From an uncultured Clostridia bacterium (lineage in GTDB: Bacteria; Bacillota; Clostridia; TANB77; CAG-508), in NCBI GenBank assembly GCA_944388015.1, contig CALXHD010000001.1:1-35492 (forward strand): a stretch of 35,492 nucleotides of DNA, read 5' to 3'. Shown piece after piece: positions 1-35,492 of the stretch (within the stretch, counting starts at the first letter, position 1; the number at the start of each line of letters is the position of its first letter). The position numbers were made by a program, and so were the translations under genes. The notes beneath the pieces are model-generated. The model was not told where the DNA came from and searched no databases. It was given only the letters and a program-made list of their open reading frames with translations.

Positions 1-149
1 ATACTTGCTATATATTTATTACTTGCAAAACAACTTTTAGTTTCTTCACTTAAATACAAAATCATAGATAGTATTATTTTTTCTTTATCTGATATGTTTA
101 ATAAAACTTCTACTGGTATCCATAGACCTTTTAATTTTTGCATTTTCAT
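1..149 (-). CDS. Phage/plasmid-type helix-turn-helix protein, N-terminal fragment (gene runs off the left edge)
   Basis: Not in the ORF track because there is no stop in the window. The reverse complement reads MKMQKLKGLWIPVEVLLNISDKEKIILSMILYLSEETKSCFASNKYIASI. GGAGGA lies just upstream, and its spacing favours the second ATG at 143. The pattern '(W/F)IxVPxxLL..LSxxEKxxLSxIxxLS....CFASNxYIA' is typical of HTH_36/DnaD-like proteins of prophages and plasmids. Confidence 0.6.
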   Translation of the reverse strand, partial: MKMQKLKGLWIPVEVLLNISDKEKIILSMILYLSEETKSCFASNKYIAS

Positions 150-193
150 ATCCTCCTTTCGCTTAGTTTAATTAACATTAATTTTGATTAAGT

Positions 194-229
194 ATAAAAA
201 ATAAGCCTTAAGATTTACTCTTAAAGCTT
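194..229 (-). terminator. Rho-independent terminator downstream of the 778-aa ORF
   Basis: On the minus strand the hairpin is AAGCTTTAAGA-gtaaa-TCTTAAGGCTT followed by ATTTTTTAT. It lies 18 nt after the stop at 247. Confidence 0.6.
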
Positions 230-246
230 TAAGTTTTTATATATTA

Positions 247-2583
247 TTAATTTGCATTTAAATATCGATTTGTAATTTTTCTTATATTATAATTATTGTT
301 TTCTAATAGTTTTTCTTTAATATCTTTAATATCATTTTCCTCAACATTTTGATATAATACTATCTTTATTATTTCTCTTGCTTCTTCAAATATACATTTA
401 TTTGCATTATCTTTCATTAATTCAATCATTTTAATATAATACTTAGTTTTTAATAATATTTTCATTATTGAATATGATTTACATTTTATGTCTATATCAA
501 ATTCTTTATTGTAGGAATATATGAATGTATAATATAATTGATTTTCTATCTCTGTTTCTTCTAAGTTGATTTTTTCATTTATATAATCAAAACACTTTAA
601 TACTTCTAAAATATTATCTTCATTATCAAAAATAGCTTCACAAAAATTGTCTATCAATTCTTCTTGGGATATCATTTTTAAGAGAAATTCTAACATCATT
701 TTATTAGTATTTAAGTCTTTTATTGTGCAATTTCTAAACTCATCATCACACATTGATTCAAAGTCTATTTTATTTATTATATTCAATAAAATATCTCTAT
801 ATTTTTTAGTATCATTTCCCATTATTAAATTAGATAATATTTTTATGTGTCTTATTTTTTCATATATTGTTTGATTCTTTGATGCTAAAATTCTTGTAGC
901 AAGTGGAATATATCGGCTTAATATTAATTTTTCCAAATCTTCAGAATAGTTTTCATTTGAAAAAGAATCTCTTCCTATCATATATTCATTTGCATATCCT
1001 GTTAATAGACTAGGATTGCTTTCTCTTTGATTAGTTCTTTCTTCCATAATATCTATTATTTTTTCTACAGTAACATAATTATCTTTATCTTCAACTATAT
1101 TATCTATTATTATATTATATCTGTTTTCATATATAACTTCATCAAATTTATTATTTTTTGTTATTTTTTTATAATTTGCTATTGCATCTATTATATTTAA
1201 ATTATGTTTTTTTCTTTCTATTATCATTCTTTCTAATAGCTTTTCAAATATTTCTAGTTCATTTTCACTTAATTGCTCTATTTCCAATAAATTCATAATT
1301 TCAGAAATTTCAATGTAAAATCTTGAATATTGATTTTCAAAATAACTTAAAAAAATTTGTAATAATCTTTCTTTATTATTTAACCTTGATATATTATGTT
1401 TCAATGCTTTTAAAATATCGTGAACATTATTAATATTAATTTTTTCGTTTATCTCTATTTTAGATAACATTATATTTTCCAGTTTTAGATATTCATCATC
1501 TGATAAATATTTTCCAAATATTTTATATATAAAGCAATTATAATTATCTATATAAAACTTAATAACAGTGTTTCTTTGATTTAGTAAGTTATTAACAAAT
1601 TCATTACTGTATATTTTAGAAGTCCTACATCTTAATGAATTAAATAGTTGCTCAAATTTCTTTGTATTATTGCTTAGAAGCAACATCTTTAAAGAGGATA
1701 AATATAATTCTTCATCTTCTAATGCATCTGCATAGAGATATAATATATCAGATAAAAGTTCTCTACTAAGTTTAAGATGCGTTATAGAGCCATAAAAAAT
1801 AGTAACATATATTAGTTTTTGAATTTCATTACATATATTCCTTAATCCATTTGAATATATAATAGTGTATTTACTCTTGTATTTATATCTAAAAGAATTT
1901 TTATGAGCTTCTTCATATATATTGGTTTTTATTCTATCATATATTGGATTTGCTAATATATGCTTATTTTTATTGATTTCTTCTTGGAATTCATCTTTTA
2001 TTTTATATTTGTTATTTTGATTGTTGTATTGTATATTTATATTCCTACCATCAATTAATATATCATCCTTAAAATATGATTCTATTTTATCTCCATTTTT
2101 TATTTTTATTAGTAACTTTTCATACAACTCTACACTACTTTCAATATTCCCTTTAAAGTATTCAAACATAGCTGTCCATCTTTCTTTAATAATGTCATCT
2201 TCATCCATATCGAATTCTCTTTTTAGTTCATTTTGAAATTGCTCTAGTAATTGAATTGGAAAATCTCCCTTTCCTATTACCCAATCTATAATAGCCTTTC
2301 CAAACTTTAATGAGATACTTTTAAAATTATAGTCATCATTTTTATAACTCCAAAATAAATTTGAAAATAAGTACCCTTCTAATTCCTCAAACTTATTTAC
2401 ATATTTATAATAAAATTCTGAATATTTGTTCTTAGTTGTTACTTCTGGATTTAAAATGTTATATATTTGAAATACATTATACTCTGTATTATCACCATTT
2501 ATCATTTTTCCATTTGGTCCATCTATTTCATTATTTTTTAAAACTTTTTCTATTATTTCTTTATTCCCTGTTTTTATATTCAT
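247..2583 (-). CDS. Large hypothetical protein (~778 aa), N/K/I/E-rich and apparently all-helical, with no recognisable catalytic motif
   Basis: Long uninterrupted ORF (track 247..2595). The track's initial ATGGAG looks like the SD (GGAG 6 nt before the ATG at 2583), so I start at MNIKTGNKEII. I found no Walker A, HEPN Rx4-6H, nuclease or other motif by eye. It overlaps the upstream small ORF by 23 nt, which suggests translational coupling. Confidence 0.75.
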   Translation of the reverse strand: MNIKTGNKEIIEKVLKNNEIDGPNGKMINGDNTEYNVFQIYNILNPEVTTKNKYSEFYYKYVNKFEELEGYLFSNLFWSYKNDDYNFKSISLKFGKAIIDWVIGKGDFPIQLLEQFQNELKREFDMDEDDIIKERWTAMFEYFKGNIESSVELYEKLLIKIKNGDKIESYFKDDILIDGRNINIQYNNQNNKYKIKDEFQEEINKNKHILANPIYDRIKTNIYEEAHKNSFRYKYKSKYTIIYSNGLRNICNEIQKLIYVTIFYGSITHLKLSRELLSDILYLYADALEDEELYLSSLKMLLLSNNTKKFEQLFNSLRCRTSKIYSNEFVNNLLNQRNTVIKFYIDNYNCFIYKIFGKYLSDDEYLKLENIMLSKIEINEKININNVHDILKALKHNISRLNNKERLLQIFLSYFENQYSRFYIEISEIMNLLEIEQLSENELEIFEKLLERMIIERKKHNLNIIDAIANYKKITKNNKFDEVIYENRYNIIIDNIVEDKDNYVTVEKIIDIMEERTNQRESNPSLLTGYANEYMIGRDSFSNENYSEDLEKLILSRYIPLATRILASKNQTIYEKIRHIKILSNLIMGNDTKKYRDILLNIINKIDFESMCDDEFRNCTIKDLNTNKMMLEFLLKMISQEELIDNFCEAIFDNEDNILEVLKCFDYINEKINLEETEIENQLYYTFIYSYNKEFDIDIKCKSYSIMKILLKTKYYIKMIELMKDNANKCIFEEAREIIKIVLYQNVEENDIKDIKEKLLENNNYNIRKITNRYLNAN

Positions 2584-2740
2584 AATTATCTCCATTTACC
2601 ATTTTAGAATTATCTCCAGTCATTTTATTTGATTTTAATTCTTTATTATATTTATATGAATTATAAGTAATTCCTCCTAAAAATGCTCCTATGAATGATG
2701 TTATTATAGGAATTATTATATCTGTAATAATTTCTTTCAT
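2561..2740 (-). CDS. Small single-pass membrane protein (59 aa; 64 aa if started at 2755)
   Basis: The sequence is MKEIITDIIIPIITSFIGAFLGGITYNSYKYNKELKSNKMTGDNSKMVNGDNYEYKNRE, with one hydrophobic helix followed by a polar tail. GGAGG lies 8 nt before the ATG at 2740. A consensus promoter lies upstream. Confidence 0.6.
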   Translation of the reverse strand: MKEIITDIIIPIITSFIGAFLGGITYNSYKYNKELKSNKMTGDNSKMVNGDNYEYKNRE

Positions 2741-2784
2741 ATTATTTTCCTCCATATATTAATTTTTTACTTTATTTTTACATT

Positions 2785-2812
2785 ATTATATGATAATTTT
2801 TTAATATGTCAA
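2785..2812 (-). promoter_or_regulatory. Sigma-70/SigA-type promoter for the small-TM/large-ORF operon
   Basis: The minus strand reads TTGACA (2812..2807), a 16-nt spacer, then TATAAT (2790..2785). It sits about 45 nt upstream of the small ORF. Confidence 0.55.
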
Positions 2813-2872
2813 ATTTTTTCTATAATACTTCCCTAATCCACTCATTTATTTTATGCTTGTCCGATGTATCAA

Positions 2873-3229
2873 TCAAATATCGCAATCCCCTGGATATGAA
2901 AATGTTGCTTCTTTATATCTGCCAATTATTGCTCCAACTATTATCACAGATGACCTCATTTGATGCATTAATATATCAGGTATTTCATATTTATCTATAT
3001 TGCTTGTATCTATAATTACTTTGTTTTTCTTTTTTTGTACATTTCCACCCAAGATTTTAATTATTTCATACATTTTTTGTGTATCTTGTATATTAGGTAC
3101 ATTATATAATGTAGTTATTCCCTTATTTAAAATAGTTCCTGCAATTATTGGTAATGCTGAATTTTTAGAACCTGATATTGTTACTGTTCCTTCTAATCTA
3201 TTTCCCCCTTTTATTATGTAGCTTGACAT
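2873..3229 (-). pseudogene. murA: UDP-N-acetylglucosamine 1-carboxyvinyltransferase (MurA), 5' remnant of 118 of ~420 codons
   Basis: MSSYIIKGGNRLEGTVTISGSKNSALPIIAGTIL...RSSVIIVGAIIGRYKEATFSYPGDCDI* aligns with the MurA N-terminus up to the catalytic PGGC loop. It then stops, and no further MurA-like sequence follows in any frame. A strong SD (AAGGAGGGG) is retained. Confidence 0.8.
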
Positions 3230-3294
3230 TTCTTCCCCTCCTTTTTACGTTATTATATTATATTTTATGTCTTCTTTACGTAAAAAGTGTATTA

Positions 3295-3837
3295 TCAGTT
3301 TTTGCAATATAAATAACATCCTTCATCATGTGAATAAATTACTCCTATTGCCTGTAAAAAAGAATATATTATGGTTGAACCTACAAATTTCATACCTCTT
3401 TTTTGTAAATCTTTTGATATATTATCTGATAAATTTGATGTAGTTTTCCCATTTTCATATATCACTTCATTATTAGTAAAAGTTTCTAAATATTTACTAA
3501 ATGTCCCATATTGCTCTTGTATATCTTTAAAAATTTTTGAATTATTAATAGTTGCATTTATTTTTAACCTATTTCTTATAATACCCTTATTCTGTAATAA
3601 TTCTTGTATTTTTTCATCACTATAATTTATAATTTTATCTATATTAAAATTATCAAATGCTTGTCTAAAACTTTCTCTTTTATTTAACACACATTCCCAA
3701 GAAAGCCCTGCTTGGAAAGACTCTAATATTAACATTTCAAACAAATATTTATCATCTAAATTAAGTCTTCCCCATTCTTCATCATGATATTTTACATATA
3801 GCTCATTTTTCAAATTACACCATTTACATCTTTGCAT
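3295..3837 (-). CDS. tag: DNA-3-methyladenine glycosylase I
   Basis: The sequence CKWC...YHDEEWG...FEMLILESFQAGLSW...GMKFVGSTIIYSFLQAIG is typical of Tag. GGAGG lies 5 nt before the ATG at 3837, so the track start at 3858 is over-extended. Confidence 0.9.
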   Translation of the reverse strand: MQRCKWCNLKNELYVKYHDEEWGRLNLDDKYLFEMLILESFQAGLSWECVLNKRESFRQAFDNFNIDKIINYSDEKIQELLQNKGIIRNRLKINATINNSKIFKDIQEQYGTFSKYLETFTNNEVIYENGKTTSNLSDNISKDLQKRGMKFVGSTIIYSFLQAIGVIYSHDEGCYLYCKN

Positions 3838-4342
3838 AAATACCTCCACATTTTTCATGAGTTAATAATGCAATCTTATTTTTTATTCCTCCACTATATC
3901 CAGTTAAGCTTCCATTTGTTCCTATGACCCTATGGCATGGAATAATAATACAAATTGGATTCCAACCAACTGCTCCTCCTACAGCTTGAGATGACATTTT
4001 TTCTATACCTCTATTTTTAGCAATTATTTTAGAAATATCTTTATATGTTATAGTTTTTCCATATGGTATTTTATTCATTATATCAACCACTTCTTTTCTA
4101 AATACTGTTAAATTTTCTAATTTATATTTTGGTATAAAATCAGGAACTTTACCGCTAAAATAAATGTCTAACCATTTGCTTGTTTCTTTAAATATTGGCA
4201 AATCTTTTTCTTCACATTCTATTTTATGTTTTAAAGCATCTCTAGAACCTTCAAACCATAAGCCAGTTAAATCTTTTCCATTACTATTCATTAATATATT
4301 TGAAAATCCATTAGGAGTTTTATATCTATATTTATAAACCAT
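3824..4342 (-). CDS. ogt: Methylated-DNA--protein-cysteine methyltransferase
   Basis: The active-site motif IIIPCHRVIG and the MGMT DNA-binding region are present. AAGGAG lies 9 nt before the ATG at 4342. The gene overlaps the tag start by 14 nt. Confidence 0.9.
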   Translation of the reverse strand: MVYKYRYKTPNGFSNILMNSNGKDLTGLWFEGSRDALKHKIECEEKDLPIFKETSKWLDIYFSGKVPDFIPKYKLENLTVFRKEVVDIMNKIPYGKTITYKDISKIIAKNRGIEKMSSQAVGGAVGWNPICIIIPCHRVIGTNGSLTGYSGGIKNKIALLTHEKCGGIYAKM

Positions 4343-4343
4343 A

Positions 4344-5031
4344 TTAAACATCTCCTTTTATATCCCAATGCCAAGTTCCTTTATTTTCAGGTAATAGTTT
4401 AAATTCTAGTCTTTCTTTAGTAATTGGATGTTCAAAGCTCAAATAATACGCCCATAATGCAATTTGTTTACCCTTTCCTCTCTTTCCGTATTTTTGATCA
4501 CCAAATATACTATGTCCAAAATTTGACAATTGAACTCTTATTTGATGATGTCTACCAGTATACAAATTTATTTTTACTAAACTCAAGTTTTTATCAGGCT
4601 TATAGGCAATAACCTGATAATCTAATTTAGCATATTTTGCATTTTTTTTATCTTTATTAACAACTTTACTAATATTATTTCTTTCATCTTTATACAAATA
4701 ATCTTCTAATGTCCCGCTTCTTATTTTCAAACTTGCCATCAACAACTGCTAAATACATTTTTTTCATAGTCTTTTCTCTTACTTGATTACTAAGCCTTGA
4801 CGCAGATTTTGATGTTTTAGCAAATACCATAACACCACCAACAGGTCTATCTAACCTATGTACCAACCCCACATACACATTTCCAGGCTTATTATATTTT
4901 TCCTTTATATATTGTTTAACAATTGAAAGCATATCTATATTTCCTGTTTTATCAGATTGTGAAGCAATATTTACAATCTTTTGTACAACTAATATATGAT
5001 TATCCTCAAATAAAACATTTAACTTTTCCAT
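4344..5031 (-). pseudogene. RluA-family pseudouridine synthase interrupted by a +1 frameshift
   Basis: Two overlapping track ORFs (4690..5031 and 4344..4745) together make one RluA-type protein (HRLDRPVGGVMVFAKTSK ... GRHHQIRVQL). The frames join at about 4717-4723 (..ENK|SGTLEDYLYKD). Confidence 0.8.
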
Positions 5032-5052
5032 AAAAACCCGCCATTTCTAATA

Positions 5053-5922
5053 CTAATTATTTTGATACCACCTTCCATAAATACCACAAGGCAATATTAA
5101 CTTTGAATTTTCCATAGGAAGTCCTATCTCTCCTGATTCAATTTTACCATCATATTTTTTTGAAACTGTTAAATTTAATATATCTTCTAAGACCTTACTA
5201 GAAATACCTGTAGTATATGAATTAATCAAGAAAAACAATGGTTTATTAGAAAGTATATTTGTACACAATTTAACTAAATCATATATATTCTCTTCAAATT
5301 GCCATACTTCCCCTTTTGCTCCTCTACCATATGATGGAGGATCCATAATTATTGCATCATATTTATTTCCACGTCTTATTTCCCTATTTACAAATTTTAC
5401 AACATCATCAACTATATATCTAACTGACTTTTTTTCTAATCCTGATGAAACAACATTTTCCTTAGCCCAATTTGTCATCCCCTTAGAACTATCTACATGA
5501 CAAACAGAAGCACCTGCAGAAAGACAAGCAACTGTTGCACCTCCTGTATATGCAAATAAATTTAATACCTTAATATCTCTTTTGCTATTTTTAATTTTTT
5601 CAATCATCCAATCCCAATTAACAGCCTGTTCAGGAAATAGCCCTGTATGCTTAAATCCCATTGGTTTTATATTAAAGACCAAATTTTTATACTTTATTTG
5701 CCATTGCTTAGGCATTTTTTTATTAAATTCCCATGAACCTCCACCTGTCTTACTTCTATGATATGTTGCATTTATTTGATTCCATTTTTTTGGAAATGTT
5801 TTTTCTTTCCAAATTATTTGAGGATCAGGTCTACTTAAAATAACATCTCCCCATTTTTCAAGTTTTTGACCATCTGCCATATCTATTATTTTATAATCTT
5901 TCCAATCATTTGCTATTTTCAC
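5053..5922 (-). CDS. Class I SAM-dependent methyltransferase (RlmI/YwbD-like, no PUA domain)
   Basis: LNLFAYTGGATVA (SAM motif I) and IIMDPPSYGRG (motif IV) are present. Length and order match the Methyltrans_SAM family. Confidence 0.8.
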   Translation of the reverse strand: MKIANDWKDYKIIDMADGQKLEKWGDVILSRPDPQIIWKEKTFPKKWNQINATYHRSKTGGGSWEFNKKMPKQWQIKYKNLVFNIKPMGFKHTGLFPEQAVNWDWMIEKIKNSKRDIKVLNLFAYTGGATVACLSAGASVCHVDSSKGMTNWAKENVVSSGLEKKSVRYIVDDVVKFVNREIRRGNKYDAIIMDPPSYGRGAKGEVWQFEENIYDLVKLCTNILSNKPLFFLINSYTTGISSKVLEDILNLTVSKKYDGKIESGEIGLPMENSKLILPCGIYGRWYQNN

Positions 5923-6020
5923 AATTATACACCTCTTTTATGATAAATATGTTTAAGCCTATTTATTTTAATATATTTATACAAATATATTAACAAAAAT
6001 TTCAAGTTTTTTCAATAGGC

Positions 6021-6049
6021 TTTACAAGTTATTAAACCTATATTATAAT
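6021..6049 (+). promoter_or_regulatory. Candidate uvrC promoter
   Basis: TTTACA, a 17-nt spacer, then TATAAT. The -10 overlaps the track's ATG at 6048, which argues for the downstream start. Confidence 0.45.
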
Positions 6050-6077
6050 GTACATATTAGTATATAAGGAGACTAAA

Positions 6078-7871
6078 ATGTTTAATATAGAAGAAGAATT
6101 AAAAAAATTGCCAAATAAACCTGGTGTATATATTATGAAAAACAAAAATGATGAAATAATCTATGTTGGAAAAGCTATCTCACTAAAAAAAAGAGTTAGA
6201 CAATATTTTAGGAAAAATAATAAAACAAAAAGAATTGAAAACATGGTTAGTTTAATAGATCATTTTGAATATATTGTAGTAGATAATGAAGCAGAAGCTC
6301 TAATATTAGAGTGTAACCTAATTAAAAAAAACAGACCCAAATTCAATGTTTTATTAAAAGATGATAAAACATATCCATATATAAAAATTGATGTTAAATC
6401 AGATTATCCAACAATAATATATACAAGAAGAATCACAAATGATGGCTCAAAATATTTTGGACCATATGCAAACCCAGGTTCTGCAAAAGAAATGATTGAC
6501 TTTATAAAACAAAAATATAAAATAAGACAATGTAGACACTTAAAACCACGAACTAGACCTTGTTTAAATTATCATATTAAAAGATGTTTAGCACCTTGTA
6601 TGGGCTATGTTTCAAAAGAGGAATATAGAAAACAAATAGATGAGATTATTGACCTTCTAGATGGAAAAACAGATAAAATCTTACATGAACTACAAAGTCA
6701 AATGGAAATAGCATCAAAAAATTTAGAATTTGAAAAAGCTGCCGAATTACGTGATAGGAAACAAGCAATTGAAAGAGTATCTGAAAAACAAAAAGTTTCT
6801 AATATTACTGAAAATAATATTGATGTAATTGGTTTATATAAATCTGAATTAGATGTATGTATAGAAATATTTTTTGTACGTGGAAGCAAAATGATTGGTA
6901 GAGAACATTATTTTTTTCCTGAACTCCGTGATATGGAAAATGGTGAAATTCTATCAGGATTTATAAAACAATATTACCTTGATAATCCAAATATTCCAAA
7001 CAAGATAATGCTAAGAGAAGAATTAGAAGATAAAAATTTAATTGAAGAATGGCTTTCACACTTATTAGGAAAAAAAGTAGAACTTAAAAGTCCAAAAAAA
7101 GGAGAAAAATTAAGATTTGTTGAAATGGCAGAAAACAACGCCAAAGTTACATTAGAAAATAAAGAAAAAGATAAAAGCGAAATTCTATTAGAACTAAAAA
7201 ATGTTTTAAACCTGGATAAATTACCAAGAAAAATAGAAACATATGATATTTCCAATATTTCAGGTACAAATATGGTTGCAGCCATGTGTGTTATGCAAGA
7301 TGGGAATATAAAGAAAAATTTATCAAGAAGGTTTAAAATTAAAACCGTTTTTGGACAAGATGACCCTCGTTGTATGGAAGAAGTTATTACTAGACGTTTA
7401 AAACATTCTATTGATAACCCAAAAGGTGGTTTTGGTACATTACCTGATGTAATTTTTGCTGATGGAGGTATCACACAAATTCGTGCTACAAAAAAGGCTA
7501 TAGCTAAATATAATTTAAATATTCCTGTATTTGGAATGGTTAAAAATGATAAACATCAAACTAGAGCTTTAATGGATGAAAATAGAAATGAACTTAATAT
7601 ATCAGAAAATTTAAAAAATTTAATTACTAGATTCCAAGATACTGTACATGATACAGCTATTACATATCATAGAAAAGTAAGAGAACAAACAATTACAAAA
7701 TCTGAACTTGATGCTATTCCTGGAATTGGAGAAGTTAAGAAAAAAGCTCTATTAAAACATTTTGGTAGTGTAGCAAAAATTAAAAATGCATCTAGAGAAG
7801 AACTTTTAAAAGTAAATGGAATAAATGATAAAATTATAAATCAAATGTGGAATTTTTGGAATAATAAATAA
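6078..7871 (+). CDS. uvrC: Excinuclease ABC subunit C
   Basis: The protein has a GIY-YIG N-terminus (PGVYIMKN..IIYVGKA), a UVR domain (EFEKAAELRD), an endonuclease V-like domain and a C-terminal HhH2. AAGGAGA lies upstream of the ATG at 6078. Confidence 0.95.
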   Translation: MFNIEEELKKLPNKPGVYIMKNKNDEIIYVGKAISLKKRVRQYFRKNNKTKRIENMVSLIDHFEYIVVDNEAEALILECNLIKKNRPKFNVLLKDDKTYPYIKIDVKSDYPTIIYTRRITNDGSKYFGPYANPGSAKEMIDFIKQKYKIRQCRHLKPRTRPCLNYHIKRCLAPCMGYVSKEEYRKQIDEIIDLLDGKTDKILHELQSQMEIASKNLEFEKAAELRDRKQAIERVSEKQKVSNITENNIDVIGLYKSELDVCIEIFFVRGSKMIGREHYFFPELRDMENGEILSGFIKQYYLDNPNIPNKIMLREELEDKNLIEEWLSHLLGKKVELKSPKKGEKLRFVEMAENNAKVTLENKEKDKSEILLELKNVLNLDKLPRKIETYDISNISGTNMVAAMCVMQDGNIKKNLSRRFKIKTVFGQDDPRCMEEVITRRLKHSIDNPKGGFGTLPDVIFADGGITQIRATKKAIAKYNLNIPVFGMVKNDKHQTRALMDENRNELNISENLKNLITRFQDTVHDTAITYHRKVREQTITKSELDAIPGIGEVKKKALLKHFGSVAKIKNASREELLKVNGINDKIINQMWNFWNNK

Positions 7872-7917
7872 TTCATTGCATATAATATATCAAACACTTT
7901 TAAAGGGGGATTTTGCA

Positions 7918-8106
7918 ATGGATTATGCAAATAATAATATTTTAAAATTAAATTACAGCACAAGCTTTCAAGAAAAGAAATCTAATAGGACAAGCATGTT
8001 TAAAAAACATAAATTCCTTAGTATAGCATTAAGTTTATTTATTATATTTTCTTGTATTAACTTTTTTTTAATTTATTATTTTATGAGTATTTTACAAAAT
8101 TTATAA
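7918..8106 (+). CDS. Small hypothetical membrane protein (62 aa)
   Basis: GGGGGA lies 8 nt before the ATG at 7918. There is one C-terminal hydrophobic helix (FLSIALSLFIIFSCINFFLIYYF). Confidence 0.4.
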   Translation: MDYANNNILKLNYSTSFQEKKSNRTSMFKKHKFLSIALSLFIIFSCINFFLIYYFMSILQNL

Positions 8107-8187
8107 GAAACCTAACCTTGTTGTATACGAATAGTCTAAATAAAAGCCGATTTTTCCCATTCAACAAAAAAAGCTAAAATTAATACC

Positions 8188-8273
8188 AATTTTAACTTTT
8201 CTTTGTTAGTTTTCTGTTAAATTGTTCGTGTAATTATTAATGTTATAGGAAAATCAAAGACTTTCCTATAACA
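8188..8273. repeat. Composite intergenic repeat, copy A (Box1 plus variant palindrome)
   Basis: Box1 is AATTTTAACTTTTCTTTGTTAGTTTTCTGTTAAATTGTTCGTG (8188..8230). The palindrome TGTTATAGGAAAATC-aaa-GACTTTCCTATAACA follows at 8241..8273. It lies between the convergent small ORF and glmS and probably doubles as a terminator hairpin. Confidence 0.6.
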
Positions 8274-8277
8274 TCAT

Positions 8278-10131
8278 CTATTCAACTGTAACAGATTTTG
8301 CCAAATTTCTTGGTTTATCTACATCTAATCCTTTTTCTTTTGAAATATAATATGCTAAAAGTTGTAAAGGTATTATTGATAATATTGGAGATAAAAATGT
8401 ATTTACTTTTGGTATTACTATTACATCATCAAACATAGAATAATTAACATTTTGATTTGTTATAATTAAAGTTCTTGCACCTCTTGTTATAACTTCTTGA
8501 ATATTATTCACTGTTTTATCAACTAATAATTTATCTGTTAAAATTCCAATTACCGTAATACCACTTTCAATAAGAGCAATTGGTCCATGCTTTAACTCTC
8601 CTGCTGGATAACTCTCTGAATGAATATATGAAATTTCTTTCAATTTAAGTGAGCCTTCTTTTGCAACTGTTTCGTCTATTCCTCTACCTAAGAAAAATAC
8701 ATCTTTTTCTTGATATATTTTTTTTGCAAATTGTTTTATTCTCTCTGCACAATTAAATGTTTCTCCAATTTTTTTAGGTAACTCAAGTATTTCCTTTTTT
8801 AAATTTCTAATTTCTTCTTTATTACTCTTATCTAATATTTCTGCAAAATATATGGCTAACATGTTTACTATTATTACTTGTGATGTATATGCTTTCGTTG
8901 ATGCCACAGCTATCTCAGGTCCTGCATGTGTATAAATAGAATAATCAGCTTCTCTTGTAATAGAACTACCAATAACATTTGAAATAGCTATTGTTTTGCT
9001 TCCACTTTTTTTTGCTAATTTTAAAGCTGCTATAGTATCTGCTGTTTCTCCTGATTGTGATATAAATATAGATAAAGTTTTATTGTTTATAATTGGATCT
9101 CTATACCTAAATTCTGAAGCAATATCAACCTCAGTAGGTATTCTGCACAATTTTTCAATAACATTTTTCCCAGCTAAACCAGCATGCATTGCTGTACCAC
9201 AAGCAACAATATAAATTTTATCTATATTTTCTAATTCTTTTTTAGTTAAAGACAACTCTTCAAATTCACATTTATCATCAATAGAAATTCTTGAACCTAT
9301 TGTTTCTCTTATTGCAGTTGGCTGTTCATATATCTCTTTTAGCATAAAATCTTCATACCCATTTTTTTCACTTGATACAGCCTCCCATTCAATATTACTC
9401 GTTTTTTTATCTATTTGATTTAAATTTGTATCATAAAATTTTATATCATCATTTTTTAATACTGCAAACTCCAGATCATTTAAAAAATAAAAATCACGTG
9501 TATATGACAAAATTGCCGGAATATCTGATGAAATGTATTTTTCATCCTTACATGTACCTATAACTAATGGACTATCTTTTCTTACAACTATCAAATATTC
9601 TGGAAAATCTTTTGAGATAATCTCAAGTGCATAACTTCCCTTAATATCTAAACATGCATTTCTTACAACCTTTAAAAATGTTTGTATTGTGTGTATATTA
9701 TTAATAGCAAGTTCTTTTTTATAATAATAATGAATCAAATTTGGTATAACCTCTGTATCTGTTTCTGAATAAAATTTATACCCATTATCCTCTAGCAATT
9801 TACGTAAGTCATAATAATTTTCAATAATTCCATTATGTACAACACTAAATGTATTAGTGTTATCTCCATGTGGATGTGCATTTTCTTTGCTTGGTTTACC
9901 ATGTGTAGCCCATCTAGTATGTGCAATTCCTATTGTCCCTTCTAAAATCTCTATCTCTTTTTTGTTTTCTAATTCCTTTACTCTACCTTTATCTTTTACT
10001 ATTTTAATACCATCTTTTTCTATTGTTGAAATTCCAGCTGAATCATAACCTCTATATTCTAATCTTGTCAATCCTGCAAGTAGTATAGGACAAGCTTTTT
10101 TTGTTCCTATATATCCAACTATTCCACACAT
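8278..10131 (-). CDS. glmS: Glutamine--fructose-6-phosphate aminotransferase (isomerising)
   Basis: The N-terminal nucleophile MCGIVGYIG, two SIS domains and the C-terminal ...AKSVTVE are all present. Confidence 0.97.
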   Translation of the reverse strand: MCGIVGYIGTKKACPILLAGLTRLEYRGYDSAGISTIEKDGIKIVKDKGRVKELENKKEIEILEGTIGIAHTRWATHGKPSKENAHPHGDNTNTFSVVHNGIIENYYDLRKLLEDNGYKFYSETDTEVIPNLIHYYYKKELAINNIHTIQTFLKVVRNACLDIKGSYALEIISKDFPEYLIVVRKDSPLVIGTCKDEKYISSDIPAILSYTRDFYFLNDLEFAVLKNDDIKFYDTNLNQIDKKTSNIEWEAVSSEKNGYEDFMLKEIYEQPTAIRETIGSRISIDDKCEFEELSLTKKELENIDKIYIVACGTAMHAGLAGKNVIEKLCRIPTEVDIASEFRYRDPIINNKTLSIFISQSGETADTIAALKLAKKSGSKTIAISNVIGSSITREADYSIYTHAGPEIAVASTKAYTSQVIIVNMLAIYFAEILDKSNKEEIRNLKKEILELPKKIGETFNCAERIKQFAKKIYQEKDVFFLGRGIDETVAKEGSLKLKEISYIHSESYPAGELKHGPIALIESGITVIGILTDKLLVDKTVNNIQEVITRGARTLIITNQNVNYSMFDDVIVIPKVNTFLSPILSIIPLQLLAYYISKEKGLDVDKPRNLAKSVTVE

Positions 10132-10165
10132 TTTATATTGCTCCTTTCTTTAAAGAATTTATTAT

Positions 10166-10194
10166 ATTATACAACAAAGCATAAAAAATGTGAA
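10166..10194 (-). promoter_or_regulatory. Candidate glmS promoter
   Basis: The minus strand reads TTCACA, a 17-nt spacer, then TATAAT. This leaves only a ~30 nt leader. Confidence 0.4.
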
Positions 10195-10212
10195 ATGTTT
10201 TTTGATATTTTT

Positions 10213-10230
10213 TTATCTATTAGGAAAATC
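10213..10230. repeat. Half copy of the dispersed palindrome
   Basis: TTATCTATTAGGAAAATC matches the left arm of the family. No right arm follows, and the sequence abuts the bofA stop. Confidence 0.5.
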
Positions 10231-10236
10231 AATATA

Positions 10237-10494
10237 TTACAGCCACAACTTAATTAAAAACAAAGCCACTGCACCTGGAATTCCTAACAGTCCGATAATG
10301 ATACTAGTAAAAAAGTTAAGACCGATATGGAAATTAAAATTAGCACCTATTATATTAATTAAAAAAATAACCACTCCACCTAAAATAGAATTAAACACTA
10401 ATTTCAATATTTTTTTTATTGGTACAATAAATATCCTTCCAAAAATAAACAAAAAACAAATACAAGCTAGATATGCAATAATATTTATCTCCAT
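10237..10494 (-). CDS. bofA: Pro-sigmaK processing inhibitor BofA family protein
   Basis: This is an 85-aa two-TM protein with NSILGG...GLLGIPGAVALF. It sits directly downstream of a yaaL-like gene, as in Bacillus. Confidence 0.8.
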   Translation of the reverse strand: MEINIIAYLACICFLFIFGRIFIVPIKKILKLVFNSILGGVVIFLINIIGANFNFHIGLNFFTSIIIGLLGIPGAVALFLIKLWL

Positions 10495-10543
10495 ATGTAT
10501 TCCTCCTGTTGTATCTTATGCAACAAGAGGACAAATAATGATT

Positions 10544-10837
10544 TTAATAATTAATTACATCTTCATCATATTCTCCTAAAACATATTCTCGATCTTTTAT
10601 AAAATCAACATTTAATCCTTTTATTTTTGCCATTTTTATTAGATAATCCAATTTTGCCTGATTTGCCTTAATTTGATAAATATAATAATCAATTAAATCT
10701 GAATCAGCAAACTCGTAATTTTTATTTGCAAAGTCTAAATCCTGCCTGGTTTTTATTATATTTTTTATTAATTCTGTTTCTTTATCTAATTCTGTTCTCT
10801 CAACAATTAGATAATCTCTTTTATAAAATTCCTGCAT
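10544..10837 (-). CDS. yaaL: YaaL/DUF2508 family protein
   Basis: 97 aa. The sequence ...IKTRQDLDFANKNYEFADSDLIDYYIYQIKANQAKLDYLIKMAK is the DUF2508 pattern. Synteny with bofA supports the call. Confidence 0.75.
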   Translation of the reverse strand: MQEFYKRDYLIVERTELDKETELIKNIIKTRQDLDFANKNYEFADSDLIDYYIYQIKANQAKLDYLIKMAKIKGLNVDFIKDREYVLGEYDEDVINY

Positions 10838-10921
10838 ATACCCCTCCTACATAAATTATTTTATAACTATTTTATGTACAAGCTTTGAAAATTATTCCAA
10901 ATAAAGTTGAATTCTTTAAGA

Positions 10922-10937
10922 AGTTCTAATTAGAACT
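10922..10937. promoter_or_regulatory. Perfect 16-bp palindrome, candidate operator
   Basis: AGTTCTAATTAGAACT is its own reverse complement. It lies in the 326-bp divergent intergenic region. Confidence 0.35.
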
Positions 10938-10961
10938 CCAAATTTATTCAATATAATAAAT

Positions 10962-11080
10962 AATTTTAACTTTTCTCTTTGACTTTTCGTTAATTTGTTC
11001 TGCGCCAAATTTATGTAATAAATTTGTGTGCAATATGTTTTATCTATTAGAAAAGTCAGCATGACTTTCATAATAGATAA
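10962..11080. repeat. Composite intergenic repeat, copy B (Box1 plus GC-clamped hairpin plus palindrome)
   Basis: Box1 is AATTTTAACTTTTCTCTTTGACTTTTCGTTAATTTGTTCTG (10962..11002). The hairpin GCGCCAAATTTAT-gta-ATAAATTTGTGTGC is at 11002..11031. The palindrome TTATCTATTAGAAAAGTCA-gc-ATGACTTTCATAATAGATAA is at 11040..11080. Confidence 0.6.
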
Positions 11081-11097
11081 AAAAATAGCAAAAACAC

Positions 11098-11126
11098 TTG
11101 ATTTTTTAGTAATTTTATAAGATAAT
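11098..11126 (+). promoter_or_regulatory. Candidate promoter of the coupling-protein-like gene
   Basis: TTGATT, a 17-nt spacer, then GATAAT. It sits about 38 nt upstream of the ATG, which has an AAAGGA SD. Confidence 0.4.
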
Positions 11127-11163
11127 ATATATGGATATTTTATAATTTAGAAAGGATATAATA

Positions 11164-13494
11164 ATGAAATTTATAGACAAATTTTTGAAAAAATTAAATA
11201 CTAACAGAAATAATTTTGCAACATATATTTTAACACTTATAACATTATATATTGTTGTAGATAGACTTGTTGAAATATTATTAATTATATTCACAGGTGT
11301 TTCTTATTCATATTGGGGACCTATTAAATATTGTTTAGCAATGGCTTGTCCTATGCTTGCATATGCATTTTCAGTCCCTTCAGAATATTCAACATCAAAA
11401 GCACAAAAAGTAAAAATATTTTATACCTATATAATCCTCTTAACTGTAATAGTAGCATCTATGTTTACACAATGGCTAAATAAAGGGATTTGGCTTTTCT
11501 TAATATCTGTTCCAGATTATGAAGACTTAGTTACAAATTTCTCAGAATTATTTAGACCTGCATTAACATCAATATCTTTATTTATCCCTATAGCTATTGG
11601 GTATAAAATTTTTAATTTTCTATATTTTGGTGTAAATGATTCAACAGATCAAACACGTTCTATTTGGGATTATGCAGGTATTGATTTATCAGACAAGAAA
11701 AAGGATACTGGTCCATATACTTGCGAGTTATTTATGTTTAATGACTCTGAAACTGGTAAAAGTGCTGTATTACCTGAAGTTTCAAGATTTCAGTCAACTT
11801 TTGTATGCGGTGGTTCAGGTAGTGGAAAAACAGCTTTAGTTTATGAACCATTTATAGCAAGAGATTTAGAAAAGAAATTCTTCTTCAGCCAAGTTGCAAA
11901 AGAAATGGGATATACTGCATTAAAAACTAATATTGCAGTACTTAATAAACCATATGATAATGAATATTTAAATAAAAATTTTAATTTAAATATGTTATTA
12001 CCTGCATATGGAAAAGATACAATTTACAAAGCATATATGAAAAAAATGCTTATAGCAGATTCTCCTGAATACATTTATAGAAATTGTGGAATTACGGTGA
12101 TGTCACCTGATAAAGAAATTTCAACACATATGGCAGATGTTGCTAAAAACTTTGGCTTTACATACAACATAGTAGATCCATCTGATCCAAATTCTATTGG
12201 TATAAATCCATTTGTGTATGATTCTCCTTCTAAAATCGCAATTACTATATCATCTGCTTTAAAAGCTATGTATGAAGATACACATGAAGACTTAACAGAA
12301 GTTTATAGAGAAGACTTTACTAGACAAGCAATTGAAAATTTAGCAATTATTTTAAAAGAAATGTATCCTAGAATGCATGAAGGTTTATTACCTAATTTAG
12401 ATGATATGTTAAAAATGTTTGTAAATTTTGATTTAATAGAAAAAATGTGTGAAATAATGGCACATGACGAAAATTTAAAAGAAAAATACTCAACACCTTT
12501 AGCATATTTTAAAAAGAACTTTTATAAAAACTCTCCTGGTAGAGAGACAACAGAAAAAGGCATTTCTGAAGCTATATCTCTATTAGATAATTTATTAAGA
12601 TTAGATGGTGTAAAATCAATCCTTTGTAATAGATATAATAACATAAATTTTGATGATGTATTAGCAAATGGGGAAATAACTTTTGTATGTACAAGACGTG
12701 GGGATTTAGGAGCAAATAGTCATAAGGCTTTTGGATTATTTTTCTTAATGTCAATGCAAAATGCAGTATTAAGACGTCCTGGTTCTGAAAAAACTAGAAT
12801 TCCACATTTCCTATATATAGATGAATTTCCTGACTTTATAGGAAAATATACAGAACCAATATTTACAATGTATCGTAAATATAAAGTAGGAACAACAATA
12901 TCAGCACAAAACTTAGATCAATTAACACCTGCACATTCTAAAGGTTCTTACAGACAAACAATCTTAGCTAATTGTGTAAATAAAATATTTACAGGAAATG
13001 CAACTGTAGAAGATTTAAATTGGTGGGAAATTGAACTTGGTGTACACAGAGAATGGAAATTTGGAAATACTATTGATTTTAATAAGATGGAATATGACTC
13101 TAAACATGGAAATGTTGAATGGAAATGGACAACTAACTTTAAAGTTGGAAAAATGCAAAACTTTGGTCAAAAAGATTGTGCATTTAAAATTAGAACAGCA
13201 AATGGAAAACCACTTATAGGACAGGGCAAAATGAATTTCTTAGATTCTAAATATAAAGAACCACAAAAAATCAAAAAATTTGATTTTGGAAAATATTCTG
13301 ATAGTGTAACAACTTCAACTGAAGATCATGAAAACGGTATTAGAAAGCCAAAATTTAATCCTAGGAAGCTTGATTTTCTAGATGAAAACAATGAATTTAA
13401 TCCAATACAAACAGATAATACAGATTCTAAATATCTATTTGATAATGAAGATGCAATTGTTGTGAATTTAAAAAAGAATAGTTCAAATGACTAA
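11164..13494 (+). CDS. TraG/TraD/VirD4-family (type IV coupling protein-like) membrane ATPase, orphan
   Basis: About four N-terminal hydrophobic helices are followed by Walker A VCGGSGSGKT and Walker B HFLYIDEFPDF. Then comes the T4CP signature ...KVGTTISAQNLDQL...ILANCVNKIFTGN, and an acidic, low-complexity C-terminal tail. Confidence 0.75.
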   Translation: MKFIDKFLKKLNTNRNNFATYILTLITLYIVVDRLVEILLIIFTGVSYSYWGPIKYCLAMACPMLAYAFSVPSEYSTSKAQKVKIFYTYIILLTVIVASMFTQWLNKGIWLFLISVPDYEDLVTNFSELFRPALTSISLFIPIAIGYKIFNFLYFGVNDSTDQTRSIWDYAGIDLSDKKKDTGPYTCELFMFNDSETGKSAVLPEVSRFQSTFVCGGSGSGKTALVYEPFIARDLEKKFFFSQVAKEMGYTALKTNIAVLNKPYDNEYLNKNFNLNMLLPAYGKDTIYKAYMKKMLIADSPEYIYRNCGITVMSPDKEISTHMADVAKNFGFTYNIVDPSDPNSIGINPFVYDSPSKIAITISSALKAMYEDTHEDLTEVYREDFTRQAIENLAIILKEMYPRMHEGLLPNLDDMLKMFVNFDLIEKMCEIMAHDENLKEKYSTPLAYFKKNFYKNSPGRETTEKGISEAISLLDNLLRLDGVKSILCNRYNNINFDDVLANGEITFVCTRRGDLGANSHKAFGLFFLMSMQNAVLRRPGSEKTRIPHFLYIDEFPDFIGKYTEPIFTMYRKYKVGTTISAQNLDQLTPAHSKGSYRQTILANCVNKIFTGNATVEDLNWWEIELGVHREWKFGNTIDFNKMEYDSKHGNVEWKWTTNFKVGKMQNFGQKDCAFKIRTANGKPLIGQGKMNFLDSKYKEPQKIKKFDFGKYSDSVTTSTEDHENGIRKPKFNPRKLDFLDENNEFNPIQTDNTDSKYLFDNEDAIVVNLKKNSSND

Positions 13495-13597
13495 CAAATT
13501 AACGGAAAGCCATAGAAGAAAGTTAAAGTTATTGTAATTTTTAAGGCTTTCCGATTTGTTCTCTATTAGGTAAGTCATACTGACTTTTCTAATAGAG
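13489..13597. repeat. Composite intergenic repeat, copy C (inverted Box1 plus partial Box1 plus palindrome)
   Basis: The reverse complement of 13489..13528 is CTTTAACTTTCTTCTATGGCTTTCCGTTAATTTGTTAGTC, which is close to Box1. It pairs with GGCTTTCCGATTTGT (13545..13559) to form a 15-bp stem that starts at the stop codon. The palindrome CTCTATTAGGTAAGTCA-tac-TGACTTTTCTAATAGAG follows at 13561..13597. Confidence 0.6.
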
Positions 13598-13605
13598 AAA
13601 ACACA

Positions 13606-14478
13606 TTATATTTTTATTCCAATAAACTCTAATATAATCCCAGCTATAACTCCTATACTATATAAAATACCAACAATTTTAAAATTTTCTTTTAATCCTT
13701 TATTAATTTTAAACAATACTGCTAATCCAACTCCTGCACCTGTTAATAGTCCTGCTATTAAACTTGATACAGATATAACATTTTCTAAATACATGTTTGT
13801 TAAAATAACTGATGCAGCACAATTTGGTATTAGACCTATTAATCCTGCAATTATTGGACCTATAATTGGCTTATTTAATAATATATTTGCAATATTTTCT
13901 TCTCCAATAACATATACTAATATATTTATCACAAAAGTTACTAATATAATAAAAAGAAATATATTAACTGTGTGTTTTATTGCTGATTTAAATATTCCTG
14001 ATTCATCACAATGACAATGTTCTTCTTCACAAATATGTGTTATACCATCATCTTCTTTATCCTCATTATTTCCCTTCCTATTTTTTACAAATCTATAAAT
14101 AAAATCTACAAGAAAACCTCCTATTATTCCAATAATTAATTTAAGTCCTAATATTTTTATTATAACACTTATTGGCGTACCCTCTGAAATAAAAATAGGT
14201 ATCATTTCATCTGATGTTGCCAAATATACTGATATTAATGTACCTAATGTAATTACTCTCCCTGCATATAAGTTAGTTGCAGATACAGAAAATCCACACT
14301 GTGGAAATATACCTAAAGCTGAACCTATAATTGGTCCAAATTTACCCGATTTTTTTATAATTTTTTTGGATTTTTCTCCCATTTTATGTTCTATGTATTC
14401 CATAATAAGATATGTAATAAATAAAAAAGGTAGTAATTTTATACTATCTATTAAAGTATCTTCTATAATTTCAAACAT
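13606..14478 (-). CDS. ArsP_2-type putative 10-TM heavy-metal/manganese exporter family protein
   Basis: LLPFLFITYLIMEYIEHK...FPQCGFSVSATNLYAGRVITLGTLISVYLATSDEM... and a second-half PNCAASV match this family. A His/Cys/Asp/Glu-rich central loop is present (ITHICEEEHCHCDESG). AAAGGAG lies before the ATG at 14478. Confidence 0.7.
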   Translation of the reverse strand: MFEIIEDTLIDSIKLLPFLFITYLIMEYIEHKMGEKSKKIIKKSGKFGPIIGSALGIFPQCGFSVSATNLYAGRVITLGTLISVYLATSDEMIPIFISEGTPISVIIKILGLKLIIGIIGGFLVDFIYRFVKNRKGNNEDKEDDGITHICEEEHCHCDESGIFKSAIKHTVNIFLFIILVTFVINILVYVIGEENIANILLNKPIIGPIIAGLIGLIPNCAASVILTNMYLENVISVSSLIAGLLTGAGVGLAVLFKINKGLKENFKIVGILYSIGVIAGIILEFIGIKI

Positions 14479-14538
14479 AATAAAATCTCCTTTACGTATA
14501 TTATATAATAACATAAAAGAGATAAATTTGCAAGAATT

Positions 14539-15063
14539 TTATCTACATCGCCTATATGTTCCACAAAATCGACCTGTTCTACTATTATTTGGTATCACAT
14601 TTGCCGATACTGCAATCGTATTATTATCTACTTGATTACATGTACAGATAGTACCATTTCTACCAATATTAAAACTTCCATTTAATGTTGCAATATTTTG
14701 ATCTCCAATATTTGAATTACCTGCATCATCACAAATATCAGAATTACATTCTCTTCTACATGTATTATTACAACTACATGTCATATTGCAAGAATTTACA
14801 TTTCTTGTATTATAATCAACATATGAAATAAATTTACACAATATCATAACAATATATGCCGTAATAAAAGATATAAATGTATATACTATAGTTGCAATTA
14901 AGAAATTTAAATTATCAACTACAAATGTAATTACTAGAAATATTGCAAATATAATGCTTGCAACGAAAATCGGACATTTAAATATTTTTTGCAAAATAGT
15001 AGAAAATATAATAACAGCTATAGGTAATGCAAAAAAGATAAGCAAAATATTCATAATTACCAT
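14539..15063 (-). CDS. Hypothetical membrane protein with a Cys-rich C-terminal domain
   Basis: Three hydrophobic helices are followed by CNMTCSCNNTCRRECNSDICDD...CTCNQ...FCGTYRRCR. I recognise no family. The start is uncertain (TTG 15066, ATG 15063 or ATG 15051). Confidence 0.55.
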   Translation of the reverse strand: MVIMNILLIFFALPIAVIIFSTILQKIFKCPIFVASIIFAIFLVITFVVDNLNFLIATIVYTFISFITAYIVMILCKFISYVDYNTRNVNSCNMTCSCNNTCRRECNSDICDDAGNSNIGDQNIATLNGSFNIGRNGTICTCNQVDNNTIAVSANVIPNNSRTGRFCGTYRRCR

Positions 15064-15121
15064 CAATCCTTTTTACCTTTTTTGTATATATTATGTTAGC
15101 TGTATACAAAATGTGAAAAAA

Positions 15122-15859
15122 TTAATCATATTCTACTTTAACCAAATATAATCCCTGTGGTGGCAAAGTTTTTCCTGCATTTTCACGTTTTCCTAAATTT
15201 ATAATTTCTAAAATTCTACTAGGCTCTATCTTACCTAGACCAACATCTACAAGTGTACCAGCTATTATACGAACCATATTATATAAAAAGCCATTACCTG
15301 TTAATTCAATAAATATTCTATCATCTTTTCTATAAACATCAGCAGCATAAATTGTTCTCACACTACTTTTACTACTAGTACCACTTGCTTTAAATGCTTT
15401 AAAATCGTGTTCACCAATAAAGTACTTTACTGCTTCACACATTTTTTTCTCATCTAATGGCATAGATATATTTGTTTCTAAATTTCGATAAATTGCCGTA
15501 CCTTGACTCGAATTATTTATAATATATCTATATGTCTTTCGTTTACAAGATAATCTACTATGAAATCTTTCATCTACTTCTTCTGCCTTTATAATACGAA
15601 TACTCTTCTTCAAATTTGTATTTATCGCTATTGCAAACTTCTCTATTGGTATTGTAGAATTTGTTTTAAAATTTGCAACTTGCCCTAATGCATGTACTCC
15701 TGCATCTGTTCTTCCAGAGCCATTTAATTCGGCTATCTCCCCTGTAACTTGGGAAATAGCCTGTTCAATATTACCTTGTATATTCAATTTATTTGGCTGT
15801 TTTTGCCAACCATTAAATTCTTTTCCATCATATTCAATAGTTAATTTTATGTTTCGCAT
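15122..15859 (-). CDS. truA: tRNA pseudouridine(38-40) synthase
   Basis: IEYDGKEFNGWQKQ and GSGRTDAGVHALGQVANF (catalytic Asp) are present. Confidence 0.95.
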   Translation of the reverse strand: MRNIKLTIEYDGKEFNGWQKQPNKLNIQGNIEQAISQVTGEIAELNGSGRTDAGVHALGQVANFKTNSTIPIEKFAIAINTNLKKSIRIIKAEEVDERFHSRLSCKRKTYRYIINNSSQGTAIYRNLETNISMPLDEKKMCEAVKYFIGEHDFKAFKASGTSSKSSVRTIYAADVYRKDDRIFIELTGNGFLYNMVRIIAGTLVDVGLGKIEPSRILEIINLGKRENAGKTLPPQGLYLVKVEYD

Positions 15860-15869
15860 ATTATACCTT

Positions 15870-16844
15870 TTACTTTTCTTCCTTTTTTTTCTGATTTTCT
15901 AACTTTTCTTTTCTTATCTTTTCTTTAAGTCTAGCAATTGTTTTATTTGTTTTTCTCTGATTACTTGCAAATCTTTTAGTTACAATATTACTAATTAAAA
16001 TCTTTTTTAATACATCTTCTCTAACATCCATAATTAATGTTCCATCTTTTGCAACAGATATTTTTCCAGTTTCTTCTGATACAACAACAGCTATACTATC
16101 AGACTCTTTTGATATTCCAATTGCTGCTCTATGTCTTGTTCCCAATTCTTTTGCTATATCAGTATCATCTGCTAATGGTAATACACATGCTGCAGCTGAT
16201 ATTTTATTATTACTAATTACAACAGCACCATCATGTAAAGGAGTTTTTGGCACAAATATATTTACCAATAATTGTGGTGAAACCTCTGCATCCATAGGTA
16301 CTCCTGTTGCAATAATATCCTGTATATTAATATCTCTTTCAATTACAATTAGAGCACCTGTTTTTGTTTTTGACAATTCTTCTGCAGCAATTACGACTTT
16401 ATATATATCTTCTTTTGTTTTTGTTGCAATATCTTTATCTATTCCAAAAAATCTTGTAAACTTATTTGTTCCTAATTGTTCTAGTGCTCTTCTGAGTTCA
16501 GGTTGAAATATTACAAGAATTGCAATTAATCCAATATTTATAATAGCTGTTAAGATTGCATTTAATATCCTTAAATTTAGAAAACTACTTACCCATGTTG
16601 CAACAAATATAAGTGCAATCCCTTTAATTAACTGCCATGCTCTAGAGCCTTTTACAATTCTAAAAAAACCATATAATAAAAATACAACTAGTGCTATATC
16701 TATTATTAGTGTTATTAATTCAAATGGATTTGTTTTTAAACTATTTATATATCCCAAAATATTTTCTGTATAAAAATTTTCTAATGTTGTTGTTCCAGTA
16801 GGTGTAATAGTTCCTACAGTACCTACATTTCCAATATTACTCAT
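15870..16844 (-). CDS. cdaA: Diadenylate cyclase CdaA (three TM helices plus DAC domain)
   Basis: The protein has N-terminal TM helices, DAC motifs HDGAVVI and GTRHRAAIG, and a Lys-rich C-terminal tail. No cdaR or glmM follows. Confidence 0.9.
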   Translation of the reverse strand: MSNIGNVGTVGTITPTGTTTLENFYTENILGYINSLKTNPFELITLIIDIALVVFLLYGFFRIVKGSRAWQLIKGIALIFVATWVSSFLNLRILNAILTAIINIGLIAILVIFQPELRRALEQLGTNKFTRFFGIDKDIATKTKEDIYKVVIAAEELSKTKTGALIVIERDINIQDIIATGVPMDAEVSPQLLVNIFVPKTPLHDGAVVISNNKISAAACVLPLADDTDIAKELGTRHRAAIGISKESDSIAVVVSEETGKISVAKDGTLIMDVREDVLKKILISNIVTKRFASNQRKTNKTIARLKEKIRKEKLENQKKKEEK

Positions 16845-16896
16845 GTTTTTATATTCCTTATTACATATTTAGGTTTATTGGTTACCTATTACCATA

Positions 16897-17037
16897 TTAT
16901 ATTAGTGCAAAAATTAATGTGGCACATGTTCCTCCAACCATTAATAATGCTAAAATTCCAGCCATTATCTTAACAAAAACTGTGCCTTTATTGTATTCTC
17001 TTCTTTTCTTTTTTTCTTCTTTATTTTTTTTGTTCAT
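16897..17037 (-). CDS. Possible small tail-anchored membrane protein (46 aa), not in the ORF track
   Basis: The sequence is MNKKNKEEKKKRREYNKGTVFVKIMAGILALLMVGGTCATLIFALI*. The SD is weak (AAAGGAA). It lies in the 307-bp gap between pdp and cdaA, on the same strand as both. Confidence 0.35.
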   Translation of the reverse strand: MNKKNKEEKKKRREYNKGTVFVKIMAGILALLMVGGTCATLIFALI

Positions 17038-17151
17038 TTTTTGCATTCCTTTCTCAAAATATATAATATTTTGTTACAAATTACAGCTATTTTATATAGC
17101 TATAAATTATAACAATATTTTAATTAATTATTAATTTTTCCCTTTATTCTT

Positions 17152-18411
17152 TTATATTATAACACTTGAATTATAAAAATTCAATAGGGAATTTTTGCTT
17201 AAAACATCATTTGAATAAATAGTTGCAAGATTTTCTCCTGCTTTTATATGATCTCCCACCTCTTTATAAAATTCTATTCCTACAGCAGAATCAATTTTAT
17301 CTTCTTTTTTTATTCTTCCTGCTCCTAATTCACATACAAATTTTGCAATCACATCAGCTTTTAACTCTTTAATTATTCCATCTTTATCACTTATAATATT
17401 ATATACAAATTTAGTTTTTTCAAATTTTTCTAAATTTTCTATGTAACTAATATCACCATTTTGTCTTTTTACCATTTGCATAAATTTGTTATATCCTTTA
17501 CCATTTTTTATATTTTCCATCATTTTCTTTTTATTTTCTTCTAAATCATCACCTAGTCCAGCCAATTTAATCATGCTTGCTCCTAATTCCAAAACTACAT
17601 GTTCTAATCTCTTAGAGATACATTCTCCTCTTAAAAATCTAACTGCTTCTTTTACCTCCAAACTATTTCCAACAGTATACCCAAGTGGAACATTCATATC
17701 TGTTAATATATATGCTGTTTCTTTATCTGCTAATTTACCAATTCTAACCATTTGCTCTGCTAATTCTTTTGCCCTCTCTATATTTTTCATAAAAGCCCCT
17801 CTACCATATGTAACTTCCAAAACAATTTTATCTGCACCACTTGCAATCTTTTTACTCATTATACTAGATGCAATCAGTGGTATACTCTCTACACATGAAA
17901 TGCTATCACGCAATGCATATATTTTTTTATCAGCTGGGGCCAAATTTTTAGTTTGAGATATCATACTAATATTAATATCTTGAACATTTTTTATAAATTC
18001 TTCTTCAGTAATTTCTGTTCTAAAATTTGGAATACTTTCTAATTTATCAACAGTACCACCTGTAAAACCAAGCCCTCTGCCTGACATTTTAGCGACTTTA
18101 ACACCTAAAGAACTAATAAGTGGCAATAATATAATAGATACTTTGTCCCCCACTCCACCTGTTGAATGTTTATCTACTATTATGCCACCTATTTTACTTA
18201 GGTCTAATATATCTCCTGAATTAGCCATCTCTATTGTAAATGTTGTTAATTCTTTATCTGTCATTCCATTTATAAATATTGCCATAATCAAAGCAGAAGC
18301 TTGATAATCTGCAATTTCTCCATCTGTATAACCTTTAATAAAATATTTTATTTCTTCATCAGTTAATTCTTTTTTATCTCTTTTCTTTTCTATAATTTCC
18401 AAAATATTCAT
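17152..18411 (-). CDS. pdp: Pyrimidine-nucleoside (thymidine) phosphorylase
   Basis: The hallmark DKHSTGGVGDK is present, and the N-terminus EIIEKKRDKKELTDEEIKYFIKGYTDGEIADYQASALIMAI fits the family. Confidence 0.93.
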   Translation of the reverse strand: MNILEIIEKKRDKKELTDEEIKYFIKGYTDGEIADYQASALIMAIFINGMTDKELTTFTIEMANSGDILDLSKIGGIIVDKHSTGGVGDKVSIILLPLISSLGVKVAKMSGRGLGFTGGTVDKLESIPNFRTEITEEEFIKNVQDINISMISQTKNLAPADKKIYALRDSISCVESIPLIASSIMSKKIASGADKIVLEVTYGRGAFMKNIERAKELAEQMVRIGKLADKETAYILTDMNVPLGYTVGNSLEVKEAVRFLRGECISKRLEHVVLELGASMIKLAGLGDDLEENKKKMMENIKNGKGYNKFMQMVKRQNGDISYIENLEKFEKTKFVYNIISDKDGIIKELKADVIAKFVCELGAGRIKKEDKIDSAVGIEFYKEVGDHIKAGENLATIYSNDVLSKNSLLNFYNSSVII

Positions 18412-18484
18412 ATTTATAATATTCCTTTCTTTAAGAGCAAATCGGAAATCCTTATAATTTGCAATAATTTCAATTTTTCTGTAA

Positions 18485-19120
18485 CTAACAGCTTTTTATA
18501 ATATTTTTAGTAAAACTGATTCTATGTATTGGACATAATCCATATTCTCTAATGGCTTCCATATGTTTCTTTGTTCCATAGCCTTTGTGTTGTGCAAATC
18601 CATATTGTGGATATACTAAATCCCATTCCCTCATAATTCTATCTCTTGTAACTTTAGCTAAAATTGAAGCACAAGATATAGAATAACATTTTGCATCACC
18701 TTTAATTATTGATTCATATGGTATCCTTTTTGTATTTATATGTTCTAATGCATCTACAATTATTAAATCAGGTTTTACATCCATTTCTTCTGCAATTTTT
18801 GTTACTCCTTGTTTTGTTGCATTTAATATATTTATATCATCTATTACATCTTGTCCTATAATTTGTACTGAATAACTAATTGCCTCTTTTATTATCAAAT
18901 CATATAATACTTCTCTTTTCTTTTCAGATACTTTTTTTGAGTCATTTACACCTTCTATCATCGAATCTTGTGGCATTATAACCCCTGCAACAACAACAGG
19001 ACCAGCTAATGGTCCTCTTCCTGCTTCATCTATTCCACATATATTTTTAAATCCTTTTTTGTGTAAATCATTTTCTATTTGTTTTAAATTTATTAATCTT
19101 GTTTGTTCTTTTTCTTTCAT
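18485..19120 (-). CDS. rnhB: Ribonuclease HII
   Basis: CGIDEAGRGPLAGPVVVAGV and DSKK..EKKRE are present, and the length is typical. Confidence 0.93.
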   Translation of the reverse strand: MKEKEQTRLINLKQIENDLHKKGFKNICGIDEAGRGPLAGPVVVAGVIMPQDSMIEGVNDSKKVSEKKREVLYDLIIKEAISYSVQIIGQDVIDDINILNATKQGVTKIAEEMDVKPDLIIVDALEHINTKRIPYESIIKGDAKCYSISCASILAKVTRDRIMREWDLVYPQYGFAQHKGYGTKKHMEAIREYGLCPIHRISFTKNIIKSC

Positions 19121-19156
19121 TTTTTAACACATTCCTTTTTATTTCTTTAGCATATG

Positions 19157-19693
19157 TTAGATTTCAATATTTCTAATATCATCTAAACAATATTTTTCAC
19201 CATCATCTGTTTTAATACCATTTGTATTATATATTTTTGCATTTGCATTTACAACATCATACACTATTATATACCATCCCTCTTCAGCATTTGATACAAC
19301 ACCTTTTATGCCCATTTCTGCCAAATCTTCATTTGAAATCTGATATGTGTTTCCATTTTTTATCTCTTCTATGCTTATTCCTATAGATGTTAATGTTGAT
19401 ACTATTCCATCATTCTCAGTAACTTTTTTACCTTTTAATTCATTACTTGATTTTTCTTTCATTTCGTCTGTTGCTTCATCAGGCTTTACACCTAACTGAA
19501 AATTTGCATTTTCAACATATTTTTTTGCTTTTGCTTCTATTAATAGCATATTTGTCTGCATATTTTGTATTTGAGCTTTGTTTATACTGTCTATTCCATA
19601 ATTTACAGTTATTGATACTATTATCAACAATACTATTATTGTAATTACAAGTGTCATTAAAGTTATACCCTTATTATTTTTTAAATTACTCAT
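19157..19693 (-). CDS. Pilin/pseudopilin-like protein with a prepilin-type N-terminus
   Basis: MSNLKNNKG|ITLMTLVITIIVLLIIVSITV resembles a class III signal peptide. Position +5 is Thr rather than the canonical Glu. Confidence 0.55.
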   Translation of the reverse strand: MSNLKNNKGITLMTLVITIIVLLIIVSITVNYGIDSINKAQIQNMQTNMLLIEAKAKKYVENANFQLGVKPDEATDEMKEKSSNELKGKKVTENDGIVSTLTSIGISIEEIKNGNTYQISNEDLAEMGIKGVVSNAEEGWYIIVYDVVNANAKIYNTNGIKTDDGEKYCLDDIRNIEI

Positions 19694-19715
19694 TTTTGAT
19701 ATTCCTTCCTATATA

Positions 19716-20303
19716 TTATTTTCTTTTTATAACTACTTGTTGTTTTTCCTTTTTTAGATCACTTTTATCTATAAATCCATCTTTGTACAAATACTTAACA
19801 TACATTATTAAAGAAAATATGGTAGCAAATATAGCTATACAATAAAGTATCATATCAATATGTGTCCAAATTCCTGTAAATCCAAACTGTTTATTAATAA
19901 GTGAGAAAACTATTGCAAAATAAAATAAAACAGTTGCTAATTTTCCAAACCATTTGCTATATACAACTACATCTTTTCCATATAAAAAAGATGCTCCTAT
20001 AATCATAATAAATTCTTTTAGCATAACAATTATTAGAATCCAAAAAGGAATAATTTCTTTAAAAACTAATGTCGCCAAAACAGAAATTTGAGTTAACTTA
20101 TCAGCTAATGGATCCATTAATTTCCCAAATGTTGATATTAAATTATATTTTCTTGCAATTGCACCATCTAGGATATCTGTTATCCCAGATAGTGTAAAAA
20201 ATACAAATGCTAATATATAATTACCAGTAAAAATAAAATATAATATAACTGGTATTAAAATAAATCTAATTATTGTTAATATATTTGGTATGTGTTTTAG
20301 CAT
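19716..20303 (-). CDS. pgsA: CDP-diacylglycerol--glycerol-3-phosphate 3-phosphatidyltransferase
   Basis: The CDP-alcohol phosphatidyltransferase motif DILDGAIARKYNLISTFGKLMDPLADKL is present in a multi-TM protein of 195 aa. Confidence 0.88.
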   Translation of the reverse strand: MLKHIPNILTIIRFILIPVILYFIFTGNYILAFVFFTLSGITDILDGAIARKYNLISTFGKLMDPLADKLTQISVLATLVFKEIIPFWILIIVMLKEFIMIIGASFLYGKDVVVYSKWFGKLATVLFYFAIVFSLINKQFGFTGIWTHIDMILYCIAIFATIFSLIMYVKYLYKDGFIDKSDLKKEKQQVVIKRK

Positions 20304-20324
20304 ATTTATTTCTCCTTAAATTAG

Positions 20325-22697
20325 TTATATAATTGTTTCAAAAGTTAAATTTTTATCTGAAAAATCTACTTTAATCTTTTGACCATTTTGAATTTCCCCT
20401 TTTAAAATCTTTTCTGATATTTCATCTTCAACATATCTTTGTATTGCCCTTCTTAAAGGTCTTGCTCCAAATTTGATATTTGTTCCTTTTTCTAATATAA
20501 AATGTTTAGCCTTTTCTGTAACTTCTAGTATAATATCTTTTTCTTTTAGTGCTTTTTCTGTATCTTTTAACATTAAATCAACAATTTGAATCAATTCTTT
20601 TTCTGTTAAAGAGTCAAATACAACAATTTCGTCAACTCTATTTAAAAATTCTGGTCTAAATACATTTTTTAAATTATCTTCTATTTTGCTTTTATCAACA
20701 GTTTGTTTGCCAAATCCTATAGAGTTGTTGTTTAAATTAGATCCTGCATTTGATGTCATAATTATAATAGTATTTGAAAAATTAACTGTATTTCCTTGAC
20801 TATCTGTTAATTTACCATCATCTAATACTTGTAGTAAAATATTAAATACATCAGGATGTGCTTTCTCTATTTCATCTAATAATATTATTGAATATGGTTT
20901 TCTTTTTACTTTATCTGTTAATTGACCAGCTTCATCATAACCCACATATCCTGGAGGTGCTCCAATTAGTTTGGATGTTGAATGACTCTCCATATATTCA
21001 GACATATCAATTCTTATCATTGCATCATCTTTTCCAAACATTTCATATGCTAAACTTTTTGCTAATTCTGTTTTTCCAACTCCTGTAGGACCTACAAAAA
21101 TAAATGATGGTGGTCTTTTTGTACTTTGTAAACCTGCTCTATTTCTACGTATTGCTCTAGCTACAGTACTTACAGCCTCTTTTTGTCCTATAATTCTTTT
21201 ATGAAGATTTGTTTCTAGATTTAACAATTTTTGTGTCTCTGCTTCTGTGATTTTTTTAACAGGTATTTTGGTCCAACTCTCTATAACAGTTGCTATATCT
21301 TGAACCGTTAAGTTTTTAAGTTTCATTTTTTTATTTAGCTCATCAATTTGTTCTGTAAGTTGACATTCTCTTGTTTTTAAATCTGCTGCCTTTTGATAAT
21401 CTTCTGTTGAGTCTGCTGCAACAACCTCTTCTTTCTCTGCCTGAACATCTGCTAATTCTTTTTTTAGCATTTCTAATTTATATAACTCTTTATTTTCTAA
21501 ATTAATTCGTGAACATGCCTCATCTAAAATATCAATTGCTTTATCAGGTAAAAATCTATCATGTATATATTTTTCAGACATAACAACAGCTTGTTTTATT
21601 ACATCAGATGATATTTTAACTTTGTGATATTCTTCATAATATTTTTTTATTCCCTCCAAAATTCCTATAGAATCATCAATATCTGGCTCCTCTACCAAAA
21701 CTTGTTGGAATCTACGTTCTAGTGCTGTATCTTTTTCTATATATTTACGATATTCTTTTAGAGTTGTTGTTCCTATTAATTGGATTTCACCATTTGAAAG
21801 AGCTGGTTTTAAAATATTTGCAGCATTCATAGCATGTTCTCCATCACCTGCTCCTATTATATTGTGAATTTCATCTATTACTAGTATAATATTACCATAT
21901 TGCTTACATTCATCAATAATACCTTTCATACGTGATTCAAACTGTCCTCTAAATTGTGTACCTGCTATAACAGCAGTCATATCTAATAAATATACTTCTT
22001 TATTTAATAATTTTGCTGGTACATTTTGATTTGCTATTTTTATTGCTAACCCTTGTGCTATTGCAGTTTTACCTACACCAGGTTCTCCAATTAAACATGG
22101 ATTATTTTTAGAACGTCTATTTAAAATTTGTATTATCCTTTGGATCTCTTTATCTCTCCCTATAACAATATCAAGTTCTCCGTTTTTTGCTTTATTTGTT
22201 AGATTTGTTCCATAAGTGTCCAAATATTTTTTCTTTTTATTTTGTTTTGTATTTTTCTTTTTATCTACTTTTATTTTTTTTCTACTATTACTCTGTGTAT
22301 TAAATTCGTCTTGATTAGGATTTCCTCCACCAAAAACTCCTGAAAATATACTACCTAATGGTATAGCTGCACCAGCAATTTTAGGTGTATTTGCACTATC
22401 AGGGTCATCTTCATCATAATCATCTGTACCAAATGTAAAAGCTCCATCTATTTTACTAATATCTTCTAAATTAATATTTTCAGCTAAATCTTTGAATATT
22501 GTTTCAAATTGATTCTTCATTTCATCCATATTTACTTTATCTTTTGACAAAATATCGTTTTGTCTAGCTAATGTTTCAACTGGGTCAATTCCTTGTTTTT
22601 TAGCACAATCATAACATAGTCCTTCTATTTTGCTAGGGTCATTATCTTTTTCAAAAAATATTAATGCTGGATTTTTTTTGCATTTTGAACATAACAT
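20325..22697 (-). CDS. clpC: Clp/Hsp100 AAA+ unfoldase (ClpC-like) with a non-canonical zinc-ribbon N-terminus
   Basis: There are two AAA+ modules (GEPGVGKTAIA and GPTGVGKTELA), a short UVR-like middle domain and a ClpP-docking loop SIGFGK. The N-terminus is CSKC...CYDC plus a Lys-rich linker instead of Clp_N repeats. Confidence 0.88.
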   Translation of the reverse strand: MLCSKCKKNPALIFFEKDNDPSKIEGLCYDCAKKQGIDPVETLARQNDILSKDKVNMDEMKNQFETIFKDLAENINLEDISKIDGAFTFGTDDYDEDDPDSANTPKIAGAAIPLGSIFSGVFGGGNPNQDEFNTQSNSRKKIKVDKKKNTKQNKKKKYLDTYGTNLTNKAKNGELDIVIGRDKEIQRIIQILNRRSKNNPCLIGEPGVGKTAIAQGLAIKIANQNVPAKLLNKEVYLLDMTAVIAGTQFRGQFESRMKGIIDECKQYGNIILVIDEIHNIIGAGDGEHAMNAANILKPALSNGEIQLIGTTTLKEYRKYIEKDTALERRFQQVLVEEPDIDDSIGILEGIKKYYEEYHKVKISSDVIKQAVVMSEKYIHDRFLPDKAIDILDEACSRINLENKELYKLEMLKKELADVQAEKEEVVAADSTEDYQKAADLKTRECQLTEQIDELNKKMKLKNLTVQDIATVIESWTKIPVKKITEAETQKLLNLETNLHKRIIGQKEAVSTVARAIRRNRAGLQSTKRPPSFIFVGPTGVGKTELAKSLAYEMFGKDDAMIRIDMSEYMESHSTSKLIGAPPGYVGYDEAGQLTDKVKRKPYSIILLDEIEKAHPDVFNILLQVLDDGKLTDSQGNTVNFSNTIIIMTSNAGSNLNNNSIGFGKQTVDKSKIEDNLKNVFRPEFLNRVDEIVVFDSLTEKELIQIVDLMLKDTEKALKEKDIILEVTEKAKHFILEKGTNIKFGARPLRRAIQRYVEDEISEKILKGEIQNGQKIKVDFSDKNLTFETII

Positions 22698-22736
22698 ATA
22701 TTTTTTTCCTCATTTCCTTATAAAGTTTCATTATAT

Positions 22737-22765
22737 ATAATACATTAAAATTGGGAATTAGTCAA
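22737..22765 (-). promoter_or_regulatory. Candidate clpC-like promoter
   Basis: The minus strand reads TTGACT, a 17-nt spacer, then TATTAT. Confidence 0.45.
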
Positions 22766-22773
22766 TAATTTTA

Positions 22774-22802
22774 TTGCAGTAAAAAAAACATTATGATATA
22801 AT
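22774..22802 (+). promoter_or_regulatory. Candidate promoter for the 22848 gene
   Basis: TTGCAG, a 17-nt spacer, then an extended -10 (TGATATAAT). The -10 ends at 22802, so the track ATG at 22803 cannot be the start codon. Confidence 0.5.
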
Positions 22803-22847
22803 ATGAATTATAATGAATTCACACCAAAGATTGGAGAAAAGGTTAAA

Positions 22848-23684
22848 ATGAATGTTAATTTGCCAAATAACTATAAAATCAATAAAAAAGATATAATTTT
22901 ATACGCAATTGCAATAATTATTTGCATTGTAGCACTTACAATAATAGTTGCAATAATTTTTTTAGGTGAAGATGTAGTTCAAAAAAATAAAGTAGAGATT
23001 GCAACAGAAGAAGAAAAAATAGAATTACGAACTAATTTTGAAAATATGTTTAAAAATAACTTAACAGGTGAAATTCAAGACATAGAAAAAAATAATAATG
23101 ACAAAGATTATGTATATACTGCTCTTGAAGCTACAAATACAAGTGAAAATAATTATTCTTTAAATGTACATATACCAGAAATTAATATAAAAAATGATGT
23201 TGTTACTGAAATAAACACAGATATTGCTAAAAGATATAAACAAGAAGTTAGTAATGTTTTAAATTCTAAAGGTAAAAATACTATATATTCAATAGAATAT
23301 GAAGCACATGTCGAAAATAATATATTATTTTTAACTATACGTTCAAATTTAAAGCAGTCAAATAATGCTCAAAAATTAATGATTTATACATATAATTATG
23401 ATTTAAAAGAGCAAAAATCACATACATTAGATGAATTAATACAAATTTTAAATTATGACAAAACAGAAATACAGAATTTAATTAATTCTGAAATAAAGTC
23501 ACAAGAAGAAAATGCTAATAGTTTAAAAGAATTGGGATATTCAATATATTTAAGAGATAGTTCGTCAGATATCTATAAAGTAGAAAATTCAGATTACTTT
23601 TTTATTAAAGATGGAAGATTATATATAATATATCCATATGGTAATGAAGCTGTAACAAGTGAAATGGATCTAGTTATAATATAA
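22848..23684 (+). CDS. Hypothetical membrane-anchored protein (possibly DUF4163/DUF3298, RsiV-like ectodomain)
   Basis: GGAGAAAAGG lies before the ATG at 22848. There is one TM helix (IILYAIAIIICIVALTIIVAIIFL) and a C-terminus ...FFIKDGRLYIIYPYGNEAV. The family assignment is tentative. Confidence 0.6.
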   Translation: MNVNLPNNYKINKKDIILYAIAIIICIVALTIIVAIIFLGEDVVQKNKVEIATEEEKIELRTNFENMFKNNLTGEIQDIEKNNNDKDYVYTALEATNTSENNYSLNVHIPEINIKNDVVTEINTDIAKRYKQEVSNVLNSKGKNTIYSIEYEAHVENNILFLTIRSNLKQSNNAQKLMIYTYNYDLKEQKSHTLDELIQILNYDKTEIQNLINSEIKSQEENANSLKELGYSIYLRDSSSDIYKVENSDYFFIKDGRLYIIYPYGNEAVTSEMDLVII

Positions 23685-23703
23685 TTTCATATTACTTTCT
23701 ATC

Positions 23704-23741
23704 CAAAGAAAAAAGAAGCCGTTGAGCTTCTTTTTTCTTTG
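23704..23741. terminator. Perfect 16-bp hairpin between convergent genes
   Basis: CAAAGAAAAAAGAAGC-cgttga-GCTTCTTTTTTCTTTG. Confidence 0.55.
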
Positions 23742-23853
23742 AAAATAAAAGGGGATGTTTTTTGTTTTAAATCAGTATCTCTAACTGATTATGTTTGTAT
23801 TATAACTTGCTTTTTTGTCCATTTTGTGAATTAAAAGTGAAAAAGTTGTTAAT

Positions 23854-25122
23854 TTAAGGTTGTTCTCCTAATTTTATTGTTAATTCTTTTTCTTGTCCCT
23901 CACGATTTACTTTAATTTTCATCTCATCACCTATTTTATGAGAATTTTTTATTTTATTTAAATCATCCATATTAGTAATTTTAGTTCCGTCTGCTTCAAT
24001 AATTACATCTCCTGGTTTAACACCTGCTTTTTCAGCACTTGAAAAATCTTCTACACTTTTTACATAAACACCTATAACTAAATTATATGTTTTAGCAGTT
24101 TGTTCATCTAAATCAATTCCAGTAATACCAATATATGGTCTTTTAACTTTACTATATTGTATTAATTGAGATGTTATATCTGTTGTTGAATTAATAGGAA
24201 TAGCAAATCCCATACCTTCAATACCTGTTCCTGAAAGTTTTAGTGTATTTATTCCAATAACTTTACCTTCACTATTAACTAAAGCTCCTCCACTATTACC
24301 TGAATTTATAGCTGCATCTGTCTGTATTAATGTATATTTTTTACCATCTGAATCTGTAACTTCTCTATTAACAGCACTAACTATACCACATGTTACACTG
24401 CTCTCCATACCAATAGGATTTCCAACAGCCATTGCAAATTCTCCTACTTTTATAGAATCAGAATCAGCAAATTCAGCTTTTGAAAGACCTGTTTTATCTA
24501 TTTTTATAACTGCTAAATCTGTTTCTTCATCTTTTCCTACAATTTTAGCCTCATATTCAGTTGAATCATTAAATAATGTAACAGTTAATTTGGAGGCTTC
24601 TGAAACTTGATAAAAAGAATCATTATTATTACTTGTAGAACTTGAAACAACATGATTATTTGTTAAAATATAACCGTCTTCACTTATTATTATTCCTGAA
24701 CCTGTGGCAGTTGCTGTAGAAGTACCTGATTGACCAAACATTTGAAGCATTGCATTATTTACAGTATACTCTAATTTAATACCAACAATTGATGGTAAGA
24801 TTTTATTTGCCGCATAAACTGCTGTATCTGAATAATTAGATAAACTAATTTGTGATACATAACCACTTGATGTACCATTTGAATTTAGTGAGGTATTACT
24901 CAAATTACTAGATTCACTTCCAATAATTTGATTTCTTATAGATGGTACTCCAAAACATGTACCAATTACTACCGCACAACCAATTACTCCACTACAAAAT
25001 GGTAAAACAACACTCTTTCCAAAACCTGATTTAACTTTTTTGTCATTATATGGATTAACTGTAGTTACTGCTTTAAAATTATTTGTTTGTTTTTTTTCAT
25101 TCTCGTTTTTGTTTACTTCCAT
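23854..25122 (-). CDS. htrA: HtrA/DegP-family serine protease with PDZ domain
   Basis: The protein has an N-terminal TM anchor, the trypsin-like triad region (TNNHVV, DLAVIK, GNSGGALVN) and a C-terminal PDZ domain. Confidence 0.92.
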   Translation of the reverse strand: MEVNKNENEKKQTNNFKAVTTVNPYNDKKVKSGFGKSVVLPFCSGVIGCAVVIGTCFGVPSIRNQIIGSESSNLSNTSLNSNGTSSGYVSQISLSNYSDTAVYAANKILPSIVGIKLEYTVNNAMLQMFGQSGTSTATATGSGIIISEDGYILTNNHVVSSSTSNNNDSFYQVSEASKLTVTLFNDSTEYEAKIVGKDEETDLAVIKIDKTGLSKAEFADSDSIKVGEFAMAVGNPIGMESSVTCGIVSAVNREVTDSDGKKYTLIQTDAAINSGNSGGALVNSEGKVIGINTLKLSGTGIEGMGFAIPINSTTDITSQLIQYSKVKRPYIGITGIDLDEQTAKTYNLVIGVYVKSVEDFSSAEKAGVKPGDVIIEADGTKITNMDDLNKIKNSHKIGDEMKIKVNREGQEKELTIKLGEQP

Positions 25123-25195
25123 TTAAAAGACCTCCCAATAATTTATTGATATTTATTTATATCATATCTAATTTATAAATAGAATACAATATATT

Positions 25196-25212
25196 TGTGA
25201 AAATTCTGTGAA
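25196..25212. promoter_or_regulatory. TGTGAA-N5-TGTGAA direct repeat, candidate OmpR-family response-regulator site
   Basis: The perfect hexamer repeat has 11-bp periodicity. It ends 6 nt upstream of a candidate htrA -35 (minus strand TTGTAT, 17 nt, TATGAT at 25189..25161). Confidence 0.4.
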
Positions 25213-25295
25213 AAAAATGTTATATTTTAATGATACAAAGATTGATTTATTTTTTTACATATGTTATATATTAAATATAAAGGGGGGAATTTATA

Positions 25296-25478
25296 ATGAA
25301 CAAATTAAGTAAAATACTATTAGCTCTTGTTATTATACTTACAATTGGATTAATCACTATGACAGTTCTATTTTTTAATATGAAAAACACTGCTGAATTT
25401 AACTTTAGCATGTATGAATCTCAAAAAGAAACATCTAATTTTTTAGAAAAACAACTAGAAGAATATATGCAAGAATAA
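25296..25478 (+). CDS. Small hypothetical membrane protein (60 aa)
   Basis: A strong SD (AAAGGGGGG) lies 8 nt upstream. There is one TM helix (ILLALVIILTIGLITMTVLFF). Confidence 0.5.
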   Translation: MNKLSKILLALVIILTIGLITMTVLFFNMKNTAEFNFSMYESQKETSNFLEKQLEEYMQE

Positions 25479-25482
25479 AAGT

Positions 25483-25542
25483 ACAAGAAGCGGACTTTTT
25501 ACATTTTATATTTTTTAAACATTTTAATGTCCGCGTCTTTGT
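25483..25542. terminator. GC-clamped hairpin with a large AT loop between convergent genes
   Basis: ACAAGAAGCGGAC pairs with GTCCGCGTCTTTGT (12 pairs, one bulge, one mismatch). The 33-nt loop contains ACATTTTA twice. Confidence 0.35.
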
Positions 25543-25571
25543 TCGTGCAATAATTTTTCTTATATGAAACT

Positions 25572-26183
25572 TTATTCAAAATCTTCCAATGTCTGATTTA
25601 AATGTTCTTTTCCATATACTTTGAGTCCATTTTTAATACTTATCTTATCAGTTTCTGTTAAATAATCTATAGCAATCTCTGTATACTCATATACCTCTTC
25701 TGAACCATCATCATTTATTAGATATACGACAATCTCTCCATCTACATCTCTTAAAACATAATGTTCCTCACAACTACCTTCTTCACTTTTTGTTAAAATA
25801 ACCTCATTGTTTTTAAATTCTTCTATAGTCCATTCAGAATAAATATCCTGAATTTCTTCTTGTGTCTTATTTACTAATTCAGTTGGAATATTCATATATT
25901 TATTAACAATATGTCCACATTTTTCATATCTTGTCTTAAAAATAAAACTGCAATTTGGTGATAATGTAATTTGACTTTGTGTACTTGCTTGTGTATCTAA
26001 TTCATTCTCTTTTTGCAATTCTTCCATTTCTTCTGTACAATCATCTACAATCTCTTCAGATAATTGTGTAGTATTATTAACTAAATTTTCAGTTTTACTT
26101 TGATCTTGAAAAAAACTTACTCCAAAAAAAATTGCAAATAAAACAACGATAAAGACTATTAAACCTGTAATTATTTTATTCAT
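25572..26183 (-). CDS. Membrane-anchored protein with a BofC C-terminal-like domain
   Basis: GGAGG lies 5 nt before the ATG at 26183 (the track starts at a TTG at 26195). There is an N-terminal TM helix. The C-terminus is ...CEEHYVLRDVDGEIVVYLINDDGSEEVYEYTEIAIDYLTETDKISIKNGLKVYGKEHLNQTLEDFE. Confidence 0.55.
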   Translation of the reverse strand: MNKIITGLIVFIVVLFAIFFGVSFFQDQSKTENLVNNTTQLSEEIVDDCTEEMEELQKENELDTQASTQSQITLSPNCSFIFKTRYEKCGHIVNKYMNIPTELVNKTQEEIQDIYSEWTIEEFKNNEVILTKSEEGSCEEHYVLRDVDGEIVVYLINDDGSEEVYEYTEIAIDYLTETDKISIKNGLKVYGKEHLNQTLEDFE

Positions 26184-26243
26184 ATTTACCTCCAATATTG
26201 TTTTATTTTATTATTTACAATTTTGGAAATTTTATACAAAATA

Positions 26244-28806
26244 TTACCTATCAACAAACTGAAATATGTTTTGTATTCTGATTATTTTCCCATCTTTATT
26301 TATTTTAATACCTATTTCTCCCATCTCGTCTGTCCTGTAAATTTTAATGTTCATACTCTTTAAATTATCTATTGTAATATCTGCTGGATGTCCAAAATTG
26401 TTGTTTTTTCCTACTCCAATTAATGCAATTTTAGGAGACACTTTTTGCAAAAATTCTTTATTAGATGATGTTTTAGAACCGATGATGTGCAATTTTTAAT
26501 ATATTTGCTTTTAAATTAATATTTTTGTTCAATATTTCTTTTTCTGCTATTTTCTCTATATCTCCTGTAAAAAGCAAAGAAAAGTTTTTATATATTAATT
26601 TAAATACCAGTGAATTGTTATTTATTGAATTTTCTAATATTTGCTCATTTTCTCCTGGCCATAAAATATTTATATATATATCTTTTTCTATCTTTATTTT
26701 CTGCCCCAGTTCTGCTACAATAACATTTATTTTTTTGTTATATACAATCTCTAAAAATTTTTTGTAGTTTTCACAAATTTCAAATTGCTTTCCAATAATA
26801 ATATTTTCCACATTTAAATTTTCCATTATAGTAAAAGCTCCTTTTACATGATCTGTATCAAAATGACTTAATATTACATAATCAATTTTTGTATATCCTC
26901 TATCCAATATATATGGCAATAACGTGTTTTTTCCAATATCATATGTCTCAGAACCTCCACCATCAACTATAATTGTCTTTCCTCTAGGAGTTTTTATAAA
27001 AGTTCCATCACCTTGTCCCACATCTACGAAATAAATATCTAAATCTTTTGGAATAATGTTAAATAAAAATATCAATAAAATTACTAAAATAAAAACTATT
27101 TTTAATAATCCTCTTGTCTTTTTATTAATTCTAAATTTTATATAAAATTTAAAAACTGCCAATAAATTTTTAAATCTTTTAAGAGTAGTTTTCAAATCTG
27201 TGTTATTATATAAAATGAAAATAATAAATAATATTGTAATTATTACAAAATACAGAATAATTTGGAAAATATGTGGTGTTGATAAATAAATAACTGAAAA
27301 TGGTAATCTGCCAACATTTGATATAAATAATAGGATTTTTATAAAGAAAATAACAATTGCTGAAAATAAATTCGCTAAATTTTGATTTAAACATAATAAA
27401 AATAGGAATATAAAACTAGTACACATTATTGCCTCTGTTATAAAACCTACAAGTAAGTTAGAAATTAAAAAATATATACTAAATGTATTGAAATGAAATA
27501 TACTAATAGGCAAAACTATCAATTGAGCAGATATTGTAACAGATGTCATGTTAATAATTTTATTTAATAATTTACTTGTTGACTCTTTTGCAAATATCTT
27601 TATTAATATTCTGTCTATTATCTTTTGGAACAATATTATACCAATTGTCCCTCCATATGATAATTGAAAGCCTATATTTAATACATTATAAGGATTAGAT
27701 ATTAAAATTAGTAAACTTGAAATTGCAATATTATTCCAAGTATCATTAGGTTTATGTAGTATTTTTGAAATCAAAAGCATTACTCCCATTATTACTGCTC
27801 TTACAACAGATGGTGCAAAACCAGTAATAAACATATATAATATGGTTATAAAAATAGAAATAAAGTATGAAATTCTTTTTCCGAAAAAAACTTTTGAACA
27901 TAAAACAGTTATTGATATCAAATATGTTATATGTAGACCTGATATTGCAAGTATATGTGATAAATTTGCATTTCTAAAATTTTCTTTTATATTATCTTCT
28001 ATTAAACTAGTATTTCCCAATAATAAGGCAATAATCACACTTGAAACATCTTGAGGCAACATATTTTTTATCTTATTTTGTAAATCTTCTGATAATTTTA
28101 ATGATTGTATTTTTATATTTGTAATAAAACTGGGGTTACTATATGCAAAACTTTTTAATTTTTTTATTTTTGTTGCTTCTAAATTTCCTATTATACCAAT
28201 CGTTTTTAGATATAAATTATAGTCAAACCCTTTATAGTTTCTCTTTCCCACTGGTGTATCAAAATTACCAGTAATTTCTATAATATCTCCTATTTTTTGG
28301 CCTTGATTTAAATTTTTGTTATTATTTTTTTGTTTAATAATTACTTTTTCATTATTCATCTTTAAAATATTACCAGCTATTTTTGCTTTTTCTAGAACCA
28401 ATGTATAATTTTTTTCATATTCTTTATCTGTTATTAAACTCTCTATTCTCCCAATAAACACTACATTGTCACTTTTTTCTAAATTTTTTTGTAAATTCAT
28501 ATATCTATTCTCATTCAGCCTAATTATATAACTTGATAAACATGCTGTTATTAATAATATCAAAATACTATTAAAATTCAAGTATAATTTGATATATCTA
28601 AAATATCTATGACTTTTTTTATAAAATGATGTTTTTTTATCTATTAGAAAAGTCTTTCTGACTTTCCTAATAGATAAATGAATAATTATAGCAATTATAA
28701 AAAAAAGAAGAACTATACCTTTTTTAAAGTATAGTCCCTCAATTATACCTAAAATATATCCAATTGCTATAATTAAAATCGGCCTTTTTGTTGTAAAATT
28801 CAACAA
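26244..28806 (-). pseudogene. comEC: DNA internalisation competence protein ComEC/Rec2, frameshifted in the metallo-beta-lactamase domain
   Basis: Track ORFs 26473..28806 and 26244..26492 join as ..LKIAHH|GSKTSSNKEFL.. once one extra C near 26480 is removed. The DUF4131/OB, polytopic Competence and Lactamase_B (HFDTDH) regions are all present. Confidence 0.85.
28637..28677. repeat. Dispersed palindrome copy embedded in frame within comEC
   Basis: TTATCTATTAGAAAAGTC-tttct-GACTTTCCTAATAGATAA has one arm mismatch. It is translated as HLSIRKVRKTFLIDK between N-terminal TM helices. Confidence 0.7.
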
Positions 28807-28816
28807 ATCTCCTCCT

Positions 28817-30238
28817 TTAATTTAATACTCTTCTCCCTCCTGAATATCCATATCCTGCATTATTTATACCAACAATACATACAGATTTTCCAGGTCTTGG
28901 TGCATGTATAACATTTCCTCCTCCAACATAAATTGCTACATGCCCATTATATACTACTATATCTCCCAATTGTAAATTTGACTTACTAACTGCTGTTCCA
29001 ACAGAGGATTGCCCTCCTGATGTACGTGGTAAATTTATTCCAAAATGTTTATATACATATGATGTAAATCCTGAACAATCAAATCCTGTTGATGGTGTTG
29101 TTCCTCCATATTTATATGGTATTCCTATAAACTGTTTTGCATATACCACAACACTTTCTCCAGTAACTGATGTATTTGTATTATTATTTGACTCTGTATT
29201 TTTCGCAGGTGTTTCAGTAGTTTCATTAGATGTTGTTTCTAATCTAGAACTACTTGCACCTCTAGAAGTTTCTTGTTTTCTATCTGACAATAATGATGAA
29301 AGTATGTACCCCTCATTTCCATCTACACTTACCTTACTCCATCCATTTTCTTCAGAAATAACTCTAACTTCTGTATTTATTGCTAATTGTATTATTATAT
29401 CTGATGTTCTATCTGCAGTTCTTCTTAAATTTACAGTTTCTGAATTAATATATTTTGTTACATTTGAACTTGCTTTTTCATTTGAAGTTGTATTTTCACT
29501 AGATGTCTCATTTTCAGTTTCATTCTCTACATTAGTATCTGTTTGATTTTCTTTTTGATCCGTATTATCTTCTTCATTTTCTGTAGAAGCTTCAACTTTT
29601 TCAAGTTTTTCTAAAACAACCCATCCTTGGTTTCCATCTATTTTTACACATGCCCAATAATTAATGACACTTACAATTTCTACACTTGTTCCACTACTAA
29701 TTTCGGTTACATCTAACGCATTTATTAATGGAACTATCTTCATTTTTACATCTTGTTTTGTTTTATATTGTCCTAAAAGATTTTGATCATTTGACAAGAT
29801 AGAATTATTTTGTGTATTATTTGCGATTGTATTACTATTTTGGTCTACCTCATTAGTACTTGTATTATTTTCAGCTATTTCATTATTTGTTGTATTTGTC
29901 TCATTATTAGTAGTTTCATTTTCGACATTTGTGTCATTATCTACAGTTTCTCCATCCACTGAAACTAAGTCATTTCTTAAATATCCTACAATATTATTAT
30001 GCTTAACTTTATACCATTCTCCAGAAGTTTCTAGGATTTCAACACTATCACCTTGACCAATCTGTTCCAAAATTTTAGAATCAGAAGATGCTTCTTCCCT
30101 TAGGTTAGCTGTTTGAACTGTTACTTTTGCCATATTTGTAGCTAAACTAGTATTTATAAAAAACAAACTAACTAAAGTAATTATTATTGCTAATATAGTA
30201 AGCATTAGTATGTTTTTTATATTCAATTTTATCTTCAT
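28817..30238 (-). CDS. Secreted cell-wall hydrolase: three SH3b domains, N/T/E-rich linkers, C-terminal NlpC/P60
   Basis: There is a signal/TM N-terminus and repeated '..LR...S..S.I...........GW.KV' SH3b units. The C-terminus carries YKYGGTTPSTGFDCSGFTSYVY...GHVAIYVG (catalytic Cys and His). Confidence 0.88.
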   Translation of the reverse strand: MKIKLNIKNILMLTILAIIITLVSLFFINTSLATNMAKVTVQTANLREEASSDSKILEQIGQGDSVEILETSGEWYKVKHNNIVGYLRNDLVSVDGETVDNDTNVENETTNNETNTTNNEIAENNTSTNEVDQNSNTIANNTQNNSILSNDQNLLGQYKTKQDVKMKIVPLINALDVTEISSGTSVEIVSVINYWACVKIDGNQGWVVLEKLEKVEASTENEEDNTDQKENQTDTNVENETENETSSENTTSNEKASSNVTKYINSETVNLRRTADRTSDIIIQLAINTEVRVISEENGWSKVSVDGNEGYILSSLLSDRKQETSRGASSSRLETTSNETTETPAKNTESNNNTNTSVTGESVVVYAKQFIGIPYKYGGTTPSTGFDCSGFTSYVYKHFGINLPRTSGGQSSVGTAVSKSNLQLGDIVVYNGHVAIYVGGGNVIHAPRPGKSVCIVGINNAGYGYSGGRRVLN

Positions 30239-30272
30239 TTTTTAACACATTCCTTTCAAAAAGGTACAAACT

Positions 30273-30345
30273 GGTTGGAAAAAATTTAAATTTTAAATAA
30301 AGTTCCTCTATAGTAGATCCTCAAAATTTAAATTATTTTTCAACC
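30273..30345. promoter_or_regulatory. Long AT-rich inverted repeat in the leader of the NlpC/P60 gene, 3' of ppaC
   Basis: GGTTGGAAAAAATTTAAATTTT (30273..30294) pairs with AAAATTTAAATTATTTTTCAACC (30323..30345). A 12-bp perfect core sits inside imperfect flanks, with a 28-nt loop. Confidence 0.4.
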
Positions 30346-30404
30346 TTCTAACTCCTTATATTACTATATTCATATTGTATAAAATTCTCTCATAGAATGT
30401 TATA

Positions 30405-31331
30405 TTATATATTTTTTTCTATAACAGGTACTACTTGTTTTTTTCTTGAAACAACACCTTCTAAAAACATTCTATTATTTTCTAAATTTTTTCCAAATGC
30501 TTTTTCTGCAACATCTGATCTATTTCCCAATACTATTGCTTCTGAATTACTATTTAAAATATCTGTTATTAGTAAAACAAACATATCTAATTCATTTTCT
30601 TTTATTGATTTCAAAATTTCTTCTTCTAACTTTTCTTTTCTTTTTAAAACATCATCAATACTAACAGCATTAACTTGTGCAACTATATATTTAAAATTAT
30701 CTGTTATTTTTAATTTTGCATCAAGATTTATTAATTCTTTTTCAGAAAAGTCACTTAAATCTGTTCCCGCTTTTAACATTTCTAATCCATATGTATTAAC
30801 ATCTATATTAGCTATTCTACTAAGTTCTTCTAATGCTACTCTATCATGTTCAGTTGTTGTTGGAGATTTTAATAAAAGAGTATCAGATATAATTGCACTT
30901 AACATTAAAACTGCTTCTTTTTTTTCTATTTTATGTCCTAGTCTTTTAAACTCTTCATAAAATATTGTACATGTACAACCATATGGTTTTGCTGTATAAT
31001 ATAATGGTTCTACAGTTCTAAAGTTTCCTATTTTATGATGATCTGTAACACCTAAAATTTTTGCTTTTTCTATTCCCTCTACACTTTCTGCAAAATCATT
31101 ATGATCAACTAGTAAAACTTCCTGATTTTCTTCTACTTTTTCTAATAGTTCAGGTGGTTCAATTCCTAAATAATCTAAAACATATTGTGTTTCTTTATTT
31201 ATCTTACCTAATCTTTTTGCTTCAACATCTTTCCATCCGTTTTTTTTATCTAAAATTTCTTCCACTAAACTTGAACATATTGAATCTGTATCAGGATTTT
31301 TATGTCCAAAAATATATACTTTTTCACTCAT
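30405..31331 (-). CDS. ppaC: Manganese-dependent inorganic pyrophosphatase (family II, DHH)
   Basis: FGHKNPDTDSICSS, LVDHNDF and VTDHHKIG are present, as is the DHHA2 C-terminus. Confidence 0.93.
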   Translation of the reverse strand: MSEKVYIFGHKNPDTDSICSSLVEEILDKKNGWKDVEAKRLGKINKETQYVLDYLGIEPPELLEKVEENQEVLLVDHNDFAESVEGIEKAKILGVTDHHKIGNFRTVEPLYYTAKPYGCTCTIFYEEFKRLGHKIEKKEAVLMLSAIISDTLLLKSPTTTEHDRVALEELSRIANIDVNTYGLEMLKAGTDLSDFSEKELINLDAKLKITDNFKYIVAQVNAVSIDDVLKRKEKLEEEILKSIKENELDMFVLLITDILNSNSEAIVLGNRSDVAEKAFGKNLENNRMFLEGVVSRKKQVVPVIEKNI

Positions 31332-31369
31332 TTTTATTACAGTCCTTCCTTTTTGTTTTTGCTATTATA

Positions 31370-32269
31370 TTATTTATTTCCTATTTTGTCAATAATTTGC
31401 CTTAAGTCTTGTACAGAAAAATCATATTTTTTATTACAAAAATGACATGTTAGTTCAGCCCCATTGTCTTGTTTAATAATATCTTCTAGTTCCTCTTTTC
31501 CTAAAGTTTCTAATGCTTCTGCCATATGTTCTTTTGAACAATCACACTTATATATAGGGACTATATTTTCATCTATTATTTTTACATTTTCATCTCCAGT
31601 AATCTTTTTGGCAATTTCTTCTAAACTCAAATTCTGATCAAGCATTTTAGATACTGCACCTGCTTTAAGAATATTTTGTTCCAATCTTGAAATTTCTTCT
31701 TCAGTTGCATCAGGCATTGGTGTTACTATATACCCTCCTGCTGATCTTACACCATCTTTATCAACCAAAACTCCTAAACCTACTGCAGTATTTTTTTGTT
31801 CTGATTTTGCAAAATATTCAGCAAAATCTTGTGCAATCTCTCCTGAAACTAAAGGACATATCCCTATATATGGTTCTTTTAAGCCCAAATCTTTTATAAC
31901 ATTAATATATCCTTCATTTCCAACTGCTGTAGAAACATCTAATTTTCCATCTTCATTTAATGGTATATCTACCACTGGATTTGATACATATCCTTTTACT
32001 ATTGGTTTATTATATGCTGTAACAAGCATTTGACCAATAGGACCATTTCCCTTTATCTGTATAGTTAATTTATCTTTTACACTTTTCATATCACATGCCA
32101 TTAAGCTGGCTACAGTAAGTACTCTTCCAAATCCTGCTGTTACAACTGGGCTTAAATCATGTATCTTTCTTGCCTCTTCAACTAACTCTGTTGTATTTGC
32201 ACATATTAAAGATACTTTCCCATCATATGCTAATAATTTTATTATTTTATCTGCCATTTTTACCATCAT
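31370..32269 (-). CDS. hslO: Redox-regulated chaperone Hsp33
   Basis: The Hsp33 fold sequence is present, with the C-terminal zinc centre CDCSKE...CHFCNKKY. The start is ambiguous among M1, M2 and M5. Confidence 0.9.
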   Translation of the reverse strand: MMVKMADKIIKLLAYDGKVSLICANTTELVEEARKIHDLSPVVTAGFGRVLTVASLMACDMKSVKDKLTIQIKGNGPIGQMLVTAYNKPIVKGYVSNPVVDIPLNEDGKLDVSTAVGNEGYINVIKDLGLKEPYIGICPLVSGEIAQDFAEYFAKSEQKNTAVGLGVLVDKDGVRSAGGYIVTPMPDATEEEISRLEQNILKAGAVSKMLDQNLSLEEIAKKITGDENVKIIDENIVPIYKCDCSKEHMAEALETLGKEELEDIIKQDNGAELTCHFCNKKYDFSVQDLRQIIDKIGNK

Positions 32270-32362
32270 TCCTTTTCAATGTTACTATCCGTAGTAACGC
32301 CTTTTACTAACATTAATAAAATGTTGATAAAAGGCGTACATACACATAATTATTATTTTTTA

Positions 32363-32518
32363 TTAATCTTTTTTCTCAAACATATCTTTAGATACTCCAC
32401 AAACTGGGCATACCCAATCTTCAGGAATATCTTCAAAAGCTGTTCCTGGAGCTATACCACTATCAGGATCTCCTTTTTCTGGATCATATATATATCCACA
32501 TGCCATACATACGTACAT
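32363..32518 (-). CDS. Rubredoxin (51 aa), missed by the ORF track
   Basis: The reverse complement reads [51 protein letters not shown]. The canonical CxxCG...CPxCG motifs are present, and AGAGGTG lies upstream. Confidence 0.9.
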
Positions 32519-32578
32519 TTACCTAACACCTCTTTCTTTGAATTTTTTATTTATTATTAACTTTTATAACTATTTTAT

Positions 32579-33829
32579 TCATTGATTACAATTATCAAAA
32601 TAAACCTGAAACATATCTTTTGATTCCCCACAAACTGGACATACCCAATCTTCAGGTAAATCTTTGAATTCTGTTCCTGCTTTTATTCCTGCTTTTTCAT
32701 TTCCTATTTTAGGATTATATATATATTTACATTGCAAACATTCATAACTTTCTTTTCCTGTTCTTTCAGGTTTAAAGTTTTTATATCCTGCCATTATTGC
32801 TACAATTACAATAAGTAAAAACGATAAAGCCTTCCATATCCCACTATCTGTTAAAATAATTGCGAACATTCCTAATATTGCACTAACTCCATAAAGTAAA
32901 ATAACTGCTTGCTTTTGACTATATCCTTTTGCAAGTAATCTATGGTGTAAATGTCCTTTATCTGCTTTAAATACTGCTTTTATTGATTTTCCTTTTATAA
33001 TTCTTCTAATTATAGCCATCATTGTATCAAAAATAGGCAATCCTAAAACTATTAATGGAAGAACTATAACAGCTGCAGTATAAGTTTTAGCAGATCCTAA
33101 TATTGATATAATTGCAAGTGCAAAACCTAAAAAATTTGAACCTGTATCTCCAATAAATGTTTTTGCTGGAGAAAAATTATATGGTAAAAAGCCAACTAAT
33201 GCTCCTGCTAACGCTGTTATCAAAACAATAGATAACATAGATGAACCATTAAGTACAAAAATTATTAAAAGTGACACTGCCGAAATAACTGAAATTCCTG
33301 ATGATAAACCATCTAAACCATCAATTAAATTTATAGCATTTGTAACAATAATTATCCATATAAATGTTAAAATTACTGATGTTACCTCATGTATCTGTGG
33401 AAAATTTAAAAAAGGTAATGTAATTCCATCTATTCTAATCCCTGAATATATAACAGCAATTGATGCTAATACTTGTCCAAATAATTTTGTTAATGGTTTT
33501 AATGTCTTTACATCATCAATTACTCCAAATATTGCTAAGATTATAACTCCTAATAAAAAACCTAACAGTTTTGTTCCATAATTTGTAGCATCAAATAGAT
33601 TTATAGTCCTTTCCATTGACATAACTATTATTAGATATATTGCTGATACTAAAAATCCTAATATTACAGCAGGTCCTCCAAGTCTTGGAATTGTTCTATT
33701 ATGTGTTCTTCTTTTATCTTTAGGTATATCAACTGCCCCTATTTTTTTTGCTATTTTTATTGTATATGGTGTAGCAACAAATGCAACTACAAATGCTAAT
33801 ATAAAGGCGATTGCAATATCTCCCCACAT
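32579..33829 (-). CDS. MraY/WecA/TagO-family undecaprenyl-phosphate sugar-1-phosphate transferase fused to a C-terminal rubredoxin domain
   Basis: The polytopic body carries NAINLIDGLDGL and FIGDTGSNFLGF. The last ~55 aa are [46 protein letters not shown], which has all four rubredoxin Cys. Confidence 0.88.
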   Translation of the reverse strand: MWGDIAIAFILAFVVAFVATPYTIKIAKKIGAVDIPKDKRRTHNRTIPRLGGPAVILGFLVSAIYLIIVMSMERTINLFDATNYGTKLLGFLLGVIILAIFGVIDDVKTLKPLTKLFGQVLASIAVIYSGIRIDGITLPFLNFPQIHEVTSVILTFIWIIIVTNAINLIDGLDGLSSGISVISAVSLLIIFVLNGSSMLSIVLITALAGALVGFLPYNFSPAKTFIGDTGSNFLGFALAIISILGSAKTYTAAVIVLPLIVLGLPIFDTMMAIIRRIIKGKSIKAVFKADKGHLHHRLLAKGYSQKQAVILLYGVSAILGMFAIILTDSGIWKALSFLLIVIVAIMAGYKNFKPERTGKESYECLQCKYIYNPKIGNEKAGIKAGTEFKDLPEDWVCPVCGESKDMFQVYFDNCNQ

Positions 33830-33844
33830 ATATATTCCTCCATA

Positions 33845-34291
33845 TTATTTCATATTTTTTTCTTCTATTTCTTTTATCATATTTAATCTATCTTCATATC
33901 TTTCGCCTTTAAATTCTCCAGCAATCCAATTTCTTATAATATTTATAGCCTGATCTACAGTTACAAAATCTGCCCCTATTGTTAGTACATTTATATCATC
34001 ATCTTCTTTAGCATGTTTTGCTGCAATCTCATTATACATTGTTGCTGCTCTTACACCTTTAAATTTATTTGCAATAACTGTCATACCACATCCTGATTTG
34101 CAAATTAATATTCCACTATCTGCTTCTTTTTTACTAACAGCTTCTGCAACTAACTTACCATAAATTGGATAATCTGTTCTTTCTTCTGAATATGTTCCAT
34201 AATCTTTATATTTTATATCTTTTTCATCTAAATATTTTTTTATTTCTTCTTTTAATTTATAACCTCCATGGTCTGAACCTATTGCTATCAT
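33845..34291 (-). CDS. rpiB: Ribose-5-phosphate isomerase B
   Basis: MIAIGSDHGGYKLKEEIKKYL...ICKSGCGMTVIANK is typical of the RpiB/LacAB family. GGAG lies 8 nt before the ATG at 34291 (the track starts at a GTG at 34300). Confidence 0.92.
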   Translation of the reverse strand: MIAIGSDHGGYKLKEEIKKYLDEKDIKYKDYGTYSEERTDYPIYGKLVAEAVSKKEADSGILICKSGCGMTVIANKFKGVRAATMYNEIAAKHAKEDDDINVLTIGADFVTVDQAINIIRNWIAGEFKGERYEDRLNMIKEIEEKNMK

Positions 34292-34390
34292 CAATATCAC
34301 TCCACTCCAATTTTATCTTTTACAATATATCATAATTCATTTTACATTACAAGAAAAATTTAAAATTTTATGATTTTTTTTGCAAATACC

Positions 34391-34419
34391 TTGCCAAAAC
34401 TAGAAAAATATGCTAAAAT
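34391..34419 (+). promoter_or_regulatory. Candidate rpsT promoter
   Basis: TTGCCA, a 17-nt spacer, then an extended -10 (TGCTAAAAT). Confidence 0.5.
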
Positions 34420-34463
34420 GTTTGTTGTTATAGCGTAATATAGACTAAGAGGAGGTGCTAAAT

Positions 34464-34730
34464 ATGCCAAATATTAAATCAGCTAAAAAGAGAGTTAAAG
34501 TAATAGAGAAAAAAACTTTAAGAAATAACATGATAAAATCTAGATGTAAAACAGCTATTAAAAATTTTGAACAAGCAATAGAAGCAGGAAATATGGATGA
34601 AGCAAAAAAATTATTTTCTGAAGCTACTAAAACAATAGATCAAGCATGTGCAAAAGGTGTTATTGTAAAAAACACTGCTGCTAGAAAAAAATCTAGTTTA
34701 TCTAAAAAAATGAATGCTGCTATGGCTTAA
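34464..34730 (+). CDS. rpsT: 30S ribosomal protein S20
   Basis: [13 protein letters not shown]....N...KS..KT.IK is the S20 pattern. AGGAGGTG lies 7 nt upstream of the ATG at 34464. Confidence 0.95.
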
Positions 34731-34762
34731 AAATAATAAAGATTATGCATAGTTTTTATATT

Positions 34763-34846
34763 AGAAATTGAAGAAATTTATTTTAGTTTATTAGTAATTA
34801 TTACTTATGTAATAATAAACTTTTTATAAAATTTTCTTCAATTTCT
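34763..34846. repeat. Long two-tier hairpin between rpsT and the transposase gene
   Basis: The outer 14-bp perfect stem is AGAAATTGAAGAAA / TTTCTTCAATTTCT. The inner 9-bp stem is AGTTTATTA / TAATAAACT (34785..34793 with 34813..34821). Confidence 0.5.
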
Positions 34847-34957
34847 TTCAGTAAAAAAGAGTAAAAATTTTTCGCAATAAAAATATAGAAATATAAGGAA
34901 AAAACATCGTAAATTTGATAGAATAAAATAAATTTTATCTAAAAGGAGCGATGTTTT

Positions 34958-35492
34958 TTGAATAGAAAAGAAAAAAGAGAGAAAAAAAGAGAATTAAATA
35001 TATTAAATGATTTGGTAACAATAATAAAACAATATTTTCCAGAATTAATAGATAAATTTGATGGACTAACAGACTTAAGAAATCAATCTTATGTAAAATA
35101 TAAGATGAAAGTAATATTCATTGTAAGACTATTAGGATTAATGTGTGAAATGAAAAGTATGCAAGGAATGACAAGAGAATTAAATACAAAGGAAAGCATA
35201 GAAAATATAGCACAAATATGTAATTTAGAATTAGAAGAAATCCCACATTGTGATACAATAAATGACGTGTTTGAAAAAGTAGAAGTAGAAGAAATAGAAG
35301 AAATAAGAAGATATATGATAAATAAATTGATAAGAGGAAAAATAATACAAAAATATAAAATAAGAGATAGATATTATCATGTAATAGTAGATGGAACAGG
35401 ATTAGCAGCAAGTAAGAAGAAATACAATAAAAACTGTTTAGTAAAAAATAAAACAGATAAAAAAGGAAATGAATATCAAGAATATAGCACAT
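34958..35492 (+). CDS. DDE transposase, N-terminal 178 codons (IS4/ISAs1-like; IS element runs off the right edge)
   Basis: Not in the track because there is no stop in the window. The start is a TTG with GGAG 9 nt upstream. The sequence is LNRKEKREKKRELNILNDLVTIIKQYFPELIDKFDGLTDLRNQSYVKYKMKVIFIVRLLGLMCEMKSMQGMTRELN...IPHCDTINDVF...YYHVIVDGTGL. The 'DxR..Y...L.G..S...' and 'IPHxDTI' pattern, followed by the first DDE Asp, fits the DDE_Tnp_1-associated N-terminal region. Confidence 0.65.
   Translation, partial: MNRKEKREKKRELNILNDLVTIIKQYFPELIDKFDGLTDLRNQSYVKYKMKVIFIVRLLGLMCEMKSMQGMTRELNTKESIENIAQICNLELEEIPHCDTINDVFEKVEVEEIEEIRRYMINKLIRGKIIQKYKIRDRYYHVIVDGTGLAASKKKYNKNCLVKNKTDKKGNEYQEYST

Follow-up and report, generated by a model that had tools for sequence, protein, structure and literature searches.

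A small membrane protein and an alpha-solenoid protein that share a motif: a candidate abortive-infection-type cassette on mobile elements of low-GC gut bacteria

Described systems and their likeness to the locus

Bab/Agp is an abortive-infection system of E. coli that involves the BASS11 motif (Ibarlosa et al., 10.1101/2024.11.07.622273). Its small effector combines an N-terminal hydrophobic helix with a C-terminal motif of 20 residues; this motif recurs at the N-terminus of the TPR sensor encoded next door, which activates the effector (10.1101/2024.11.07.622273). The NLR/Bell architecture was found by Dyrka et al. to be rare or absent in Firmicutes (10.1101/2020.01.06.895854). DUF4062, or NIR, has been shown experimentally to be an anti-phage NADase (10.64898/2026.05.01.722283; 10.64898/2026.09.04.749371), and the combination of NIR and HEAT in the single protein Vulcan, studied experimentally as the Enterobacter protein WP_050009967.1, provides abortive-infection defence (10.64898/2026.09.04.749371). 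The effector-associated domains (EADs) that Kaur, Burroughs, Iyer and Aravind described (eLife 2020, PMC7159879) are folded domains belonging to NTPase-centred systems of multicellular bacteria.

The locus analyzed here lies at one end of a window of 35,492 nt (the whole of the stretch studied, from contig CALXHD010000001.1 of an uncultured Clostridia bacterium) and consists of a small gene, S, followed by a large gene, L. Its closest analogue appears to be Bab/Agp amyloid signalling. In both cases a small, here putative, effector gene stands directly upstream of a large sensor gene, and the effector starts with a hydrophobic helix and ends in a motif of about 20–25 residues. This motif recurs at the very N-terminus of the sensor, which contains repeats and, like Agp, is no NLR; it abounds in Asn, Gly and Val and has little Pro or Leu. 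Mobile defence hotspots host both pairs. On the other hand, S appears to have a true transmembrane helix within 59 residues and neither the Bell nor the 'Babybell' sheath of Bab/Agp and the Bell-NLR BASS pairs; it starts with a hydrophobic helix but is too short for a helical sheath, lacks a Pfam match and is far smaller than the known Bell/HeLo-type effectors, whose helical domain has a conserved N-terminal region of the 'MEPIS' type. Compared with Bab/Agp, L is predicted to be a HEAT-like solenoid, without TPR-GreA/B-C-PIN domains and without an NTPase. The motif itself (..NNGDVINGD..) is unrelated in sequence to the BASS motifs, lacks the G-phi-Q-phi-G signature of BASS3/RHIM and is Lys-rich, whereas the published amyloid signalling motifs are Lys-depleted (10.1101/2020.01.06.895854). 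Moreover, and unlike in Bab/Agp and the BASS pairs, S and L overlap in different frames, and their motif copies seem to be a tandem DNA duplication; the hosts also differ from those of BASS pairs, being low-GC gut bacteria with Firmicutes-type MAG labels.

The likeness to Vulcan concerns relatives of L that are fused to DUF4062: these share with it an N-terminal effector and a C-terminal HEAT sensor, the match being one of architecture only, and, as for the NIR systems, they adjoin restriction-modification (RM) systems on mobile elements. The L protein of the window contains neither a NIR/DUF4062 domain according to Pfam nor the catalytic Glu, and its presumed effector is a separate membrane miniprotein. 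As with the EADs, a small non-enzymatic module is present both in the core protein and in the protein encoded by the neighbouring effector gene, and related systems fuse the effector straight to the core protein; the module is however a disordered peptide of about 23 residues, and the core protein L has no NTPase domain. DSR2 is a SIR2 NADase whose C-terminal alpha-solenoid binds the phage tail tube protein. DSR2 resembles the effector-fused relatives of L in that one large protein joins an effector, at the N-terminus, to a sensor made of helical repeats, whereas L itself has no SIR2 domain and no sequence similarity to DSR2, with TM-scores of at most 0.2 and a fold match that is generic to solenoids. 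L likewise differs from STAND/NLR sensors (Avs, bNACHT) in that its model is all-alpha and lacks a central P-loop NTPase (NB-ARC/NACHT). A link to Swarozyc, another DUF4062/NIR NADase system (10.64898/2026.05.01.722283), was considered and rejected, the auxiliary domain of KpSwz being a small winged HTH and not the solenoid of L.

The cassette, its element and its distribution

Table 1. Positions of the features of the cassette and its flanks in the window
Feature	Position	Strand	Basis or remark
murA stump, codons 1–118	3229..2873	-	TIGR01072 positions 1–119 of 416
Junction: end of murA stump and end of element	2836..2915	-	near-identical in two hosts
Whole cassette (promoter, S and L)	244..2835	-	indel polymorphism relative to sister element
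Putative sigma-70-type promoter, TTGACA-16 nt-TATAAT	2812..2785	-	12/12 positions matched
Gene S, 59 aa, single-pass membrane protein	2740..2561	-	ORF
Transmembrane helix of S, residues 4–22, conserved IPL..GF.GG..G small-residue motif	2675..2731	-	hydropathy
Shared motif copy 1, C-terminal tail of S (KELKSNKMTGDNSKMVNGDNYEY)	2576..2644	-	local alignment to N-terminus of L
Gene L, 778 aa, alpha-solenoid protein	2583..247	-	ORF
Shared motif copy 2, disordered N-terminus of L (KVLKNNEIDGPNGKMINGDNTEY)	2479..2547	-	alignment, AF2
Most conserved core of L, DDILIDGRN ... H..L..P..DR ... YGSITHLKLSR	1762..2067	-	invariant in A1 alignment
Intrinsic terminator	229..203	-	fold energy -15 kcal/mol, z = -3.8
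Start of the element's own HTH_36/replication-initiator-like gene	149..1	-	continues beyond window edge

Upstream of the cassette stands a murA stump that ends in PGDCDI and a stop codon and marks where the element integrated (Table 1); its truncation at codon 118, read from the DNA in the initial annotation, agrees with the extent of the TIGR01072 match. At the other side, the reading frame that runs out of the window matches Pfam HTH_36 (6e-5) and a PHROG replication initiation protein (1e-5), and its full homologue of 184 residues is found in a marmot-gut contig, L047. When the window and L047 were compared by local alignments, the latter was seen to contain this element too, inserted at the identical murA site. 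Stump and junction are the same, in another host background, but the 2,592 nt of the cassette are missing. Indeed, window positions 2960..2836 align with 1019..895 of L047 and positions 243..1 with 881..612, and the two blocks are separated by 13 nt in L047 against 2,592 nt in the window. The junction differs by 1 mismatch over about 80 nt, murA farther upstream having diverged. Since L047 carries the same element minus these 2,592 nt, the pair constitutes a discrete unit of cargo. The terminator that had been recognized behind the operon is confirmed, and as it is also present in the cassette-less L047 it belongs to the backbone of the element, outside the cassette. The rest of the window carries ordinary chromosomal genes (UvrC, GlmS, a Clp ATPase, HtrA, ComEC and others), and no paralogue of L was found in it; the other ORF of about 777 residues (26473-28806) was considered as such and rejected, since it is ComEC.

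The putative promoter, initially called near-consensus, proves to be a perfect match, and two perfect TTGACA-16 nt-TATAAT sites occur in the window where 0.17 are expected from shuffles. For S, given beforehand as a single-TM protein of 59–64 residues with a polar tail (a description with which the ORF, the hydropathy profile and the AF2 model all agree), the ATG at 2740 is the likelier start because GGAGG (2753-2749) lies 8 nt upstream; the alternative at 2755 would give 64 residues (ORF 2755..2561), and gene callers likewise call S as 59 residues in sister contigs. For L, the ATG at 2583 is likelier, with GGAG 6 nt upstream and within S, as had been proposed; the alternative start at 2595 would yield 782 residues (ORF 2595..247), and an exact-sequence look-up finds L on record in the 778-residue form, not the 782-residue one. 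With the starts at 2740 and 2583 the overlap of the two genes amounts to the 23 nt counted previously.

In all complete loci examined S is found directly upstream of L, the genes being adjacent in 26 of 26 distinct pairs, and the frame relation is constant: L reads in +1 relative to S in every locus, and its start codon always falls inside S, within Asn-Gly codons. All loci come from genomes of low-GC gut metagenomes with Firmicutes-type MAG labels, and gut metagenomes of humans and animals frequently contain the family. The neighbourhoods comprise tyrosine integrases with variable RM systems, GmrSD and nSTAND-Mrr neighbours (a context that also has a translationally coupled DUF4238 gene; PADLOC DUF4238-Pers, 2.5e-10), one serine-recombinase element, a defence island, cargo regions of conjugative elements and, for one copy, an adjoining SocA_Panacea gene. 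The cassette travels as cargo on integrative and conjugative elements in gut bacteria of low GC. Neither a tblastn search of GenBank phages with L nor one of PLSDB plasmids with P0149, a homologue fused to DUF4062, gave a match, and a scan of IMG/VR revealed no relative; on the basis of these searches a prophage reading was dropped. Of the phage/plasmid-type flank that had been described, the replication-initiator-like fragment stands, whereas the phage-type flavour is not supported because the cassette is absent from recognised phage and prophage collections.

Three observations had been named at the outset as speaking against a defence reading, namely homology of L to a phage-structural or housekeeping family, loss of adjacency and absence from mobile or defence contexts. 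Each was looked for and none was found; the support that this lends is comparative.

The two proteins, their relatives and the shared motif

The hydrophobic segment of S is single, with a mean Kyte-Doolittle hydropathy of 2.06 (2.1 for the helix over the 44 members of the family), and a G-x3-G type motif is present in the helix of 44/44 members. The net charge over these members is -0.75 in the N-flank and +3.6 in the 15 residues past the helix, a distribution that implies an N-out/C-in topology. AF2 models S as a helix over residues 2–39 followed by a disordered tail. The family counts at least 143 clusters at 90% identity; the members listed are 50–74 residues long save one of 114 residues, and none of the S-family matches listed is fused to a larger domain. 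Searches of S against Pfam, NCBIfam, PHROGs and PADLOC returned nothing usable, the PHROGs matches being faint and holin-like (E 0.1–0.2).

Homologues of L form at least 128 clusters at 90% identity, of about 775–793 residues. The AF2 model (pLDDT 83.7, pTM 0.81) contains 40 helices and predicts with confidence an all-alpha solenoid, residues 1–57 having a pLDDT below 50. No match to L was obtained in Pfam, NCBIfam, PADLOC or PHROGs, nor in the PDB by single-sequence and profile searches; a Walker A motif is absent, and so is any NTPase match in Pfam and NCBIfam. The description of L as a helical protein devoid of known signatures thus holds, as does the statement that the pair matches no named system: PADLOC-DB v2 gives zero families for S or L at E up to 1, and likewise for a homologue (P0088). 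Foldseek against the PDB retrieves generic HEAT/ARM solenoids only (best E 5.6e-3), among them the sensor domain of DSR2, a defence protein (8wyb_A, E 1.3e-2), and against the viral library BFVD the best E is only 0.17.

A profile search from L recovered 454 relatives. Among the best 145 of these, 94 carry a DUF4062-like domain at the N-terminus, 5 an HNH and 1 a SMEK_N domain, and one DUF4062-like relative has in addition an N-terminal metallophosphatase; the HNH domains match the PADLOC CBASS-effector and SAVED-HNH models, P0181 matches a PADLOC effector model at 1e-43, and some DUF4062-fused relatives have Pfam HEAT matches. Cluster look-ups and a third homology search, directed at the Vulcan protein, yielded mostly close gut relatives, and none of the entries bore an accession or organism name pointing to Enterobacter. 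Aligned by hhalign, the clade of the window and the DUF4062-fused clade match with a probability of 100% (E 4e-63, 713 columns). From this profile comparison we regard it as certain that the solenoid body of L, of about 720 residues, is homologous to the body of the DUF4062-fused proteins of about 900 residues. The alignment A1 comprises 23 sequences whose bodies are 32–92% identical to L of the window, and R135, D174, D178, N181, Q200, P213, D216, R217, G265, S266 and H269 stay invariant even when the HNH-, SMEK-, DUF4062- and metallophosphatase-fused homologues are included. Where these relatives hold an effector domain, L of the window holds the disordered motif.

The motif, about 23 residues in length, Asn/Gly-rich and centred on NNGDVINGD, matches no Pfam family. 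Local alignment of the S tail with the N-terminus of L scores 78 in the window and 77 on average over 22 loci, against 25 ± 5.9 for shuffled tails. The two copies co-vary: over 26 distinct pairs the score with the own partner is 73.9 against 46.9 ± 2.9 for permuted partners, and 0 of 20,000 permutations reach the observed value. Both copies are disordered in the monomer AF2 models (pLDDT below 50 for copy 1), and G34 of the L motif is invariant in the 23 sequences. Copy 2 starts 97 nt downstream of copy 1 in the window; across loci the offset ranges from 64 to 97 nt and equals 1 mod 3 in 22/22. These relations point to an out-of-frame tandem duplication as the origin of the two copies.

The likeness of the copies may nevertheless be read in another way, namely as an evolutionary leftover without coupling, S and L then being independent or S dispensable. 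The constant offset would fit such a leftover, and the DNA of copy 1 doubles as Shine-Dalgarno sequence and start codon of L, the GGAG and ATG being made of the Asn-Gly-Asp and Asn-Gly codons of S. The S-side likeness could therefore reflect this encoded signal (GGAGAT ... AATGG) rather than selection for pairing, and gene conversion between repeats 64–97 nt apart could also keep the copies alike. Their nucleotide identity is 0.59–0.92, mostly about 70%, and 230 of 309 identical residues share their codon (74%, modestly above the codon-bias expectation in a genome of 20–25% GC). Conversion is however not recent in most loci because synonymous differences between the copies are common. The L-side copy, free of translational constraint, is yet conserved across the clade despite its predicted disorder, and the frame, transmembrane helix and tail of S are intact in 143 clusters. 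We regard a mere leftover as improbable.

Proposed mechanism and alternatives

We lean towards the view, drawn from sequence comparison, that the pair is an abortive-infection-type module in which a sensor and a membrane effector are coupled via the shared motif. The idea of a small membrane effector with a large sensor, put forward in the initial annotation, is further supported by the effector-domain homologues together with the co-varying peptide, a support of comparative nature. The ancestor would presumably have carried a transmembrane helix at the N-terminal position of L where relatives fuse an enzymatic effector (NADase, nuclease or phosphoesterase), and an out-of-frame tandem duplication of about 73–97 nt would then have split the gene into S and L, leaving one Asn/Gly-rich copy in each. 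L would act as a cytoplasmic HEAT-like sensor, and S as the effector, its N-out/C-in helix having a face like a glycine zipper and its cytoplasmic tail being basic. Upon binding a component of a phage or incoming element, L may oligomerise; its clustered N-terminal motifs may then recruit or template the S tails by homotypic pairing of the two copies, and the S helices would come together to form a lesion in the membrane and so arrest the infected cell. A bolder form of this proposal, to which we give only a small chance, is a minimal prion-like switch of gut Firmicutes, in which an NTPase-less HEAT sensor templates the Asn/Gly motif and activates a pore-forming peptide of 59 residues, the motif pair having arisen from one frame-breaking duplication that split a fused gene.

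S may alternatively be a membrane anchor and not a killer, the motif permanently tethering L to the inner face of the membrane, where L would keep out the DNA of phages or of competing conjugative elements (superinfection or entry exclusion) while the cell survives. The presumed ancestor, a transmembrane helix fused to a solenoid, would itself be membrane-anchored, several copies lie within or next to the type IV secretion and relaxase genes of conjugative elements, a setting in which exclusion functions are frequent, and the cassette is situated at the edge of an integrated element, beside the att junction. Many copies are however found in defence islands without conjugation genes, the equivalent N-terminal position of the homologues is occupied by toxic effector enzymes (NADase, HNH nuclease) and not by anchors, and the G-x3-G type face present in all 44 S proteins is typical of self-associating helices. 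We hold the anchor to be unlikely, about as much so as the leftover.

A role other than defence, as an addiction or maintenance module of the toxin-antitoxin type or as a lysis-type function serving the mobile element, seems less probable still. It would account for the invariable location on mobile elements, the neighbouring antitoxin-type SocA_Panacea gene and the faint holin-like matches of S; yet an otherwise intact element can lose the cassette, and the homologues bear effector domains typical of immune sensors. A phage holin/lysis cassette was specifically rejected, the PHROG values being faint, no endolysin partner being adjacent and the pair being absent from phage genome collections and IMG/VR. 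Finally, a single protein in two frames, produced by programmed +1 frameshifting or by loss of a repeat through recombination as an active, possibly phase-variable, membrane-anchored S-L fusion, is very improbable, since, in spite of the constant +1 frame, the Shine-Dalgarno-like GGAG ahead of the overlap and a repeat unit whose exact loss would restore a single ORF, the overlap varies from 14 to 38 nt and shows no conserved sequence of the slippery or shifty-stop type, in most cases the copies have diverged too far to recombine efficiently, and no fused transmembrane-solenoid protein occurs among the 145 L-superfamily representatives or the listed S-family matches (50–114 residues).

If the prion-like switch were true, no effector smaller than S would be known in the class of amyloid or 'shared-motif' signalling, the class would extend past multicellular bacteria and E. 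coli, and a simple evolutionary path would lead from a fused to a two-component immune system. The S/L family, unannotated in every library searched and with a predicted role in defence against phages or mobile elements, brings together three themes of bacterial immunity: the exchange of effector modules on one sensor scaffold, membrane effectors of small size, and short shared motifs through which a sensor is coupled to an effector encoded in trans. Its putative effector S is short enough for synthesis. As the founding duplication appears to be still readable in the DNA, the family would offer a clean case of the transition from a fused to a two-component system, in understudied, uncultured gut lineages with reduced genomes whose defence repertoire is poorly known.

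Organization and genomic setting of the cassette

The initial annotation described a near-consensus promoter driving two translationally coupled genes, encoding a small membrane protein (S) and a large protein (L), and closed by a terminator. All of these elements were recovered on the minus strand (see the table of coordinates), including the 23-nt overlap of the two genes, as counted from the L start codon, and the location of the ribosome-binding site of L inside S. Perfect promoter sites number only two in the 35.5-kb window, compared with 0.17 expected from shuffled sequences. Since a GGAGG precedes the second ATG of the S ORF by 8 nt, the S product is most likely 59 aa long, the length that gene callers also give on sister contigs. 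The neighbouring genes were likewise read correctly: upstream of the pair lies a murA stump comprising codons 1–118 of about 416 and ending in PGDCDI and a stop codon, and downstream a HTH_36/replication-initiator-like gene that extends past the window end. Elsewhere the window carries ordinary chromosomal genes, among them tag, ogt, uvrC, glmS, a Clp ATPase gene, htrA and comEC. Two observations concern this part. An RluA-type pseudouridine synthase, its motifs read by eye, is seemingly split into two overlapping ORFs, suggesting a frameshift, pseudogene formation or an error in the assembly. A 776-aa ORF amid chromosomal genes, with a weak T4SS-DNA_transf (coupling-protein-like) match (E 2e-6), may be what is left of a further conjugative element, or else be FtsK-like.

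That the left end of the window lies inside a mobile element was borne out by comparison with L047, a marmot-gut contig of different chromosomal background, which has in common with the window the 118-codon murA stump, the junction sequence, the terminator and the HTH/replication gene. The same stump and junction in a different background indicate site-specific integration of the element into murA, near codon 116; the remaining 3' portion of the gene must be located past the left edge of the window. Common junction and terminator are separated by 13 nt in L047 versus 2,592 nt in the window, from which it follows that the promoter-S-L unit forms a discrete cassette, acquired or lost within the element; the terminator belongs to the element backbone. 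The final ~80 nt of the stump together with the junction differ by a single base between the two contigs, whereas murA outside this stretch differs between the hosts, so that either the element supplies the stump end or it targets a strongly conserved att core surrounding the codon of the catalytic Cys.

Coordinates of the features discussed, in the window unless another contig is named
Feature	Position	Strand	Remarks
Promoter-S-L cassette	244-2835		
Promoter of the pair	2812..2785	minus	perfect TTGACA-16 nt-TATAAT
Second perfect promoter match	31364-31392	minus	TTGACA-N17-TATAAT; no others
S ORF	2755..2561	minus	
GGAGG of S	2753-2749	minus	5' of second ATG (2740)
S gene	2740..2561	minus	most likely start ATG 2740
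L ORF	2595..247	minus	
L gene	2583..247	minus	start ATG 2583, GGAG 6 nt upstream; 778 aa
Conserved polar motifs of L	1762-2067	minus	D..ID.RN, YP..DR, GS.TH....R; L residues about 174-273
Terminator	229..203	minus	hairpin and T-run; fold energy -15 kcal/mol, z = -3.8
End of murA stump and junction	2836-2915; L047 895-975		
Split RluA-type gene	4344-5031	minus	ORF 4690-5031 with HRLDRPVGG; ORF 4344-4745 with GRHHQIRVQ
776-aa ORF	11164-13494	plus	
Most divergent pair (P0132)	L046 625-816		
Coupled third gene in some clades	L029-L032 12373-13368; L041-L043 7065-7850		
Run of large ORFs in serine-recombinase element	L025-L028 12400-21400		

Conservation of the pair and its shared peptide

The homologues of L form 128 clusters of 775-793 aa, among which no Pfam domain or descriptive name was found from any source; all 24 genome matches are uncultured low-GC gut metagenome-assembled genomes, labelled Clostridia, Bacilli, 'Tenericutes' or Erysipelotrichaceae. 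In every locus covering the 5' end, an ORF of 50-74 aa with one hydrophobic helix lies directly 5' of L. L is invariably read in frame +1 with respect to this ORF, and its start codon is always embedded in two adjacent codons of the small gene, AAT-GGx, for Asn-Gly. Adjacency, frame and start-codon placement are also kept in the most divergent members reached. Searching with a profile built from the small proteins gave 143 clusters; the matches listed are 50-74 aa in length, bar one of 114 aa, and none of them is fused to another protein. As S always directly precedes L and its listed relatives are unfused, the two are exclusive partners. In the most divergent pair the N-terminus of the small protein is amphipathic-looking and not clearly transmembrane, the shared motif described below being still recognisable; the effector of this branch may be different from S. 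In some clades a third gene is translationally coupled to the pair by 4-nt overlaps, either DUF4238 downstream (PADLOC DUF4238-Pers) or DUF5677 upstream; neither gene accompanies the cassette of the window.

The pair recurs beside integrases, in conjugative elements and in defence-gene islands. At the loci of P0088 (37% identity to L) it is divergent from a tyrosine integrase and followed, with a 4-nt overlap, by the DUF4238 gene (PADLOC DUF4238-Pers 2.5e-10), then by HTH_17, replisome-organiser and DnaC-like genes; beyond these, some loci have a type III-like and others an AlwI-type RM system, and on the far side of the integrase are GmrSD, nSTAND1-Mrr or DEAD/MZB helicase genes. With P0039 (75-76% identity) the pair occupies one element end and a large serine recombinase the other; within this element, several large ORFs in succession (about 720, 970 and 546 aa) are without Pfam matches, apart from an mTERF-like protein and one weak match to DUF1292. 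The pair of P0071 shares an island with AAA_21, MazG-like, SLFN-type helicase, NUDIX, PLD-DEAD-DUF3427 and AAA_15 genes, while P0079 and P0123 lie in conjugative elements adjoining relaxase and type IV secretion genes, one of the two with SMODS and SLATT_4 genes nearby. No relatives were found in GenBank phages or IMG/VR.

Among 44 members of the S family, the hydrophobic segment has a mean hydropathy of 2.1 and all 44 contain a G-x3-G / GF.GG..G motif. Net charge is -0.75 in the N-flank and +3.6 in the 15 residues past the helix, which implies an N-out/C-in topology and a cytoplasmic tail. The tail consists of 25% Asn, 16% Lys, 9% Gly, 8% Val, 1% Leu and 0% Pro. Its last ~23 residues are a near-copy of L residues ~15-40, and the sequence of this motif co-varies in S and L from clade to clade: KMVNGDNYEY in the S tail and KMINGDNTEY in the L N-terminus of the window, KMNNKNTTFNNNGDVFNGDKK and KMNNKNTNFNNNGDVFDGDKK at locus L009, DKRKINNKKAIYQNVGEIYNGD and DKRKVDNSNALYQNVEKVINGN at locus L010. 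Own partners align locally with a mean score of 73.9, versus 46.9 +/- 2.9 for permuted partners and 25 +/- 5.9 for shuffled S tails; none of 20,000 partner permutations reached the observed mean.

The DNA distance between the copies is 64-97 nt (73 nt in 15 of the 22 loci), and their offset is 1 mod 3 in all 22, the hallmark of a tandem duplication out of frame. An event of this kind would break one ORF, made up of transmembrane helix, linker and solenoid, into two that overlap and each retain a linker copy. Both copies fall in stretches predicted by AlphaFold to be disordered (pLDDT below 50 over L residues 1-57 and S residues 40-59); the model is confident over the L body and over the helix of S, residues 2-39. 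The likeness could be maintained by gene conversion. Of the residues identical between the copies, 74% use the same codon, only modestly above chance expectation with the codon bias of this genome. On the S side it could also be due to the need to code the L ribosome-binding site and start codon, but the L-side copy, free of any translational-signal constraint, is conserved although predicted to be disordered, and for this reason a protein-level role of the motif is favoured.

The L solenoid and its relatives

The large protein, which had looked helical by eye, is modelled as a 40-helix alpha-solenoid (pLDDT 83.7, pTM 0.81). Foldseek matches are generic HEAT/ARM proteins only (CAND1, PP2A A subunit, karyopherins, the sensor part of DSR2; best E 5.6e-3, TM-scores <=0.41), with none in the viral structure library, and a PDB profile search gave no match. 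An exhaustive profile search recovered 454 relatives; those beyond the ~780-aa clade are mostly 870-960 aa, the additional length being N-terminal. Among the best 145, this N-terminus is DUF4062-like (VFISS...) in 94 (Pfam DUF4062, best 9e-5), HNH in 5 (PADLOC PDC-M68A 5e-23; CBASS 'Effector Endonuclease', SAVED-HNH) and SMEK_N in 1 (Pfam 1.9e-21); P0181, counted among the 94, combines a calcineurin-like phosphoesterase with the DUF4062-like domain (PADLOC effector model 1e-43). P0149, a DUF4062-fused relative, lies directly 3' of a type III-like RM operon in an integrase/relaxase element. Compared profile to profile, the window clade and a set of 20 DUF4062-fused proteins match with a probability of 100% (E 4e-63) over 713 columns, that is, the whole solenoid, and several DUF4062-fused relatives have Pfam HEAT matches. 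R135, D174, D178, N181, Q200, P213, D216, R217, G265, S266 and H269 are invariant throughout the superfamily, whichever effector is attached, and this polar set resembles a site for ligand binding, switching or catalysis. We infer that the solenoid is a sensor scaffold accepting different effectors at its N-terminus, a slot that in the window clade would be occupied by the S-matching motif.

Putative mode of action and alternatives

The pair is unannotated and has no match in the defence library searched, in line with the initial annotation, whose interpretation as a defence module is supported and sharpened by the comparative evidence; we consider it somewhat better than an even chance. L would act as a cytoplasmic sensor that oligomerises on binding an invader component; its clustered N-terminal motifs would then pair with, or template, the identical S tails, and the glycine-zipper helices of S would gather into a membrane lesion by which infection aborts. 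Coupling of S and L through the motif is less probable than the defence assignment itself, and templating of amyloid type is unlikely. Alternatively, S could be a passive membrane anchor serving an exclusion function, the shared motif a relic without coupling role, a frameshift or recombination could yield an S-L fusion, or the pair could be an addiction or lysis module.

The same logic has been demonstrated experimentally for Bab/Agp of E. coli, whose effector, of 109 aa, begins with a hydrophobic helix and ends in the 20-aa BASS11 motif, which the neighbouring TPR-type sensor also bears at its own N-terminus (10.1101/2024.11.07.622273). The motif shared by S and L is Lys-rich, in contrast to the published BASS motifs; S lacks the sheath of Bell-type effectors, and L has no NTPase. 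According to two 2026 preprints, DUF4062 is a TIR-like NADase in anti-phage defence, and Vulcan, for which a small protein of the phage is the trigger, confers abortive-infection protection (10.64898/2026.05.01.722283; 10.64898/2026.09.04.749371); the Vulcan protein and L are plausible candidate homologues. Recent precedents exist for the design principle of the pair as well as for its sensor scaffold.
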